NCBI GenBank assembly: GCA_014686905.1 | Contig: GCA_014686905.1_4093.1 | DNA from: a phage | Direction: 5' to 3' (one strand) | Length of the DNA stretch: 64,000 nt | Shown here: positions 1 to 64,000 of the stretch, one piece after another | Position numbering within the stretch: the first letter of the stretch is position 1 | How the letters are laid out: each line of letters opens with the position of its first letter | The notes under the pieces: model-generated | Database searches by the model: none | What the model was told of the DNA's origin: nothing | The model's input: only the letters and a program-made list of their open reading frames with translations | Program-made: the position numbers and the translations under genes

Positions 1-110
1 GAATCGATTCTAACGCATTAAACTGATTATCTGATACATCGCCCTAGCTGGTGGCGTTAAGGTCGTTAGAAAGCGATTGAGAGTGTTTAAAGTATTTTGC
101 AAAAAGTAAT

Positions 111-180
111 AAAAAGTACTTGCATGATTAAGAGATTAGCGTATAATGTTTTACATCGAAAGGGGAAACGGTTCTCCTTC
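111..180 (+). promoter_or_regulatory. sigma70-like early promoter plus 5' leader stem-loop
   Basis: A-rich upstream, TTGCAT ~120-125, TATAAT 142-147, imperfect hairpin 161-178. Confidence 0.5.
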
Positions 181-202
181 CAAATCAAAGGAATCAAAAC
201 AA

Positions 203-429
203 TGGCTATTATCATTACTCGCGTATCTGGTACTACTGGCAATTCTTCTACTGTTGCAGTCATTACTAACAAGGCAGGTGCGGAATTGCAAAATGCAATG
301 AATACCTGGGCCGTTAATGAGTTCGGTCAGTGGGCAAGTGTAGCATACATTGAAACCTATCAAGTGCCGACCATTAGTTTAACGGATCTTGGTGTGGAAC
401 GTATCCTTTGCTTGGATGAATTAAATTAA
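203..429 (+). CDS. hypothetical small early protein (75 aa)
   Basis: ATG 203 after promoter and leader; in-frame with track ORF 97..429. Confidence 0.6.
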
Positions 430-430
430 A

Positions 431-496
431 AAAGTACTTGCAAAGTAAATCGAATAAAGTATAATACATTACATCAAGGGGAGAAATGATTCTCCC
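431..496 (+). promoter_or_regulatory. sigma70-like early promoter plus 5' leader stem-loop
   Basis: TTGCAA 438-443, 16-bp spacer, TATAAT 460-465; hairpin GGGGAGAA/TTCTCCCC 477-496. Confidence 0.6.
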
Positions 497-514
497 CACT
501 ACAAGGAAACTAAT

Positions 515-658
515 ATGAAAACTTGTCAATGTGGTAAAAAATCTATTACTGGTTTAAAGCGGGGCGTTGCTCTTTGCCAGTACCATTATAATTTACAAGT
601 ATGGGGTAAAGAATGGGCCGACCAGGTGGAAGCAATTAAGAAAGCAAAAAGTAAGTAA
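515..658 (+). CDS. small Cys-rich protein (47 aa)
   Basis: RBS AAGGAA then ATG 515; MKTCQCGKK...; below track size cut-off. Confidence 0.45.
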   Translation: MKTCQCGKKSITGLKRGVALCQYHYNLQVWGKEWADQVEAIKKAKSK

Positions 659-664
659 AAATAT

Positions 665-706
665 TATCACAGTACTATTGACATAGTTTGATAGTACTGG
701 CATAAT
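665..706 (+). promoter_or_regulatory. sigma70-like promoter
   Basis: TTGACA 678-683, 17-bp spacer, CATAAT 701-706. Confidence 0.55.
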
Positions 707-747
707 AGATTTTATCAAGACAACATATTAATTTAAGGAATACTAAA

Positions 748-1071
748 ATGGCTAAAACTATCATTAACACCGTTTCCCTGGCTGCAATCCGTGCAATCAA
801 TGTTGACGGTAAACGTTGGACTGATTCATATGGCAATACTTATCATTCTTGTCATGTAAGCGTCGAACTGGATAACGGTTTGAATGTTCTGGCGGTTGAA
901 TCATTTACTTATGGCTATGAAGATGCATATCAACAAACGGCGTTAGATCTATTAAAGGAATCAGTAGACGGGCTTAATACTGATGAAACCTCCCTTACTC
1001 GTTTGTGCAATGATCTTAATATCCCGTTGCATTGTACTGTACAGAATGTTAAACGCAAAAAAGATCTTTAA
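748..1071 (+). CDS. hypothetical protein; paralog of 7149..7472
   Basis: RBS AAGGAA; shares RWTDS-GNTYHSC...FTYGY block with 7149..7472. Confidence 0.65.
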   Translation: MAKTIINTVSLAAIRAINVDGKRWTDSYGNTYHSCHVSVELDNGLNVLAVESFTYGYEDAYQQTALDLLKESVDGLNTDETSLTRLCNDLNIPLHCTVQNVKRKKDL

Positions 1072-1151
1072 TTAGCTTTACTTTATGCAGATACTTTGAT
1101 ATAGTGTCTGCATAGGGGAAAGAAATTAAATTAACTTAAGAGGATCGTATA

Positions 1152-1421
1152 ATGAAAAATATCAGTACTTTAATCGATGCAGGTACACATGTTCGGCGGT
1201 CTATGGTTGCAACCAGTACTACAAAACAAGTAGCGAGCGGTTATCTTGTATTTGTGCACGATGGTAAACTCCTGGAACGTTCAATCAATTTTGATGTTAA
1301 AAACAATTGCCGTTTTATTATCTTTAAGCGTGAACAATATAAAATTGATTTACCAGCAAAGCCCATTAGCGGGGCGTACAACGTGCAATCATTGTTTGAG
1401 CGTCAACCTTACACCTATTAA
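1152..1421 (+). CDS. hypothetical protein (89 aa)
   Basis: RBS AAGAGGA upstream of ATG 1152. Confidence 0.55.
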   Translation: MKNISTLIDAGTHVRRSMVATSTTKQVASGYLVFVHDGKLLERSINFDVKNNCRFIIFKREQYKIDLPAKPISGAYNVQSLFERQPYTY

Positions 1422-1472
1422 TCAAAACATCGTTAGCGGTCGATTTAGGCCGCTTGTATTGGGGATTATACC

Positions 1473-1643
1473 ATGAACGTTAATCAAGTACTGAATGAGA
1501 TCGAAAGCATCATTAAACCAATGAAACGCATTGATGCTATGTTAACACCGGAAGAATGCCGCCTTTATGAGCGTTACAGTGTGGAACAAGCCCAGGAAAT
1601 GGCCCGTATCCGTCCGGTTGCCAGTACTGATAAGGCGGCGTAA
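1473..1643 (+). CDS. hypothetical small protein (56 aa)
   Basis: ORF below track cut-off; stop overlaps next start. Confidence 0.35.
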   Translation: MNVNQVLNEIESIIKPMKRIDAMLTPEECRLYERYSVEQAQEMARIRPVASTDKAA

Positions 1644-1644
1644 T

Positions 1645-1854
1645 ATGCTTACTGTACAGGATAAGATCGACATCTTAAAGGTTAATATGTATGTGATTGA
1701 TGCCGTACCTGGTAAAGTATTTGCATACGATGATTCTAATCGCAGTCCGTTTTATTGCAGTCATGTAGTTGGATACGTGCCGTTGGCGTATGTTATAGAA
1801 AGAGTGGTTGATGCAGCATACAAACATTTTTTAGAAAATAATACTTGCAATTAG
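1645..1854 (+). CDS. hypothetical protein (69 aa)
   Basis: internal ATG of track ORF 1567..1854, directly after stop of 1473..1643. Confidence 0.45.
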   Translation: MLTVQDKIDILKVNMYVIDAVPGKVFAYDDSNRSPFYCSHVVGYVPLAYVIERVVDAAYKHFLENNTCN

Positions 1855-1903
1855 TTTTCAGTACTGTATAATGATTTACATCGAGAGCGGGAATAGTTCC
1901 CGC
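1841..1903 (+). promoter_or_regulatory. sigma70-like early promoter plus 5' leader stem-loop
   Basis: TTGCAA 1845-1850, 16-bp spacer, TG-n-TATAAT 1867-1872; hairpin GCGGGAA/TTCCCGC 1887-1903. Confidence 0.6.
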
Positions 1904-1924
1904 CTCACTTTTAAGGAATATGAA

Positions 1925-2071
1925 ATGAAAGCATCAAAAAAGAGTAATACTAAGAAAGCATGTTCACCTTTCGCTGGGGTATTCCCTTTACGTTTCGTTG
2001 ATGAAGTGGTTTCCTACCCGCCTGGCCTTACTCCTGAGATGGTAGAAAGTTTGCGTAAATCTAAAAAATAG
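1925..2071 (+). CDS. hypothetical small protein (48 aa)
   Basis: RBS AAGGAA 1913-1918, ATG 1925. Confidence 0.5.
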   Translation: MKASKKSNTKKACSPFAGVFPLRFVDEVVSYPPGLTPEMVESLRKSKK

Positions 2072-2134
2072 TACTTGCAATTAGTTTTTAAACGCGTATA
2101 ATGTTTTACATGAAGGGGAGAAATGATTCTCCCC
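2066..2134 (+). promoter_or_regulatory. sigma70-like early promoter plus 5' leader stem-loop
   Basis: TTGCAA 2075-2080, TATAAT 2097-2102; hairpin GGGGAGAA/TTCTCCCC 2115-2134. Confidence 0.6.
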
Positions 2135-2152
2135 AATAACAGGAGAAACAAA

Positions 2153-2305
2153 ATGAAACAATATAATGCTCGGTTTGATGTTACTATCGGTAACGGCAAA
2201 GGTCAATTCTCTTTCAGTACTCGCAAAAGTTATACAGAAAACTTCCTGCGTAATTGTGCACTGACCGCCGCTCAAATTAAACATTATTTTCAGGCTAAAA
2301 AATGA
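2153..2305 (+). CDS. hypothetical small protein (50 aa)
   Basis: RBS AGGAGA, ATG 2153 (internal Met of track ORF 2123..2305). Confidence 0.5.
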   Translation: MKQYNARFDVTIGNGKGQFSFSTRKSYTENFLRNCALTAAQIKHYFQAKK

Positions 2306-2391
2306 AATCATTTGCTTACTATAGTTCTGCGGTGATCGGTGCATTGATCGCGGCGTTGTTAGTAACCTATCTATTCTTTATGGTGATTTAA
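2302..2391 (+). CDS. putative hydrophobic micro-protein (29 aa)
   Basis: ATGA overlap with upstream stop; MKSFAYYSSAVIGALIAALLVTYLFFMVI looks like one TM helix. Confidence 0.3.
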   Translation: MKSFAYYSSAVIGALIAALLVTYLFFMVI

Positions 2392-2535
2392 ATGAATCCA
2401 ACAGGCTTAAATTATAAAAGTTGTTCGGCGTTTACGAAAGCAAATAAAGCGAATGCACGTAAAGCGAAAGTACAGGAGTACATCAAGCAAGGCATGACGC
2501 GAAAGGCGGCGATTCTAAAAGCTAAAAATAAATGA
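2392..2535 (+). CDS. putative basic micro-protein (47 aa)
   Basis: ATG immediately after previous stop; Lys/Ala-rich. Confidence 0.3.
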   Translation: MNPTGLNYKSCSAFTKANKANARKAKVQEYIKQGMTRKAAILKAKNK

Positions 2536-2640
2536 AAAAAGTGGTTGACTCCGGTCAGCCATTTTGCTATTATATATTCATTGAGAGATAGCTCACTAGC
2601 CCACAGGGTGCATAAGTGTATCTATTATATAAGTATTGAG
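2536..2640 (+). repeat. REP-A intergenic element copy 1 (terminator-like hairpin plus conserved box)
   Basis: hairpin TGGTTGAC-TCCG-GTCAGCCA then T-run; conserved GCCCACAGGGTGCATAAGTGTATCTATT. Confidence 0.6.
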
Positions 2641-2654
2641 TACTGAAAACTATT

Positions 2655-2725
2655 TTTAAAAAGTACTTGCAAACTATCTCAATAAGCGTATAATGTTTTA
2701 CATCGAAAGGGGAAACGGTTTCCCC
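2655..2725 (+). promoter_or_regulatory. sigma70-like early promoter plus 5' leader stem-loop
   Basis: TTGCAA 2667-2672, TATAAT 2689-2694; hairpin GGGGAAAC/GTTTCCCC 2709-2725. Confidence 0.6.
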
Positions 2726-2745
2726 TGGTAATAAGGAAACAAATC

Positions 2746-3087
2746 ATGACTATCTCAATTGCTCAATCTAACTTTGAAAATGAAATCATCGCCCAGGCAC
2801 TGCGTTTAAATGATGGTCGGGCCGAAATTAATTACGGTTTCAATTCAGGCGGTTGCGAAAACTATCAGTACTTTGTAACGGCTGATGGCGGTGTCCTGGG
2901 TATCAATACAGTTATTGTAAACATCCAAAAAATTAATTTCAATGATCCAGACGATAGCCAGTTTTACATCACTGGCGTAGACGTGAACTATGAGGATGAC
3001 TCACTAACTGATGATCACACTGGCGAGCGGTTAGAAAGTGCATACGGTGAAGATGATTATCAGTCCGGTCCAGAAGATTTCGAATAA
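2746..3087 (+). CDS. hypothetical acidic protein (113 aa)
   Basis: RBS AAGGAAAC, ATG 2746. Confidence 0.65.
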   Translation: MTISIAQSNFENEIIAQALRLNDGRAEINYGFNSGGCENYQYFVTADGGVLGINTVIVNIQKINFNDPDDSQFYITGVDVNYEDDSLTDDHTGERLESAYGEDDYQSGPEDFE

Positions 3088-3090
3088 TAT

Positions 3091-3160
3091 AAAAAATAGT
3101 TTGACAATAGATTATAGTACTGTATAATAGTTTACATCAAGGGGAGAAAAACTTCTCCCC
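3091..3160 (+). promoter_or_regulatory. sigma70-like early promoter plus 5' leader stem-loop
   Basis: TTGACA 3101-3106, TG-n-TATAAT 3123-3128; hairpin GGGGAGAA/TTCTCCCC 3141-3160. Confidence 0.65.
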
Positions 3161-3182
3161 ACTAACAGAGAGAGAAAACAAA

Positions 3183-3395
3183 ATGGCTAATATCCGGTCG
3201 AAATTAAAAAATGCAAAACAAGTTTTATTTTCAGATCATGAATACTTTAATAAAGATATTACAGGAGTTACAAGTATCAAGGAAGTAAAAGAAAAAACCG
3301 GCGTTTTGTGTGATGTGCGATTAGTTGGAACATTTGGGAATAACGTGCTATATCGCTGCGGTGATTACAATTTTACACTGACTATCATTAACTAA
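3183..3395 (+). CDS. hypothetical protein (70 aa)
   Basis: RBS AGAGAGAGAAAA, ATG 3183. Confidence 0.6.
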   Translation: MANIRSKLKNAKQVLFSDHEYFNKDITGVTSIKEVKEKTGVLCDVRLVGTFGNNVLYRCGDYNFTLTIIN

Positions 3396-3399
3396 AAAT

Positions 3400-3443
3400 A
3401 TTATCACAGTACTATTGACATAGTTTGATAGTACTGACATAAT
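3400..3443 (+). promoter_or_regulatory. sigma70-like promoter
   Basis: TTGACA 3415-3420, 17-bp spacer, CATAAT 3438-3443; near-duplicate of promoter at 665-706. Confidence 0.55.
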
Positions 3444-3478
3444 AACTTTTATCAACTACACTACTAAGGAATTAAAAA

Positions 3479-3658
3479 ATGGCTATCATCGCAAAAACTG
3501 AAATCGTTGGTCTGGATTCTATCATCATGACGTTTGAAGATCAAAAAGGTATGTATGTAGTTTCCTATGGTGATTATGTTCGGGAGTATGAAACGGTAGA
3601 CGAAGCCTTTGAAAGTTATATTCGCCAGGTGAATAAAGCATACGATGACTACCGCTAA
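3479..3658 (+). CDS. hypothetical small protein (59 aa)
   Basis: RBS AAGGAA, ATG 3479; below track cut-off. Confidence 0.5.
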   Translation: MAIIAKTEIVGLDSIIMTFEDQKGMYVVSYGDYVREYETVDEAFESYIRQVNKAYDDYR

Positions 3659-3669
3659 AATATATTACC

Positions 3670-3713
3670 AGTACTATTAAATCTATTGACAACGTTTGAT
3701 AGTACTGTATAAT
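3670..3713 (+). promoter_or_regulatory. sigma70-like promoter
   Basis: TTGACA 3686-3691, TG-n-TATAAT 3708-3713. Confidence 0.55.
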
Positions 3714-3757
3714 AAGTTTTATAAACAGTAGTTAACTTAACCTAAGAGAGAAACAAA

Positions 3758-3901
3758 ATGATCGCACTGGATTCATTCATCGACGCAGTACTGGCAAAAA
3801 CTGGCGAGGATCTGACCGCAGAACAATACGCGATGATCGAGCAATGTCAGCAAAACGGTAAATCGGTGAAAGATACTGTTAAGATTATCCGCAAGATGTA
3901 A
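3758..3901 (+). CDS. hypothetical small protein (47 aa)
   Basis: RBS AGAGAGAAA, ATG 3758; followed by hairpin. Confidence 0.45.
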   Translation: MIALDSFIDAVLAKTGEDLTAEQYAMIEQCQQNGKSVKDTVKIIRKM

Positions 3902-3907
3902 TATTAT

Positions 3908-3935
3908 AGCCCACTGGTTAACGCTGGTGGGCTTT
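3908..3935 (+). terminator. putative intrinsic terminator
   Basis: hairpin AGCCCAC...GTGGGCT then TTTAAT; weak U-tract. Confidence 0.4.
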
Positions 3936-4006
3936 AATCATTTACCCTATACAATGCCAGTACTAAACCGTTTATCTCATTAGAATGCGTTACAGGACGT
4001 TTAACA

Positions 4007-4204
4007 ATGATTAGCATGAAATCAGTACAAAAACAAATAGAAACATTATCAAAAATTAAACGTAAACAATACTCCTTAGAATATACAATCAATGGTAACT
4101 ATCATCTAATGAAAGAAAATAATTTTATAGTCATTGATGAATCATTGCAAATCATTAGTATAGTACTGAAAGCATTAATCAATGACAGAAAAAAATTAAA
4201 ATAA
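4007..4204 (+). CDS. hypothetical Lys-rich protein (65 aa)
   Basis: track ORF; weak RBS. Confidence 0.4.
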   Translation: MISMKSVQKQIETLSKIKRKQYSLEYTINGNYHLMKENNFIVIDESLQIISIVLKALINDRKKLK

Positions 4205-4294
4205 TTGTTGACATACAATGCCAGTACTGGCATAATACTTACATCAAGACGAGAACGTCACCAACCCATAGGGTGCACAAATGTAACTATATAA

Positions 4295-4370
4295 TATCGA
4301 TCAATAAATGATCAAAAAAGTACTGGATCAATTTAGCATAAGGCGTATAATTCTGATCAATTCTTGATCA
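4295..4370 (+). promoter_or_regulatory. cluster of five GATC sites (TGATCAA-type repeats) in a long non-coding leader
   Basis: GATC at 4299, 4310, 4326, 4355, 4366 inside the ~330-bp non-coding stretch 4205-4532. Confidence 0.35.
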
Positions 4371-4532
4371 AAGGCAATAAACGTAGTTGAAATTATATAG
4401 AAAGTACAAAGGCGTTACCATTCGTGGTAATGCTGGGGAATATGTAGTATCATACGGTTTGAATAAAATCAGTACTAGTAGTATAATCGTAGCATTGCAG
4501 TACTATAGTATTTTTATAATGAGGTTAAAATA

Positions 4533-4790
4533 ATGGCTGTAGGATTTGCGAAGGACGGGGCCGAACAAGACGAGATTAACGCAGTGATTCAGGCCGCCGT
4601 AAACCACGCTAGAAAGCAAATTAACGCACAAATAGAATCACTGGTACATTGCCTCGACTGCGGCGATATAATCCCTGAGAAACGACGCCAGGCCGTTAAG
4701 GGATGTAAGTACTGCATAACTTGCCAGGAGGATCATGATAGTACTTTTAAACGTCCCCCGCGTAATTGTTGGCATAGATCTATGAGATAA
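4533..4790 (+). CDS. TraR/DksA-family C4 zinc-finger protein
   Basis: CLDC-x17-CITC (CxxC-x17-CxxC) spacing typical of TraR/DksA; RBS GAGG. Confidence 0.6.
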   Translation: MAVGFAKDGAEQDEINAVIQAAVNHARKQINAQIESLVHCLDCGDIIPEKRRQAVKGCKYCITCQEDHDSTFKRPPRNCWHRSMR

Positions 4791-4825
4791 AAAGTATTGA
4801 CAGTACTGAAAGATAGTGTATAATA
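4791..4825 (+). promoter_or_regulatory. sigma70-like promoter
   Basis: TTGACA 4798-4803, 16-bp spacer, TG-n-TATAAT 4820-4825. Confidence 0.6.
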
Positions 4826-4853
4826 TTTTATATCTTAACTGAGGATTGAAATC

Positions 4854-5210
4854 ATGGGAATACAACATATCACGCGTACTACTGACAATGGCGAGATCAC
4901 TGGCTATCAAGTACAGGGCAAAGTAGCACAATTGCAGTACTGGTTTGTTAAACGTGGAATCATTGCACCGGATCTTGATTATGACCGTGTAGCGTTTATT
5001 GATTCTCTTTATGTTGATCCTGATAGTCGGGGCAATGGTGAAGGTAACGAATTAATGAATGCCTTTATTGATGCCGCCGATGATTCAGATTGTATCATTT
5101 TAGAATGCGATACAGGAGAAGATAACGCCTTCAATCTTAAAGAATGGTACGAAGGTTTCGGATTCGAGGTACTGATCGATAGTGAATATCCTATCATGAT
5201 TTTATCATAG
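4854..5210 (+). CDS. putative GNAT-like acetyltransferase (118 aa)
   Basis: RGNGEGNELMNAFIDAA resembles GNAT motif A; RBS GAGGA. Confidence 0.45.
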   Translation: MGIQHITRTTDNGEITGYQVQGKVAQLQYWFVKRGIIAPDLDYDRVAFIDSLYVDPDSRGNGEGNELMNAFIDAADDSDCIILECDTGEDNAFNLKEWYEGFGFEVLIDSEYPIMILS

Positions 5211-5216
5211 TACTTG

Positions 5217-5280
5217 CATTTAGTTTTCAGTACTGTTATAGTACTTACATCAAGGGGAAACATCTTCCCCTACTAAGAGG
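5217..5280 (+). promoter_or_regulatory. early promoter plus 5' leader stem-loop
   Basis: TTGCAT 5224-5229, weak -10 TTATAG; hairpin AGGGGAA/TTCCCCT 5262-5280. Confidence 0.5.
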
Positions 5281-5288
5281 AAATAAAA

Positions 5289-5477
5289 ATGGAAAACTTA
5301 TCAAGTATTTTAGTACAAGATGATTTCGGTAATCCTGGAAGTGCTATCATTGTTCGGGGTAATAAAGCAACGTTTGTTATTGCTGGTGGACCTGTACAGC
5401 GTAGCATTAAAAATAATGCTGTTACCATTAATAATGTACGCTATCGCTTAGATAAAGAATTGATTCATAAACTTTAA
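5289..5477 (+). CDS. hypothetical protein (62 aa)
   Basis: RBS AAGAGGAAA, ATG 5289. Confidence 0.6.
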   Translation: MENLSSILVQDDFGNPGSAIIVRGNKATFVIAGGPVQRSIKNNAVTINNVRYRLDKELIHKL

Positions 5478-5544
5478 AAAGTATTTGACAATAGATTATA
5501 GTACTGTATAATAAGTTACATGAAGGGGTGAAATGATTCTCCCC
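5476..5544 (+). promoter_or_regulatory. sigma70-like early promoter plus 5' leader stem-loop
   Basis: TTGACA 5485-5490, TG-n-TATAAT 5507-5512; hairpin 5525-5544. Confidence 0.6.
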
Positions 5545-5561
5545 ACTAAGAGGAAAGAAAA

Positions 5562-5774
5562 ATGCAAGGTCAACTAATCGTTCGTAAATGGTCTGATACT
5601 AACGAAAAACCGTGGGATGTACAATACATCGGACCGGATGGGGTATCACGTTATCAGCCTGGCGTAACGCATAGTACTGAGCAATTCGCAAACGCTCACC
5701 GCGAACGCCTGTTAGAATCCATGAAACAGGGATTCTGTGAAAAATTCATTCAAGATCATTGGCTGAAAGATTAA
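5562..5774 (+). CDS. hypothetical protein (70 aa)
   Basis: RBS AAGAGGAAAG, ATG 5562. Confidence 0.6.
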   Translation: MQGQLIVRKWSDTNEKPWDVQYIGPDGVSRYQPGVTHSTEQFANAHRERLLESMKQGFCEKFIQDHWLKD

Positions 5775-5791
5775 TATAAGGAGTACAGCTT

Positions 5792-5884
5792 ATGCAAATG
5801 AATCCGATGATTATTGTTTTAGCTGTACTTATGATCATTCATGCAATAGTAGAAGTATTAACGCAATCAGGAGTAATAAAATGA
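5792..5884 (+). CDS. putative hydrophobic micro-protein (30 aa)
   Basis: RBS AAGGAG, ATG 5792; MQMNPMIIVLAVLMIIHAIVEVL looks like one TM helix. Confidence 0.3.
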   Translation: MQMNPMIIVLAVLMIIHAIVEVLTQSGVIK

Positions 5885-6054
5885 TTCAAGTAGAATTATC
5901 AGTACTGAAAGATCTGTTTTATCGGTTAGGTACTACTGGCGAGTATCCTAAAAGTGATACCGCAAAACTTTTTGTATCACTCGACTTATGGCAACGCGAA
6001 CAATTAGTAATGTCCTGGCGTAAAGGTAAAGCAGATAGCGAGGTGAAAGCATGA
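5881..6054 (+). CDS. hypothetical small protein (57 aa)
   Basis: ATGA overlap with previous stop; RBS AGGAG. Confidence 0.4.
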   Translation: MIQVELSVLKDLFYRLGTTGEYPKSDTAKLFVSLDLWQREQLVMSWRKGKADSEVKA

Positions 6055-6200
6055 AAGAATTCTTATTCGAAGTAGTGTTTCAAGGTGTCGGTAGTAACCA
6101 ACTGATTCGCTCAAGTGGTTACAATGTTAACCAGGCATGGAATAACATTAAACAAATGTACCCGAACGCTATCACCTATCGCAACCCGAAACAAGTTTAA
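6051..6200 (+). CDS. hypothetical small protein (49 aa)
   Basis: ATGA overlap; RBS GAGG. Confidence 0.4.
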   Translation: MKEFLFEVVFQGVGSNQLIRSSGYNVNQAWNNIKQMYPNAITYRNPKQV

Positions 6201-6210
6201 AAATAATTGA

Positions 6211-6300
6211 AAAAGGGATTGACTCCGGTCAGTCCCTTTGCTATTATATACGCATAGAAACAAATCAGCCCACAGGGTGCATAAATGTATCTATTGTTTG
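6211..6300 (+). repeat. REP-A intergenic element copy 2
   Basis: hairpin GGGATTGAC-TCCG-GTCAGTCCC 6215-6236 flanked by A-run and T-run; conserved GCCCACAGGGTGCATAAATGTATCTATT. Confidence 0.6.
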
Positions 6301-6330
6301 CTGGTGGCTAGTACTGAAAACTATTTTTAA

Positions 6331-6366
6331 AAAAGTACTTGCATTGTACTTAGAATCAAGTATAAT
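6331..6366 (+). promoter_or_regulatory. sigma70-like promoter upstream of ORF-free structured leader
   Basis: TTGCAT 6339-6344, 16-bp spacer, TATAAT 6361-6366; downstream hairpin ACGGGG...CCCCGT 6380-6405. Confidence 0.5.
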
Positions 6367-6447
6367 GTTTTACATCAGGACGGGGAACGAAACAAGTAAC
6401 CCCGTTAAGTAGTCCAGGAGTAAGACATAAGAAAACCTCCCCTGATA

Positions 6448-6482
6448 AAATAGTTTGACAATAGAAAGTAAACGAGTATAAT
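6448..6482 (+). promoter_or_regulatory. sigma70-like promoter
   Basis: TTGACA 6455-6460, TATAAT 6477-6482. Confidence 0.55.
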
Positions 6483-6515
6483 ACTTACATCAACCACTGA
6501 TAAGGAAACATTAAA

Positions 6516-6791
6516 ATGCGGATTCTACTGACAGCTAACGAAATCGAACAAGTACTGACTACTAACCTGGAAGACTGGAAACGTGAAGCAGATATCCAGG
6601 CGGTTCAACGGCTTAACGATGAGTTAACGCCGGATGACTTAAGCAAGATTGTAGATCCTCAATTCTACGAAGATATCCACGACACCGCGTTAAGCGTCGA
6701 GGATGTACTAGATAAGCACTACATTGATATTGATTTGCAGGTTTACGGTCGTAAAAACTTTATCACTATTCACGACATTTACAATAATTAA
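6516..6791 (+). CDS. hypothetical acidic protein (91 aa)
   Basis: RBS AAGGAAAC, ATG 6516. Confidence 0.65.
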   Translation: MRILLTANEIEQVLTTNLEDWKREADIQAVQRLNDELTPDDLSKIVDPQFYEDIHDTALSVEDVLDKHYIDIDLQVYGRKNFITIHDIYNN

Positions 6792-6855
6792 GTATTGACA
6801 AAGTATCTTAGTACTGTATAATAGTTTACATCGAGAGGGGGAATGGTTCCCCTCC
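6789..6855 (+). promoter_or_regulatory. sigma70-like early promoter plus 5' leader stem-loop
   Basis: TTGACA 6795-6800, TG-n-TATAAT 6817-6822; hairpin GAGGGGGAA/TTCCCCTC 6835-6855. Confidence 0.65.
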
Positions 6856-6877
6856 TAACAAAGAGAGAGAAATAAAA

Positions 6878-7060
6878 ATGGCTAAATGCACTATCTGTAA
6901 GAAAGAAATCGTATTAGTTCCAAGTGCCCGTGAACGTGCCGCTCGGTTCGGTGGCAAACCGTCAGACTATACAAAAATGTTTACTGTCCATGCAGCTTGC
7001 CAGGTAGCAAAACGTTCACAAGAAAGCGTAGAATTAATGCGTAAACTTTCCAAAAAATAA
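6878..7060 (+). CDS. hypothetical protein with CxxC pair (60 aa)
   Basis: RBS AGAGAGAGAAA, ATG 6878; CTICKK...HAAC. Confidence 0.55.
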   Translation: MAKCTICKKEIVLVPSARERAARFGGKPSDYTKMFTVHAACQVAKRSQESVELMRKLSKK

Positions 7061-7126
7061 GTATTGACAAAGTATCTTAGTACTGTATAATAGTTTACAT
7101 CAAGTGAGGGGAAACGGTTCCCCTCC
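7060..7126 (+). promoter_or_regulatory. sigma70-like early promoter plus 5' leader stem-loop
   Basis: TTGACA 7064-7069, TG-n-TATAAT 7086-7091; hairpin GAGGGGAAAC/GTTCCCCTC 7106-7126. Confidence 0.65.
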
Positions 7127-7148
7127 TAACAAAGAGAGAGAAATAAAA

Positions 7149-7472
7149 ATGGCTATGATCCTTGCCCAGAAAGTAGAACTGAAAATTGTAACCTCCTTTG
7201 ACATTAAAGTTAATCGGTGGACTGATTCACACGGCAATACTTACCACTCTTGCTACGTGTCTGCGTTAATTGGTGATCGTTGGGAAGACCTGGGACATGA
7301 AACCTTTACATACGGTTACGGCACACAAGGCGAATACACGGGCTTGGAGATCATTAAAGAAACCGTTATAGGTTTCAACCCGAAAGAAAAAGTTATTCAC
7401 CGCATCGAAAAAGAGATTAACAAAGAAATAACAGTTCGATACAACGATGTAAAACGTAAGAAAGACATGTAA
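7149..7472 (+). CDS. hypothetical protein; paralog of 748..1071
   Basis: ATG 7149 after RBS; shares RWTDSHGNTYHSC...FTYGYG block. Confidence 0.65.
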   Translation: MAMILAQKVELKIVTSFDIKVNRWTDSHGNTYHSCYVSALIGDRWEDLGHETFTYGYGTQGEYTGLEIIKETVIGFNPKEKVIHRIEKEINKEITVRYNDVKRKKDM

Positions 7473-7495
7473 TAGAATCCATTTAAAGTACTATT

Positions 7496-7534
7496 TGACA
7501 TTGCCCAGATAGTACTTTATAATAGACTCTAACT
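7496..7534 (+). promoter_or_regulatory. sigma70-like promoter
   Basis: TTGACA 7506-7511, 17-bp spacer, TATAAT 7529-7534. Confidence 0.55.
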
Positions 7535-7567
7535 TGTAGTACTAACTCAACTAATAGGATGTATACC

Positions 7568-7963
7568 ATGATTACTAAATTCTACGCTACCCGTGAAGCT
7601 GCCCGTATTGTTGCACGCGAGGAAGGAGCAGCATTTAAAGACATGGGCAAAGATGCACCGAAAGGTCAACGCTGGGCCGTACAGTTCAAAGAAATCTCTG
7701 ATATCGTGAATTCACCGGAGCCAGTACTAACAGCAGCAGAACTAAAACGAGCGGATTTACTGGCGGCAGTACTTAACGCACAAGATGAATTTATCGCTGA
7801 TTCTGATATCAAAGTACAGACAAACCATACCGCTTGGACTCACGCGGATCACCTGGCAAACCTTAAGCGTCCAAGTGAACTGGTACGCAACCAGAAAGAG
7901 ATCCGACACGACCGTAAGGGTAATCGTGTAACAGTATACAGTAAACGCCGCCAGGTTATCTAA
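7568..7963 (+). CDS. hypothetical protein (131 aa)
   Basis: RBS AGGA then ATG 7568 (alternative start 7559). Confidence 0.6.
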   Translation: MITKFYATREAARIVAREEGAAFKDMGKDAPKGQRWAVQFKEISDIVNSPEPVLTAAELKRADLLAAVLNAQDEFIADSDIKVQTNHTAWTHADHLANLKRPSELVRNQKEIRHDRKGNRVTVYSKRRQVI

Positions 7964-7985
7964 TAACTTGCAGTACTAACAACAC

Positions 7986-8010
7986 GGCGGGATCAGTTCC
8001 CGCCTTTTTT
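7986..8010 (+). terminator. rho-independent terminator
   Basis: hairpin GGCGGGA-TCAG-TTCCCGCC followed by TTTTTT. Confidence 0.75.
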
Positions 8011-8025
8011 ATAGGATAAACTAAA

Positions 8026-8280
8026 ATGATTAAGGTACAACTATCTAAAGATAATATCTTGCGGGTACACTATAAAGCACCACAGAGAATCATCACAAAG
8101 GCCGTACAGCTTGCTAATGAGTTTATTAATGGTAACCTATTACCAAGGAAGTTAAGCAACGGAAAACTGCGTGTAATCGATGTAGACACTAACAACAGAA
8201 TAGTAATAGAGAACACAGGAAAGATAAACCTTTATGAACATCAACAATATAATAAGAAAATAAAACTAATATCACGTTGA
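8026..8280 (+). CDS. hypothetical basic protein (84 aa)
   Basis: RBS AGGA, ATG 8026. Confidence 0.55.
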   Translation: MIKVQLSKDNILRVHYKAPQRIITKAVQLANEFINGNLLPRKLSNGKLRVIDVDTNNRIVIENTGKINLYEHQQYNKKIKLISR

Positions 8281-8333
8281 CAGTACTCAATTGTTTTAGT
8301 ATTATGTACACATACCAACACGGGAGAAACAAA

Positions 8334-8552
8334 ATGAAATTATCTAAAATCGAAAAGAAAACTATTGATGAAGCAGTTAAGCACGGTTATACCTTTCGTA
8401 ATGATTCACATTTTACCAATTTTCAACAAGGCCAAAGGACTATTAAAAAACTAATTGACAAAGGTTTATTAGTTAAAGTAGATAACGGTAACGGCATTGA
8501 GTATCAGCCAACCCAAGACGCATTATCTTTAAAGAAATATGCAATTATCTAA
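8334..8552 (+). CDS. hypothetical protein (72 aa)
   Basis: ATG 8334 after duplicated promoter/RBS block 8277-8333. Confidence 0.5.
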   Translation: MKLSKIEKKTIDEAVKHGYTFRNDSHFTNFQQGQRTIKKLIDKGLLVKVDNGNGIEYQPTQDALSLKKYAII

Positions 8553-8609
8553 TTGACAGTACTCAAATGTTTTAGTACTATATGTACATACCAACACGGG
8601 GGAAACAAA

Positions 8610-8852
8610 ATGATTACTTTAGAAAAACGTATCAAAGAAACTACATCGCTGGTGGAACTGTTAACAGTACTGAAATGTAAAACAACACCATTCAGCACGC
8701 CGGACTTTATTAATATGGTTGATGTTAATGGTCGCTATCGTATCACGGTCGAACAAGGAGCGGCGAAAGTATTCAGTACTAAAAACACTAAGGAAGTGAT
8801 CCACGCCGTTAATGTTAAAAAAGTAGTTGCAATTGATAGTAAAGTACTGTAA
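8610..8852 (+). CDS. hypothetical protein (80 aa)
   Basis: ATG 8610 after duplicated promoter/RBS block 8553-8609. Confidence 0.5.
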   Translation: MITLEKRIKETTSLVELLTVLKCKTTPFSTPDFINMVDVNGRYRITVEQGAAKVFSTKNTKEVIHAVNVKKVVAIDSKVL

Positions 8853-8883
8853 TATAGTTTCATTAACTCAAGGAGAACATGCA

Positions 8884-9468
8884 ATGCGTAATTATACTAA
8901 ATTCATCCGTACCCTGTCAGAAATGGAAACTAACAAAGAGATCCTTTCAGCTTGTCGGTTAGCTGGACTGGAGATCATCGGGGCGGGATCTTCCCGTATA
9001 GTTTTCGCTTTAAATGATCGGTTAGTGATTAAGGTCGCCAATTGTGATGCGGGTGTAGAACAAAATGAAACTGAATGTAAGGTATGGAATTTTTTAGACT
9101 ATGACCGCCCTCAATTGAAACAGTACTTTGCTAAAGTGCATATGCATTTAAGCGATCCTGATAATATGTTTATCGTTATGGATCGGTTGAGTACTGCAAG
9201 CAAAGGCAGTGTAAAGCACGTTAACGCGTGCAACGAATTAAAGTACAATATTAAACGTAATGCAATTGAACGCCAGCACCGCTTTGCTGATGCACTACAA
9301 CACGTTGATGATACACTGTCAACACTAACGATAAGAGATATCAGAAAACAGAATATCGGCCAGGATCGCAACGGCCTTATTAAAGTACTTGATTACGGTT
9401 TAACCCGCAATATCTGGAATCAGTACTATAAAAAGCGGGATGTAAAAGCCGTAACTATAACACGATAA
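8884..9468 (+). CDS. minimal protein-kinase-like protein (194 aa)
   Basis: Gly-rich loop GAGSSRIVF, VIKVA lysine, catalytic-loop-like RDIRKQN, DFG-like LDYG with kinase-like spacing; RBS AGGAGA. Confidence 0.55.
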   Translation: MRNYTKFIRTLSEMETNKEILSACRLAGLEIIGAGSSRIVFALNDRLVIKVANCDAGVEQNETECKVWNFLDYDRPQLKQYFAKVHMHLSDPDNMFIVMDRLSTASKGSVKHVNACNELKYNIKRNAIERQHRFADALQHVDDTLSTLTIRDIRKQNIGQDRNGLIKVLDYGLTRNIWNQYYKKRDVKAVTITR

Positions 9469-9477
9469 AAAAGATTA

Positions 9478-9575
9478 AAAAAGGGATTGACTTCGGTCAG
9501 TCCCTTTGCTATTATATATTCATTGAGAGATAGCTCACTGACCCACAGGGTGCATAAATGTATCTATTATATAAG
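9478..9575 (+). repeat. REP-A intergenic element copy 3
   Basis: hairpin GGGATTGAC-TTCG-GTCAGTCCC 9483-9504 then T-run; conserved box CCCACAGGGTGCATAAATGTATCTATT. Confidence 0.6.
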
Positions 9576-9600
9576 TATTCAGTACTGAAAACTATTTTTA

Positions 9601-9671
9601 AAAAAGTACTTGCATTGTACTTAGAATCAAGTATAATGTTTTATATCGAGAGGGGGAAATGGTTCTCCCTC
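9601..9671 (+). promoter_or_regulatory. sigma70-like early promoter plus 5' leader stem-loop
   Basis: TTGCAT 9610-9615, TATAAT 9632-9637; hairpin 9648-9671. Confidence 0.6.
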
Positions 9672-9691
9672 AAAGAATAAGGAATAAAATC

Positions 9692-9913
9692 ATGACTACA
9701 ATGACTTGCATTTACGCTTCCAATCTTCTGAATGATGCGGCCTTTAATGTTGATTCAGAATATCAATGTTATCGGGATGAAAATAAAAAAGTTTTTGTAG
9801 TTGATAATAATGGTTTCCATATTGAATTACAATCCGGTTTCACTGGTGTTGATGGTAAATCAGTATGGGGCGTACAGGATGATAACGGTACATATCATTT
9901 TAAACGTAATTAA
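9692..9913 (+). CDS. hypothetical protein (73 aa)
   Basis: RBS AAGGAATAAA, ATG 9692 (internal Met of track ORF 9659..9913). Confidence 0.55.
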   Translation: MTTMTCIYASNLLNDAAFNVDSEYQCYRDENKKVFVVDNNGFHIELQSGFTGVDGKSVWGVQDDNGTYHFKRN

Positions 9914-9975
9914 GTATTGACAAAGTATCTTAGTACTGTATAATAGTTTACATCAAGGGGAGAATAGTTCTCCCC
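9911..9975 (+). promoter_or_regulatory. sigma70-like early promoter plus 5' leader stem-loop
   Basis: TTGACA 9917-9922, TG-n-TATAAT 9939-9944; hairpin GGGGAGAA/TTCTCCCC 9957-9975. Confidence 0.65.
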
Positions 9976-9997
9976 GATACTAAAAGGAAACAAAATT

Positions 9998-10270
9998 ATG
10001 TCCAGCTACTCCGCTACTATGATCATTAAAGATATGAACGGTAATCCTACTTCTGCTGGTGGATCATTTGGAAACATTAATTTAGATGGTCGGTTATCCA
10101 TGCAATCAGCCATCGATGCAGCGAAAGAAGTTTTTAAGAATGAATGTACTGTTAGTAAGCTGGATTATATGGGATTCGCTATCGAGAAAACTAATCGTTT
10201 TGTGAACTACAAAAATCCACTGATGATTGATACTAACCTGAAAGCTAACGAAGTGGGGTACTTATTATGA
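9998..10270 (+). CDS. hypothetical protein (90 aa)
   Basis: RBS AAAGGAAAC, ATG 9998. Confidence 0.6.
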   Translation: MSSYSATMIIKDMNGNPTSAGGSFGNINLDGRLSMQSAIDAAKEVFKNECTVSKLDYMGFAIEKTNRFVNYKNPLMIDTNLKANEVGYLL

Positions 10271-10458
10271 CAGTAGAAGAAGTTAAAAAAGTACTGGCAG
10301 TACTACGCTATCATAATCATTGCAAGGTGAAGAATGATCCTGATTATGTTGATTCATCCCTGGAGGAAGACACATTAAACGCAATAAGCCATATGCAAAC
10401 ATTAGCAAAGCGTATGACCGAAAAGAATAGACCGGACTATATCGGAAATAAAATTTAA
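10267..10458 (+). CDS. hypothetical protein (63 aa)
   Basis: ATGA overlap with upstream stop. Confidence 0.5.
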   Translation: MTVEEVKKVLAVLRYHNHCKVKNDPDYVDSSLEEDTLNAISHMQTLAKRMTEKNRPDYIGNKI

Positions 10459-10526
10459 AAAGTACTTGCATTGTAGTTAGATTAACGTATAATGTTTTAC
10501 ATAGAGCGGGGGAATAGTTCTCCCGC
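10456..10526 (+). promoter_or_regulatory. sigma70-like early promoter plus 5' leader stem-loop
   Basis: TTGCAT 10466-10471, TATAAT 10488-10493; hairpin GCGGGGGAA/TTCTCCCGC 10506-10526. Confidence 0.6.
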
Positions 10527-10544
10527 CAGTCCAGGAGATACACC

Positions 10545-10808
10545 ATGAACACTATCGAAATCACTATCAATGCACACGTATACGACAACGTAGTACTGCA
10601 AACTACTATGACCGCTAATGATACCAGTACTTTGCGGAATACTGTTATTAGTGCCGTATGTGCCGCTATCGGTGATGTCGCCCTGGAAAATGCAGAACAC
10701 ATCAACGACGGTTTCACTATGTGCAAACGTGATAACGCAAAACATATCATCGTAGAAGGTTACGGCGGTGTAGAATATAATCTTTATATGAAAAAAGTAC
10801 TTGCATAA
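10545..10808 (+). CDS. hypothetical protein (87 aa)
   Basis: RBS AGGAGA, ATG 10545. Confidence 0.55.
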   Translation: MNTIEITINAHVYDNVVLQTTMTANDTSTLRNTVISAVCAAIGDVALENAEHINDGFTMCKRDNAKHIIVEGYGGVEYNLYMKKVLA

Positions 10809-10857
10809 TAACTAAAACAAAGTATAATGTTTTGCATAGGGGGAGATATCCTCCCCC
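10791..10857 (+). promoter_or_regulatory. sigma70-like early promoter plus 5' leader stem-loop
   Basis: TTGCAT 10801-10806, TATAAT 10823-10828; hairpin GGGGGAG/CTCCCCC 10838-10857. Confidence 0.6.
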
Positions 10858-10875
10858 ACTAAAAGGAGTAATAAA

Positions 10876-11100
10876 ATGGCTAACTTTGATGAACTGATGC
10901 GGGAAGTAGCTAACCTGGCAGAAGAGAAAAAATCATTCGATTCTATCTATAACACCGCTCACCGTGATTCAGTACTGGCATGTACTCAGGATCAAAAAGA
11001 TGAACTAATCGCCACATATCATGAAGCATGGAAGTACTACCGCCAATGGGAGAAAGAAGAAAGCGAGTCTACCATCAACGGCATCAATAATCTAATCTAA
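10876..11100 (+). CDS. hypothetical protein (74 aa)
   Basis: RBS AAAGGAG, ATG 10876. Confidence 0.6.
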   Translation: MANFDELMREVANLAEEKKSFDSIYNTAHRDSVLACTQDQKDELIATYHEAWKYYRQWEKEESESTINGINNLI

Positions 11101-11176
11101 AAGTTTTATTTCAGTACTATTGACATAGCTTGATAGTACTGATGTAATAACTTTACTAACTACAAGGGGAAACATA

Positions 11177-11434
11177 ATGGAACAGTTCACACAATATCGG
11201 GTAAATCCTCAAGCTATGGCCTACGTAGAAGACCATAAAACGTTACCAGTACTAACACCAATTAAAGGCCATATCTATCGTGCAATGTCATGGAATACGG
11301 CCCAGGATGGATATACTACCGCTGGCGTGGGTATGTATTGCGGGAATGGTGAATGGTTTGATCCAAATAATCCGGTAGCCATTGACAGTACTGAAAAAAT
11401 GAAATGGGCCGACTACATCGAAGATATTTCATAA
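11177..11434 (+). CDS. hypothetical protein (85 aa)
   Basis: promoter TTGACA...TGTAAT upstream; RBS AGGGGAAA. Confidence 0.6.
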   Translation: MEQFTQYRVNPQAMAYVEDHKTLPVLTPIKGHIYRAMSWNTAQDGYTTAGVGMYCGNGEWFDPNNPVAIDSTEKMKWADYIEDIS

Positions 11435-11501
11435 AACTATTTGACAGTACTAACCAGTAATGTATAATGTTTTACATAGAGCGGGGGAATAGTTCTCCCG
11501 C
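11435..11501 (+). promoter_or_regulatory. sigma70-like early promoter plus 5' leader stem-loop
   Basis: TTGACA 11441-11446, TG-n-TATAAT 11463-11468; hairpin 11480-11501. Confidence 0.6.
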
Positions 11502-11523
11502 CAATAGTTTGGAGTAAAACATT

Positions 11524-11724
11524 ATGTCTATCGCTATCGCCCTGGTTGAAGTACTGAAAGAAGCTAAAGCCAACCTTATCGATGTACAGATTAAGGAATT
11601 GCAAAATGGTTTAATCGGCTGTACTTGTACCGCTGGTGGAGCGGCAGACTATCGGGAATTCGAATCACTTGAATCGATGGTCCGTTATCTTACCATGATC
11701 GTAGAAGATTGGAGAATCATCTAA
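11524..11724 (+). CDS. hypothetical protein (66 aa)
   Basis: RBS GGAG, ATG 11524. Confidence 0.55.
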   Translation: MSIAIALVEVLKEAKANLIDVQIKELQNGLIGCTCTAGGAADYREFESLESMVRYLTMIVEDWRII

Positions 11725-11737
11725 CAAAAAAGAATAA

Positions 11738-11830
11738 AAAAAGGGATTGACTCCGGTCAGTCCCTTTGCTATTATATACGCATAGACAAAAACTAGCCCA
11801 CTGGGTGCAGGAGTGTATCTAAAATATATA
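11738..11830 (+). repeat. REP-A intergenic element copy 4
   Basis: hairpin GGGATTGAC-TCCG-GTCAGTCCC 11743-11764 then T-run; diverged box GCCCACTGGGTGCAGGAGTGTATCTA. Confidence 0.55.
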
Positions 11831-11969
11831 GTTAATAACGGTGAGTAACTATCTGCTGGTGGGGTGAAAACTATTAATAAAAAAGTATTGACAAAGTATA
11901 TCAGTACTGCAATAATGTATCTCGTAGGGCGGCAATGGTGCGACGGCCCACAAAGTTAGGAGATTCAAA

Positions 11970-12302
11970 ATGAGTACTTCAATCGCTATCGTTAAAGCTT
12001 TCATCCGTACCAATGTTTCATCTGTATTCATCGACGGTCTGGATCGGGAAGTAGAATACTCAATCATTATCGCACAGACTGCAAACGGTGCTCGGTATAT
12101 CCTTAATGATAGTGAAGCAAATCACTACTACTTCACTAAAGCCACTGGCTTTAAACGCATCGATGCTGATGTAGTATACGCTAAGATGAATAAGCTGGTA
12201 GACAAGATTAACGCGAAAGGTACTATCGATTTACAGTACTGGAACGAAACCTATCCAGAATATGGATCTCACCGTTACCTGAATCCAGGTATTAAAATGT
12301 AA
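11970..12302 (+). CDS. hypothetical protein (110 aa)
   Basis: promoter TTGACA...GCAATAAT upstream; RBS AGGAGA. Confidence 0.6.
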   Translation: MSTSIAIVKAFIRTNVSSVFIDGLDREVEYSIIIAQTANGARYILNDSEANHYYFTKATGFKRIDADVVYAKMNKLVDKINAKGTIDLQYWNETYPEYGSHRYLNPGIKM

Positions 12303-12370
12303 AAAGTACTTGCATAGTACTTAGAATCAAGTATAATGTTTTACATAGAGAGGGGGAAATGGTTCTCCCT
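12301..12370 (+). promoter_or_regulatory. sigma70-like early promoter plus 5' leader stem-loop
   Basis: TTGCAT 12309-12314, TATAAT 12331-12336; hairpin 12347-12370. Confidence 0.6.
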
Positions 12371-12391
12371 CCTAAATTAAGGAGTTTTATC

Positions 12392-12793
12392 ATGACCTTC
12401 TCAATCAATTCCTTCGCTGACGTTTTAGTACTGGCTCGGACTTTTGGTAAAGATGCACTGGAGTACGCTGTAAGTAATGGTACTATCCAACCGGAACAGT
12501 GCCGCATCATTGGAAACTGCAAACGTTGGGCGGTATCCAATACTATTGCACTGGAAAACTTCCACGATGGCAACAATGAATATTCTGTTGATGTAGTATT
12601 CGAAGCCGTTGATCTCGGCGGTATCTATAATACTAACCTGAATGATGTGCGTATCGTTCGCACGGGGTTCGGTGCTTATGATGTATCTATCCGTGAAGCT
12701 ATGGACACCGGATACATTAGCAAGGACTTACTTGCTCACATCATGCAGCTGTGTACGGAACGTAACGAAGCACGCACTATCTTAGGACTGTAA
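12392..12793 (+). CDS. hypothetical protein (133 aa)
   Basis: RBS AAGGAG, ATG 12392 (internal Met of track ORF 12359..12793). Confidence 0.6.
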   Translation: MTFSINSFADVLVLARTFGKDALEYAVSNGTIQPEQCRIIGNCKRWAVSNTIALENFHDGNNEYSVDVVFEAVDLGGIYNTNLNDVRIVRTGFGAYDVSIREAMDTGYISKDLLAHIMQLCTERNEARTILGL

Positions 12794-12817
12794 GCGTTAC
12801 ACATCACCAAACATCAT

Positions 12818-12840
12818 AGGCCGCCTTGTAGCGGCCTTAA
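12818..12840 (+). terminator. putative intrinsic terminator
   Basis: hairpin AGGCCGC-CTTGTA-GCGGCCT; weak T-tract. Confidence 0.4.
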
Positions 12841-12861
12841 CTATATCAGGAGTACATACAC

Positions 12862-13071
12862 ATGATCTATACAGTATACAGCGTTCTAGGCACTATTGCA
12901 GGCGTACATGATAACGTCGATAGTGCTATGCGTACAGTACTGCAACAGGTTCCACTAAAGCCTAAGACCATTAAGCAGATGACAGCACGACTAACCAGGG
13001 CGACCGATGGCGTGGAAGTATGGCAGGACTACGGGGATACACAGATAATCGTTAGCGTAACGAAGGATTAA
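12862..13071 (+). CDS. hypothetical protein (69 aa)
   Basis: RBS AGGAG, ATG 12862. Confidence 0.5.
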   Translation: MIYTVYSVLGTIAGVHDNVDSAMRTVLQQVPLKPKTIKQMTARLTRATDGVEVWQDYGDTQIIVSVTKD

Positions 13072-13097
13072 TGCGTAAAGGGATCTAGTACTGATTC

Positions 13098-13166
13098 AGA
13101 AAAAAGTCAAGGCGTTTTTAAAATTATGCGTTAAAAAAATGCATAGGTAATCCCTTGACTTTTTTG
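13098..13166. repeat. inverted repeat in non-coding junction
   Basis: AAAAAAGTCAAGG ... CCTTGACTTTTTT separated by ~40 nt; several AAAGGG boxes downstream. Confidence 0.5.
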
Positions 13167-13290
13167 AAATAAAAGGGATTGGACTATGGCAAAATGCGTA
13201 GGGGGCTAAAGGGCGGGTAACCTTAGCGACTTCGATAAAGGGGTATTACGAATAAAATGTTATTGACTTTTTATATGAATCGTATAAAAT

Positions 13291-13518
13291 ATGATCGATA
13301 ATAATTTTAAGGGAGTCCCTATGCGTATTTTAACTAAAGAACAGCACCACGAAAGACTTATCAATAACATGGCTATGATAATGTATAAGTCCCATGACCG
13401 TGGTATTGCCTATAAGCGTGAATTAATTATGGCACTATTCATTGGAACTAACTTTCAGGAAAGGTATGTCAACGATTGGATTTGGTATTTAATTGAAGAT
13501 ATAACGAGTAAACTATGA
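13291..13518 (+). CDS. LGTNYQ-family mini-protein
   Basis: motif FIGTNFQERY; RBS AAGGGAG. Confidence 0.6.
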   Translation: MIDNNFKGVPMRILTKEQHHERLINNMAMIMYKSHDRGIAYKRELIMALFIGTNFQERYVNDWIWYLIEDITSKL

Positions 13519-13715
13519 AAATGCGTATTTTAAATAAAGAAGAATATCAATCACTGTTACGTAAAAACTTCACAAAGATTTATAATACAGACACACACGT
13601 AGAACGAATGGAGTTATACCTTTTGATTACATTGGGAACAAACTATCAGGGTAGATGGGTGTGGCAATATATGGATACATTGAAAAATAAAATATTGTCC
13701 ACGAGGAAACAATGA
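13515..13715 (+). CDS. LGTNYQ-family mini-protein
   Basis: motif TLGTNYQGRW; ATGA coupling. Confidence 0.6.
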   Translation: MKMRILNKEEYQSLLRKNFTKIYNTDTHVERMELYLLITLGTNYQGRWVWQYMDTLKNKILSTRKQ

Positions 13716-13921
13716 AAACTATAACACGAACCCAATCATACGGTCTTATCTTGAAATACATGGACTTAATGGTGGATATCAGCAAAGACCTGCCTAAAAC
13801 TGAAATTGAAGTTGCAAGAGCAGAGATCCGCATGTTGGCTGTACTGAACACAAACCATCAGGAAGATTATGTTGAAGAATGGATTCGATTTTTAATTCAA
13901 GATATAAAGAGTAAATTATGA
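13712..13921 (+). CDS. LGTNYQ-family mini-protein
   Basis: motif VLNTNHQEDY; ATGA coupling. Confidence 0.6.
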   Translation: MKTITRTQSYGLILKYMDLMVDISKDLPKTEIEVARAEIRMLAVLNTNHQEDYVEEWIRFLIQDIKSKL

Positions 13922-14133
13922 TTATTATAGAAAACTCATATCAATATACTGAACGCATCGCTGCCAGACAACTTGAAATCCTCATAATATACGAAGAGAC
14001 TTCTGATTTAAACTTAGCCGAGGTATTGGAAAATGAAATACTTTTGGGTGCATTCTTGGGAACAGACTATCAGGAGTATTATGAGGAAAAGTATTTGTCA
14101 TCTCTTGAGAAATACATCAGGAGTAAATTATGA
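13918..14133 (+). CDS. LGTNYQ-family mini-protein
   Basis: motif FLGTDYQEYY. Confidence 0.6.
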   Translation: MIIIENSYQYTERIAARQLEILIIYEETSDLNLAEVLENEILLGAFLGTDYQEYYEEKYLSSLEKYIRSKL

Positions 14134-14342
14134 TTATATTAACACCTGAAGAATATAAGAAACGTTTTAATTCTGTCCAGACTGAAATATTACTTATATA
14201 CCTTTCAAATGCAGACCTTAACTTATCAAGGGCAATGGAGAAGGATTTACTTATGGGTGCATTTTTGGATACAGACTTTCAGGTGTATTATGTAGGGGAA
14301 TACTTAATTGCACTCCAGAATTACATTAGGAGTAAACTATGA
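14130..14342 (+). CDS. LGTNYQ-family mini-protein
   Basis: motif FLDTDFQVYY. Confidence 0.6.
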   Translation: MIILTPEEYKKRFNSVQTEILLIYLSNADLNLSRAMEKDLLMGAFLDTDFQVYYVGEYLIALQNYIRSKL

Positions 14343-14566
14343 AACATTTAAGTAATATTGAGAAGATGAGAATTATCATTGATGCATTAAACAAATACGA
14401 TACCCTTTTACAAATAAAAGGTTTAACTCGATTGGAACACAAGATAAACACCACCGATGTACGCATGTTGGCTGTACTGGGGACGAACTTTCAGGAAGAG
14501 TATGTTGTTGCACACATAGTTGCACTCACTAATTACATAATGGACAAATGTAATGAACATCATTAA
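14339..14566 (+). CDS. LGTNYQ-family mini-protein
   Basis: motif VLGTNFQEEY. Confidence 0.6.
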   Translation: MKHLSNIEKMRIIIDALNKYDTLLQIKGLTRLEHKINTTDVRMLAVLGTNFQEEYVVAHIVALTNYIMDKCNEHH

Positions 14567-14777
14567 TAACTTTGAATACGAGGCCCGTGCTAAGAGTGCC
14601 AGAAAAAAAGAGAACACCATTTACTTCACTATGATGTACTTACAATGGACTGAAATTGAAGAAAAGGTTGCTGAAGTTTGGATGTTGGAATTCATGGGGA
14701 CGCAGTATCAGAATAGGTTTGCGGGTGAGTATATCAATGTTCTTATGAAACAAATAGAAAGAAAGGAAAAGAACTAA
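14553..14777 (+). CDS. LGTNYQ-family mini-protein
   Basis: motif FMGTQYQNRF. Confidence 0.6.
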   Translation: MNIINNFEYEARAKSARKKENTIYFTMMYLQWTEIEEKVAEVWMLEFMGTQYQNRFAGEYINVLMKQIERKEKN

Positions 14778-14935
14778 TGGTTTTCATTAACATATCTGAC
14801 CAACTCGATACTAAACTAGAAGTCGAGCAGAGTGAGGGATGGATGCTGTACTTTCTTGGAACTTCTCATCAGAATTTTTATATCCATGAACACATAGTTG
14901 CACTCAAGAATTACATTATGGACAAATGCAAATGA
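14777..14935 (+). CDS. LGTNYQ-family mini-protein (short, 52 aa)
   Basis: motif FLGTSHQNFY; ATG shares A with upstream TAA; below track cut-off. Confidence 0.5.
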   Translation: MVFINISDQLDTKLEVEQSEGWMLYFLGTSHQNFYIHEHIVALKNYIMDKCK

Positions 14936-15189
14936 AATACTTAACACAAGATGAATATTCACTTAGAATTCGAAAGCTCACCCCAGAAGCAAGAGTAATC
15001 TACGATGACCCCACCCTTACATGGAACCAAATGCGAGCTAAAGTTAATGAGCTATGGTTGCTGTACTTTATGGGGACTCAATATCAAGATAAGTTTTGCA
15101 AAGAATTTGTCGATCAATTAATGAATGTTATACAGGATAAACTAGATGAATATTGGCTCGCAAAACATGAAGACTTTATCAGGAGTTGA
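14926..15189 (+). CDS. LGTNYQ-family mini-protein
   Basis: motif FMGTQYQDKF. Confidence 0.6.
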   Translation: MQMKYLTQDEYSLRIRKLTPEARVIYDDPTLTWNQMRAKVNELWLLYFMGTQYQDKFCKEFVDQLMNVIQDKLDEYWLAKHEDFIRS

Positions 15190-15418
15190 GTATCAAACTG
15201 CCCTCTTCTCTCTTATTAACACCCTTAGAAAAAACAATGCATTACATGGTGCACCTGAAGTGGATGTTATCAACGGTGATGTTTATCTTATGAAATTCAT
15301 TGGAACAAACTATCAAGATCTGTTCATTCAACGATACTTGGCATCATTAAGAAACCAAATCCAATATAAAACCCAGAGAGCCAAAAAAGAATGGAATAAA
15401 CAATGCGACAAAGACTAA
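15167..15418 (+). CDS. LGTNYQ-family mini-protein
   Basis: motif FIGTNYQDLF; start uncertain (15146 or 15167). Confidence 0.5.
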   Translation: MKTLSGVEYQTALFSLINTLRKNNALHGAPEVDVINGDVYLMKFIGTNYQDLFIQRYLASLRNQIQYKTQRAKKEWNKQCDKD

Positions 15419-15651
15419 ATCACAAAATGTATTGTAAACTATTGCAGACACTGGCACAGAAACACTATGACACGGTATCTGAAATATTACCCTATGATAT
15501 CATGCGTTTACTTCACTGTGAGGCCGAGATGCTTGTACTGATGACAGGCACTGATAAAACAGCAATCGCCAGATCGATAGAGCAATATATTGATGCACAC
15601 TGCCAACACATGAGAACCGAAATCTGGAGGAAAGAGAATGATAATTCTTAA
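15403..15651 (+). CDS. LGTNYQ-family mini-protein (degenerate motif)
   Basis: motif LMTGTDKTAI; same size and array position. Confidence 0.5.
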   Translation: MRQRLNHKMYCKLLQTLAQKHYDTVSEILPYDIMRLLHCEAEMLVLMTGTDKTAIARSIEQYIDAHCQHMRTEIWRKENDNS

Positions 15652-15853
15652 TGAGTATCAGTATCATTGGAGGTTACAAACTATCAAATCAAAAGTGTAT
15701 AGTATTGTGTTAAACAAATCTATTGCACAAGAGGACAAATGTGTTATAATAGCTGAAATGAAGTTGGGTGTATTCGTAGGGACAAACTATCAAAACATCT
15801 ACACTGACGTATTATTAAGTTCCTTACGTAACAAGGTGGTATCCAAAATATGA
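15638..15853 (+). CDS. LGTNYQ-family mini-protein
   Basis: motif FVGTNYQNIY. Confidence 0.6.
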   Translation: MIILNEYQYHWRLQTIKSKVYSIVLNKSIAQEDKCVIIAEMKLGVFVGTNYQNIYTDVLLSSLRNKVVSKI

Positions 15854-16068
15854 GAAATTTACAAGGCTTTGAATACATCAGACTCCTGAAAACATGTGGA
15901 AGCAGAAGGAGAATGATATCAAGCGATAAGAGCATCCAAGCTAACCTTAAGCACGCACTAGTAACTGAACTCTATGTAGGTGCACTCTTAGGCACAAACT
16001 ATCAACAAATGTATGTAGATCTATGGATTGACGCTCTACAGAAAGAGGTTAAAAGTAAATGCAAATGA
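15850..16068 (+). CDS. LGTNYQ-family mini-protein
   Basis: motif LLGTNYQQMY. Confidence 0.6.
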   Translation: MRNLQGFEYIRLLKTCGSRRRMISSDKSIQANLKHALVTELYVGALLGTNYQQMYVDLWIDALQKEVKSKCK

Positions 16069-16277
16069 TTAATTTAAGTAAAGACGAATTTTATGTTATA
16101 CTGGCGAAAACTTATCCAGCACGTAAGGCCGTTTATGATAGTCACATTATTGAACCCTCAAAGAAGTTGATTTTAGTAAATGAGATAAAGATGCTTTCAG
16201 TCTTAGGAACAAACTATCAAGAGAATGCTGTACTGATGTTAATTGATGCCCTCCAGCGAGAGGTTAAACGTAAATGA
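16059..16277 (+). CDS. LGTNYQ-family mini-protein
   Basis: motif VLGTNYQENA. Confidence 0.6.
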   Translation: MQMINLSKDEFYVILAKTYPARKAVYDSHIIEPSKKLILVNEIKMLSVLGTNYQENAVLMLIDALQREVKRK

Positions 16278-16504
16278 AAATGATTCATTTAACTTACCAT
16301 GAATATCAAAAACGTTTAAATGCATCCAGAGATATAAGGATTCAAATATTCAATAACAAAAGATTGAAGCCTGATATCAGAAAAATCAAAATTATAGAAG
16401 CAGAGTTATGCAACTTTCTAGGGACCAACTATCAGGCAGGTAAGGTAAAAAACTATCTTAGAGAACTAATGAATAGTATTGAAAATAAATGTAAGGGTAA
16501 TTAA
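16274..16504 (+). CDS. LGTNYQ-family mini-protein
   Basis: motif FLGTNYQAGK. Confidence 0.6.
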   Translation: MKMIHLTYHEYQKRLNASRDIRIQIFNNKRLKPDIRKIKIIEAELCNFLGTNYQAGKVKNYLRELMNSIENKCKGN

Positions 16505-16505
16505 C

Positions 16506-16745
16506 ATGAAAATGATTAAATTATCTCAAGCAAAATATAAAGAACGCCTGGTGAAAATTGCACCTGGACTTAATGAAATCCATCACGGAGAAGTCATTAA
16601 ACACGGAAATAAGATGATTAAGAAACTTGAGTTAAAGGTGGGTGCATTCATAGGAACAAACTATCAGGAGTATTATGTAGATGAATACATAATCGCACTT
16701 AAGAGATACATTGGAAGAAAACTATATCTACAAACTAAAGAATAG
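16506..16745 (+). CDS. LGTNYQ-family mini-protein
   Basis: motif FIGTNYQEYY; ATG 16506 chosen over upstream track start. Confidence 0.55.
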   Translation: MKMIKLSQAKYKERLVKIAPGLNEIHHGEVIKHGNKMIKKLELKVGAFIGTNYQEYYVDEYIIALKRYIGRKLYLQTKE

Positions 16746-16774
16746 TATTGAAAATAAATGTGAGGTTGATGAAC

Positions 16775-17038
16775 ATGCAAATGATCAATTTAAGTAAAGA
16801 TGAATATACCGAGCGTATGACAAAAATTACGCACAAACGTAATACAATCTATCACAACCCAGAAATTCAACACAGTAAGAAAATGATTATGATGCGTGAG
16901 TTAAAGATGGGTGTATTCTTAGGAACAAACTATCAAGATACAGAAGTAAATCGCTTAATCGCGGAGTTACTACTGGAAATCAGAGGTAAGCTGTACTTTC
17001 ATCAAATGACCCAACCACTGAGGTGTACTAAGAAATGA
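16775..17038 (+). CDS. LGTNYQ-family mini-protein
   Basis: motif FLGTNYQDTE; 5' region near-duplicate of 16479-16510. Confidence 0.55.
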   Translation: MQMINLSKDEYTERMTKITHKRNTIYHNPEIQHSKKMIMMRELKMGVFLGTNYQDTEVNRLIAELLLEIRGKLYFHQMTQPLRCTKK

Positions 17039-17250
17039 TCAACATCACATTGCAAGAAAGATTCATCCGAATCAACTATGCAATTACCAAATTAGATGCT
17101 ACTATAGGATTCCAAAGTCTACCATACAAAACCAGATTGTTATTAGAGTGTGAAGCTAAGTTGGGTGTACTGTTAGGGACGCAACACCAACAACGATATG
17201 TGGAAATCTGGATTGACCTTTTAACCCAAAATATATATGAGAGAATGTAA
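17035..17250 (+). CDS. LGTNYQ-family mini-protein
   Basis: motif LLGTQHQQRY. Confidence 0.6.
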   Translation: MINITLQERFIRINYAITKLDATIGFQSLPYKTRLLLECEAKLGVLLGTQHQQRYVEIWIDLLTQNIYERM

Positions 17251-17481
17251 ATGCAAAATGAAATGATATACTTAACGAATGAAGAATTTCAAGAGAAGAT
17301 GTTAAAAACCAAAAACATTACTCTTAAGTTCGTTCCAAATCAATCAATATCTGAAGTATCTGCAAATGTATTGTTTCAGAAGCTACCATACGTTCTTGGA
17401 ACTGATAAACAAGAATTTATGGTTCAAAATATGATTGAACATCTTATAATGAGTATTAAGGAAAAAGTTAATGCAAAATGA
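17251..17481 (+). CDS. LGTNYQ-family mini-protein
   Basis: motif VLGTDKQEFM; first 26 nt identical to next copy. Confidence 0.6.
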   Translation: MQNEMIYLTNEEFQEKMLKTKNITLKFVPNQSISEVSANVLFQKLPYVLGTDKQEFMVQNMIEHLIMSIKEKVNAK

Positions 17482-17725
17482 AATGATATACTTAACCTAT
17501 AATGAATACGTCGAGAGATTAGTTCGTGCCAAGAGATATACCAATAAACGTCCAATTGACCTAAACCAAACCCCAGCAGAAAGGAGTGCAGAAGTATTAT
17601 TCCAATCACTACCATATCTTCTGGGAACTGATAGACAAGAGGAATATGTTGCACGTATGATTAGATATCTTAAAATCACTATTAAGGAAAAAGTAAATGC
17701 AAATGAAATACTTAACAGACGATGA
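17471..17725 (+). CDS. LGTNYQ-family mini-protein
   Basis: motif LLGTDRQEEY; recent duplicate of 17251..17481 with read-through tail. Confidence 0.6.
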   Translation: MQNEMIYLTYNEYVERLVRAKRYTNKRPIDLNQTPAERSAEVLFQSLPYLLGTDRQEEYVARMIRYLKITIKEKVNANEILNRR

Positions 17726-17948
17726 GTTAAAAGAACGACTAATTAAATCAAGAAAACATACAAATCAACTTCCAAACGACACAAACAAGTCTCCAGCGGA
17801 AAGGAGTGCAGAAGTTTTATACATTCAACTCATGTACTTTCTTGGCACTGACAGACAAGAGTATTACATTGAAAGTATGCTTCGATATCTTAAATTCTCT
17901 ATAAAGGAAAAGATACATGATCAAGTATTTAAAAATCCTAACAGTTAA
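17697..17948 (+). CDS. LGTNYQ-family mini-protein
   Basis: motif FLGTDRQEYY. Confidence 0.6.
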   Translation: MQMKYLTDDELKERLIKSRKHTNQLPNDTNKSPAERSAEVLYIQLMYFLGTDRQEYYIESMLRYLKFSIKEKIHDQVFKNPNS

Positions 17949-18159
17949 TGAATATCATAAGATTGTAATGAAAACTAATAGTGATTACGCTAAAAAATCA
18001 AACCCAAAGTACATACTGGAACACACATTTGAAGAACGTCAATTAGCTTTAGTTGAAGCAAAACTTCTTGCACTATTAGGAACAAACTATCAGGAAGAAT
18101 ACAATAGAAAACTAATATACCTTTTAACTAAACATATAAGAAAAAGAAAAAATGCATGA
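17917..18159 (+). CDS. LGTNYQ-family mini-protein
   Basis: motif LLGTNYQEEY. Confidence 0.6.
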   Translation: MIKYLKILTVNEYHKIVMKTNSDYAKKSNPKYILEHTFEERQLALVEAKLLALLGTNYQEEYNRKLIYLLTKHIRKRKNA

Positions 18160-18386
18160 AACACTTGACAGATGATGAACATGGGCTTATAGTAATGGAT
18201 GTAATCAACATCGAATACAAAAAGTTGATACGCTATCGTTGTTATGAAGATAAGCAACTCGTTCTAGCAGAACAGAAGTTGTTTCGACTCTTAAACACAA
18301 ACTACCAAGCACAATACGAAGAATCGTATATGTACCTTTTGGCGAGGAAAGCAAAAAGAGATTATGAAAATTTTAAGCAAAGGTGA
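18156..18386 (+). CDS. LGTNYQ-family mini-protein
   Basis: motif LLNTNYQAQY. Confidence 0.6.
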   Translation: MKHLTDDEHGLIVMDVINIEYKKLIRYRCYEDKQLVLAEQKLFRLLNTNYQAQYEESYMYLLARKAKRDYENFKQR

Positions 18387-18585
18387 TTCAGTAATATTAC
18401 TTATAGAGAGTTCAAGTAAATTCTTAAACATAACACTGTCTGATATAGATGAAGATGACAAAGAAGTACTGAGAGCAGATTTAAGAGTACTGTTACATAT
18501 CGGAACAAACCTACAAGAAGAATATGTAGAGTGCTACATCAATGAACTTAAAGAATCAGTACTGAGAAAATGCAAATGCAAATGA
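18364..18585 (+). CDS. LGTNYQ-family mini-protein
   Basis: motif HIGTNLQEEY. Confidence 0.6.
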   Translation: MKILSKGDSVILLIESSSKFLNITLSDIDEDDKEVLRADLRVLLHIGTNLQEEYVECYINELKESVLRKCKCK

Positions 18586-18803
18586 AAATCATTACCGATG
18601 TAGAATACCTAACAATCATAAATGGACTGTTTTTGAAGCTCTTCGTCATTAACACATCAGATATACCAGATATGGATAAAATTATTAAGAGAAATGAAGT
18701 CTATGTTCTAGCTACCCTTGGAACGAACTATCAAGAACACGACATTAAAGATTATATTAATACACTTAAACGAGCTATTGAACTAAAATGCCAAAACCAC
18801 TAG
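18582..18803 (+). CDS. LGTNYQ-family mini-protein
   Basis: motif TLGTNYQEHD; ATGA-coupled start 18582 (track start 18570). Confidence 0.55.
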   Translation: MKIITDVEYLTIINGLFLKLFVINTSDIPDMDKIIKRNEVYVLATLGTNYQEHDIKDYINTLKRAIELKCQNH

Positions 18804-19003
18804 GAACAGCAGAATACATTGAACTCATGGGATTACACTTCTCATCCTTTCAGAAACTTATGCGAGAATCAAAGAATGATTTAGAATATACCATCAGAGG
18901 TTCCGATTTAAGAATGCTTCTCACCCTAGACACAGATTCCCAAGAGCGATTTGTCAATGAGCATATTAGAGCACTTTTAATGGAAATTAAAAGTAAACTA
19001 TGA
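18788..19003 (+). CDS. LGTNYQ-family mini-protein
   Basis: motif TLDTDSQERF. Confidence 0.55.
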   Translation: MPKPLGTAEYIELMGLHFSSFQKLMRESKNDLEYTIRGSDLRMLLTLDTDSQERFVNEHIRALLMEIKSKL

Positions 19004-19215
19004 AGATAATATCAAACCAAGAGTACTTGGCACTATTCAGGAAGAATAATCACAAATATATGGCACTTGATTCAAGAACTGATATAAGTGAACTTGAAAA
19101 AAATCTTTTGCGTTCAGATATGATAGTACTGACACTCTTAGGAACACAGCATCAAGAGAGAACTGTTAATTCACACATAGGTATTCTTATACAGATTGTA
19201 CAGGAAAAGATATGA
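19000..19215 (+). CDS. LGTNYQ-family mini-protein
   Basis: motif LLGTQHQERT. Confidence 0.6.
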   Translation: MKIISNQEYLALFRKNNHKYMALDSRTDISELEKNLLRSDMIVLTLLGTQHQERTVNSHIGILIQIVQEKI

Positions 19216-19433
19216 GAATCATATCACAACAAGATATTCTTAAGTTCACAAGGGTTCATGCATCTGAATTTGATGCTATATTATCAAAAAGTTACAATGA
19301 CCCTTATACACAAGATGTACATTACAGTGAATTATGGATGTATATACTTTTAGGTACAAATAAGCAAGAGCAAGCCGTACAGAAGTATTTGACAGCTTTA
19401 CGTGATGCTACAGCTAATGGAGTATGTGTTTAA
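19212..19433 (+). CDS. LGTNYQ-family mini-protein
   Basis: motif LLGTNKQEQA. Confidence 0.6.
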   Translation: MRIISQQDILKFTRVHASEFDAILSKSYNDPYTQDVHYSELWMYILLGTNKQEQAVQKYLTALRDATANGVCV

Positions 19434-19434
19434 T

Positions 19435-19677
19435 ATGAAAGTACTGACAGAACTAGAAATGTATCATAGATTTAATAAGTACTATCATTTACTTAAGCCT
19501 ATACAGAGGATTAAATGTCCATTTGAAGAGAAACAGGTTTTAATCTATGAGCACAAGTTCTTTGTATCATTAGGTACAGATCAACAAGAGTACTATTTGA
19601 CGTTGTACTTGATTACATTAATAGATTTAATTCACTATAAAACCAAACAAGCTAATAAAGAGAAATATGAAAACTAA
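19435..19677 (+). CDS. LGTNYQ-family mini-protein
   Basis: motif SLGTDQQEYY; ATG 19435 right after upstream TAA. Confidence 0.55.
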   Translation: MKVLTELEMYHRFNKYYHLLKPIQRIKCPFEEKQVLIYEHKFFVSLGTDQQEYYLTLYLITLIDLIHYKTKQANKEKYEN

Positions 19678-20011
19678 TATACAACTCAAGGTATATAAAT
19701 CATTTGAACATACATATATCAAAAGTAGTCTATGTAGAGATGTAATGGATTACAAGGGTAAGCCATTCACAATTACCTATGATTCTTATGTTAGTGATTT
19801 ATATATATCATTTGTTAATTACGAAAATAAAATATACAAGCACGTTGATATTAAAGATTTAAGTACTTTATCACCAGAGGAATACTTTCAGGAATCATTA
19901 GTATGGGATTTAGAGTTTCCTATGCCATTAGTACATAAGATGATAGTACTAATGAAAGAATCTAAACAGGAGCCTAATGGTGATTATGAAGAACACACAG
20001 TTGAGTATTAA
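19667..20011 (+). CDS. FQxS-family protein
   Basis: motif PEEYFQESLVWD. Confidence 0.6.
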   Translation: MKTNIQLKVYKSFEHTYIKSSLCRDVMDYKGKPFTITYDSYVSDLYISFVNYENKIYKHVDIKDLSTLSPEEYFQESLVWDLEFPMPLVHKMIVLMKESKQEPNGDYEEHTVEY

Positions 20012-20381
20012 AAGTACTGATAATACTAAGAGTTATACAAGCTCAAGTACTGTGACAATCGAAGTGAATTCTATTAATGCTGGTAATGCAGTAGATAAGT
20101 TCTTTATTGCTCAAGGGTACAGGAAAGATATTCATCAATATTGTTCAGTATATGGGGAGTACAATAGTACTGAAGATATAATTTATTGGTCAACACATCA
20201 AGATTATATAACTAAAATTGGCGTTCCAGATGTTAGTACTTTATCTGAAGAAGAATACTTTCAGTACAGCTTAGTACATGATGTACCTATACCTTTAGGG
20301 TTAATCAAGGGTATGCAGGAAGAGGTTCATAAGCTTAAATCCATGAGTTCAGGTACTTTCATTAGAACAGTGCAATACTAG
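19986..20381 (+). CDS. FQxS-family protein
   Basis: motif EEEYFQYSLVHD; start uncertain, overlaps upstream gene. Confidence 0.5.
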   Translation: MKNTQLSIKSTDNTKSYTSSSTVTIEVNSINAGNAVDKFFIAQGYRKDIHQYCSVYGEYNSTEDIIYWSTHQDYITKIGVPDVSTLSEEEYFQYSLVHDVPIPLGLIKGMQEEVHKLKSMSSGTFIRTVQY

Positions 20382-20440
20382 CTTGACAGTACTTTTCATT
20401 ACTGATATAGTACACTAACGTTAATCATAGGGTAAAAATT

Positions 20441-20686
20441 ATGTTAAATTTTTTAAATTTCCTTATCGTTTTGTGTATTGTTCTTGGGATTGCACCATTT
20501 GTATTGTATTTCATGGATTCAGATGAAATGCAGAAGATGAATTGCACAAGGACAGGACAGAGTAGAGAAGAGACGATTCTTATGCCTGTTACGGTTATTG
20601 TTAACAACATGCCCATTACAAACATGGTCCCTACCCTAACGACAACGTACCAGTACTCTTGTGCTGACGGTGAGAGGTGGAGATGA
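20441..20686 (+). CDS. hypothetical protein with N-terminal hydrophobic helix
   Basis: MLNFLNFLIVLCIVLGIAPFVLYF; not a family member. Confidence 0.45.
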   Translation: MLNFLNFLIVLCIVLGIAPFVLYFMDSDEMQKMNCTRTGQSREETILMPVTVIVNNMPITNMVPTLTTTYQYSCADGERWR

Positions 20687-21003
20687 AATTTAATATAGCA
20701 AAAACATCGAGTATATGTATTTTTGGTTATGCTGATGAGTTAGGTGATATTGACATTCTTTTGTACAAAAAGGATGGTGTTATGCATTTCAAGTACCAGG
20801 ATGAAGAGGCAGACAATTATCCTTTACCTAATTTAGTACAAATGCAGGAAGATGAATTATTCCAGTACAGCTTAGTATACGACATTGATATTTGCACGAT
20901 GCCAGTACTAATTAGTATTCAAAAAGTGATGCTCGATATGTATGATAAGCTAATACAAGGTACATCAGGGAGAATCATTGAAATCGATATACAAGACAAT
21001 TAA
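20683..21003 (+). CDS. FQxS-family protein
   Basis: motif EDELFQYSLVYD; ATG 20683. Confidence 0.6.
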   Translation: MKFNIAKTSSICIFGYADELGDIDILLYKKDGVMHFKYQDEEADNYPLPNLVQMQEDELFQYSLVYDIDICTMPVLISIQKVMLDMYDKLIQGTSGRIIEIDIQDN

Positions 21004-21196
21004 TCAAGAATGGAAGACCCAAAAGTACAGGGAATTCAACAGGAATTTTACAAAAGATGCATTGAATTTAAAAACAACAGAGTTTGATATGTTTATTTTT
21101 CTTGGAACACGTTCACAAGAACAATTTGTTCATTATTATATAAATTCGTTGCGAACGGAGATAGTATGCAAAACACAGGGTATTATAAAAAGGTAA
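20978..21196 (+). CDS. LGTNYQ-like mini-protein (outlier copy)
   Basis: motif FLGTRSQEQF; no in-frame ATG near 5' end, possible TTG start. Confidence 0.35.
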   Translation: MKSIYKTINQEWKTQKYREFNRNFTKDALNLKTTEFDMFIFLGTRSQEQFVHYYINSLRTEIVCKTQGIIKR

Positions 21197-21432
21197 ACCA
21201 ATATTTGTACGCTACAAAGTACAGGGATTTTTGTTTAAAGGGTGGTGATGAAGATTTTTCTTTGCGATTATCAGAATTTAATCTGTTATTTTATCTTGGT
21301 ACAAAAGAACAAGAAGAAATGGCACAGAAATTTATCAAGCACCTTTTACAAAAAATTAATATGCAAATTTTGATGCTTAAGTTACAGAATGAGATAAATG
21401 AATATGAATCCAGAAATAGTTCAGGATCTTAA
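21166..21432 (+). CDS. LGTNYQ-like mini-protein (outlier copy)
   Basis: motif YLGTKEQEEM. Confidence 0.5.
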   Translation: MQNTGYYKKVNQYLYATKYRDFCLKGGDEDFSLRLSEFNLLFYLGTKEQEEMAQKFIKHLLQKINMQILMLKLQNEINEYESRNSSGS

Positions 21433-21790
21433 AAAAGTAATATTTCTTTTGAATACCAGAAGTGAATTGTATACAGAGTTAAAAGAGATTAATGCATTTT
21501 ATCAGAATTTTGTAATCCAAGAGATCAGTGATTTAATTACAGATGCATTATTTGAATTATCGGAGAAATACAAAGGTTCAGAGTTCAGTGTTAAGAATGT
21601 TATTCGTCCAAGTGCAAGGAAAATTATATTATCACATTTTACATTTGACAATAAAGATTTATTCAGTCATAATCCAAGTACAGCTTTATATTTTATTCCT
21701 GATTCAGACAAAAATCATCCTATTCATTACGGATGGATTTTGTCATATATAGTACAAGGAAAGGAGTATCCTATTAAATGGAAAGATTAG
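21398..21790 (+). CDS. hypothetical protein (130 aa)
   Basis: track ORF; no family motif. Confidence 0.5.
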   Translation: MNMNPEIVQDLKKVIFLLNTRSELYTELKEINAFYQNFVIQEISDLITDALFELSEKYKGSEFSVKNVIRPSARKIILSHFTFDNKDLFSHNPSTALYFIPDSDKNHPIHYGWILSYIVQGKEYPIKWKD

Positions 21791-21938
21791 GGCGATTAGA
21801 TTATTACACAATTAATACAAATTATTTGTTGCGTAATATAAAATCCGATTACAAAATATGGATAAAGAACAGAGATAGCATGTGTTATGAATTTTATTTA
21901 GATTATGCTATCAAACGATTTTTAAGAGAAGAACATTA

Positions 21939-22142
21939 ATGCAAAAGATTAATACGATAACATTAAATGCATTACAGGATTCATTATTAGATAGTATTAA
22001 GATGTATTACAATATACATTTGAAGGGTGGTATTGATAATTACGATTATTATTTGAGTTTAATTACATTTGAGCACCTTTCAGTACAGGACAGGATTTTA
22101 CATCCTACAAATCCTAGGTATCCATCGATAGGTAAATTATGA
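21939..22142 (+). CDS. hypothetical protein (67 aa)
   Basis: track ORF, ATGA-coupled to next gene. Confidence 0.45.
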   Translation: MQKINTITLNALQDSLLDSIKMYYNIHLKGGIDNYDYYLSLITFEHLSVQDRILHPTNPRYPSIGKL

Positions 22143-22687
22143 ATGAGATAGAGTTATTAGCACACAAGATAAGTACAATAATGCTTATCCTCAATAACAA
22201 CCATCCTATATCGCATATAGATGGAATCCTGAGTCAGAGGACAGGTGGTAGTTTATATTTGTCCATAAACGCAGATATCGCAAGGAAATACATTGATATT
22301 GATGTTGAAATCGAATATGATACAACGGGGATTGTTGATGTAGGTGCATTAATCAGTTCAAATCCAGTATCAGCATCCCCATTGACCAAAGATGTTAGTA
22401 CAGGATTCGAAGGATATTTGTGGTACAATACCAATGATGATTATTTTATATATCAGCATTCCAATACAAATTATGATGAAGACAAATTTCAGTTCATAGA
22501 CCCTTATGATGAAGCTGGCGTATTCCAACAATCATTAATCACAAAACCGCATGAGATGATGTATCTAATGTTATTCAGTACAATGCATTTGAATCCATTA
22601 ATTAAAGGTTTAAAATTTTATATTCAATTAAATTTAGTCCATGTAGTTTATGATTTATTAATGCAAGGATATAGTTATGAAGTATAA
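22139..22687 (+). CDS. FQxS-family protein
   Basis: motif DEAGVFQQSLIT. Confidence 0.55.
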   Translation: MNEIELLAHKISTIMLILNNNHPISHIDGILSQRTGGSLYLSINADIARKYIDIDVEIEYDTTGIVDVGALISSNPVSASPLTKDVSTGFEGYLWYNTNDDYFIYQHSNTNYDEDKFQFIDPYDEAGVFQQSLITKPHEMMYLMLFSTMHLNPLIKGLKFYIQLNLVHVVYDLLMQGYSYEV

Positions 22688-22988
22688 AATGATGTATACC
22701 CCAGATATGATTTATGTTGAATTAGAAGATGATGACGATGGGTGGAATTTGATTTATTCAAGAAGTTCAGGTTGGTACATGGCACATTTAAATGATTCGA
22801 TAGTTACAGATTATTTTGTAGATTTCAATACATTATCCGATGAAGAATTGTTCCAACAGCAATTAGTGATTGACACGGGTGGTTATGATGTCTTATTATT
22901 AAAAAAGATACAGAAAGCTGTTATTGATTTTAAGCCCATGATATGGCAAAGGAAATATTATGACCTCGAAGTACCGTACCAGCAATGA
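22677..22988 (+). CDS. FQxS-family protein
   Basis: motif DEELFQQQLVID. Confidence 0.55.
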   Translation: MKYKMMYTPDMIYVELEDDDDGWNLIYSRSSGWYMAHLNDSIVTDYFVDFNTLSDEELFQQQLVIDTGGYDVLLLKKIQKAVIDFKPMIWQRKYYDLEVPYQQ

Positions 22989-23526
22989 AATTCAGTACAC
23001 CTACGCTAATGCAATCCTTATGGGACAAAAGTTAGCTTGTATTGTTGCAGCCTTATATAATGCCCAGAAATATCACAAGCGTCATTTCCACAAATGTATT
23101 GGTATTATTCCATCGAAGTACAATACATATATTGCGTGCACGAGTCATTTTGATAAACGATTCAATACACCTGATACCCCAAATTCCCGTAGTGTTATTA
23201 GTCTTTTGGATTTCGCACCTGGTGCTGTTATTGGAAAGAATGATTTAGAGTACGCATGGTATAATAAAAATGCCCCATTAGTAATGGTAACATATGATAA
23301 AGAAACGAACAAAACAATAGAGTACAATACATATAAATCAGAGGAAGAATTTTTCCAAGGTTCAATGCTTGTACCAGTGCGTTTGTTATTTTATAATGTC
23401 ATAATGAGTACAGTACACAATAGTCCATTACACAAGAATCACAAAATTAATTTCAATTTTTGTGCTTATGCGATTGATGGTGTGTATGAGTGTTTAATGG
23501 AGGTATTGAGTTATGAAGCTGAATAA
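22960..23526 (+). CDS. FQxS-family protein
   Basis: motif EEEFFQGSMLVP. Confidence 0.55.
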   Translation: MTSKYRTSNEIQYTYANAILMGQKLACIVAALYNAQKYHKRHFHKCIGIIPSKYNTYIACTSHFDKRFNTPDTPNSRSVISLLDFAPGAVIGKNDLEYAWYNKNAPLVMVTYDKETNKTIEYNTYKSEEEFFQGSMLVPVRLLFYNVIMSTVHNSPLHKNHKINFNFCAYAIDGVYECLMEVLSYEAE

Positions 23527-23854
23527 TACATTTGATATTAATAAGTTAAGAGAATGGTTTTATAGTATTGAAATTGAAGCCATCCCGTATCATAGATATG
23601 AACAATATAATTTAACCAGTATTGATATCAGTGAGTTGTACGCGTATTATCAAAGTGCATTAGAGATGCATAAGTTATTTTTGAGTACAGATTTTGTTCT
23701 AAATTACAATTTTGAGGAATTTAAAAATTATAATTTAGTACAGAAATATGTAGTAGCAAAGTACATGTACCTTCAAGGAATTACAAGTATAGTGGAATTC
23801 AATACAGTCCTTGCTTTAGTTGAGGTAATTTTATGCAGTACATGTATGATTTAG
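23513..23854 (+). CDS. hypothetical protein, possibly degenerate family member
   Basis: weak motif LYAYYQSALEMH. Confidence 0.45.
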   Translation: MKLNNTFDINKLREWFYSIEIEAIPYHRYEQYNLTSIDISELYAYYQSALEMHKLFLSTDFVLNYNFEEFKNYNLVQKYVVAKYMYLQGITSIVEFNTVLALVEVILCSTCMI

Positions 23855-24339
23855 AGTTCAGCTTAGATGCTGCATTTAAATATGTTCACAAGATAGAAAC
23901 AATATACAGTACATTATGTGCAATAAAATCAGTAACAGAAGAGCTTGATGTTGGTGAAAAATATCAGGTATGGAATAATACATTTTTAAATAAAGAACGT
24001 TGCTCTACGGGGTTTAATATTTTAACATTTAATCCCAGCAATTGTTACCCAGAGAAGCATGAACGTTATCCGAATGACGACATGTGGTTTGAGTACAAAG
24101 AAGATTGTGATATGTCGTTCATTGAAGTTCCTGATGATTTTAATGCACAAGATTTAACAGACGAGTGGTGGTTCCAGCAGAATTTAGTCCACGATGATAT
24201 TGATTTATTTTTTTATGTAGTATTTAAAATGCTTTATCACAACAATATAGTACAAGATAGTGTGTTTTTTTCATGTCTATATATTGATGATTTGTACAAT
24301 GAAATTCAAATCAACATGCCCAGCACGCCTGTATCGTAA
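23833..24339 (+). CDS. FQxS-family protein
   Basis: motif DEWWFQQNLVHD. Confidence 0.55.
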   Translation: MQYMYDLEFSLDAAFKYVHKIETIYSTLCAIKSVTEELDVGEKYQVWNNTFLNKERCSTGFNILTFNPSNCYPEKHERYPNDDMWFEYKEDCDMSFIEVPDDFNAQDLTDEWWFQQNLVHDDIDLFFYVVFKMLYHNNIVQDSVFFSCLYIDDLYNEIQINMPSTPVS

Positions 24340-24421
24340 GATATGGGCTTTTTTCGTTTTGGTATTGACAAAGAAGTGCAAAGCTGTTATCATGTGTAAT
24401 CATTTTAAAGGAGAACATATA

Positions 24422-24934
24422 GTGAGTTTCATAATCCCAAGTACATACGAAGATGCATCAAGTGCAGTTCATAAGATTCATTATATTTTTAATTTAATTA
24501 TTAGATCTGCAAAAATTAAAATGTATGCACCTCTTGTGACAAATAATCGAAATGAAGAAATTTTTATTAGCACAGACAAAATTATTTTTCCATATTTCAA
24601 TGAAGATAGATTGTGGTTCATACATTTAGCTGCATTACAAAAATATAAGATGTCAATTCGTAATAATTTGGTTATACCGTTATATCATCCAGATATTGGA
24701 GAGGATGAGTATTTTCAGTACAGTACAGTACATCGCCATGAAGATATCTTTGTTGCTATGCTTATTGCTAAATTGAACACCGTTGATTTGGAGTACCACA
24801 AATACAATAATAAATCATGTAAGATCATAATCCCTGCATTCATAGCTCTTTATGATTATGTGGTGCATAACAAAAAAGATGATACATATGCTTTCAATGA
24901 AGAGTATTTGGATTTTTTTAAGGATAACATATGA
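24422..24934 (+). CDS. FQxS-family protein
   Basis: motif EDEYFQYSTVHR; putative GTG start 24422 after RBS AAGGAGA (track start 24260 overlaps upstream gene). Confidence 0.5.
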   Translation: MSFIIPSTYEDASSAVHKIHYIFNLIIRSAKIKMYAPLVTNNRNEEIFISTDKIIFPYFNEDRLWFIHLAALQKYKMSIRNNLVIPLYHPDIGEDEYFQYSTVHRHEDIFVAMLIAKLNTVDLEYHKYNNKSCKIIIPAFIALYDYVVHNKKDDTYAFNEEYLDFFKDNI

Positions 24935-25470
24935 GCAGTACAACAGTATCAAAAGTACAGAAAGCAATGTCATTCAATGAAATTGGTACATTTAAAGATA
25001 AGATCATTGATTGCCTTGAATACATGATTTGTAGTAATATCGAAAGTATCGAGATATTTAACAAGACAAATCGCTCTTACCATATGATGTACATTGCAAA
25101 CAATAATGGTATCATTCCATTTATTTCGGATAGTACAATATGGTACGCATGTGATACGAAAAAATACACAGCAGGTTCGTATAGCTTAGGGTCACATACG
25201 GAATTGATTATTCCTGAGCATTGTATGCAAGAAGAAGAATATTTTCAAATGCAATGTATACATTCACCATTAGTGTTGTTTAGTTTATATATTATACCTT
25301 ATATCACCAAATGTGTTCATGAGAATAAAGCTCCGTGGAATCATGAATTTGTATCGTTGAAGTTATTGTATAATGTATTAGTAGAATATTATGATTACAG
25401 GCACAATGGTACAATCAGTGATGTATGGGATTTTGAATCGCTAAGGGTGAAAACATACACAGGTGAATGA
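24931..25470 (+). CDS. FQxS-family protein
   Basis: motif EEEYFQMQCIHS. Confidence 0.55.
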   Translation: MSSTTVSKVQKAMSFNEIGTFKDKIIDCLEYMICSNIESIEIFNKTNRSYHMMYIANNNGIIPFISDSTIWYACDTKKYTAGSYSLGSHTELIIPEHCMQEEEYFQMQCIHSPLVLFSLYIIPYITKCVHENKAPWNHEFVSLKLLYNVLVEYYDYRHNGTISDVWDFESLRVKTYTGE

Positions 25471-25471
25471 T

Positions 25472-26086
25472 ATGACCAGAATTAAAATGTATGATTTGAT
25501 GCTGTACAGTAAAATTGCCATTCCAGTGCTTAATAAAGTGCTGGATGCATTCATTGCCAAATACCCTGAGAATTCAGTGTTATGTATTCCATTTAGTGTT
25601 CCAGATAAAGATGATATATTCCAAGTGAATGTCAGTACACGTGGTATTACATTGCAGCAGAAATATATGGATACGGAATATTATGGAATAAAGTTGGATT
25701 CAGTACAGGGTTCTAAATCAGCCTATGATTTTTTTGTTCCTAATAACATCGAGTCATGGGAAACAAACATTTCAAAGAAAGATGAAAATGATGTTCCTAT
25801 TAGTGGTGTGTTCAACAATAAAGTTTTTTATTATTACGAAACCGACAAATTCCCTGAAGAGTTATATTACAATTCAGAAATGAATGAAGATGTAGATGCA
25901 TTCATGTTTCAATTATCGTTAGTACATGATATCATTGATGTTCAAGAGTTAAGAGCAGAAATCAATTTAGCTAAAGAGTTATCGGACATGCTCCCACCGT
26001 TTAGTATGCTTTTTTGTGAAGGAGGTTATTTTTCAAAAGAAGTGTTTGAACATTTCGTAGATGTTGTAAAAGGGTTGGATATATAG
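25472..26086 (+). CDS. FQxS-family protein
   Basis: motif DAFMFQLSLVHD. Confidence 0.55.
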   Translation: MTRIKMYDLMLYSKIAIPVLNKVLDAFIAKYPENSVLCIPFSVPDKDDIFQVNVSTRGITLQQKYMDTEYYGIKLDSVQGSKSAYDFFVPNNIESWETNISKKDENDVPISGVFNNKVFYYYETDKFPEELYYNSEMNEDVDAFMFQLSLVHDIIDVQELRAEINLAKELSDMLPPFSMLFCEGGYFSKEVFEHFVDVVKGLDI

Positions 26087-26087
26087 T

Positions 26088-26282
26088 ATGCTTATAATTG
26101 ATATTAAACAAAAATACCGTAAGTTTGATTGGTTCACCGATAGTTTCCAGCTTGAATTATTACATATGAATATCAGTGAAACATTATGTGCAGAAACACA
26201 AGATGAATTTGATGATAGAGTGATGAACATAGTAATGCTTTCTTGCTTTAAACATTTTGGTTATTTTTTCGGACAGAATTGA
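26088..26282 (+). CDS. hypothetical protein (64 aa)
   Basis: track ORF. Confidence 0.4.
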   Translation: MLIIDIKQKYRKFDWFTDSFQLELLHMNISETLCAETQDEFDDRVMNIVMLSCFKHFGYFFGQN

Positions 26283-26290
26283 GGTAAAAA

Positions 26291-26806
26291 ATGCATCAAC
26301 ACAAGCATCATTCATATGATTTTGCAATTAACATTATGAAGTTCATTCGAGCGTTGGAGGATGGGAAGCTTAGTCATAAGTACACCAAAGTGGGTGACAA
26401 TTGGTTCAGAAATGATTCCGAGTTCAGTTGTCATAAAATCGTGTATAGTAATCAGTACAGTGCCAATTACCTACAAGATGTAGTGATGTGTTTTGAATAC
26501 GTGTTGCAGTTCAGGGGTTCAATCCAAGATGAGTTGATGGAGCACATGTACATCCGATACCTTCCAATGCTCAAAGATGAAAATGTATTATTAAATTCAA
26601 TATACCAACGAGTTCGTGAAATTGAGTGCAGGGATATATTAGATACAGAAGAATCGTATTTCCAGCAATCCCTGATTTATGCACCTGATTTATTACAGGT
26701 ACATAATTTGTTTAATACATTACGTCAAAACATCAGTACAGACATATTTTTGTCATTATCGGATTATGATACATTTGTCAAAGATTTAGAGGAAATAGGT
26801 TTATGA
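26291..26806 (+). CDS. FQxS-family protein
   Basis: motif EESYFQQSLIYA; RBS GAGGTAAAAA. Confidence 0.6.
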   Translation: MHQHKHHSYDFAINIMKFIRALEDGKLSHKYTKVGDNWFRNDSEFSCHKIVYSNQYSANYLQDVVMCFEYVLQFRGSIQDELMEHMYIRYLPMLKDENVLLNSIYQRVREIECRDILDTEESYFQQSLIYAPDLLQVHNLFNTLRQNISTDIFLSLSDYDTFVKDLEEIGL

Positions 26807-27144
26807 GTCGATTTTCGGTTTGTGTGGTAAACATAAAAAGTGATGGTAGTTTAATTGAATTAGATGTATATGATGATGATAATGCATATGGTATTAAAGT
26901 ACAGGATAATGATGTGCAGTTCAGTTCAAGAACAAATTTTGAAAATCCAGTCCAAGTTCCTAATTTCATAGAAGATGAAGCAGCACGTTTCCAATACGAA
27001 ACGGCCTTTGATAATGTACATATGCATATTATTATGCAACAAAGTTTAGTTCAATTAGTTCCTTTGTTCAGACAAAATATATATGTACATGAAGTGTCGA
27101 TTAATGGCATTCAAAGTTCCGTATTGTTCGATACAAATATGTAA
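26803..27144 (+). CDS. FQxS-family protein (variant)
   Basis: motif EAARFQYETAFD. Confidence 0.5.
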   Translation: MSRFSVCVVNIKSDGSLIELDVYDDDNAYGIKVQDNDVQFSSRTNFENPVQVPNFIEDEAARFQYETAFDNVHMHIIMQQSLVQLVPLFRQNIYVHEVSINGIQSSVLFDTNM

Positions 27145-27154
27145 GGAAAGTACA

Positions 27155-27706
27155 ATGAGTTCAATGAGTTTATTAGATACATTAGAAAAAGACAGAAGTG
27201 CAATTAAGCGTTTAAAAGAGCAAGTACAAAAGATTGTATACAACGTTGATAAGTTTGAAGTCCCAGGAAGATTTGGTGATATTTCCCATACGGAGATCAA
27301 ATCCCTTAAGTCAGATTTGTTGATTAAAAATAAAAATGGGTTGATTTTAGTTTTGAGTTCAGATATGATGGGGGCAACACATAGTTATAATGCAGTATCG
27401 GTGCGTTCAGAGTGTGAAGGTATATATCTATCACAGGGTTTCAATAGCGAGACACAGGTTTGTTTTTGTGATGCAGTACATGACCCTATGAAGTTCACGA
27501 GAAGTGAAGCCCAAGCGTTATTAGAGCTATCAGACGAGAGTTTGTTTCAGTACAGTACAATGTATGACAATGATAAGCTTCGTTGTATGTACGCTGTAAA
27601 GCATTATACACAGGAGTTTTCTGGATTTGCATACCTTTTAGTTAGAACCAATACCAGATATATTGATATGTTAGAAGATTACATCGATAAAGTTGTTAAT
27701 GTATGA
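27155..27706 (+). CDS. FQxS-family protein
   Basis: motif DESLFQYSTMYD; RBS AAGGAAAG, ATG 27155. Confidence 0.55.
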   Translation: MSSMSLLDTLEKDRSAIKRLKEQVQKIVYNVDKFEVPGRFGDISHTEIKSLKSDLLIKNKNGLILVLSSDMMGATHSYNAVSVRSECEGIYLSQGFNSETQVCFCDAVHDPMKFTRSEAQALLELSDESLFQYSTMYDNDKLRCMYAVKHYTQEFSGFAYLLVRTNTRYIDMLEDYIDKVVNV

Positions 27707-27728
27707 TGTATTATTATGTGATGGGATA

Positions 27729-27896
27729 ATGCTGATGAAAGAGTTATTTGAAGATCAGTTCAATACATATGTGGATAATATTCTTTATTCCAGCCGTGCT
27801 AGTCAACGAGGAAATCGTGCTTACAATATAGATTACCTATTAGTGGTGCTGAGTTCACAGTACACCTACGCTGTACAGAGGACATATTATGAATAA
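27729..27896 (+). CDS. hypothetical small protein
   Basis: track ORF 27693..27896; start uncertain. Confidence 0.3.
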   Translation: MLMKELFEDQFNTYVDNILYSSRASQRGNRAYNIDYLLVVLSSQYTYAVQRTYYE

Positions 27897-28092
27897 TTTT
27901 AGAGATGTTGCTAAGGAGAAGTTCAAGTGCAGTTTAGATTTTGGGTTAAATGATTTTCTGACATGCACAATGTACAGGAATGATGATTATGAGCAATCCG
28001 TAATTTCGTTGCACAGATATTTCGAAATAATTTACGCAAGATATCTTAGAAGGTTAGAGGGAATAGGGGATTGGAATTATGATTACGTTTGA
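27889..28092 (+). CDS. hypothetical small protein (67 aa)
   Basis: track ORF. Confidence 0.4.
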   Translation: MNNFRDVAKEKFKCSLDFGLNDFLTCTMYRNDDYEQSVISLHRYFEIIYARYLRRLEGIGDWNYDYV

Positions 28093-28303
28093 AGAGCCGG
28101 AAGTGGCATATTGCTTTAGTGTGAAAGGTTTTGAATTCATGATGGATTCTATTTTGAAGGATACATATTTGGTTCAGATTGCAGTTGCAGATAATACAGA
28201 TAATGCATTACAGCGAGTATTGAATATATACGAGAGGACGAGTCGAAGGCTTTGTGCAATGAAAAGGATTGAAGAAATCAAGGTTTCTAGGCTGAATAAA
28301 TAG
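28079..28303 (+). CDS. hypothetical small protein (74 aa)
   Basis: track ORF. Confidence 0.4.
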   Translation: MITFEEPEVAYCFSVKGFEFMMDSILKDTYLVQIAVADNTDNALQRVLNIYERTSRRLCAMKRIEEIKVSRLNK

Positions 28304-28500
28304 AGACGTTTCATTTTGACAGGCCGCAGGGGGGGTCAAAAAAATTTCCGCTGAAAAACATGCTAAGGTATATGTTTAATATAAAGTTTTATATTGTGTT
28401 TTTCAGAGTACAGTTCATGTTTCCTGAAACAAAAAATACCCCGCCGCCGAACGTTCTCCTTATATTGGGGTTTACCTTATTAATTATAGTAGAGATTAAG

Positions 28501-28878
28501 ATGGAAATAAAATATAATGAATTTTGTGCAAGGACATGGATGTACACTGGTGAGTTAGTTACGCACTCTAACTTATACAAGGGTGATTTAAACTACGCTA
28601 GGGACAAGATTTTAAAGTACTGGAATGCTGACTTTTATTTGATGGATTTTAGTACTGGGTTTAGGGGTAAAGCAACCGAGATGTTGGACTATACAGTACT
28701 TGATGATGCTGCACTGTTTCAGGCGGCATTAGTATTTGATAAGAAGTACATCTGTACATTAGAAGAGATGATTGAATTACAGCGTAGAATTAAATGTATT
28801 CACAGGGAATGTATAGATATCTGGTGCAGTACTGGTGAAGATGATTTTTGTAATCATTTCAATCTAGGGGAAGTGTGA
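28501..28878 (+). CDS. FQxS-family protein
   Basis: motif DAALFQAALVFDKKY; C-terminus near-identical in pattern to 29407..29763 and 29760..30119. Confidence 0.55.
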   Translation: MEIKYNEFCARTWMYTGELVTHSNLYKGDLNYARDKILKYWNADFYLMDFSTGFRGKATEMLDYTVLDDAALFQAALVFDKKYICTLEEMIELQRRIKCIHRECIDIWCSTGEDDFCNHFNLGEV

Positions 28879-29039
28879 TGGAATTTGATTTTTTAATATC
28901 AGTACATTCTTTTAAGCACAGTTATCAGTACTTTTGTAATTTAAACAAAGGTGATTTGATTATGGATACAGATACAGAGGCTGTATACAGTTCTAATATT
29001 CTGTACAAATTCAGTACTAATCTGAAGGAGATTTTATGA
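28878..29039 (+). pseudogene. truncated FQxS-family fragment
   Basis: first ~28 codons near-identical to 29407..29763, then diverges and stops before the FQ motif. Confidence 0.45.
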
Positions 29040-29407
29040 AAAAAGAAATTAGAATTCAATTCGGTATGAGGAAAAAAGAGGTCATCTGTACACTGAATCA
29101 TGCGGTCGTGGAAAGCCTTGGTGGTGCATTACAAAAATTCTCCCATTTTGTTCTTGTACTATATGAAAATGGGTCTTTTAAAATCTTCACATATGATGAT
29201 TCAAAAAATTACCGTAATGATTTTGTAAATCTGACAGTACTGTCAGAAGAGGAATTCTTTCAGGAAAGTACTGTCTGGAATTTACCAGGAGCACCAATTG
29301 AATACGTCCGTGCTACACAGGCAGAAATGATCAAAGTAATGCAGAACTATCCAGAAGATTATATGACTAAGTTTCCTGAATCTATTTATGTAGAGGTTGA
29401 GTACTGA
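29036..29407 (+). CDS. FQxS-family protein
   Basis: motif EEEFFQESTVWN. Confidence 0.6.
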   Translation: MKKEIRIQFGMRKKEVICTLNHAVVESLGGALQKFSHFVLVLYENGSFKIFTYDDSKNYRNDFVNLTVLSEEEFFQESTVWNLPGAPIEYVRATQAEMIKVMQNYPEDYMTKFPESIYVEVEY

Positions 29408-29763
29408 TGGAATTTGATTTTTTAATATCAGTACATACTTTCAAGCACAGTTATCAGTACTTTTGTAATTTAAACAAAGGTGATTTAATGCACAGTGCAA
29501 ATGAGTATATTCATTACACTCAGGGTAAATTTACATTCATTGATTACAGTTCATTACAGTATCCACACCAAGATATGCCGGACTATACATTAATGGATAC
29601 CGCAGAACTATTCCAAGAATCATTAGTATTTGATAAGAAGTACTTGTGTACATTTGAAGAAGTTATTGCAATACAAAATGAAATGAAAGAGTATGCTGCT
29701 TTGCATAAACCCAATGCAAGTATTAATCAAGAATACAAATTCAATTTAGGAATTCAAGAATGA
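29407..29763 (+). CDS. FQxS-family protein
   Basis: motif TAELFQESLVFD. Confidence 0.6.
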   Translation: MEFDFLISVHTFKHSYQYFCNLNKGDLMHSANEYIHYTQGKFTFIDYSSLQYPHQDMPDYTLMDTAELFQESLVFDKKYLCTFEEVIAIQNEMKEYAALHKPNASINQEYKFNLGIQE

Positions 29764-30119
29764 CATATGATTATTCTATGTACTATTATAAGTTACCTAA
29801 AGGATGGGACTTGTGCTGTAATCTTATTAAGGGCGACTCGGAACATGAGTTGAGTTTATATATGCATTACAAAGATTCTTGTTTTAAATTTATTCATGTA
29901 TCACATGACGACTATGACTATGAATCTGAGAGTCTTATAGATTATACAGTACTGGACGATGGTGAACTATTTCAGGCTGCATTAGTGTTTGATAAGAATA
30001 AGTACTCCTGTACATTTGAAGAAATGGTTTCTTTGCAAAATGAAATGAAGAGATTTGAAAAAGAAAACGTATTTAATCCATCCCCATCAAGAACGAATAA
30101 TTATTATTTCAATATATGA
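29760..30119 (+). CDS. FQxS-family protein
   Basis: motif DGELFQAALVFD. Confidence 0.6.
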   Translation: MTYDYSMYYYKLPKGWDLCCNLIKGDSEHELSLYMHYKDSCFKFIHVSHDDYDYESESLIDYTVLDDGELFQAALVFDKNKYSCTFEEMVSLQNEMKRFEKENVFNPSPSRTNNYYFNI

Positions 30120-30128
30120 GATTATAAA

Positions 30129-30599
30129 ATGACATTACAGAGTTCATTGGAAAAAGCAAAGAAGATTCATGAGTACATGAATATGGCAAAAGAAGGTTCA
30201 GTTTACGGTGTTTTCAAAGACACAAGTACTCAATATTATGTACCGGATAACCTCCTTTATAATGACTGCTCAGATACAGAAACGTGCATACTAGATACCG
30301 ACCCTAATGATTATGAATGCTTCATTAATATGCATAATGAGTACATGGTCTATATTAATGATACAGATACCATCAACAGTACTGACAGCGATTCCAATGA
30401 CATTATAATTCCGAGTGAAGTACTGGAAGGTCCGTGGGATAGTGAAGAGTATTACTTCCAACAAAGTACTGTATATGATAATGAAGTACTTGATGTTATT
30501 ATAATTATGTGGTACTTTAAAAGTATTGGTTCTGGGAACTTCTATTTCGATTACAAATACGTAAAGAAAACTGTAGATAACGGTATTAACAGGGGTTGA
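30129..30599 (+). CDS. FQxS-family protein (subfamily with GPWDSEEYYFQ)
   Basis: motif LEGPWDSEEYYFQQSTVYD. Confidence 0.6.
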   Translation: MTLQSSLEKAKKIHEYMNMAKEGSVYGVFKDTSTQYYVPDNLLYNDCSDTETCILDTDPNDYECFINMHNEYMVYINDTDTINSTDSDSNDIIIPSEVLEGPWDSEEYYFQQSTVYDNEVLDVIIIMWYFKSIGSGNFYFDYKYVKKTVDNGINRG

Positions 30600-30600
30600 A

Positions 30601-31071
30601 ATGAGTTTAGAAAGAGCATTAGAGATTGCGAAGTTAATTGATTTATGCAGCAAAGAAATTGTAGCAAATTGTCTTAATGGATATCTATTCAAGGAAGGTA
30701 AATCATATTGTCGAATGAGATACGATGACAGTAGTGAGTACATTCACATGTATGAAGAAAACTTAGATTCTTCTGAAACAACACTCAATGGGTGTGATGT
30801 TAATTTGGAAGATAATTACATGTACTTCTGTCGTGATGCTGATATTTTAATACAAGATTCTGACATTATATCTGGTGCAGCAGAGAAACATCTTCCGTAT
30901 TCAGTACTGGATAATGACTGGGGAAGTGAAGAGTACTACTTCCAGCAGAATACTATCTACGAGGAAGATGTACTTGACAAGCTTGTCATTCTGTGGTACT
31001 TTAATAATACAGATTGTCCTAGCTTCTATTTGGACTTGGATCTACTACGAGTTATTAAAGAGGATATATGA
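30601..31071 (+). CDS. FQxS-family protein (GPWDSEEYYFQ subfamily)
   Basis: motif DNDWGSEEYYFQQNTIYE. Confidence 0.6.
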   Translation: MSLERALEIAKLIDLCSKEIVANCLNGYLFKEGKSYCRMRYDDSSEYIHMYEENLDSSETTLNGCDVNLEDNYMYFCRDADILIQDSDIISGAAEKHLPYSVLDNDWGSEEYYFQQNTIYEEDVLDKLVILWYFNNTDCPSFYLDLDLLRVIKEDI

Positions 31072-31511
31072 GTTTAGCAAGTGCACTTGAACTAGCACAC
31101 AGAATACATCACTTCCACGATAACATAAAAAGTGGGTTCTATGGTGATAAAGTAAGTGCATTTGGTGATGAGTATTATCTATCAGGTATAAAGACATACT
31201 CTGATGATATTTTACTTATGGGACAGGATAAAGACAATACTATACAGTACTCTTCATGTAGTCAATATACTAATTTTTTTGTATATATTCCAGGTACTAA
31301 GATTACTTTTGACACAACAAATACACCTGTTGACTTCGGGGTACTTGATGGCCCGTGGGGTACTGAAGAGTATTACTTCCAACAGAGTCTCATTTTTAAC
31401 CAAGAAATTCTTGATTCCTTGGTTGTGTTGTGGTACTTTAAGGAATTGAATTTTGAACCATTCTTTCTTGACTGGGGAGCATGTGAATATTTAAGTACAG
31501 GGGATTTGTAA
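31068..31511 (+). CDS. FQxS-family protein (GPWDSEEYYFQ subfamily)
   Basis: motif LDGPWGTEEYYFQQSLIFN. Confidence 0.6.
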   Translation: MSLASALELAHRIHHFHDNIKSGFYGDKVSAFGDEYYLSGIKTYSDDILLMGQDKDNTIQYSSCSQYTNFFVYIPGTKITFDTTNTPVDFGVLDGPWGTEEYYFQQSLIFNQEILDSLVVLWYFKELNFEPFFLDWGACEYLSTGDL

Positions 31512-31999
31512 TGTCATTACAAAGTGCATTGAAAGAAGCAAAGAAGATTCATGAGTACATGATTATGGTACAGGAAGGTTCAGTACCAGGTGTATATAAA
31601 ACATCTGATACTGAATTTTTTGTAAAAGACCGTGACGATTATGACGAGTCCGAGATATGTGCAGAAACATTAGTACTGCACACTGATACTGGTGACAGTG
31701 ATAACTGTGAATATCATATGTACAATCAGTACATTAGTTATTGCCGTAATGAAGATATTACCATCTACAACACAGATAGTGATGCTGATGACACTATCAT
31801 TCCTTATTCAGTACTGGAAGGACCGTGGGATAGTGAAGAATATTACTTCCAGAATAGTACGTTGTACAATGAAGAAGAATTAGATGTTATTGTAATTATG
31901 TGGTATTTCAAAAGTATTGACTCCAGTAGTTTCTATTTTGATTATGAATATGTAGAGAATACTGTAGGAGAAGGTAATGTCATTACAAAGTGCTCTTGA
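31511..31999 (+). CDS. FQxS-family protein (GPWDSEEYYFQ subfamily)
   Basis: motif LEGPWDSEEYYFQNSTLYN. Confidence 0.6.
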   Translation: MSLQSALKEAKKIHEYMIMVQEGSVPGVYKTSDTEFFVKDRDDYDESEICAETLVLHTDTGDSDNCEYHMYNQYISYCRNEDITIYNTDSDADDTIIPYSVLEGPWDSEEYYFQNSTLYNEEELDVIVIMWYFKSIDSSSFYFDYEYVENTVGEGNVITKCS

Positions 32000-32429
32000 A
32001 AAAGCAAAAGAACTACATGGATACTTTGACGATATAAAGGCAGGAAAGTTCAAAGAAGTGTACAAAGCCGAGAACGGCAACTACTACAAGGATGAAATGT
32101 ATAATAACTCCGTTGGTGTAAGGGTTATTCTTGGGTTGAATTCCAATAGTCCTATATCGTTTTCTGAATACAATAGAGATGCAGAATTTATTAGTTATGT
32201 TGAAAATGGTAGCATTCGTTTTATTAATCGCAAAAAACCATTAATTTTGAATTATGAAGTACTGGAAGGTCCGTGGGATAGTGAAGAGTATTACTTCCAA
32301 AACAGTACTGTTTACGATGATGAAGTACTTGAAGCATTAGTTATTATGTGGTACTTAAAGAGTGTTAACTGTCCTCGATTTTATTTGGATTTCGAAGAAC
32401 TTCGTAAAGATCCAGAAGGTATAGAATGA
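31977..32429 (+). CDS. FQxS-family protein (GPWDSEEYYFQ subfamily)
   Basis: motif LEGPWDSEEYYFQNSTVYD. Confidence 0.6.
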   Translation: MSLQSALEKAKELHGYFDDIKAGKFKEVYKAENGNYYKDEMYNNSVGVRVILGLNSNSPISFSEYNRDAEFISYVENGSIRFINRKKPLILNYEVLEGPWDSEEYYFQNSTVYDDEVLEALVIMWYLKSVNCPRFYLDFEELRKDPEGIE

Positions 32430-32740
32430 AAAACTTATTCAGTGTTCAGTACGTCCCTGGTGAAATTAGTTTATTGTATCTGTTTGATCATGATAATTCA
32501 TTATTACTAGTAGTAAAGAAATGCCAAGCTAGTTCGTTTGTTGAATACATTCACGATAGTGAATATATACCTGATTTTTTAGAGTGTGATTATTACGATG
32601 AACATGAATCATTTATTTTCCAGGAATCTCTCGTATGGGATAAATCGATCAACTTCTTTACGTTAATTGAATTACAAAAGCAGGTGAAGTATCATTGGGA
32701 TTATTTAATCACACAGGATTACATTGAGATAGAAATATAA
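32426..32740 (+). CDS. FQxS-family protein
   Basis: motif HESFIFQESLVWD. Confidence 0.55.
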   Translation: MKNLFSVQYVPGEISLLYLFDHDNSLLLVVKKCQASSFVEYIHDSEYIPDFLECDYYDEHESFIFQESLVWDKSINFFTLIELQKQVKYHWDYLITQDYIEIEI

Positions 32741-33048
32741 TGACTAAAAATGAATTTGATTCACTTTGTACGGTTTATAATTCATTGACAGAAATACCTG
32801 ACTTTATTAATTACATTTCAGCTTTAAATCAAATTATGCATAGTTTTGAACAATCGTTTGAAGAGAAATATGCTGGTAGAAAAGTTCTATGTCATATGTC
32901 AATGTACTTAGGAGATGGTGAGCCTTACACTACAAGTACTACATGTGAAATAAAAAAATATAATATATTATTGGGGACAATAGAATTCACAGTATCCAAT
33001 GGTGGTAGTTATATGTACTTTAGAGATGGAGTGGTTGAATTATTATGA
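32740..33048 (+). CDS. hypothetical protein (102 aa)
   Basis: track ORF; no clear family motif. Confidence 0.45.
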   Translation: MTKNEFDSLCTVYNSLTEIPDFINYISALNQIMHSFEQSFEEKYAGRKVLCHMSMYLGDGEPYTTSTTCEIKKYNILLGTIEFTVSNGGSYMYFRDGVVELL

Positions 33049-33494
33049 GTTACGAAAGTGCAATCAAGAAAGCAAATGATATTCTACGCGTCGTTAAATT
33101 CTTCAAAGAAAATCCTGAATACTTAGCTGATGAAAACCATGATCACGATGAGAGATTGAGACGAAAAATTGTCGCTTTATTTGACACTAATGCGGATAAT
33201 TATAGTCTAATTGAGTTAGCATACGATTATATTTCATTGAACCGAAACGGCAATATAGTTAATATAGAAAGACATGCAACTGAAGAATCTTTTAAAATTT
33301 CAGATATTTTATCCCTGAGTACTGAAGAAGGGTACTTCCAGGGTAGTACTGTTTATGAACAAGGAACACTTGACAATCTATGCACATTCAGTGTAATATA
33401 TCAGAAATCTGTACTAGATGTATTTTATCTTGACACTGCTGAACTGGATACACTAACCAATTTTGTTACTACTGAAGAGGCTACATTCGAGTGA
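33045..33494 (+). CDS. FQxS-family protein
   Basis: motif EEGYFQGSTVYE. Confidence 0.6.
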   Translation: MSYESAIKKANDILRVVKFFKENPEYLADENHDHDERLRRKIVALFDTNADNYSLIELAYDYISLNRNGNIVNIERHATEESFKISDILSLSTEEGYFQGSTVYEQGTLDNLCTFSVIYQKSVLDVFYLDTAELDTLTNFVTTEEATFE

Positions 33495-34027
33495 TGAAAG
33501 TTAACATCAATGACTTTGATGCATTACAAGATTTATCAAAAAAGATTCGCACCATTGTACCAGTACTCAAAAAATGCAGTACTGGTTTAATCGATCCTAG
33601 TACTGTTGTTAATGAGAAGTACAATTTTCATTATGTATTACAGGGTACTGGGGCATTCCAGAAGTGTGAGGTGCGTGAGACACACGTAATTGATACATCA
33701 TTGTTTTCTATTGGTGCACCTGTGTCGAATAATACTATTTTCCTAGACAACGCTGGAAATATTCAACAATTAACATTTAAGAAAAGGAAAAAGAACAATA
33801 ACATTGGTGTGTATGCGATGAAGTGGGGTCAACCTGATTTGAAGCGTGAAATTCACATCCCTAAGTACAATTACAATGCATTTGACGAACAGTGTTTTCA
33901 ACTATCGTGTACTGACCCTGACTATGCTATCATTCAGTTCTATATGGAATTGCAGATAGCATTTAACAGTAATTTGTATATTAACTTATTGGCGATTAAC
34001 ATTGATGAAGTATTCAAAAACATTTAA
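33494..34027 (+). CDS. FQxS-family protein (variant)
   Basis: motif DEQCFQLSCTDP; ATGA coupling. Confidence 0.5.
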   Translation: MKVNINDFDALQDLSKKIRTIVPVLKKCSTGLIDPSTVVNEKYNFHYVLQGTGAFQKCEVRETHVIDTSLFSIGAPVSNNTIFLDNAGNIQQLTFKKRKKNNNIGVYAMKWGQPDLKREIHIPKYNYNAFDEQCFQLSCTDPDYAIIQFYMELQIAFNSNLYINLLAINIDEVFKNI

Positions 34028-34040
34028 TCGAATTGAATAC

Positions 34041-34223
34041 ATGAGAACTGTGAGTGCAGTGTGGGACATATGGTTCACTACTAAACCAAAAATGGATTAC
34101 CATGACTTTAAGCTCTTGTTCTTCGTTGGCTCTAACAAACAGGATGTTGCAATGAAGGGTTATATTCAGCACTTACAGGAACTAATCCAGAAGAGAATAT
34201 ATGAAAATAATAGACCAAAATGA
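34041..34223 (+). CDS. LGTNYQ-like mini-protein (outlier copy)
   Basis: motif FVGSNKQDVA; start uncertain. Confidence 0.4.
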   Translation: MRTVSAVWDIWFTTKPKMDYHDFKLLFFVGSNKQDVAMKGYIQHLQELIQKRIYENNRPK

Positions 34224-34392
34224 CATTGCTAAACTATTCAATATATATTCTACTAGAATGATGCAAACAGACTCATATAGTACTGAATTCAAAGAGTTGA
34301 AAGTCCTGATGTACTTGGGAACCCAATATCAGGAACAAGTTATTTTGGAATATATTAATTCGCTGAAGAAGGATATCCGTTATGTACGATGA
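34201..34392 (+). CDS. LGTNYQ-like mini-protein (outlier copy)
   Basis: motif YLGTQYQEQV. Confidence 0.5.
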   Translation: MKIIDQNDIAKLFNIYSTRMMQTDSYSTEFKELKVLMYLGTQYQEQVILEYINSLKKDIRYVR

Positions 34393-34942
34393 TTTAGATA
34401 TTGCGTTTGAACGTATGGTAATTTTAATGCAATGTGCAGAAATGCATGAAACAATCCGTCGCACCAAAGGGATTGAATATACAAGTAAACTATTCTCATA
34501 CGAAAGTCGTCGAGGGATGGATCATTTTTACTGCACTGATTGTTCAAAGTTTTCAGTACTGAAATATTATCATCCTACTGTTTCCAATAATAGTTTAATA
34601 TCCACATATGACGGTGATCTGTTTAGTGTAATGTATGACACATTACATCCATCAATTTCAATCTATAAAGATTGCGATAGTAGTTTATCGTATATAATTG
34701 AAGATTACTTATCTCCTAATACTGAAGAGAATATTTTTCAGAACAGTGTGTTGCATGATGAATTAAGTATAAAATGCATCTATATGTTCAATAAGTTAAA
34801 AGAGTACGCCGATAATAATTACTTAATTGATAAGTTAGCAGTATTGTCTGTTTCCGTTTTTAATACAAATGACATTGATATGAAATACTATAATGAGATT
34901 TGTAAAGTACATCATATGTATAAGGAACTATTATGTCAATAA
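34382..34942 (+). CDS. FQxS-family protein
   Basis: motif EENIFQNSVLHD. Confidence 0.55.
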   Translation: MYDDLDIAFERMVILMQCAEMHETIRRTKGIEYTSKLFSYESRRGMDHFYCTDCSKFSVLKYYHPTVSNNSLISTYDGDLFSVMYDTLHPSISIYKDCDSSLSYIIEDYLSPNTEENIFQNSVLHDELSIKCIYMFNKLKEYADNNYLIDKLAVLSVSVFNTNDIDMKYYNEICKVHHMYKELLCQ

Positions 34943-35535
34943 ATGCAAATAAATGTTGTAGTGCAGATGTGCATTTGTTTTTTAAGAAATTAGCAAATGA
35001 TATTATATATATGCAGGAAATGATTTATCACAAACGAGCGGATTTAGAAAAAGCATTAGTACAGTTCTCATTTATGCTTGATGGTGATATATTTCTAGAG
35101 AGTGATGCATTGCGAATAGTATTAGACAAAAATGCTAAAAGATTTTTATTTCATATAGATAATAAATTATGTTCCTCCGTATGTCGTACTTTTTATAATC
35201 GTGATTCGGACTTATATCAATTCCTTTATTCTAAAGGTGCAGTAGAAGCATCATATGGTGATGGTTATGCCCTAGGAAAGAGTATTCCATTTATGAAATC
35301 ATTTAAAATAGAACACATCAGTACTGATGAAGATGCAATGTTCACAAATGATATAACTATGGGACGTGAAGATGCAATGCGATATATTACAAATTCTATG
35401 TATACATTCTTTCAACGAACAGAATTTGATAATGTATATATATCAAATGTAAATATTTTCAATGACCTGTGTCAGTACTTGAGAAGTGTTTGTAATTTCG
35501 ATGAAAGCTATTGTAAGCTATATACTGAGGTATAA
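34933..35535 (+). CDS. hypothetical protein (200 aa)
   Basis: track ORF; no clear motif. Confidence 0.5.
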   Translation: MSINANKCCSADVHLFFKKLANDIIYMQEMIYHKRADLEKALVQFSFMLDGDIFLESDALRIVLDKNAKRFLFHIDNKLCSSVCRTFYNRDSDLYQFLYSKGAVEASYGDGYALGKSIPFMKSFKIEHISTDEDAMFTNDITMGREDAMRYITNSMYTFFQRTEFDNVYISNVNIFNDLCQYLRSVCNFDESYCKLYTEV

Positions 35536-35540
35536 AACAA

Positions 35541-35903
35541 ATGAACACATTAAGTATTACATACTATACAACTAAAAAATTAGTTACTTGTTTAATATCT
35601 TTGAAGACAAACCATGATGATATGTTTGATATGGCTGCATATGAATTAGAATTATCAGAAGATGGCTTCAAGAGCTATGAAGTATATAGCTATGTCCGTG
35701 AAGATGTAATTGACACTACACTAATGCAAGAGGATGAGTTATTCCAAGAAAGTTTAGTATGGGATAATAAGTACGATTGTAACTTTGATTTCTTATGTTT
35801 AATCCAGAAAGAAATGAAAAGAATCTTTGATAATTATCCAATCAAACGTTTCAGTACTGCACCTGAGCAATATAAAAGGATTATATTCACCTATGAAGAT
35901 TGA
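35541..35903 (+). CDS. FQxS-family protein
   Basis: motif EDELFQESLVWD. Confidence 0.6.
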   Translation: MNTLSITYYTTKKLVTCLISLKTNHDDMFDMAAYELELSEDGFKSYEVYSYVREDVIDTTLMQEDELFQESLVWDNKYDCNFDFLCLIQKEMKRIFDNYPIKRFSTAPEQYKRIIFTYED

Positions 35904-36270
35904 ATTTGAAGTTATTACATATAGTATAGGTGATGGTATCCGTTGCTATGTACAAGCAAGGCATATGGTTCCTGATGATAAACTGTCACCCAAAAGCTTC
36001 TGTATCACACAAGATCTCTTAGATATCAACGGAGAGTACAAGTACATATATTATCTTACTAAGGGTTATTGTAGTACACGTGGTTTTAATATTGTAGCTG
36101 TTTCTAGAGATGAAATTGATGATTTAACTGAGTACGGGGAAGAAGAGATGTTCCAGTACAGTACTGTTTTTAATGAACTGGATGTGTTTCTGTTACGAAA
36201 AATACAACACATTATGCAAGAATGTTTGCATCATAAGAGAGGTATTGTATGCGACGTGAATCTGAATTAG
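35893..36270 (+). CDS. FQxS-family protein
   Basis: motif EEEMFQYSTVFN; ATG 35893. Confidence 0.55.
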   Translation: MKIEFEVITYSIGDGIRCYVQARHMVPDDKLSPKSFCITQDLLDINGEYKYIYYLTKGYCSTRGFNIVAVSRDEIDDLTEYGEEEMFQYSTVFNELDVFLLRKIQHIMQECLHHKRGIVCDVNLN

Positions 36271-36590
36271 TTAAAGTAATGTACGCTACTCATATTAAAC
36301 TACTACTTGTTAAATTTGATTATAATAAAAAACATAATGATTTCTATACTTTAATTCGTGATGAAAATACATTCTCCTTGCGATGCAACAATATACCCTT
36401 GAAGATAAATGATTTTACTTCACTTGACGAGGGGGAATTATTTCAAGAATCATTAGTTTTTAATAGTAATATAAAAATTGATATAGAAGTTATTAAAAAA
36501 TACCAGATTCTATTGAACAAAATTATGAATTGTTATCCATGTGAAATAGGTGGTCATATGCAGTTCAAATCAAAAATGTATGAATTATGA
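36249..36590 (+). CDS. FQxS-family protein
   Basis: motif EGELFQESLVFN. Confidence 0.55.
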   Translation: MRRESELVKVMYATHIKLLLVKFDYNKKHNDFYTLIRDENTFSLRCNNIPLKINDFTSLDEGELFQESLVFNSNIKIDIEVIKKYQILLNKIMNCYPCEIGGHMQFKSKMYEL

Positions 36591-36597
36591 GGTTTAT

Positions 36598-37134
36598 ATG
36601 TTAGATAAAAAAATGAACTCTGGAACCCAATATAATCATCTTAAGTTGGATACATTCGAATCAGCTATCAGTACAGCACAAGATATAATTGATATTATCA
36701 AGTTCATTAAAGAAGATAAGTTCAAATGTTTGAAAATACTAAATCGTTCAATGTACCGTGATAAAAATATTCATGTATCAGTACGTAGACCGAAAGATCA
36801 AGAAAGTGGGAGAGATTTCTATAACAACAGTGAGCAGTTCGAATGTGAATATGATCCAGAATTTAGAGGTGGTTTCATGTGTTACAGTATGAAGGATACC
36901 TCACACATTGAGATACGTTCATCGAAAGGTGGCATACGTACATTAGAGTTTATTGATATAGTTTTAAATCAGGAATACTACTTTCAACTATCATTATTGT
37001 TTCCTGCATACGATTTAGGAGTTCTATTCATGTATAAGTACTTTCATGAGCACTGGAATGAAGACTTCTATCTGGACTTAGAAGATTACCAATTAGTTTG
37101 GAAAGAAATGGTAGAACTTCGCAACCCATCTTGA
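36598..37134 (+). CDS. FQxS-family protein
   Basis: motif NQEYYFQLSLLFP; ATG 36598. Confidence 0.55.
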   Translation: MLDKKMNSGTQYNHLKLDTFESAISTAQDIIDIIKFIKEDKFKCLKILNRSMYRDKNIHVSVRRPKDQESGRDFYNNSEQFECEYDPEFRGGFMCYSMKDTSHIEIRSSKGGIRTLEFIDIVLNQEYYFQLSLLFPAYDLGVLFMYKYFHEHWNEDFYLDLEDYQLVWKEMVELRNPS

Positions 37135-37193
37135 CACCCTCCGATTCTTTGTGATATAATCTCTTTATATTAATTGTAAAGGGTTATATCACA

Positions 37194-37670
37194 ATGTCCA
37201 AAGACCTATCATTTAGCAATGCACAAAAAATAGCAAAAGACATTATCAGGGTTTATAAATTCCTTACAAATGTTACTGAAGATTTTTCCGTAGGCAAACA
37301 TACAGTCAAAAAACGAAATGGATACCTTTCCTTTATGGATGGGTTACTCTATAGTTCAGATGAATCAACTTGTAGTATTAGAGTGCTTGATGAAGTACCA
37401 AGTGGTGATTTTATTTCATACCATTTCCCAAGTTCAGATAATTTCAAATACTACAATCATCATCTTATAAATGAAGGATTTGATACGGCTGAAATTAACA
37501 CTGAAGAAGAGTTCTTCCAGTACAGTACTGTGTATCCAGAGAGGATTGTTTTCAGTTCAGTGATTTACACTGCCCTTAAAAATGAACTAAATTCAGATAG
37601 TGATCATTTCTACTTGGACCTGAACAATCTCGATTGTATTATTGAGTACCTGGAGAAAAATGGTTTATGA
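37194..37670 (+). CDS. FQxS-family protein
   Basis: motif EEEFFQYSTVYP; promoter-like TTGACA...GATATAAT at 37129-37165. Confidence 0.6.
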   Translation: MSKDLSFSNAQKIAKDIIRVYKFLTNVTEDFSVGKHTVKKRNGYLSFMDGLLYSSDESTCSIRVLDEVPSGDFISYHFPSSDNFKYYNHHLINEGFDTAEINTEEEFFQYSTVYPERIVFSSVIYTALKNELNSDSDHFYLDLNNLDCIIEYLEKNGL

Positions 37671-38161
37671 TTACTACAGAATATGATTACGATGGTGTTT
37701 TAGAATTTGCAGAAAATATCTATCGCATTGCAAAGGAGTTCAGAAGTCCTGACCCATTTGGTGGTATGTTCGAATACGATGAGTTCAGTTCATCTAAAGG
37801 AAGACTAGCATTTACTAATGGTAGAGGTAATCAAATCTACGCGGAGTACTTTGATGATAATGACTTTCATTACAAAGCAGAATACATTTCATATTGCCCT
37901 GGGTCTGATTTGAAGATTAATATTGACAATTATAGAGAAGCAGTATTTGTTAAGTATGATGATTTAGTGCTCATGTCAGAGGAAATGTACTTTCAGGGTT
38001 CTTGTATTCATGATGTAAAAGTACTTAATGCTATGTTATTTTATGGTGCACTACTTCATCATTACAAATACAAACAACGATTCTTTTTAGATTTAGTAGT
38101 ATACTATAAATGCGTGGATTATTTGAATGCAAAATACGACAACAATTCAGTACATGACTGA
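37667..38161 (+). CDS. FQxS-family protein
   Basis: motif EEMYFQGSCIHD. Confidence 0.6.
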   Translation: MITTEYDYDGVLEFAENIYRIAKEFRSPDPFGGMFEYDEFSSSKGRLAFTNGRGNQIYAEYFDDNDFHYKAEYISYCPGSDLKINIDNYREAVFVKYDDLVLMSEEMYFQGSCIHDVKVLNAMLFYGALLHHYKYKQRFFLDLVVYYKCVDYLNAKYDNNSVHD

Positions 38162-38489
38162 TGGTACTGAATACTTTGTTTCAAGATATGTAATCAACCA
38201 CAACCATTATGTGACCTATATTCCAGAATACAATCAATTTTATATCCAGATTTATCAATATAATGGAAAGATAAATGATATATATTCAGAAATAAAAATC
38301 CCTGATTATAGTACTTTATCAGAAGAGGAATTGTTTCAGCAGAGCACTATCAGTACTGAAGATGTGTACAAAATAATGGAATACCAGAAGGTACTTAAAT
38401 ATTTTCATGAAGCAAATGATATACAAATCGATATTGTTAAACCGTGGTGTTACAATACATATGAGGTAAATTATGTTAGAAATGATTAA
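38154..38489 (+). CDS. FQxS-family protein
   Basis: motif EEELFQQSTIST; ATG 38154. Confidence 0.55.
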   Translation: MTDGTEYFVSRYVINHNHYVTYIPEYNQFYIQIYQYNGKINDIYSEIKIPDYSTLSEEELFQQSTISTEDVYKIMEYQKVLKYFHEANDIQIDIVKPWCYNTYEVNYVRND

Positions 38490-38886
38490 AATTATGCAAC
38501 GTTGTGTTGTTGACCAACACGGGATATATGGATATCGTTTAAGTGCTCCTATTGACAAAAATAAAACAACCTATGTAAGCTATAATGCTGTACAAGGATT
38601 TGATATATTCATTAGTACTAATTATCAAATCAAACAAGCTAAAGATGTGTCTATAATGACCCCTGATGAGTTATTTCAGTACAGCTTAGTCTTTCCTACA
38701 TGTATCGATTTACAACGTCTAGGAGCGATACAGAAGGTTTTACGCGAACATAAAGTACAACCCAATAAAGTCACACACATTCCAGAAACAATCTTCAAAA
38801 CCATAGAAGTAGAAACTCCTGATTATATGTTAAGTGATGATGAGTACTACGAGAAACACTTCCCTGGTAAAGTTTGGAGAGACTAA
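38473..38886 (+). CDS. FQxS-family protein
   Basis: motif PDELFQYSLVFP. Confidence 0.55.
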   Translation: MLEMIKIMQRCVVDQHGIYGYRLSAPIDKNKTTYVSYNAVQGFDIFISTNYQIKQAKDVSIMTPDELFQYSLVFPTCIDLQRLGAIQKVLREHKVQPNKVTHIPETIFKTIEVETPDYMLSDDEYYEKHFPGKVWRD

Positions 38887-39377
38887 TGAACCGAAAGTAC
38901 AGAGAAACTATGAAGTTCGCTAGGGAGTGTTTAGAAGTGTTTGAGTTCATCAATGCTCATAAAGATTTACTCCATAGATACATTGCAATCAGTGAGACAG
39001 ATGACCATAGGTACATATGTTCTCGAATTCAAGATAAGATATATAAGATTGTGTTCTCGGAAACATACACAGATACATCTAATTCACTATATGATTTTGC
39101 ACGTACTGATTACGTTTCATACAAATCTTGGTCTGATAGTATTAAAATTGTGCACAAGCAAAATACATTTTATTCTTTTCTTACGGACATTTCCGAAGAA
39201 AGTTACTTTCAAAACAGTTTAATTTATACAGAAAAAGAACTCAAAATGTTATATATTATGTCGTACTTTAAAAAGTACTGCAAATTTAATACATTATCTT
39301 TTGAGATTTCTGCAATGAAAGTATTCATTAAAAATGTAAAAGAATTAAAGAGGGCTTTTAATGTACATAGAAAATGA
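38886..39377 (+). CDS. FQxS-family protein
   Basis: motif EESYFQNSLIYT; ATG shares A with upstream TAA. Confidence 0.55.
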   Translation: MNRKYRETMKFARECLEVFEFINAHKDLLHRYIAISETDDHRYICSRIQDKIYKIVFSETYTDTSNSLYDFARTDYVSYKSWSDSIKIVHKQNTFYSFLTDISEESYFQNSLIYTEKELKMLYIMSYFKKYCKFNTLSFEISAMKVFIKNVKELKRAFNVHRK

Positions 39378-39903
39378 GAATGTAAAATGCATTACTGAAA
39401 TTTGTATAAAATTAATGAAAATTTTCATTAACCCAAAATACAAAAAACGTTCATTACATCATAATATTGATGAGCATTGTACCATTAATATACTAGGTAG
39501 TATTCTTGATGTAAAATATGATGGTAGAATGTTATTTGGCATAAGAGAAGAGAAAATAGATGATGCATTCTTTTCCTGTAAAGATAAATTTGAACCTTCT
39601 GATTATAAAGTAATTATTCGTGATGATAGCATCTACATTAGTAGTGATTATTCAAATTACTTCGATAAAATATACAATGAAAACGTTGACTACCATTATG
39701 AAATGATAGATTTACCAGTAACAGACATTGATATGGAGAGAATCAAATTTTCATTATCAGATAATGAGTACTTAGGTATACAAACATATTATTCACTACA
39801 AGGAAAGATTCCACCTGCTATGTATATAAGGATTGAGATTGGTAATGTATTCAATGATAAGGTTATATCTATTGCTGATAAAATATTGAGGGTTGAATTA
39901 TGA
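39361..39903 (+). CDS. hypothetical protein (180 aa)
   Basis: track ORF; no clear motif. Confidence 0.5.
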   Translation: MYIENENVKCITEICIKLMKIFINPKYKKRSLHHNIDEHCTINILGSILDVKYDGRMLFGIREEKIDDAFFSCKDKFEPSDYKVIIRDDSIYISSDYSNYFDKIYNENVDYHYEMIDLPVTDIDMERIKFSLSDNEYLGIQTYYSLQGKIPPAMYIRIEIGNVFNDKVISIADKILRVEL

Positions 39904-40463
39904 ATATCAATGATTACCAATTTCATAGGCTTGAATTTCGTCATTGTGTTGCATTTGCAAAAACATTGATGTGCATCATTGACACTCTTTCATCCAAACA
40001 ATTTCGTAAGGATAATGATTTATTTCTGAAAAAAGGTCGTGTAACATCAACCGATATCGGTATTGAACTATTTGTTGATATCAGTGTTGATACCGGAGAC
40101 AGTACAAGGGTTGGTTGTATAGGTCATATTGGTACACATTGCTTCACATGGAATCCAAATACAAGTCAAGTACGAATTGATTATAGAAATTCACGTTGGG
40201 TTGATCTTAGTACTGAATCAGATTTAGAATCAGCTATGTTCCAGCTAAGTTTAATTCACAATCCTAATGAACTTCTTTACATTATTACTTTCAGTTATCT
40301 GTTACAAAACTACAATAAACCATCAGGTTTTTTTATAGAATCAGATATAGATGAAATTATGGAAGAGATTCCCAGTTTAAAGGATATTCTGGAAGAAAAA
40401 GATTTCTATGAAGACTTAAGAGATTTATACGACATGCACTTGGAGTTATTTAAGAATGGATAA
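39900..40463 (+). CDS. FQxS-family protein
   Basis: motif ESAMFQLSLIHN. Confidence 0.55.
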   Translation: MNINDYQFHRLEFRHCVAFAKTLMCIIDTLSSKQFRKDNDLFLKKGRVTSTDIGIELFVDISVDTGDSTRVGCIGHIGTHCFTWNPNTSQVRIDYRNSRWVDLSTESDLESAMFQLSLIHNPNELLYIITFSYLLQNYNKPSGFFIESDIDEIMEEIPSLKDILEEKDFYEDLRDLYDMHLELFKNG

Positions 40464-40974
40464 AGATGATATTCTAATTAGACTAATTAATAGTTTAATA
40501 AAGTTCTCAAATAATGATGTCGATACATACAAAGTAGGGGATATTGAATACAAATCATTTGGTATGTACGGTGAGGATAAAACATATTATGCGTCAATGA
40601 AATTTCAAGATTTTCACGAGATGTTAATATCGTTATCATATGAAGATGTTGATCCAAGATGGAGTTCCAGTATTTCACTATCGAGAATGGTAATTCGTAG
40701 TAAGCATCGTTATATTTCGTCAAAGAATACTCCTAACTTGATTAATATTGTGTTGAATGAAAATACAAATCCCCTATCTAAACATGATATCGTACCGTTA
40801 ACCGATGAAGTTCTTTTTCAATTGAGTACCATTTGTGATGAAGATGTGATATCATGTATGAAAATTTATGAGAAGGTTGGGAGTGATATTCCTATGAACT
40901 ATTACCTAACTATAGATGGAACGTACCTTCGAGATGATGTTTTAGCGTACATTGACAGTGTTTTACCAAAATAA
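40456..40974 (+). CDS. FQxS-family protein
   Basis: motif DEVLFQLSTICD. Confidence 0.55.
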   Translation: MDKDDILIRLINSLIKFSNNDVDTYKVGDIEYKSFGMYGEDKTYYASMKFQDFHEMLISLSYEDVDPRWSSSISLSRMVIRSKHRYISSKNTPNLINIVLNENTNPLSKHDIVPLTDEVLFQLSTICDEDVISCMKIYEKVGSDIPMNYYLTIDGTYLRDDVLAYIDSVLPK

Positions 40975-41000
40975 AGACCCGTATGGGTCTTTTTGTGTTT
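40975..41000 (+). terminator. rho-independent terminator
   Basis: hairpin AGACCC-GTAT-GGGTCT followed by TTTTTGTGTTT. Confidence 0.7.
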
Positions 41001-41061
41001 ATGGCTTTACAAGAGCATTCAGGTGTGTTATACTTGATTTTAACTAGAGTTGGAGGAATCT

Positions 41062-41628
41062 ATGAGTACTGAATTAATTAAAGAAGTCACATTACTTCTG
41101 AAGCATTGTTTTAAGTTCATTCCTGATACTGGCTCACGCCAGTACATTAAAGTTAATGAGAAATATAACATCAATATCCTTGTATCTGAAACTGCGAGCA
41201 GTTATGCTAACATTGAGTTGGATTCTGAAGAAAAATATACAGTATTACAAATCATAGCAGATGTACAACGTAAACAAGATTATCGTTCTTCATTTTACAA
41301 CGATCATCTGTGTGTTTGCTCAAACTTCAGTGAGAATAAAATTGTGTATAAGAATTTATACACACATGAAGTGATTGATACATATAATTATAAAATTTCA
41401 TCTGATGAATACAATGTTCTAATGTTCAACGCAAACCTTTTGTATGATGCCAGTACTGTACGCTGTTTAGAGTTAGCATATAAAATTCCAAAGATCATGG
41501 AAAGAAAAGATTTGATTCACTTTAAAACTATTTTAAAATACAGTACAAAAGAATTAGAGGATTTAGTACAGGCTCTTAAGAATTTCATTAATGAACATGT
41601 ACCTGTTAAATTCGAGGATGCACAATGA
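41062..41628 (+). CDS. hypothetical protein, possibly degenerate family member
   Basis: RBS GGAGGA, ATG 41062; weak motif NVLMFNANLLYD. Confidence 0.5.
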   Translation: MSTELIKEVTLLLKHCFKFIPDTGSRQYIKVNEKYNINILVSETASSYANIELDSEEKYTVLQIIADVQRKQDYRSSFYNDHLCVCSNFSENKIVYKNLYTHEVIDTYNYKISSDEYNVLMFNANLLYDASTVRCLELAYKIPKIMERKDLIHFKTILKYSTKELEDLVQALKNFINEHVPVKFEDAQ

Positions 41629-42209
41629 ACCATATCAGAACTAAAATTTTGAGACTCATGCATGACATTGCAGAACTTTCAGAGATTCATGACATTACAG
41701 AAATTGTTGAATTTGATAATTATCGACTGAAAATTGAAAACAAATCCAAACATCGTTTTGGTTCAGTTCAGTTGGATGTATATAAAACTTATGAATTTTC
41801 TAAAAAAATTAAAAGTTCATGGGATACGATTACTATGTACATTCGCACATCCAGAAATCGTGAACGTATTGGTTCTATTTCTTATAATATGGTATTTGCG
41901 AATGCATTACATGAAAAAATGAATAAAATTGTAGAATCTAATTTCAGTGAAGATGATGGTTTTATTGGGTTGGATGTTCCACCAGAATTAGACCAAAGTG
42001 AAGATATTCGAGATGCATTCATTTTCCAGAAATCCTTGTTGGACAATTACAAAGAATTCGAGTACTTAATGCTTTGTTACGATACTGCAAAAATTCTTGA
42101 TTGTGGTGAACTAGTTATGTACAATGATTTTATCAATTGCAAGACTGATGTTCTGAATACACTACTTCAAAATATAGAATCTGTTAAGGAAAAATATGAA
42201 CGCTTATAG
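41625..42209 (+). CDS. FQxS-family protein
   Basis: motif RDAFIFQKSLLDN. Confidence 0.55.
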   Translation: MNHIRTKILRLMHDIAELSEIHDITEIVEFDNYRLKIENKSKHRFGSVQLDVYKTYEFSKKIKSSWDTITMYIRTSRNRERIGSISYNMVFANALHEKMNKIVESNFSEDDGFIGLDVPPELDQSEDIRDAFIFQKSLLDNYKEFEYLMLCYDTAKILDCGELVMYNDFINCKTDVLNTLLQNIESVKEKYERL

Positions 42210-42777
42210 TTATATGACAGAACGCCATCAGTTATTATATGATATCAGTAAAAAAATGCTATCAATTGTTGGTAGTGCGAAAGAAATTGAAAAACAATAT
42301 CTCATCCGTGATGTATCAATTTCATCCAAATGTTGGTCAAATGAATATTACGACCACGGTATTCTTACTATTTCTGGGGCCAGAAATATTTGTATTGTAA
42401 AAAATAAAAGTAAAAGTAATGAAGAGTGTGAGATTAGAACCGATATACAAATTAAGGATGATGGAAGTTTTTCACATCACCCATTCCATATTAGTACTAT
42501 TGGTGTTTTATATAATATTAAAGTACTATTCGGTGATGAAGAGTATGTGTTAAAAGCTATCAATCCAGATTCAAGTACAGTTGAAGAAGAACTGTTCCAG
42601 ATGAGCACTGTTATACCTGAAGAGGTTCTTAGTACTGTTGTTTTTTGTAGTTTAATTTATCATACATACAAAAAGAACCAATTCGATTTCCACATTTTAG
42701 GAACGTACATCTTCAATACTTTGAATGTTGATCGTTTAAAAGCATTAAATGCAGCAATGGATAAGGTGCTACAATGA
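42196..42777 (+). CDS. FQxS-family protein
   Basis: motif EEELFQMSTVIP. Confidence 0.55.
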   Translation: MNAYSYMTERHQLLYDISKKMLSIVGSAKEIEKQYLIRDVSISSKCWSNEYYDHGILTISGARNICIVKNKSKSNEECEIRTDIQIKDDGSFSHHPFHISTIGVLYNIKVLFGDEEYVLKAINPDSSTVEEELFQMSTVIPEEVLSTVVFCSLIYHTYKKNQFDFHILGTYIFNTLNVDRLKALNAAMDKVLQ

Positions 42778-43202
42778 CAAGAGATGATTGTTTGTACATA
42801 TGGGATATAATTGAAACTACACTTTCAAATCCAGAAAATTATAAAACAAAAAAAAGACAACGACACAAAATATGGATAGATTTGTTCGTTGAGGGCATAC
42901 ACGCAGTGACTATTTGGGATTCACCGAGGGCATCAGCATCTACTCTATTGGACAATGAATGCATTGATTGCATTAATTCCACTTTTCATCTCTACGGTAC
43001 TACATTTTTCGGTACATTTCTGGATATTGAAAGTAAAGATGATATTGATTCACTTGCGTTACAATACCAAGTACTGTATAATACTAAATTAATTTACGAT
43101 TTAGTACTAGCTTCTTATGTGTATAAATTAATGATGAAATATAATCATATTTCTGTTTCAGTTTATACTAAGGATATTCTTTCATTAAGAGACAAAACAT
43201 GA
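42774..43202 (+). CDS. hypothetical protein (142 aa)
   Basis: track ORF; motif not evident. Confidence 0.45.
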   Translation: MTRDDCLYIWDIIETTLSNPENYKTKKRQRHKIWIDLFVEGIHAVTIWDSPRASASTLLDNECIDCINSTFHLYGTTFFGTFLDIESKDDIDSLALQYQVLYNTKLIYDLVLASYVYKLMMKYNHISVSVYTKDILSLRDKT

Positions 43203-43708
43203 GTTTATTAAATGCACGCGAATTAGTTGAGATGTATGAGATTTTGTCTTCATATAAAAATTCTCATGGAGATGTGATTCTCGACAAAAAGTTCCATGTC
43301 AGTGTTGAACATATATCAAATATAGATATGATTTCTTTGGTGGAAAGTAATAAGTCAGGTCTTGAACGCGATATCATGCGTTTGATTTATATTCCCAAAC
43401 CATCATATACTAATGATAGTTCAATTAGTAATGAGACATTCATGTATAGTCCTGGTACGGATTCTACTATAGTATCGCTGTCCAATAAATCAATGGGTAC
43501 TTTCCAATTCATCTATACCAGTACTGATAACATTGAAGAAATTGAATTTCAAAACAATACATTAAGTCCATGTAGTAGTGTTATAACCTTTATGTCATAT
43601 CTATGGTCAACTAAAACAAGTGCTGTTGTATATAGTTCAAATTATACACAAGATAGTATTGTTGAATCATATAAAGTTCTAAAGGAATACTATGAAAATA
43701 ACAAATGA
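43199..43708 (+). CDS. FQxS-family protein (variant)
   Basis: motif EEIEFQNNTLSP. Confidence 0.5.
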   Translation: MSLLNARELVEMYEILSSYKNSHGDVILDKKFHVSVEHISNIDMISLVESNKSGLERDIMRLIYIPKPSYTNDSSISNETFMYSPGTDSTIVSLSNKSMGTFQFIYTSTDNIEEIEFQNNTLSPCSSVITFMSYLWSTKTSAVVYSSNYTQDSIVESYKVLKEYYENNK

Positions 43709-44273
43709 TTTTATTAAAAGTGTAGTACACCCTATGCTTAGTATTATGAAAAAAATACAGAATCTACCGGAAGATAACGATTACAAGTTTAATCGTTTTG
43801 ATTCAGATGTGTTTTGTATTGAAATTGAAATTAATAACAATCGCAATTTACATTTAAAATTCAAAGAATCGTCAAGTCCGTACTACAACTTTGATATGAA
43901 TTTTAAAATAGATACTGACATTGAAGAAAACGTAATATCAAATCATACTAGCAAAAATGGTTTTATGCATAGAACTACTATGTACAATAATAAAAATAGT
44001 ATTATATCTAAATGGAATCATCAATTCACTAAAATTTGTGAAATTGAATATAGTGATTTTGGTGAAGAGAATTACTTTCAGTTAAGTACAATTCATGAAC
44101 TTCCACCGTATGATTATGTTAAAACATGGTTTGATATTCATAATATAATTGATGATGCAATCAAACTTCCATTTGGTGTGTCAATATCATATACTGCTCC
44201 TAAAACATTTGTTTTTACTGAAGATATGATTATGAAAAAGATATGGGCAATTATCCCACTTATGATGGATTAA
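43692..44273 (+). CDS. FQxS-family protein
   Basis: motif EENYFQLSTIHE. Confidence 0.55.
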   Translation: MKITNDFIKSVVHPMLSIMKKIQNLPEDNDYKFNRFDSDVFCIEIEINNNRNLHLKFKESSSPYYNFDMNFKIDTDIEENVISNHTSKNGFMHRTTMYNNKNSIISKWNHQFTKICEIEYSDFGEENYFQLSTIHELPPYDYVKTWFDIHNIIDDAIKLPFGVSISYTAPKTFVFTEDMIMKKIWAIIPLMMD

Positions 44274-44334
44274 ATTCGTACCAGGGGTTGACTCTGGTAT
44301 TTTTGTATGATACATTGTCCTAAAGGAGAATTTT

Positions 44335-44886
44335 ATGAACTACAATCATGATCTTTTTACATTATGTGCATCCAAATGTGTTGATGGATGGACAGATAAA
44401 ATCAATACCATAATTCATCGATATCTGGTCTTTAGTTCTCGTGCACGAAGTGAGGGGGCTATGGATTTCAAATATACACTATCTATTGATGGTGTAACTA
44501 TCCATGCAGACGAAGAACGTCTGAGCATTAATTTGTATGATTCCTGTGTATTTGCTATTCACCAAAAGATGGGGAAAGGATGGGGTTGTAATAACATTAA
44601 CTCAAAAGCTATCTTTTGGGTTGGTCACCACCAGACAGTACTTGATCCTTCAATCAAATCTAATCTTTTATCCGATAATATGGTTTATGATTTATTGTAC
44701 TCCGAAGAACAACATTTTCAGTTAAGTACATTACATGATCTGGCACAGTACGAGGATTGTTACAAAACATTAGAACTATGCCATTCCCTTGAACTTAAAG
44801 ATAAATTGATACAAGTTTACCCTTCATTCTTTCATGAAGAAGTACAAAGTACACTAGATCATATTTTATATGGATACGATAAATGA
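44335..44886 (+). CDS. FQxS-family protein
   Basis: motif EEQHFQLSTLHD; RBS AAGGAGAA. Confidence 0.6.
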   Translation: MNYNHDLFTLCASKCVDGWTDKINTIIHRYLVFSSRARSEGAMDFKYTLSIDGVTIHADEERLSINLYDSCVFAIHQKMGKGWGCNNINSKAIFWVGHHQTVLDPSIKSNLLSDNMVYDLLYSEEQHFQLSTLHDLAQYEDCYKTLELCHSLELKDKLIQVYPSFFHEEVQSTLDHILYGYDK

Positions 44887-45485
44887 GAAAAAGTTATCAA
44901 GAAGCTATTGACTTAATTCGTGAAGTTATCAAGGTGGCTCCTGCTGCTATTGAGTTCAAGAAGTCCATATACAAGAAGTATGGTTCAATGTCGAGTATGT
45001 GCTTTCAAAAGAAACGTAGAGCATTCACTACCCAGTACTGGAATGATTCTATCATCCTGAGCAATGAGACTCAGCGTATTTTAACACTAGAATCTGAACC
45101 TAATGAGTACGGGGAAGGGAACATTTGTGTACCTGATTATGATGAAATTAACTTCAACTGCGGTGATTTTGAAACAACATTATTACTTCATGAGGGTTAT
45201 CCAGAAGGTGATGTATTAGCTGAGTACAATCCAAAAACTAAAATTCTCAAAAGAGGAATCCAGTTCACTATTAATAACAAAGATGATGTTCAAGCAGCAC
45301 TGATGCAACTGAGTACAAGTGAACCTATCACTATTAGTGTAGAAGAGTTATGGGGAATTATTTCAGTACTCAATGAGTGCTACAAAGTAAAATCATTGCG
45401 TAAACACAGCATTATATTACATACCAATATGGCAAATATAAAATGTAAGCACATTCAAGAAATGGTGGTTCCAGATGGACTTTAA
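44883..45485 (+). CDS. hypothetical protein, possibly degenerate family member
   Basis: weak motif VQAALMQLSTSE. Confidence 0.5.
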   Translation: MRKSYQEAIDLIREVIKVAPAAIEFKKSIYKKYGSMSSMCFQKKRRAFTTQYWNDSIILSNETQRILTLESEPNEYGEGNICVPDYDEINFNCGDFETTLLLHEGYPEGDVLAEYNPKTKILKRGIQFTINNKDDVQAALMQLSTSEPITISVEELWGIISVLNECYKVKSLRKHSIILHTNMANIKCKHIQEMVVPDGL

Positions 45486-46059
45486 AGAAATTGAAAGTAA
45501 ATTAAAGTACTTCAAAGATATCAAACTTCTTTGGAAAAAGTATAAAGTTGATTACAATTTCAGTGATGATGAGACAATAAAATACATTGAGATTAATATC
45601 AAAATCAAGTTCAAGAATAATAATTATGGTGAAGTAACCTTAAATCATACTGGTATATCACTCAAGGACTATGATGGTACAACACTCGCATATTTTGACT
45701 TCACACCAGAACCAGGTGAAACACTACTTAGTGAGATAAATTCCTATGACATGGAAGTGTTCGGCGGGAATCCGTTACTGTTCCGACTTTCTGAAGAGTG
45801 GAGTGAAGAGTACTACACTTACAAAGATGGTGTAGTACTTGATATTCATGGAGAAGTTGTGAATGACTTGGAAGAACGTTTGTTCCAAGAATTGTGTGTT
45901 TCAAATACTTCATATGCATACAATCATATCCTTGACATGTTTGATTTATATAGTAAAATAGATGCTGAAATGAAGGCACATGGTATTCATTACCTTACAA
46001 TTAACGACTATGCTCAACTCGAAACCGCTGTGAAAGCATTGACTAAAGTACTGAAATAG
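45475..46059 (+). CDS. FQxS-family protein (variant)
   Basis: motif EERLFQELCVSN. Confidence 0.5.
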   Translation: MDFKEIESKLKYFKDIKLLWKKYKVDYNFSDDETIKYIEINIKIKFKNNNYGEVTLNHTGISLKDYDGTTLAYFDFTPEPGETLLSEINSYDMEVFGGNPLLFRLSEEWSEEYYTYKDGVVLDIHGEVVNDLEERLFQELCVSNTSYAYNHILDMFDLYSKIDAEMKAHGIHYLTINDYAQLETAVKALTKVLK

Positions 46060-46068
46060 GAATGAAAT

Positions 46069-46482
46069 ATGAAACTGTATCATGCGAGTACTGTAAAAAT
46101 TGATAACTTTTATATCCCGTATGGTGGTCTTCATATGGGAGGTAAACACAGTGCTTTGGAAGCTGCATTACGCAAGCTGAGAAGCCCACTGAACGTAGTA
46201 GACGCATGTACAGTATACTTGCATACCTTAGAAGTTGATGTTGATAACGTGCTTCTGTGTGAAGATTTAGGCAGTGATGATGAGTGGCGTTCACTTATTG
46301 AGAATTGCACTGCTCAAGGTTATGATGCTGTTCAGTACAAAAATGATTACGAGCCAGACAATGTTCCTAGCTTTATGATTTGGGATGCATCTAAAGTTCG
46401 CATCATTGAAGTTGATGCTATGCATATGGATGAAGCTGAAATGATTATCGAAGATTTTCTTGATGAATATGAAGGTGTATAA
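46069..46482 (+). CDS. hypothetical protein unrelated to array families (137 aa)
   Basis: RBS GGAATGAAAT, ATG 46069; acidic C-terminus; function not recognised. Confidence 0.55.
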   Translation: MKLYHASTVKIDNFYIPYGGLHMGGKHSALEAALRKLRSPLNVVDACTVYLHTLEVDVDNVLLCEDLGSDDEWRSLIENCTAQGYDAVQYKNDYEPDNVPSFMIWDASKVRIIEVDAMHMDEAEMIIEDFLDEYEGV

Positions 46483-47018
46483 TGTCTGAACCGATGGTAG
46501 CACTGGCACGTACAAAATTACTATTAAAGATTGGTGAGATTTTTACGGTTCTTCTGTCCAATAATATTGATATCACTGAGCTAGATATTAAGCAACCGTG
46601 GGAAGTGACTATGTTCTCGGCGTTCCACCGATTGTCATATAAAGGTGAAAGTGTTCTTGATTTTAACCCTAAAGCAAAATTCATAGATTATGCTGCGTTG
46701 TACAGAGAGTTGCACAGAAATATTTATTCCGGTTGTATAACCAATAACTTCAAAGAAATTAAAGTTCAAACTGCATCACATGAGTTCAATGATTTACTTT
46801 ATCCAGAATTTAATCTAACGGAAGAATTACTCTTTCAGTACTCGTTAATTCTCACAAATCTCGAAACACTAGAGTTCTACAAAGAGTTAGTAGATATTTT
46901 TATGAATACACGACTTTCAAAAGATATTGTGATATTCTGGTATACAGAGCATGTTACGGAGGAATTGCTTACTGAATTTCTTCTAAATATGACAGCTATA
47001 AAGGAGAAGTTATGTTAG
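46482..47018 (+). CDS. FQxS-family protein
   Basis: motif EELLFQYSLILT. Confidence 0.55.
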   Translation: MSEPMVALARTKLLLKIGEIFTVLLSNNIDITELDIKQPWEVTMFSAFHRLSYKGESVLDFNPKAKFIDYAALYRELHRNIYSGCITNNFKEIKVQTASHEFNDLLYPEFNLTEELLFQYSLILTNLETLEFYKELVDIFMNTRLSKDIVIFWYTEHVTEELLTEFLLNMTAIKEKLC

Positions 47019-47485
47019 ATATTTTAGGAAACATCGATACTGCAAATTATTTTATCCAGGACGCACTGTTCAATACAGTTCAACAAGGATTAGAAGTTCG
47101 TCATAACGTTTACCAAGGTGATGGTTATTTCGTTGATATTGTTGAGGCACGAAAGAATACGTTTAATGTTAACATTACAACACTGGGTAGACAGAACATT
47201 GCACGAATTTTAGTAAGTAAAGATGAAATTGTATTGAGATACAGTGCTAAGTTTATGTTGACTTATAAGAAAAAAACTGATATGTTCAGTACTAATTTAT
47301 TTGATGAGCCATTTGACCTTGAAGATATTGAAGCTACTTTCTTTACTCAAAGTACTATGGTAAAATACACTGATGTTCAATTTTCTGCTGATGTAATGTC
47401 AGAAACATTACAAATGATCAAGGTATTATTTTATGCATTTGAGCAATTTAGAGAAGAAAGAAACAAGGTTAACAACCACAGATGA
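47012..47485 (+). CDS. FQxS-family protein (variant)
   Basis: motif EATFFTQSTMVK. Confidence 0.5.
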   Translation: MLDILGNIDTANYFIQDALFNTVQQGLEVRHNVYQGDGYFVDIVEARKNTFNVNITTLGRQNIARILVSKDEIVLRYSAKFMLTYKKKTDMFSTNLFDEPFDLEDIEATFFTQSTMVKYTDVQFSADVMSETLQMIKVLFYAFEQFREERNKVNNHR

Positions 47486-47498
47486 ACTAATAGAGGCG

Positions 47499-47846
47499 AT
47501 GACTAAGGAGTCAAAATACCACAAAGGGATTCGTCTATATTTTATAGATATTGGTTCAATGGAAGGCATATACATTTATGGTTCACAATCTTTATCTTAT
47601 GATGTAATGCCAAAAAAACATGTAAAAATCTTTTTAGGTTCAAATAAAAAAACTTTCTTGACAATTAATGATAAAAACGTTATTATGAATTCGTTGGGTC
47701 ATGATAAGGTGGAAATTGATCTAAACACACTGGAGGATATTGATTTTTTTCAATACGAGTGTTTAGGTGTTGACTTACATGGCATTAGTAGCGATATGAT
47801 AAAATCATTAATCAAATATTTCGAAGGTGTTCATAAATGTATCTAA
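47499..47846 (+). CDS. FQxS-family protein (variant)
   Basis: motif DIDFFQYECLGV; ATG 47499 after RBS AGAGG. Confidence 0.5.
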   Translation: MTKESKYHKGIRLYFIDIGSMEGIYIYGSQSLSYDVMPKKHVKIFLGSNKKTFLTINDKNVIMNSLGHDKVEIDLNTLEDIDFFQYECLGVDLHGISSDMIKSLIKYFEGVHKCI

Positions 47847-48334
47847 CTAAATCAATGAAAAATTCATTTGATAAAATCAAGAGTTGTCTTGATGGGGAAA
47901 ATATTACAAGTGTTACACAAACTGCTGACCAAATTCAAAGCAGTTCAAGTGATTGCACTGTTATTTTTGGTTTACATAGTCTGCGTTTATCAATAGTAAA
48001 TAATATTGACAACACTGCTATTGTAATCACACCATGCAATATTCAAAATGAAAATGGTGTATATCTTCATCACATGGGAACAGTATTTCACATTTTCAAT
48101 TCAAACGAAAACATTGTTAAGGAATACAATACTCTTAATATTGATTCAGGTGAATTATTTCAAATGAGTACTTTGTACTCATGTAATTTTACAGATACTT
48201 CATGTATTTTGCCATTTTTCTTGGAAATTATTAAGAAAATGGAAAATTTAAAACGTGAATACAATAAAGAAATGGTTCCTGAAGCTATATTAAATATTAC
48301 TAATGCTATAGAGAAGTATAATGCAGTGACTTAA
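47837..48334 (+). CDS. FQxS-family protein
   Basis: motif SGELFQMSTLYS. Confidence 0.55.
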   Translation: MYLTKSMKNSFDKIKSCLDGENITSVTQTADQIQSSSSDCTVIFGLHSLRLSIVNNIDNTAIVITPCNIQNENGVYLHHMGTVFHIFNSNENIVKEYNTLNIDSGELFQMSTLYSCNFTDTSCILPFFLEIIKKMENLKREYNKEMVPEAILNITNAIEKYNAVT

Positions 48335-48376
48335 TAAAAACGCACATGGAGTGCATTAGAAGATCAAGGATAGATC

Positions 48377-48850
48377 ATGGAGATTAAAACTGTTGAAAAT
48401 GGGAAAATTGATGACATTTTAGAGTTGGACGCATTCAAAGTTCATGATATAATGTTTAATGTGAAGGACATTATTCAATGTCTATTTTTGTGTAGCAAGA
48501 CAATGCATGATTTTTTTCACAACCCAAATACTAACGTTTTTATACTAACAATCAGTACTGAAAACTCGTTTATCATGGGTATGCCTATGAGTACAAATGA
48601 ACAATATATTGATTGTGTTATTCGTAATAACGATAGTATTACGCCACAATCTGAAGTACGTAAAAAGAAAAACACCTACACAATCAAAGATGATAAAATT
48701 ATGATGTGCTGTAGTAAAGGGTTTATATTAGATAATTTTATTGTAAAAGACAGTTATCACGACTTTAAAGTATCTGAAAATCAATCCAATGTAGTTCTTT
48801 ATGCGAGTGACATAGAAAGTCTAACAGTTAAAGATCCCAGTTTGGAGTAA
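48377..48850 (+). CDS. hypothetical protein (157 aa)
   Basis: RBS AAGGA, ATG 48377. Confidence 0.5.
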   Translation: MEIKTVENGKIDDILELDAFKVHDIMFNVKDIIQCLFLCSKTMHDFFHNPNTNVFILTISTENSFIMGMPMSTNEQYIDCVIRNNDSITPQSEVRKKKNTYTIKDDKIMMCCSKGFILDNFIVKDSYHDFKVSENQSNVVLYASDIESLTVKDPSLE

Positions 48851-48852
48851 GT

Positions 48853-48984
48853 ATGGCTAAGAAAGTAAACAATTTCGTACAGAAACACATGAATGAGTTT
48901 AACAAGCCTCAGACACATGTGGATCGTAAAAAAGAAATGAAAAATGGTAAAGTAAAACACAAGTCGAGATTTATTCTCGACTAA
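48853..48984 (+). CDS. putative small basic protein (43 aa)
   Basis: RBS GGAGTAA, ATG 48853; Lys-rich; terminator hairpin at 3' end. Confidence 0.35.
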   Translation: MAKKVNNFVQKHMNEFNKPQTHVDRKKEMKNGKVKHKSRFILD

Positions 48985-48990
48985 TTTTTT
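48963..48990 (+). terminator. putative intrinsic terminator
   Basis: hairpin TCGAG-ATTTATT-CTCGA then TAATTTTTT. Confidence 0.55.
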
Positions 48991-49013
48991 GTCTAAATTT
49001 ATGAGGATTGTAT

Positions 49014-49862
49014 ATGTTAGATATTTCAGATTTTCTTAATTTTAAAAAGTATTCAGTACTTGAACATATCAACGAATTTCTGAATTCTACTACACCATTT
49101 GGTATCAGTACATCAGATGCATACGATGGATATACAATCTTCCCATACAATGACTTTCAAATTTCCGTCAAAAAAGGTTTTACAAAAGAAGTTGCAATTC
49201 GTGATGTAGTAATGTATAGCGATTCTTCTATTTCTTACTGTCATGACGTGAACAAGTTTGAATCTCTTTCAACACCTAATTGTTCATACTACAAATCCCA
49301 TGACACGATGATGTATAAAGAACAACATATCAATGGTGTTTCGTTCTATAAAACTAGCAGTGATAAATCATATACATCTAGAGATGATTTTGGAAAATAC
49401 ACATGTACTATGCACACGGATAATGAAAAAACAAATTACACTCATTCATTCGAGTCCAAATTCCAAGAGAGTGAAGTTTCAAATATCACTATACAAGAAC
49501 AGGTTTCAGAAGGCATTGTATATCGTAGTACTGCATTCTTTCGCATGAAAGATATTGCCACAGGCAGACCAATGATGTACAATATTGACATATACATGAA
49601 AGGTGATATATCCGAAGTAGTGATTAGTACTGGTTATCGTGAAAAATATACAGTTACAATGGAATCACCAGATGCATCATTAGTTCACCTCTTTAACAAT
49701 TTATATACATTCCAATTCGAACTTAGTTTCGATCCAAATGAATATCAAATATTTGATATATTAAAAAGTAATATTATTAATAAGTTAGAATATTACTACA
49801 AGTTAGGTGGTAAGATGTGCATAGTTAATACTATGTTACATAACATAAAAGAAACATTATAA
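49014..49862 (+). CDS. hypothetical protein (282 aa)
   Basis: RBS GAGGA; Ser/Thr/Tyr-rich; ATG 49014 (track TTG start 49008). Confidence 0.55.
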   Translation: MLDISDFLNFKKYSVLEHINEFLNSTTPFGISTSDAYDGYTIFPYNDFQISVKKGFTKEVAIRDVVMYSDSSISYCHDVNKFESLSTPNCSYYKSHDTMMYKEQHINGVSFYKTSSDKSYTSRDDFGKYTCTMHTDNEKTNYTHSFESKFQESEVSNITIQEQVSEGIVYRSTAFFRMKDIATGRPMMYNIDIYMKGDISEVVISTGYREKYTVTMESPDASLVHLFNNLYTFQFELSFDPNEYQIFDILKSNIINKLEYYYKLGGKMCIVNTMLHNIKETL

Positions 49863-49878
49863 ATCTGGAGGATTTGGT

Positions 49879-50172
49879 ATGGATACTAAATTCAAAATTA
49901 TTTTTAAAACTAAGCCGTATATTCCACATACAGCAGAACGTTTTATACCACATGGTGCTGAGGAAATTATTCACCAAGATGGTACTAAGTTATACCTTGT
50001 TCCTTGTTCTTATGAACGTGCAGTAGAAATGTTACTAATGAATGCTAGACTATGCAAAAACAAGTACATTAGTTACCTATACAATGAACATATTTTAGAT
50101 TTCAATGATGAAAATATGTTCATTCTAGCAATTGAGGATTTTGATAACTGGTACAATATTATTAAAATCTAA
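49879..50172 (+). CDS. hypothetical protein (97 aa)
   Basis: RBS GGAGGA, ATG 49879. Confidence 0.55.
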   Translation: MDTKFKIIFKTKPYIPHTAERFIPHGAEEIIHQDGTKLYLVPCSYERAVEMLLMNARLCKNKYISYLYNEHILDFNDENMFILAIEDFDNWYNIIKI

Positions 50173-50243
50173 TGAAAATAATGTGAACATATTAGATTCT
50201 TGTGATATAATGTTCACATCTTTTTTTGATAACGGAGATATAG

Positions 50244-50630
50244 ATGAATACAAGTTCAGTCCTAAAAGCAATTGGTGGTGTTTTACTCATTGAAGTAAAA
50301 GGTGAGCCAAAGCTATGCTGTTTAGAAGATATGAAGAATACAAAACACTTCAGTACTGGTCAGATTTTCAATGCCATTCGTATTCTAAATGACAAATCCA
50401 TTGCTGATTATGGAAAAGTTTGGCCTGTATATCAAAATGCTGATGGTGATATCAGTACTGATTGGAAAACAATTGAGGCGGTACGACAAAGTTGTGAGAG
50501 TGATTGGGACTTCATTGTTGAAGTTTGTGATCAACTACAAGAAGATGTTCCAGAAATTGTTGAACGAAAAGAAGTTCTAGCACGACTTGAAAAATTCCGT
50601 CACGGAACACTACAGTATGACACAATCTAA
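50244..50630 (+). CDS. hypothetical protein (128 aa)
   Basis: promoter-like TTGTGATATAAT upstream; RBS ACGGAGA. Confidence 0.55.
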   Translation: MNTSSVLKAIGGVLLIEVKGEPKLCCLEDMKNTKHFSTGQIFNAIRILNDKSIADYGKVWPVYQNADGDISTDWKTIEAVRQSCESDWDFIVEVCDQLQEDVPEIVERKEVLARLEKFRHGTLQYDTI

Positions 50631-50679
50631 TCTGCTTATTAAAAATATCTAATTAACATTATATAAAAGGAATTTAAAA

Positions 50680-50985
50680 ATGGAAGACAATGGAATGAAA
50701 TTTGATATGTTTGAAGGTGTACCAGAGTTCGATTTCAACAAACTTGAAGAAGGTGAGGAATCAGAACTAGTTAGTGTTACACTTAAAGCAGATTCTAAAA
50801 AGAAATATTCATCATCAGTACGTTCACGTTCACAAGAAGAATACGAAACATTTATTGAAAGTATTCATTATGAAACATTCCATCACGCAGATGGAACTCC
50901 ATATGAAGTACGTGTAACAGTACTGAAGCCTGAAGTAAATCCAATGGAAAATCTACGTCCTGTTTACTGCTGGGCAAGTCACTAA
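50680..50985 (+). CDS. hypothetical acidic protein (101 aa)
   Basis: RBS AAGGAA, ATG 50680. Confidence 0.55.
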   Translation: MEDNGMKFDMFEGVPEFDFNKLEEGEESELVSVTLKADSKKKYSSSVRSRSQEEYETFIESIHYETFHHADGTPYEVRVTVLKPEVNPMENLRPVYCWASH

Positions 50986-50991
50986 TAAACC

Positions 50992-51026
50992 AAAGGACGG
51001 GATTTGTTATCTCGTCCTTTTTTTGT
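50992..51026 (+). terminator. rho-independent terminator
   Basis: hairpin GGACG...CGTCC followed by TTTTTTTT. Confidence 0.7.
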
Positions 51027-51036
51027 CTGGAGATGT

Positions 51037-51891
51037 ATGAAACTTTATCTAATCGTTGACTACAATAAGGATTATGCTGGTAACTTCACCGAAGATTCGG
51101 ATGGATATTGCACATCGACTAATGTCAATGTACGTAGCAGTAGTGCTCATGAACATGAATCTTGTAAAAATCTAAAAGATTTTATCGCATACCGAGCATT
51201 TGAAAAGAACTTCTGCCGCAGTAGATATTCGAAGTTTGAGTACCCGTTAATTGATGTTCCTGATGATTTAATGTTCCAGTTAATGCTAACTGGAGTTCAA
51301 GATTATGATTACATAGCATATAATCATATTACTAAGAAAATTTATATTGGTACATCATCACATGACACTTCTATGTATGCATCATGCCCAGATGATCGAA
51401 TGAATGATAGAAAATCATACTATAGTGGATCAGTTGGTTTAAATGATTCATTAAATAAAAATATATTCTTTGAGTATGTTTATGATTACCATCATGAGAA
51501 AAAAGAACGTGAAGATTACTGTATAGCAATTGATAGTACTAATGGTTATGAAGACGTGAAAGAAGCACTTATGCCGTACATTATTGAAAAGTACTACAAA
51601 GATTTTCAGTACTGTAGTAATTTTCTAATCAGAAATTCTATTATAATCGGTCGCCAATCTAGTGCATACTCTCAGTACTATAATGATTCACCAGTAGCAT
51701 CGGCAAATGAAATGTGTGATATTTTACAAATTCCACGTGAAGATATGGCATTCATTTTTACATCTTTTATTGAAGATGATGAGTTGTATATTAAAAATAA
51801 ACACCGTTTCATGCCAAGCAAGATTGAGGTTATTCGAAGTTTTAGTGTTGATATACTAACAAATTTCACAGAAAAAACCGAATATAACTGA
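51037..51891 (+). CDS. hypothetical protein (284 aa), possible distant FQxS relative
   Basis: RBS GGAGA, ATG 51037; motif DDLMFQLMLTGV. Confidence 0.5.
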   Translation: MKLYLIVDYNKDYAGNFTEDSDGYCTSTNVNVRSSSAHEHESCKNLKDFIAYRAFEKNFCRSRYSKFEYPLIDVPDDLMFQLMLTGVQDYDYIAYNHITKKIYIGTSSHDTSMYASCPDDRMNDRKSYYSGSVGLNDSLNKNIFFEYVYDYHHEKKEREDYCIAIDSTNGYEDVKEALMPYIIEKYYKDFQYCSNFLIRNSIIIGRQSSAYSQYYNDSPVASANEMCDILQIPREDMAFIFTSFIEDDELYIKNKHRFMPSKIEVIRSFSVDILTNFTEKTEYN

Positions 51892-51920
51892 GACAAATGA
51901 TAAGTTAATGATATAATATA

Positions 51921-51953
51921 AGGTGACAACATAATATGTTGGTCACCTTTTTT
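51921..51953 (+). terminator. rho-independent terminator
   Basis: hairpin AGGTGACAACAT-AAT-ATGTTGGTCACCT followed by TTTTTT. Confidence 0.8.
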
Positions 51954-52496
51954 AATCCTGAAAGGTTCCCATAAGGAAATGATTAAAAGCCTAATCCACT
52001 CGAAAATGTAGAGGGTAGATGAGTAGTCCTTTCAGTACGAACAGCAGATGAAACCCGTTAGATGATGGCATAGTTTGAACCACTCACGGCAATGCGGCTG
52101 TATAAAGAACTCCAATAGGATAAAGAGAGTTCCTCGATAGACATATAAGGATCGCACCTTACCAATTATCTAAGGGAGATTTCATAAGAAATATGCGGTC
52201 GGAATTATACAATATAGTTGCGTCCAAATTTTGTGAAATCAAATACAAGTACTGGTCATATGGTATTTGTATTATGTGTCGGGATGTTTAAGACCGACGA
52301 CCGTTGCTACAAGAACCGCGATAGAGAGAAACAGAGCAACCCGCTTTCGTCTCGTAAGAGAATTCGTGATATGAACTATGTGAAGGCCACCAGCGTCAAA
52401 TTTTTTTGTTCTTTCCCCTGCGGGGGGGGGATGAAATATGCTCAAGCAAACCCCGTCAATATTAATTAAAAGAAAATAGTACTTGTAGAATTAGAC
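51954..52496. other. ORF-poor, relatively GC-rich island with G9 homopolymer
   Basis: ~540 bp without RBS-led ORF between strong terminator and next promoter; GGGGGGGGG at 52418-52426. Confidence 0.5.
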
Positions 52497-52571
52497 ATGC
52501 GTAGCATGATAATTCTACTGATGTTGATGCAATCAACGTCACGTATATTCATTGATGTTTCCATAGGAATA

Positions 52572-53117
52572 ATGATGGCATTTATTAGAAAAGAAAAAAC
52601 TGTTACTTATAAAACTTTGAATTTTGATGATTGCATTAATCAATCACAAGACGAAGATATCTTTACTGGATATGTGGTTATTAAAGAAAAAGGATGCATT
52701 TCTTATATAAAGGAATTACAAAATGGAATTGAAGTGACTTCAGTTAAATTACTTCCTACTCAAAAACCAACAATATCAAAAGCCCAGTATGGTAATTATT
52801 TTGAAGAAAGATATAGTAATAATTCAATAAGTGTTAAGGCTCATATTATTAAAGGAGAACTAGAAGGAGAATATAGAAAATACAACCCACAAGGAAAATG
52901 TGTTTGGGTTAAATACTTCAATTCAGGATATGATGTAACATCTGAAATTATAGAATTCTTGGGTTTAAAATGTACCCCTGAGACTATTCATGATTACAAG
53001 TTCAATACTGAAGAAGAGTTTAATCTGATGATGCGTTACGGTTCACATTTTAAATTTTTATATGAATATAACATTGACAGTAGTACTTTTGATAAGATAG
53101 TACACAACTGTCTCTAA
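52572..53117 (+). CDS. hypothetical protein (~181 aa)
   Basis: RBS AGGAA then tandem ATGs 52572/52575; track start 52497 lies too close to promoter. Confidence 0.5.
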   Translation: MMAFIRKEKTVTYKTLNFDDCINQSQDEDIFTGYVVIKEKGCISYIKELQNGIEVTSVKLLPTQKPTISKAQYGNYFEERYSNNSISVKAHIIKGELEGEYRKYNPQGKCVWVKYFNSGYDVTSEIIEFLGLKCTPETIHDYKFNTEEEFNLMMRYGSHFKFLYEYNIDSSTFDKIVHNCL

Positions 53118-53133
53118 CAAAAGGAATTATATA

Positions 53134-53655
53134 ATGTCGAAGAAGGATGCTTCGAAAAAACATTCAGTACATTTCAGTACTGGAAAGGACAACTGGACAA
53201 CTCCCAAAGATTTCTTTGAAGATTTGGATGAGTTATGGGGATTTACACTTGATGCTGCTTGTGTTGATGAGACTGCATTGTGTGATAACTATTTTACACC
53301 TGATGATAATTCTCTTGAACAAGACTGGGGAAAAAATATTGTTTGGTTAAATCCCCCATATAGTGATTTAAAAACTTGGTTAGCCAAGGCAGTAGATGCG
53401 TATAATAAAGGTGCTACAGTACTGATTCTAGTACCATCCAGGACTGATACAATAGCATTTCAGGAATATGCAGCCAAAATATGTGATTGTATTTGTTTTA
53501 TCAAAGGTAGATTACGTTTTGGTATTCCAGAAGAACCTGATAAGAAAACAGATTCAGCACCATTTCCTTCGTGTCTTATAGTCCTTGATAAGTACTTAAC
53601 CACTGCTAAAATCAATTATCTTAAATCTCTTGGATTGGTGATGAAGAATTTATGA
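53134..53655 (+). CDS. phage-type Dam-like DNA N6-adenine methyltransferase
   Basis: NPPY catalytic motif (VWLNPPYSD) and overall layout of small phage Dam-family MTases; RBS AAAGGA. Confidence 0.7.
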   Translation: MSKKDASKKHSVHFSTGKDNWTTPKDFFEDLDELWGFTLDAACVDETALCDNYFTPDDNSLEQDWGKNIVWLNPPYSDLKTWLAKAVDAYNKGATVLILVPSRTDTIAFQEYAAKICDCICFIKGRLRFGIPEEPDKKTDSAPFPSCLIVLDKYLTTAKINYLKSLGLVMKNL

Positions 53656-54185
53656 AAGAAACATGTATATTATCATTTATGAGATGTAACCCAGTCCACA
53701 ATGGTCATGGTTTAGTTTTTGAAAAGGCCAAAACATTACAAGAACAGTACAATGCAGATTTGAAAATATATCTAAGCACCAGTACTGACAATATAAAAAA
53801 CCCACTCCCACCTGAACTAAAAATGTATTATACAGAGGGATTCTATCCTTCAGTGCAAGAGAACATCTACACAGAAGACAATCTATTTGATATAATGAGA
53901 GAACTGGATGGAAAGTACTTAGATGTTCTTTTCATTTGTGGTTCTGACCGTATTGATTCTTTTCAAAAAACTCTTGACATGTACAATGGTAAGTTGTATA
54001 ATTTTTGTAGTATAAAAGCAATTCAGGCAGGTATTGACCGTAATGTAAGTCAATATAGCTCAACACAAATGCGTAACTTCGCAAAAAATGAAGATTTTGA
54101 TAGTTTTCGTGAGTTTTTACCTGGAAATGACGAGGACTTAAAAATACAATTATTTGAAGACGTTATAAAATACATGAGGAAATAA
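53652..54185 (+). CDS. HxGH-motif nucleotidyltransferase (NMN adenylyltransferase-like)
   Basis: NPVHNGHGLV (HxGH) near N-terminus and SSTQMR (SxTxxR-like) near C-terminus; ATGA coupling to MTase. Confidence 0.55.
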   Translation: MKETCILSFMRCNPVHNGHGLVFEKAKTLQEQYNADLKIYLSTSTDNIKNPLPPELKMYYTEGFYPSVQENIYTEDNLFDIMRELDGKYLDVLFICGSDRIDSFQKTLDMYNGKLYNFCSIKAIQAGIDRNVSQYSSTQMRNFAKNEDFDSFREFLPGNDEDLKIQLFEDVIKYMRK

Positions 54186-54187
54186 TT

Positions 54188-54481
54188 ATGTCAGTACTGT
54201 TCAAAACCAATCCAGTACTTTGGGATCAAAATGAGCAATCAGGATTTCGTTCCATCCATGTTGAATACAAAGGTAATACTGTAGTTGCAATTATTGCTAA
54301 CAAAACTCTAGGAAACTGGACTGCACAGGTTGTTCCTATGGGATATTCTTACACATCTGATGAGGTACAATTCCTGGCTGAACTATATCGCCAAGTGCCG
54401 TTTATCATTAATGTACTAGAAGGTAATGATACATTATCACATGCAGATGTGATTAATTTTCTTGGAAACTTGCATGTGTGA
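54188..54481 (+). CDS. hypothetical protein (97 aa)
   Basis: RBS AGGAAATAA, ATG 54188. Confidence 0.5.
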   Translation: MSVLFKTNPVLWDQNEQSGFRSIHVEYKGNTVVAIIANKTLGNWTAQVVPMGYSYTSDEVQFLAELYRQVPFIINVLEGNDTLSHADVINFLGNLHV

Positions 54482-54761
54482 TGAAATAAATCTTACAGGA
54501 TATTTTTTACAAGAATCAATGATTAAATTTAGTGAAAAATTTTCAGTACTGGATGGTATCGAAATGTGGCATGTCAAACCACTGTTCCACACTTTCAGTA
54601 AAGAGCACAAAATGTTATTGACTGAAGCGAGTAAATCAAATAACATATGTGAAATCAAAATTGGTGTAAATGTCTATAAAGGGATGGTTATCTTTTTTGA
54701 CAATAACAGCAACTACTTTTATATTGTTAAGGAGCATTACGTTGACAAATACAAATACTAA
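54474..54761 (+). CDS. hypothetical protein (95 aa)
   Basis: ATG 54474 overlapping upstream stop. Confidence 0.4.
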   Translation: MCDEINLTGYFLQESMIKFSEKFSVLDGIEMWHVKPLFHTFSKEHKMLLTEASKSNNICEIKIGVNVYKGMVIFFDNNSNYFYIVKEHYVDKYKY

Positions 54762-55356
54762 TACATACTTCCGTTATCTTCGCTTAGGTCTTTCCCTACG
54801 TCCGATCCGTGGAAAGTGCGATTCACTCGCTGACCTTGACTATGCATATGCATTACATCATGAAGGTGTACAGTATGTATTGGGTGATTATGGTGAATTT
54901 GAAGAAACAAATGACAGTACTGGAATTAATGCTGGTGTAGAAAATCTTAACAACATTGCTAACAGTTCTCGCCATGACATTGTGTTACAGATTCAAAACT
55001 TTATTGAGCAGCACACAGGTAAACGTGTTTGGTGCTATGTCGGCACTGATGCACAAATGTCAATTTCATTCGGTAACGATGAAGGATATGTTGCACAGCT
55101 TATTATGGATTTTGAATCTGAAGAGAAGTTTTTAGAATTCAAAGAAAAGATTATTCAGTCACTTGTTGATATGGGTATCCCCGAAGATAAAATGCCAGAA
55201 GTTCAAAACATTGATGAATTTGTTTTGATTCCATCTGATGAGAAATATGATGCAATGTTTACTGCCCTTAATATTCCAGGAGTTATTGTGGAGTACTTTG
55301 ATGATGGTGATGATAGTATCTATATCGATCTAGATGACGATGACGACGATGAATAA
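54742..55356 (+). CDS. hypothetical protein with poly-Asp C-terminal tail
   Basis: RBS AAGGAG 54729-54734 then TTG 54742; ends DLDDDDDDE; start uncertain. Confidence 0.4.
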   Translation: MTNTNTNTYFRYLRLGLSLRPIRGKCDSLADLDYAYALHHEGVQYVLGDYGEFEETNDSTGINAGVENLNNIANSSRHDIVLQIQNFIEQHTGKRVWCYVGTDAQMSISFGNDEGYVAQLIMDFESEEKFLEFKEKIIQSLVDMGIPEDKMPEVQNIDEFVLIPSDEKYDAMFTALNIPGVIVEYFDDGDDSIYIDLDDDDDDE

Positions 55357-55363
55357 TGTACAT

Positions 55364-55390
55364 AGCCCGACATAAGTTCGGGCTATTTTT
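55364..55390 (+). terminator. rho-independent terminator
   Basis: hairpin AGCCCGA-CATAAGT-TCGGGCT followed by ATTTTT. Confidence 0.8.
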
Positions 55391-55402
55391 GTAAGGGGAT
55401 AT

Positions 55403-55678
55403 ATGAATTATAAAGTTCTACAATATACATACAGTGTTTTGTTTGATTTACATCATAATGGCAGAAATACCAACACAGTTCGAGAAGACTCATTCACATT
55501 TAAAATATGGATTGAATACTTAGAGATGATACGTGCATACTTTATTAACACTGAAATAGTTATTCATGGTAAAAAACAGAAGGTACTACATGTTAATAGT
55601 TATGGTGGTAGATTAAAACTATCATATTTCAATAATAATATAAATGAAATATATTCTATTGATTTGGCAGATTTATGA
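55403..55678 (+). CDS. family-D small protein
   Basis: N-terminal LQYTYSVLFDL block shared with four downstream paralogs. Confidence 0.55.
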   Translation: MNYKVLQYTYSVLFDLHHNGRNTNTVREDSFTFKIWIEYLEMIRAYFINTEIVIHGKKQKVLHVNSYGGRLKLSYFNNNINEIYSIDLADL

Positions 55679-55941
55679 ATTATAAAGATTTCCTACTAAC
55701 ATACAAGATTATTCGAGATTTAGCACACGACAATGATAGCCCTAGTCTAGAAGACACATGCACTGAAATGATTCATACGATTCGTGGTAAGATTAAAAAA
55801 AAATTCAGTACTGTTATTATTGGTGATGACCATGCAGAATTTTCTGATATAATCATTAGACGTGATGGTAAAGTTGAGGTTCAGTACTACACTGATTTTG
55901 GATTTACCAGTATTCCGTTGGAGATATTCCCTTGGGATTAA
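55675..55941 (+). CDS. family-D small protein
   Basis: LLTYKIIRDL; ATGA coupling. Confidence 0.55.
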   Translation: MNYKDFLLTYKIIRDLAHDNDSPSLEDTCTEMIHTIRGKIKKKFSTVIIGDDHAEFSDIIIRRDGKVEVQYYTDFGFTSIPLEIFPWD

Positions 55942-56243
55942 ATTTAAATGATATACAATTCACTTATAAGATCCTATATGATTTGTATGATGTATACCTT
56001 GTTAGTAACAACATAGGTTCACATAACCGATCCAAAGAACAACCATTTATTGATTTATATATTGAGTACTTAGATTCAGTAGGTGAATATATAAAAAAGA
56101 ATTACAGTACTTTTATCGATGGAAATGATAAATTCGATTTCTATGGTGTGCAATCATATAATGGTATAATCCATGTTCAATTTCAGGAAATAACCGATAG
56201 GGGATTTATCGAGATTAAAGTTGTGAAGTTGGTGAATTTATAA
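55932..56243 (+). CDS. family-D small protein (non-ATG start)
   Basis: IQFTYKILYDL; no in-frame ATG anywhere in ORF, TTG start assumed. Confidence 0.45.
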   Translation: MGLNLNDIQFTYKILYDLYDVYLVSNNIGSHNRSKEQPFIDLYIEYLDSVGEYIKKNYSTFIDGNDKFDFYGVQSYNGIIHVQFQEITDRGFIEIKVVKLVNL

Positions 56244-56253
56244 GAGGTTACAT

Positions 56254-56565
56254 ATGTTATTAAATGATATACAATTCACATACAAATTTTTGTATATCCA
56301 ATACGCTACGGTTGATGCTGGCGAATATCTCTACAGTGAAATCTATCGTTCGGTATGGATAAAGTTTTTGGATGAATTACATGAATATTACCATGATTTG
56401 TGTATAGTTCGTGATAATAAAATATACAAATTCCGCGATATTGTTAGTCATAGCGGTAAGCTACGATTGGAATTAAGTACTGATAGTGATGTTGATTGGA
56501 TTGGTGTAAATTTACTGGAGTTGGAGAATGAAAAACAACTTAAAGGAAATACAAGTATTTTATAA
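56254..56565 (+). CDS. family-D small protein
   Basis: IQFTYKFLYIQ. Confidence 0.55.
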   Translation: MLLNDIQFTYKFLYIQYATVDAGEYLYSEIYRSVWIKFLDELHEYYHDLCIVRDNKIYKFRDIVSHSGKLRLELSTDSDVDWIGVNLLELENEKQLKGNTSIL

Positions 56566-56812
56566 ATTCTTATACTTATCATATGTAAAAGATGAGTACT
56601 ATGAAAGTGTGTATTATTTTTTATGGCAACATTACCGTACTATAGTAAGAGATTTATATATAGGAAAATCTATCATATCCAATGGTGAAAAATGTACCTG
56701 TACGGATGTAGTTAGTTTTAATGGTTCTTTAACACTGTGTTTCAGATGCGATAATAATAGTGGGTCATTTTCATTAAACGTATATCAGTTAGAAGGAATA
56801 AATTTTGAATAA
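56528..56812 (+). CDS. family-D small protein
   Basis: IQVFYKFLYLSY. Confidence 0.5.
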   Translation: MKNNLKEIQVFYKFLYLSYVKDEYYESVYYFLWQHYRTIVRDLYIGKSIISNGEKCTCTDVVSFNGSLTLCFRCDNNSGSFSLNVYQLEGINFE

Positions 56813-57005
56813 ATGTCCATATTGTAACAGTACTCAATTAGCTCGTTTCCGTTTAGATTCAGACTGGGCGACTGGTGCTGGTGATTTCTTCCCTATTAAT
56901 GATGATGCGGAATACACCGAAGAACAGCACAAAGATTTTGATAAATCATGGCGACCTGACATTGAGTGCATTTATTGCCTTAATTGTGAGCGTGTTCATG
57001 ACTAA
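56805..57005 (+). CDS. C4 zinc-ribbon small protein
   Basis: CPYCNS ... CIYCLNC. Confidence 0.5.
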   Translation: MNKCPYCNSTQLARFRLDSDWATGAGDFFPINDDAEYTEEQHKDFDKSWRPDIECIYCLNCERVHD

Positions 57006-57261
57006 AGCTGAACTAATAGTTCATACATATAAAATGATATCAAGTACTGAGTTATCATATAGTGCAGATAATCCAGTACTGGATTATTTTGTTGAATTAT
57101 TGAAAGAGCATTATATTGGTAAATCACTGAATATTAATAATATTAATTTCACTATAACGGATGTGGGACCAGGAAAAAACGTACTAATTGTATGTATTAC
57201 TTCAACTGGTAACCCATTATACCCAATATCAGTAATTTTTGAGGTATTAGGTGATTTATGA
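57001..57261 (+). CDS. hypothetical protein (86 aa)
   Basis: internal ATG of track ORF 56875..57261 overlapping upstream stop. Confidence 0.45.
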   Translation, partial: TKAELIVHTYKMISSTELSYSADNPVLDYFVELLKEHYIGKSLNINNINFTITDVGPGKNVLIVCITSTGNPLYPISVIFEVLGDL

Positions 57262-57548
57262 ATATCATATTAATACAAAAAACATATACTCTACTGATGA
57301 AAGAATATACTAATACTTATGATGAAAAGTGCAGTGCAAATCATAATATGTATGAATTCATTACTCAAGAGTACAGGGATTATATATATGCTGTGTTAGT
57401 GGGTAGATATTTCAGTACTAGAAAATACCCAAAACTTCAAATAGTTGATGTTTCTTTTTATTTCAATGGTCATATTACTATTCATAGTTTAGACCAAGAT
57501 TCAACAACGTACTTAAACTTTTCATTTGATGAGGTAATATTTTTATGA
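57258..57548 (+). CDS. hypothetical protein, possible family-D relative
   Basis: IQKTYTLLMKEY N-terminus. Confidence 0.5.
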   Translation: MNIILIQKTYTLLMKEYTNTYDEKCSANHNMYEFITQEYRDYIYAVLVGRYFSTRKYPKLQIVDVSFYFNGHITIHSLDQDSTTYLNFSFDEVIFL

Positions 57549-57721
57549 GAACAGTATTTTTTATCTGGAGTCTTTTTTCATTGGCAGTACTGACAGTATG
57601 TGGGATTTGTTTCCTTTCATCAATTAATACTTGGTATATCAATTTACTATTTCCATTTGTCGGTGTTGGTTTAGGGTTTACTTTGCATAGTGTATGTAAG
57701 GATTACAATGAGAACAAATGA
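57545..57721 (+). CDS. putative small membrane protein (58 aa)
   Basis: two hydrophobic stretches (FFIWSLFSLAVLTVCGICFL, LLFPFVGVGLGFTL); below track cut-off. Confidence 0.35.
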   Translation: MRTVFFIWSLFSLAVLTVCGICFLSSINTWYINLLFPFVGVGLGFTLHSVCKDYNENK

Positions 57722-57986
57722 AGTACTTATTGCTGAAACAATGAAGATGATTTACAATATCACGTCAGCACAGAATATGCCCTATCCAACTAAGTCTTTA
57801 TTGAGGACTGTGTATCTGGGGATAGTACAGGAGTACTACAAATCCAAGCACCGAAGCATTATTAGTGTTTATCGTGATTATGAAAGGATTCGTATTTTAT
57901 TCTGGAACAAGAATCGAGTACGTTCTGAATGTGACCTAGTGGACTTTAAATTAGAGAATCTTTATTGCTATAAACAGGGACAATAG
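57708..57986 (+). CDS. hypothetical protein
   Basis: track ORF 57690..57986, internal ATG. Confidence 0.4.
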   Translation: MRTNEVLIAETMKMIYNITSAQNMPYPTKSLLRTVYLGIVQEYYKSKHRSIISVYRDYERIRILFWNKNRVRSECDLVDFKLENLYCYKQGQ

Positions 57987-58044
57987 TTTAATTCATGATA
58001 TAATAATGGGTAAGGAACAATAATTAACACAAGGAGTGTGTGAA

Positions 58045-58773
58045 ATGCTTGACCGTATCCGTTTCGCTACAGAGATGGCGAATGAATTAAACATGGCAAA
58101 TTTCCAAATGTTAACATCAGTAATGGCTGAACATGCATGTGCTTATTCTGTAAGTGGTGTGCAGTGTGGTCAGGAGAATATGTTAGCAGATGTTTATAGT
58201 GAAGTGCAAAGTAAGCAATATAGTGTAAAGACATATAAGGATAAGTTTGTTAGTCTTTATATGAACGAAGATATTGCCGAAGACCGTAAATTCACTGATT
58301 TTATTATTGAACGCCGAGTATCAGGTGTATCTAATCCTAATGCATCAAGCGAGGAAGTTTTTGCAGAAGTACTGAAAGATATATACGAAAATGAATTAAA
58401 AAGTAAGAATCATTACAATGTACGTGAAACTAACACAGTGCTCTTGGGATATGATGAAGACGAAGAATACTATTATTTTCGTATGACTGAAGTTCCTTTT
58501 GAATACAAATCTCCATATACAACTACAGTGAAAGAATTTACTGAAAAAAGTAAAAACTTCATGAAGCATGAAGGAAATCGTTGTAGTATAAATGGTTATG
58601 ACGAAAATGGCATTCACATTTATGAATGGGTTCACCCAAATTGTCAGACATACACTCGTTGCTTGAAAAAACGTTATAATTTAGAAGAGCATGAATCATT
58701 CTATTTTAAAGTTAAGAAGCAAGGTTATACTCGCCCCGCCGATTCTGAATTGATGGGTATGATATATTTCTAA
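58045..58773 (+). CDS. hypothetical protein (242 aa)
   Basis: RBS AAGGAG 58030-58035 then ATG 58045; track starts at upstream GTG. Confidence 0.55.
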   Translation: MLDRIRFATEMANELNMANFQMLTSVMAEHACAYSVSGVQCGQENMLADVYSEVQSKQYSVKTYKDKFVSLYMNEDIAEDRKFTDFIIERRVSGVSNPNASSEEVFAEVLKDIYENELKSKNHYNVRETNTVLLGYDEDEEYYYFRMTEVPFEYKSPYTTTVKEFTEKSKNFMKHEGNRCSINGYDENGIHIYEWVHPNCQTYTRCLKKRYNLEEHESFYFKVKKQGYTRPADSELMGMIYF

Positions 58774-58783
58774 GGAAACTTCT

Positions 58784-59065
58784 ATGGATTTTTATCTACA
58801 CACATGGACATACGAACAATATATTACATTATATCTTGAAATTATTAACACAGAACCTAGGTGTGGTTGTAGGTTCGCAGATATCATAAAAGAGTATGCT
58901 GACGAGTTCGAGTTTGTGTATCTTGGGTCTGATATATTTGTAAAAAGTGTAGGTAAAACCGGACGAATCACTGATATAGATTACGACACTGTTAGTGTGA
59001 ATTTCTATGTTGATTTTCCTGATGCTGGCGTTGATGGTGTATATTGTCTTTATGAAATAATTTAA
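58784..59065 (+). CDS. hypothetical protein (93 aa)
   Basis: track ORF. Confidence 0.5.
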   Translation: MDFYLHTWTYEQYITLYLEIINTEPRCGCRFADIIKEYADEFEFVYLGSDIFVKSVGKTGRITDIDYDTVSVNFYVDFPDAGVDGVYCLYEII

Positions 59066-59072
59066 ATTCTTA

Positions 59073-59097
59073 GGCCAGCGTTTGCTGGTCTTTTTTC
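59073..59097 (+). terminator. rho-independent terminator
   Basis: hairpin CCAGC-GTTT-GCTGG followed by TCTTTTTTC. Confidence 0.7.
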
Positions 59098-59109
59098 GCA
59101 GGTACAAAG

Positions 59110-59412
59110 ATGTTCAGTATAGATTTAATTAACAGTACTATCAAAATGTTGGCTGATTTGGTGAGACAATCCAATGGAACTTTATATCCATCAATGTATA
59201 AAATGTTTGACCGATACATCAAGGATTGTAACATATCATTATATGGACTTGCTGTTGATATAGACGATTACTATGGAATTAATACTTCATATAAAACAGG
59301 AATTTTAATTGGTATTAATATAAAGATGGGGTATTTACCTTATTACTGTATAGGATTACCAGATAATACTTTTGTAGAATATCCAGCCAGTACTATTAAA
59401 TTAAGAGGATAA
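59110..59412 (+). CDS. hypothetical protein (100 aa)
   Basis: track ORF. Confidence 0.5.
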   Translation: MFSIDLINSTIKMLADLVRQSNGTLYPSMYKMFDRYIKDCNISLYGLAVDIDDYYGINTSYKTGILIGINIKMGYLPYYCIGLPDNTFVEYPASTIKLRG

Positions 59413-59419
59413 AACTAAA

Positions 59420-59998
59420 ATGAATGTATTAGAATTAAGTACTAAGCTGATTAGTATGCGTAATGAGTGGTACGATTGGTTTTATAATGGTACTGATATG
59501 GATTTTTCAAAATATCCATTTATGGAATCAGGATGTGATGCAAGATACCGCTGGTTGAGCAAAGATTGTTCTGGTTTACATATTCTAGTTGACGATAGTG
59601 GTCAGGGAATTATAAAAGATTTACTTCAAGTTGAACAACTCGTCCATGATAATTGGTGTGATAACGATCCATACCTTGGAAATATGATTTATGTAAGTGA
59701 AGATGATTGCATATTCGTTATCCAGCGTCATGGTAATTCTATGTTTTATGTAGCAGATAGCAGTACTCCAGAAGGTGCAGCAGCCGATGGACTTATGCCT
59801 AAGATTGATATATTGGAATTTGGATTACCTGAGCACTTCCAGATTAGTACTTTATACGATATTCCACCACTTGAGTTCTTTGAAGAATTTAAATTGTACT
59901 ACAATGATCTTCAAAAATTGAGTACTGATCGACGCATTGAAATAACTGTTAAGTACATGGACGGAACGAAATTAACTGATACGGGGATAGAATTTTGA
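59420..59998 (+). CDS. FQxS-family protein (dispersed copy)
   Basis: motif PEHFQISTLYD; RBS AGAGGATAAA. Confidence 0.55.
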   Translation: MNVLELSTKLISMRNEWYDWFYNGTDMDFSKYPFMESGCDARYRWLSKDCSGLHILVDDSGQGIIKDLLQVEQLVHDNWCDNDPYLGNMIYVSEDDCIFVIQRHGNSMFYVADSSTPEGAAADGLMPKIDILEFGLPEHFQISTLYDIPPLEFFEEFKLYYNDLQKLSTDRRIEITVKYMDGTKLTDTGIEF

Positions 59999-60684
59999 TT
60001 AAAGATTTAGATAGAATTTTATATGTACTAAGGGGTGTAATTACATTACATCCACAAATCAATCGAATTGAAAGTACATTTCAGTTGGAGTCAAGAGAAA
60101 CTCCATATTCACATATATCAAATGTAGTTGGTTCACTCAGTACTGAAGACTCGTCTTACGATATTTGTGTATGTGAAGTACAACCAAGTTCGGATCTTGG
60201 ATTTGCTATTTTTGATAAAGATCAAAATCTCATTAGTATGTTTCAGTGCAATAATCCTTTTTGGAAAACATGCCTGTATCCAGAGTGGGCTATGCTTGAT
60301 CCAACCAAGAGTACCATTAAAGTTTATGACTCTAAAAATGATGAAGTCGTTATTGATTTGGATGAGTCAATGTCAGAGGAAGAACACTTTCAGCTAATGA
60401 TGATGCGTGCTATGCCGGAATACAATGCAATGATTAACACTGTGCAATACATTAAGGATACCATGCCAGCGTTGCGTACACATGAGTTTTGTCATCCGGT
60501 ATTGTATGAACATCTAGATTTAGACTTCAGTACTATTAAATTTAAAGATAGTGTTAAAAAATATATTCAAGAGAATGTTAAATTTGATTTTATTAGTACT
60601 ATGAACAATAATCCAAAAACTAATTTTAGGCATCAGTACAATGAATCTTTGTCTAATGGACGTGATACCAGTTGGTGGAAATAA
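59995..60684 (+). CDS. FQxS-like protein (dispersed variant)
   Basis: motif SEEEHFQLMMMRA; ATGA coupling. Confidence 0.5.
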   Translation: MIKDLDRILYVLRGVITLHPQINRIESTFQLESRETPYSHISNVVGSLSTEDSSYDICVCEVQPSSDLGFAIFDKDQNLISMFQCNNPFWKTCLYPEWAMLDPTKSTIKVYDSKNDEVVIDLDESMSEEEHFQLMMMRAMPEYNAMINTVQYIKDTMPALRTHEFCHPVLYEHLDLDFSTIKFKDSVKKYIQENVKFDFISTMNNNPKTNFRHQYNESLSNGRDTSWWK

Positions 60685-60685
60685 T

Positions 60686-60949
60686 ATGAATATTCAAGAT
60701 AGATTACAATTACTGTACACACTTGAACAGGCTGCTTATGATCTTGTTCGAAAAATCTCAGATGAACTACCTAAAGGAACTAAAGTTCGTGTACGTGAGA
60801 TGAATTATTTTTCTGGAGTAATTGAAGAACAAGTACTAACAGTGAATAAAGTAACATACTATGAATCTGAGTTGTCTATTCAGTGTGAATCTGATGATGG
60901 ATTAATATCATATTATGGAACTGATGTAGATATAGAGGTAATAAAATGA
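60686..60949 (+). CDS. hypothetical protein (87 aa)
   Basis: ATG 60686 (internal Met of track ORF 60641..60949). Confidence 0.45.
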   Translation: MNIQDRLQLLYTLEQAAYDLVRKISDELPKGTKVRVREMNYFSGVIEEQVLTVNKVTYYESELSIQCESDDGLISYYGTDVDIEVIK

Positions 60950-62088
60950 CCCTTTTGCAAATATATGAAGATTTAATGCACTTATGTAATACAAACGATG
61001 CATTCTTTTATGTGGATCATAAAAGTCCTGCTGGTGGCACGTATCGTGTATTCAGTTATCGTCTAGCATCATACACTGATTTCATGCAACCAAATGCGTT
61101 GGAAACCCGTGGCTCTATGTGGGAAATTGATGAAGAAGGTGAAATGATACGTTGTGCAGCACGTACAATGAAAAAGTTCTTCAATGCTTACGAGAATCCT
61201 GCTACAATGTTCCCTGCTAACACCACATGCGATGACATTGCGGTAGTGATGCCTAAGTTGGATGGTTCGATTATCAGTACTTACCGTGATAATGATGGTG
61301 AGATTCGTTGTAAATCACATACTGCATTGTATTCTGACCATGCGATTAACAGTACTCGACTTATTAACGAGAACCAGAATTTGTATCAGTACATCGACGA
61401 AGCGGAACGTTTAGGTTACACAGTTAATATGGAGTATACAAGCCCAGAGTACCGAATTGTATTACCATATCAGGTAGAACAACTGTTTGTACTGAACGTT
61501 CGTCATCGTGTGAGTGGTGAGTTGCTATGTGGTAAAGCACTACGTGATAAGTTTCCATGTCTTGCACAGTACAGTACTAATATGACTGGAAAAGATATTC
61601 ATCACACTTTTCCGGTACGAAATACCTTCCGTGAAAGCGTGGAGGAAGTTCATAAAATGCTTGATATTGAGGGTTTTGTGTGCATCCTAAATAATGGGAC
61701 AATGTGTAAAATAAAGACTGACTGGTACAGTTCATTACATCTTACAAAAGATAGTATTATTATTGATTCTCATTTATATGAAGCAGTATTAAATGGTTCA
61801 AGTGATGATTTAAAACAATTGTTCAGTACTGATGAATATGCTATGCAAAAGATATTAAGAATGGAACAATTGGTATTTTCGTGCTATAATGCATTACAAG
61901 ATGAAGTAGAAAGCTTCGTCAAGGAACACAAGCACTTGGAGCGAAAGGAATTCGCAATGAAGGTTCAGGAGTGTTTAACTAATGAACTGAATCGTCAGGG
62001 CTTGGCCTTTGCAATGTATAACAATAAGAAAGTTGATTACAAAGAGACTCTTATAAAATACATGAAAATTGTACTAAAGGATTTTTAG
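60946..62088 (+). CDS. rnlA: RNA ligase 1 (T4 RnlA-like)
   Basis: 380 aa; T4 RnlA-like N-terminus (FFYVDHKSPAGGTYRVFSYRLASYTDF) and nucleotidyltransferase KxDG motif (MPKLDGSII). Confidence 0.85.
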   Translation: MTLLQIYEDLMHLCNTNDAFFYVDHKSPAGGTYRVFSYRLASYTDFMQPNALETRGSMWEIDEEGEMIRCAARTMKKFFNAYENPATMFPANTTCDDIAVVMPKLDGSIISTYRDNDGEIRCKSHTALYSDHAINSTRLINENQNLYQYIDEAERLGYTVNMEYTSPEYRIVLPYQVEQLFVLNVRHRVSGELLCGKALRDKFPCLAQYSTNMTGKDIHHTFPVRNTFRESVEEVHKMLDIEGFVCILNNGTMCKIKTDWYSSLHLTKDSIIIDSHLYEAVLNGSSDDLKQLFSTDEYAMQKILRMEQLVFSCYNALQDEVESFVKEHKHLERKEFAMKVQECLTNELNRQGLAFAMYNNKKVDYKETLIKYMKIVLKDF

Positions 62089-62118
62089 TACTATCTAGCC
62101 TAAGCACAAGGAGAAGTG

Positions 62119-62373
62119 ATGGCTAAACCTAAGTATAAAAATGACGGTTCCCTTTCTCCGACTGAGTTCAGGAAAATACAAGAAGAAATCGATGAATTAC
62201 AGCACAAACGCTCAATGAAAGGTGTGAAGATAAGTAAGAAACGAATCGAGAATACCTTCGGATGTAGTAGTACTGAATACAAGAAGAAAAGGAAACCAAA
62301 AGGTGTTAAGCCGAGAATACATGATGTAACTCGCTATACATCGAAACGTGAAAATAAATTTGACCCACTATAA
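62119..62373 (+). CDS. hypothetical basic protein (84 aa)
   Basis: RBS AAGGAGAAG; lies where alc/pseT.x genes sit in T4. Confidence 0.5.
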   Translation: MAKPKYKNDGSLSPTEFRKIQEEIDELQHKRSMKGVKISKKRIENTFGCSSTEYKKKRKPKGVKPRIHDVTRYTSKRENKFDPL

Positions 62374-62382
62374 GGAGTTCAT

Positions 62383-62613
62383 ATGAAAGTTGAAGTTCAG
62401 CATAGTATTGTTCAGGATATGTCAGTAGTTAAATTTCTTTCCTTGAAAGATTATTTCAGATGTATCAAGTTCCTAGAAGAATCTCAATTACAGTGGACCC
62501 CATTAAAGTACAGTTCATCCAATGATACTGCTAGTATTCGTTGTGATGAATCTGTACTTGTGAAAATCTCCAAACGATTTGGAGTAGGAAAAGTTAATGA
62601 GCACAGTAAGTGA
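62383..62613 (+). CDS. hypothetical protein (76 aa)
   Basis: RBS AAGGAG. Confidence 0.5.
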   Translation: MKVEVQHSIVQDMSVVKFLSLKDYFRCIKFLEESQLQWTPLKYSSSNDTASIRCDESVLVKISKRFGVGKVNEHSK

Positions 62614-62851
62614 CCTAAAATACTACAACAAAACTGCGGATACGTTTATTACTCATTTATATGAAGAATTTAGTCGTATCCGTAAGGAATATACAGGTAA
62701 ATGTATTTTATATAGTTCTTATCATAGTGGTGGAATTGAAAGTGCTTACATTACTAAAGTGAAGTTTTCTGATGACTATCAATTACTCTTTGAATTAGAT
62801 GATTGTTTCGTTATTGAAGCTTGTTTGATAGTGGATGTTCTAGATAATTGA
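62597..62851 (+). CDS. hypothetical protein (84 aa)
   Basis: track ORF. Confidence 0.5.
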   Translation: MSTVSDLKYYNKTADTFITHLYEEFSRIRKEYTGKCILYSSYHSGGIESAYITKVKFSDDYQLLFELDDCFVIEACLIVDVLDN

Positions 62852-62857
62852 GGACAT

Positions 62858-63172
62858 ATGAATAAAGAACTTGCATTTGAGAGGATCGAAAAGTTAAAGT
62901 ACATTGAAAAGGAACTAATAGAATCTGTCGAATCAATGGTCGAAGATTACGTTTTCGATTTTAAGAAAACATTGATTGGATGTAAAGTTAAATGCTGGGA
63001 TCATACAATCAGAGAATGGTTCAGTACTATAATTCTTGATGTTAAAGTATCGCGTACTGCTATTGGTAATTTAGTAAATGGTGAATGCTTTGTATACACT
63101 GAATACAATAACGGAACAAGAAACCTTTCAAGAGGATGGCACAAACTCGAAGATGTAGAATTCATTGAGTAA
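62858..63172 (+). CDS. hypothetical protein (104 aa)
   Basis: RBS GAGGA. Confidence 0.5.
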   Translation: MNKELAFERIEKLKYIEKELIESVESMVEDYVFDFKKTLIGCKVKCWDHTIREWFSTIILDVKVSRTAIGNLVNGECFVYTEYNNGTRNLSRGWHKLEDVEFIE

Positions 63173-63183
63173 CAAGGAGTAAT

Positions 63184-64000
63184 AATGCCAACTATCACAC
63201 TAACAGTTGGATTGCCTGGGTGTGGTAAAACTACATGGGCAGTGCAAGAGATTAAAAAAGCCAAATCCAAGACTATCAACATCAACCGTGATGATATTCG
63301 TGAATCTATGGCTGGGTCACATGATGCTTACAAATTCAACGATGCTAATGAGCAGTACGTAGATAATTTACAGTTCAGTGCAGCAAATTCAGCAGCAGAG
63401 AATGGTTGGAACATCATAGTATCCGATACAAACCTTAAACCACATTTCCGTAATCTCTGGAAAGTATGGGCTACAGATAATGGTTATGATTACAAAGAAA
63501 AGAACTTCTATGATGATTTTGTACCTAATGAAGACCGTGGTGCAGATGTTCATGAATTCTTTAAGATTAAAGAGTTCGTAAAACTTTGTAAGAAATATAA
63601 CCTCCAGCGTGAGCGTTCAGTACCAGATGATATCATTGACAAAATGGCAGATACGTACTATTATAGTAAAGCATTACACATTGGTTACTATGGTAATTCA
63701 CGCGAAGCTGCTATCATCGTTGATATCGATGGAACTCTTGCTCATAAATGGGGTCGTAATCCTTACGATGAAAGTACTGTTCTTCAGGATACACCTGATG
63801 AAGAAGTTATTTTGTCTATTATCGCTGAAGCAGTTTTTCATAAACGCAAGATTATCGTCATGAGTGGGCGTACTGAAGGGTGTCGTGCTGATACCGAACA
63901 GTGGCTTAAGAATTGGGGTGTTCCTTACGATGCATTGTTTATGCGAGATATCGATGATAAACGTCCTGATGATGTTGTAAAATTCGACCTGTACATGAAA
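63184..64000 (+). CDS. pseT: polynucleotide 5'-kinase/3'-phosphatase (T4 PseT-like), 3' end beyond window
   Basis: Walker A GLPGCGKTT at N-terminus, HAD phosphatase motif DIDGTLA downstream; RBS AAGGAG; not in track because ORF runs off window end. Confidence 0.85.

Follow-up and report, generated by a model that had tools for sequence, protein, structure and literature searches.

A Dam-family methylase and a HIGH-superfamily nucleotidyltransferase of a 121Q-like phage are probably independent enzymes that stand side by side by inherited gene order

Established phage NMN adenylyltransferases (NMNATs) carry a fused Nudix or RNK domain and are encoded together with NAMPT or PnuC. The two described arrangements are NARP2, in which NAMPT accompanies an NMNAT-Nudix protein, and NARP3, in which PnuC accompanies a NadR-like protein. 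We analyzed a stretch of phage DNA of 64,000 nucleotides, hereafter the window, which is ~97% nucleotide-identical to Escherichia phage 121Q and belongs with the 121Q-like giant E. coli phages. An earlier reading made from the letters alone (the sequence-only reading) had singled out a methyltransferase gene coupled to a nucleotidyltransferase gene, and had proposed that the pair might serve NAD salvage or a DNA-modification pathway in need of a nucleotidyl donor. The two genes are as follows:

53134..53655, plus strand: ORF 1, the methylase, 173 aa, ATG start, NPPY at residues 73-76; orthologue of 121Q gp417 and of CBB_72.
53652..54185, plus strand: ORF 2, the nucleotidyltransferase (NTase), 177 aa, ATG start, a standalone HIGH-superfamily protein; orthologue of 121Q gp418 and of CBB_73.

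Both genes are real and have been annotated previously in relatives; they are not new. In 121Q, gp417 is labelled "DNA methyltransferase" and gp418 "cytidyltransferase", and 121Q, PBECO4, phAPEC6 and Sharanji carry the same two genes in the same order and between the same flanking genes as the window, with no material difference. Orthologous pairs include CBB_72/CBB_73, GAP32_068/069, XbC2_56/57 and SE_PL gp333/gp332; the deposited labels, 'DNA (N-6-adenine) methyltransferase' followed by 'cytidyltransferase', 'cytitidyltransferase' or 'nucleotidyltransferase', are homology labels only. The pairing had been called unusual, a view at odds with the deposited genomes of Rak2-like jumbo phages, dozens of which carry it already annotated.

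The description of the first protein as an NPPY-motif methyltransferase of ~173 aa was borne out by HMM searches, in which it matched the Pfam family PF05869 (Dam) at 110.9 bits (cut-off 28.1, E=6.6e-32) and the PHROGs family phrog_111 at 3e-56. PF05869 was likewise present in 120 of 120 methylase homologues among the matches listed. Furthermore, N73, P75 and Y76 of the NPPY motif, together with F37 and D40 of the SAM-binding FxxD motif, are invariant across 22-25 diverse homologues. Because the score against the NCBIfam equivalog TIGR01712 narrowly misses its cut-off (92.7 versus 97.05 bits), we assign the protein to the family without calling it an equivalog. These matches support the assignment of ORF 1 as a small single-domain Dam-family N6-adenine methyltransferase whose SAM-binding and NPPY motifs are both intact. 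Such an enzyme would most likely methylate adenines of phage DNA and thereby blunt host restriction, and the authors of the phAPEC6 and Sharanji studies interpret the methylase as protective DNA methylation. Phytophthora DAMT, considered as support for DNA activity of PF05869, was set aside as having a different domain. The fold nearest to the predicted model is that of PCIF1, in agreement with a published suggestion (Iyer et al.) that a methylase of this kind might act on RNA. On account of this fold we keep an RNA target as a minority possibility, and the PCIF1-like prediction leaves RNA as a possible substrate of small phage "Dams".

The second protein had been credited with HNGH and an SxTxxR-like motif, and it carries both, as HNGH at residues 16-19 and SSTQMR at 136-141, along with GSDR at 97-100 and YNG at 111-113. 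Its ATG start is backed by the orthologues, in which M1, K2, T4 and C5 are conserved. Within the family, H19 is invariant and the first position of the motif is H or T, giving (H/T)xGH; the ISxTxxR motif near the C-terminus comprises S136, S137, T138 and R141, with S136 and R141 invariant. The predicted model is a Rossmann-like alpha/beta fold with a parallel sheet, and the nearest solved structures are NMN/NaMN adenylyltransferases (NadM/NMNAT) and phosphopantetheine-type PPAT enzymes. The predicted fold confirms that the NTase belongs to the HIGH nucleotidyltransferase superfamily. Because that fold is Rossmann-like and nearest to NMNAT and PPAT, the protein neither lacks such a fold nor falls into an unrelated family. 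The proposed NMNAT/cytidylyltransferase fold thus stood in its first half and fell short in its second, since the model lies closer to NadM/NMNAT and PPAT than to the true cytidylyltransferases TagD/GCT, CCT and ECT.

Sequence profiles place the protein in phrog_3041, 'cytidyltransferase' (5e-56), and the family assignments of both ORFs (PF05869/phrog_111 and phrog_3041) lie far beyond chance as profile matches. Against PF01467 (CTP_transf_like) the NTase scores 14.6 bits (cut-off 21); the same model is matched at E<=0.1 by 33 of 38 standalone relatives, with a best value of 4.2e-9, and at E<=1e-3 by 44 of 65 long relatives. The 'cytidyltransferase' label arises because the Pfam family is so named and is not evidence of CTP use. 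This widespread label is unsupported for the NTase family, whose predicted fold is adenylyltransferase-like (NMNAT/PPAT). A literature search returned nothing on a phage 'cytitidyltransferase'.

The motifs and fold imply that the NTase would transfer a nucleoside monophosphate (NMP) to a phosphorylated small molecule, AMP taken from ATP being the most likely. Our best guess for the acceptor is NMN or NaMN, in which case the NTase would serve as an accessory enzyme forming NAD(+) or NaAD, and the next candidate is 4'-phosphopantetheine. None of the NMNAT equivalog models (TIGR00482, TIGR01526, TIGR01527, PRK01153) reached its threshold with the NTase (TIGR00482, 18.5 bits against a cut-off of 112.45), and these models gave weak sub-threshold matches only, in 8-27 of the 38 relatives. 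The PPAT equivalog TIGR01510 gave only weak matches as well, in 10 of 38 relatives (best 1e-5). HMM alignment showed that the RGLR segment of PPAT corresponds to GSDR in the NTase family. The family-specific GSDR...YNG...YxF block matches no known NMNAT or PPAT motif, so the substrate could be something else.

Several of these comparisons lean away from NAD. When a profile of diverse family members was compared with PDB sequences, PPAT gave the best full-length match (E 1e-5) and NMNAT matches covered the N-terminal ATP-binding part only; a profile of close relatives returned ribosomal-protein matches by chance only. In Foldseek, the best 29 matches are all PPAT. Many family members have TxGH, with Thr for the first His, as in PPAT, some weakly match FAD synthetase and citrate-lyase ligase models, and the P-loop kinase fusions described below recall PPAT-DPCK as much as NMNAT-RNK. 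These features suit an enzyme unrelated to NAD and independent of the methylase, be it PPAT-like, FMN-adenylyltransferase-like, another cofactor adenylyltransferase or one acting on a phage-specific metabolite. We regard such an enzyme as unlikely, if deserving of some weight; to our knowledge, there is no biological rationale for a PPAT in phages.

The NTase family is very large and phage-specific, with ~3,600 clusters at 50% identity, and one gene belonging to it occurs across hundreds of genomes of marine cyanomyoviruses. A word-index search reached close relatives only, and the wider set came from an exhaustive profile search. Among 65 long homologues, DUF5824 is fused in 16, a Zeta_toxin/AAA_33 kinase in 6 and a methyltransferase in none. 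Many of the long homologues have the look of multidomain 'polyvalent' proteins. Purified virions of S-SCSM1 and of two other cyanophages contained homologous domains, whose genes lie among structural genes; the virion association of cyanophage homologues was found by mass spectrometry (PMC9602691). Virion association is unexpected for a cofactor enzyme with a housekeeping role and counts against the cofactor reading. It would suit an effector that is packaged in the virion and injected to act as infection begins, for instance by replenishing a nucleotide cofactor or by countering a nucleotide-based defense signal. For the window we consider this improbable: this short ORF is unfused and sits in a block of non-structural genes, and the main text of the proteome study of phAPEC6, which is 97% identical, names no cytidyltransferase among 62 virion proteins.

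Compared with the NAD systems, the NTase lacks the Nudix or RNK fusion of NARP2 and NARP3. It is a standalone protein of 177 aa whose neighbors are the Dam gene and genes without an assigned function, with no NAMPT or PnuC adjoining, and the suggestion of an NAD salvage module consequently finds no footing at this locus. Sister genera such as that of CBB do carry a genuine NadM-Nudix plus NAMPT module elsewhere in the genome, alongside the Dam/NTase pair. An NMNAT role for the NTase would be redundant there, because the NadM-Nudix NMNAT is already present. At the site of 121Q syntenic to that of CBB there is no NadM-Nudix or NAMPT, and ClpP- and HslV-like genes are found instead; moreover, no Asteriusvirus appears among the best 40 tblastn matches to either NadM-Nudix or NAMPT, down to 38-39% identity. 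The EJP2 paper has no content on NAD genes.

Whether adjacency says anything about function depends on how it compares with the background. The stop codon of the methylase overlaps the start codon of the NTase as had been noted, the two sharing ATGA at 53652-53655. The proposal that this overlap marks special coupling is undone by the gene layout: genes overlap at 29 of the 61 junctions of the window, the 4-nt overlap is the commonest type (11 of 61), and in Mimasvirus and Eneladusvirus the two genes stand 18-24 nt apart with no overlap. The ATGA overlap is not conserved across genera and would reflect the way genes are usually packed here. The order g415-g416-Dam-NTase-g419-g421 is kept in SE_PL, RCIP0023, XbC2, pEa_SNUABM_50, CBB and RaK2, and across these six Rak2-like genomes the adjacency of methylase and NTase is conserved no better than that of unrelated flanking genes. 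Beyond the clade, no Dam-family ORF lay within 4 kb of the NTase in any of 78 non-Rak2 IMG/VR loci, and cyanophage and PA5oct-like NTase loci have no adjoining Dam. A scan of loci with the single Dam protein as query retrieved 121Q alone. Conversely, Dam relatives in the loci L095 (46% identical) and L096 (41% identical) are followed by an unrelated gene and an IMPDH-like gene, respectively, and not by an NTase. No fusion of NTase and methyltransferase occurs among the NTase homologues examined. By these sequence comparisons the pair appears limited to the Rak2-like clade, with neither recurrence in unrelated lineages nor fusion to lift it above background synteny as a functionally coupled pair, and the idea of a shared pathway loses its basis. 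The pair is kept together while the NTase diverges to 33% identity, which we counted against independence and which is explicable by synteny.

The same comparisons bear on DNA hypermodification, in which the NTase would activate a group as a nucleotidyl conjugate or nucleotidylate DNA, and the Dam-like enzyme would complete a complex adenine modification. In its favor, the two genes stay adjacent and closely spaced or overlapping throughout the Rak2-like clade, and PHROGs lists, under phrog_33262, fusions of Dam-family and PAPS-reductase-like domains in other phages. PAPS reductases are a Rossmann-like ATP-utilizing class related to HIGH NTases. The missing independent recurrence and fusions weigh the other way, as does the plain NPPY/SAM architecture of the methylase, which is typical of simple m6A formation, and the phage hypermodification pathways known to us use other enzyme classes. 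Furthermore, the genomes are routinely sequenced, and the phAPEC6 and Sharanji papers report no unusual bases, only protective methylation. We consider hypermodification, and with it a DNA-modification pathway that needs a nucleotidyl donor, extremely improbable.

The pair lies within a densely packed same-strand block with the following features around it:

51888..51917, plus strand: promoter-like site with a TG-extended -10, TGATATAAT, the -10 at 51912-51917, right after the g415 stop; from a consensus scan.
51922..51953, plus strand: hairpin followed by a T-run, GGTGACAAC...GTTGGTCACC, downstream of the -10 box.
51985..52460, plus strand: core of a multi-copy structured RNA element, sole copy in the window, boundaries approximate; from covariation.
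52497..53117, plus strand: g416-like gene, 206 aa from the first ATG (the 121Q start is 9 nt further in), phrog_16210 at 3e-94; upstream neighbor of the methylase in six Rak2-like genomes.
54188..54481, plus strand: g419-like gene, 97 aa, phrog_14956 at 2e-47; downstream neighbor, syntenic in 6 of 6 genomes.
54462..54761, plus strand: g420-like gene, 99 aa, annotated in 121Q; restricted to closer relatives, with homologues in RCIP0023 and RaK2 only among the six genomes.
54742..55356, plus strand: g421-like gene, start as annotated in 121Q, acidic C-terminus, phrog_15575 at 1e-92; syntenic in 6 of 6 genomes and last before the hairpin.
55362..55386, plus strand: terminator-like hairpin followed by a T-run, 9-bp stem with 5 GC pairs; from a consensus scan.

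The g416 and g421 proteins have no relatives in Pfam or the PDB. The site at 51888..51917 is a candidate start of a unit with the RNA element and possibly the Dam and NTase genes; it resembles the promoter class with a TGAAACG -35 and a classic -10 reported for CBB (PMC5259590). The hairpin at 51922..51953 is probably the intrinsic terminator of g415, judging from its stem, which is fully compensated in all six aligned orthologous gaps and always followed by T6-7. At the other end, the hairpin at 55362..55386 is a candidate end of the g416-Dam-NTase-g419-g421 unit. Going by the consensus scans, the pair would probably be co-transcribed with g416, g419, g420 and g421 from the promoter-like site at ~51.9 kb to this hairpin.

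The gap upstream of g416 (51892-52496, 605 nt) is the only intergenic gap of more than 100 nt among the 61 junctions. The RNA element within it matches 284 places in 71 phage records, at 4-5 copies per genome, and the TGnTAnAAT box of the promoter-like site recurs ~55 nt upstream of it in 24 of 26 copies. In an alignment of copies extracted with nhmmer, comprising 15 helices, 97.9% of cells are paired compared with 37-45% in slid registers, and compensatory changes occur in 39 of 68 pairs compared with 11-15; none of 500 shuffles matched the observed pairing and covariation values. Folding of the single copy showed no more stability than shuffles (z = -1.03 on the plus strand, +0.67 on the minus strand), and the case for structure accordingly comes from covariation. 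The element matched no tRNA or tmRNA and no family of Rfam 15, including group I/II introns, GOLLD, ROOL, OLE and RNase P. A protein-coding gene in the gap was rejected, translated matches falling in many frames on both strands, and a pattern scan with GAAACNGNNNAACCCGCNT in viral contigs gave mostly chance hits among the matches listed. A literature search found nothing on jumbo-phage noncoding RNA with covariation, and the element goes unmentioned in the papers that we searched.

With a structured RNA upstream and a PCIF1-like methylase, the pair could be read as a putative RNA 5'-end (cap-like) module of Rak2-like phages, the methylase and the NMNAT-like NTase acting together. The NTase would join a mononucleotide to pppA-RNA, giving an NAD-like cap, or adenylylate the RNA end, with the methylase adding an N6-methyl group to the neighboring adenosine; the targets would be phage transcripts, possibly those starting with the structured RNA. 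If true, viruses of prokaryotes would have a counterpart of cap-adjacent m6Am formation, together with an enzymatic way of adding NAD-like caps to RNA after transcription. We hold it to be highly improbable. The other 3-4 RNA copies per genome do not adjoin the Dam/NTase pair, PF05869 bears the name and annotation of a phage Dam family acting on DNA, prophage Dams of 45-50% identity have no NTase neighbor, and the NTase family occurs in cyanophages and PA5oct-like phages without such a methylase. In addition, we know of no enzyme for post-transcriptional NAD capping.

Weighing these readings, we think it probable, with real room for doubt, that the two proteins are independently acting enzymes, a Dam and a standalone NTase most likely transferring AMP. 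They would be adjacent because both lie in a densely packed same-strand block whose order is inherited throughout the Rak2-like jumbo phages. As the adjacency would come from inherited order, the pair is an ordinary, already annotated finding and not worth pursuing as a new pathway; the ~500-nt multi-copy RNA is a far better candidate for novelty. The NTase retains interest of its own as a member of a sizeable phage enzyme family without an assigned substrate, NAD-centered phage-host conflict being an active field.

Among known systems, the closest counterparts of the methylase are the small prophage Dams (PF05869/TIGR01712), which are likewise single-domain proteins of 136-180 aa with NPPY. 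The methylase is 45-50% identical to 'phage N-6-adenine-methyltransferases' of Staphylococcus, Clostridium and Bacillus prophages and differs in residing in the genome of a lytic jumbo phage. PCIF1/CAPAM (PDB 6irx), the eukaryotic mRNA cap-specific adenosine N6-methyltransferase, shares 16% identity with it and is 3-4 times larger; its helical and WW domains, which bind the cap and Pol II, are missing from the phage protein. For the NTase, NadM-type and archaeal NMNATs (PDB 2qjt, 1f9a) are 12-16% identical, and CoaD/PPAT, a single-domain enzyme of similar size, is 14-18% identical with a Foldseek TM of ~0.65 to the predicted model, the common TxGH variant being a PPAT-like trait of the family. 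Finally, the cyanomyovirus 'cytitidyltransferase' or NMNAT-like virion protein (T4-GC0190; S-SCSM1 ORF91, P-TIM40 gp183) belongs to the same NTase domain family, at 30-38% identity over ~170 aa; there the domain has no Dam neighbor and sits inside a protein of 360-440 aa that has been detected in virions and whose gene lies among structural ones.

The overlapping pair of genes and the motifs that had been read from the sequence alone were confirmed exactly by their ORFs, motif positions and family matches, with the ATG of the HxGH nucleotidyltransferase (NTase) overlapping the TGA stop of the methylase (ATGA). The pair and a group of small ORFs beyond it are as follows:

53134-53655, + strand: Dam-family methyltransferase, 173 aa, NPPY at residues 73-76
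53652-54185, + strand: NTase, 177 aa, HNGH at residues 16-19 and SSTQMR at residues 136-141
55403-56812, + strand: five consecutive small ORFs, 88-103 aa, downstream of a terminator-like hairpin

The methylase matched Pfam PF05869 (E 6.6e-32) and PHROGs phrog_111 (3e-56) and scored 92.7 bits against TIGR01712, slightly below the 97.05 cut-off; on these profile matches, we confidently assign the first ORF to the Dam family. The NTase matched phrog_3041 "cytidyltransferase" (5e-56) and, weakly, Pfam CTP_transf_like (14.6 bits; cut-off 21), and "cytidyltransferase" is a label carried over from the Pfam name. Several of the five small ORFs have common N-terminal motifs, such as 'LNDIQFTYK(I/F)LY' and 'NYK..L.TY', suggesting tandem paralogues of one gene family.

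Escherichia phage 121Q and some 30 further Asteriusvirus genomes share ~97% identity with the region. The pair is labelled "DNA methyltransferase" (gp417) and "cytidyltransferase" (gp418) in 121Q, bears equivalent labels in Salmonella phage SE_PL, Xanthomonas phage XbC2, Erwinia phage pEa_SNUABM_50 and Pectobacterium phage CBB (CBB_72/CBB_73), and is present without names in Klebsiella phage RCIP0023 and in RaK2. Hence the pairing, which the sequence-only reading had considered unusual, is not so within the Rak2-like clade and was already public; it is real, ordinary and previously annotated. Some records, namely gene 418 of 121Q (GenBank KM507819.1) and MH107246.1 (Synechococcus phage S-B64), mislabel the NTase as 'ribonucleotide reductase A' or give 'NrdB ribonucleotide reductase A' in a note, evidently an annotation error spread between phage records.

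A functional link between the two enzymes was tested in four ways: background synteny, recurrence outside the clade, fusions and overlap. The six-gene order g415-g416-Dam-NTase-g419-g421 (flanking genes numbered after 121Q) was kept in all six Rak2-like genomes examined, and because the whole block is syntenic, the Dam-NTase junction is conserved no better than junctions with unrelated neighbours. A profile scan of IMG/VR recovered 80 NTase loci, with a Dam-family ORF at most 4 kb away only in 121Q and RaK2; the remaining 78, also searched with a Dam profile HMM, had no such ORF within 4 kb and encode multidomain NTase versions of 277-1,142 aa. A Dam neighbour was also absent at the three cyanophage loci and one PA5oct-like locus examined. 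As to Dam relatives, one of 48% identity (L094) sits within another Rak2-type block, one of 46% identity on a jumbo-type contig (L095) is followed by an unrelated gene of 242 aa, and a marine one (41%; L096) by an IMPDH-like gene. Among 65 long NTase homologues, 16 were fused to DUF5824, six to Zeta-toxin/AAA_33 P-loop kinases and none to a methyltransferase. In a 27-kb stretch of 121Q, genes overlap at 29 of 61 junctions, the 4-nt overlap being the commonest single junction type (11/61), and in Mimasvirus and Eneladusvirus 18-24 nt lie between the two genes. None of the four tests supports a predicted dedicated two-enzyme module, and the suggestion that the pair could mean NAD salvage or a DNA-modification pathway found no support in them. 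A DNA-hypermodification pathway using both enzymes, to which their overlap might have pointed, appears very improbable given the same tests. We rather consider it reasonably likely that the two enzymes act independently, as co-transcribed neighbours within an inherited gene block. What is shown here is the family membership and fold of the enzymes, the conservation of their motifs and the statistics of their gene neighbourhoods; every mechanistic step beyond that is inferred. The methylase would protect phage DNA, and the NTase would form a cofactor of the dinucleotide type, for which NMN or NaMN is the leading substrate guess and phosphopantetheine the second.

Family members from phages T1, HP1 and VT2-Sa methylate GATC in DNA, and we therefore favour DNA as the methylase substrate, with RNA as the alternative. 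The phAPEC6 and Sharanji papers likewise read the methylase as protective DNA methylation. Iyer et al. (2021) found the family of AMM43637.1 closest to PCIF1 and proposed that it might methylate RNA; we checked that AMM43637.1 is CBB_72, the orthologue of our methylase, and the closeness to PCIF1 seen here independently reproduces their remark. A joint RNA 5'-end module of methylase and NTase would accord with that kinship and is disfavoured by the tests of linkage; we regard it as improbable.

It is the RNA element beside g416, rather than the ordinary gene pair, that merits separate follow-up. It lies in the following features:

51892-52496, + strand: gap between g415 and g416, 605 nt, with the RNA core at ~51985-52460
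51922-51953, + strand: hairpin and T-run after g415, stem fully compensated in six phages

This gap is the sole intergenic gap above 100 nt in 61 junctions (runner-up 75 nt), has a GC fraction of 0.39 against 0.34 for the window, and keeps its nucleotide sequence conserved from genus to genus although the flanking proteins are only ~40% identical. From 5' to 3' it comprises a TG-extended -10 box (51912-51917), the hairpin with its T-run just downstream, and a ~480-nt core with long invariant blocks. The hairpin stem is wholly different in sequence yet paired across six phage genera and is probably the g415 intrinsic terminator.

Blastn located the core at 284 places across 71 phage records (4-5 in each genome), nearly all unannotated; the window contains one copy. 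From the fetched loci, 26 distinct copies were recovered with a profile; ~55 nt upstream of 24 of them is a promoter-like TGnTAnAAT box, which resembles the CBB "TGAAACG -35" promoter class. Further copies include:

L098:2484-3154: CBB 174.4-175.1 kb
L129:2276-2802: RNA copy
L103:219-817: RNA copy
L174:74-662: RNA copy
L208:5621-6100: RNA copy

One CBB copy is antisense to both neighbouring genes and has a promoter-like box and a terminator-like hairpin to itself. About half of the copies contain an inserted terminator-like hairpin and T-run (e.g. CAGTACTTTAATTAGTACTTTTTTT; columns ~531-565 of the RNA-copy alignment A9) right before the conserved CCCC...GGGGGATGAA hairpin, as in L098 (CBB copy 2), L190, L160, L174 and L208; the insertion is missing from the window copy and the other copies upstream of g416. 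The family may thus have two 3'-end architectures. As no terminator separates the element from g416 in this phage, a transcript of g416, Dam and NTase may also have the RNA for its 5' leader; copies elsewhere are not associated with these genes.

Of the 66 pairs that RNAalifold predicted on 23 aligned copies, 37 show compensatory double changes. After adding one pseudoknot helix spotted by eye and removing one non-covarying helix, the model contained 68 pairs in 15 helices, with 97.9% of cells paired (37-45% in slid registers), double changes in 39/68 pairs (11-15) and a covariation score of 0.47 (0.06-0.12); none of 500 shuffles reached the observed values. The abundance of G-U pairs indicates that the + strand is transcribed. 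Rfam 15 gave no family at E<=1 for the window copy and none at gathering score for five others, ARAGORN found nothing, single-sequence fold stability was unremarkable, and the literature searched does not mention the element. We propose it as a candidate new class of large ncRNA (~480-600 nt) that is confined to the Rak2-like jumbo phages.

The AlphaFold2 model of the NTase was confident (pLDDT 88.6, pTM 0.84) and contains the Rossmann-like fold anticipated for the second protein, a five-stranded alpha/beta form. Foldseek against the PDB placed PPAT on top (E 2e-6, TM ~0.65), followed by NMNAT and NadD. The family is very large: with E<=1e-3 as the limit, an exhaustive profile search gave 3,623 cluster representatives, of which many are N-terminal domains of 500-1,200-aa proteins, and tblastn found it in 559 phage records, ~450 of them cyanophage. 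An alignment of 38 standalone members yielded the consensus GRxNPP(T/H)xGH, invariant H19, N50, R100, N112, S136 and R141, and a family-specific GSDR...YNG...YxF block. Its profile matched PPAT over the full length (E 1e-5), NadD (7e-4) and MJ0541 (3e-3) among PDB sequences; sub-threshold matches of single members were to NadD (27/38), NMNAT (16/38), NadR (15/38), PPAT (10/38) and FAD synthetase (8/38). We conclude that the NTase is an adenylyltransferase-like HIGH nucleotidyltransferase of an uncharacterised phage-specific clade. A cofactor role other than NAD, which competes with our substrate guess alone, draws on the PPAT matches; we consider it unlikely, though less so than the other alternatives. 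Many homologues, P0042, P0058, P0104 and P0047 among them, are N-terminal domains of the long proteins fused to DUF5824 or to the kinases, and Hint/intein modules occur in such proteins occasionally. By analogy, these architectures are reminiscent of cofactor enzymes that join an NTase to a kinase, or of polyvalent proteins that are injected.

Evidence from homologues is circumstantial and points in different directions. PA5oct, which has a standalone NTase homologue, raises expression of the host pncA-pncB1-nadE operon, the Preiss-Handler route without its NadD step, and purified virions contain cyanophage NTase homologues. Virion delivery of the NTase as an effector would fit the latter observation; we consider delivery improbable.

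Besides the pair, CBB, GAP32, XbC2, Eneladusviruses, SE_PL-like, EJP2 and RaK2-like phages have NadM-Nudix and NAMPT ~20 kb downstream. The syntenic sites compare as follows:

CBB 54982-58189 (L010:14982-18189): NadM-Nudix NMNAT and NAMPT, a NARP2-type NAD module
121Q 218420-219952 (L011:13420-14952): ClpP-like and HslV-like protease genes, followed by Sir2-like and standalone Nudix genes

No Asteriusvirus appeared among the best 40 tblastn matches each for NadM-Nudix and NAMPT, down to 38-39% identity, and the NAD-reconstitution module seems lost or swapped in these phages. The small NTase is kept with and without that module, which counts against committed membership in it; a separate NMN/NaMN adenylyltransferase role would be unaffected by this argument. 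Established phage NMNATs, by comparison, have a fusion partner, which is Nudix in NARP2, alongside NAMPT, and RNK in NARP3, alongside PnuC.
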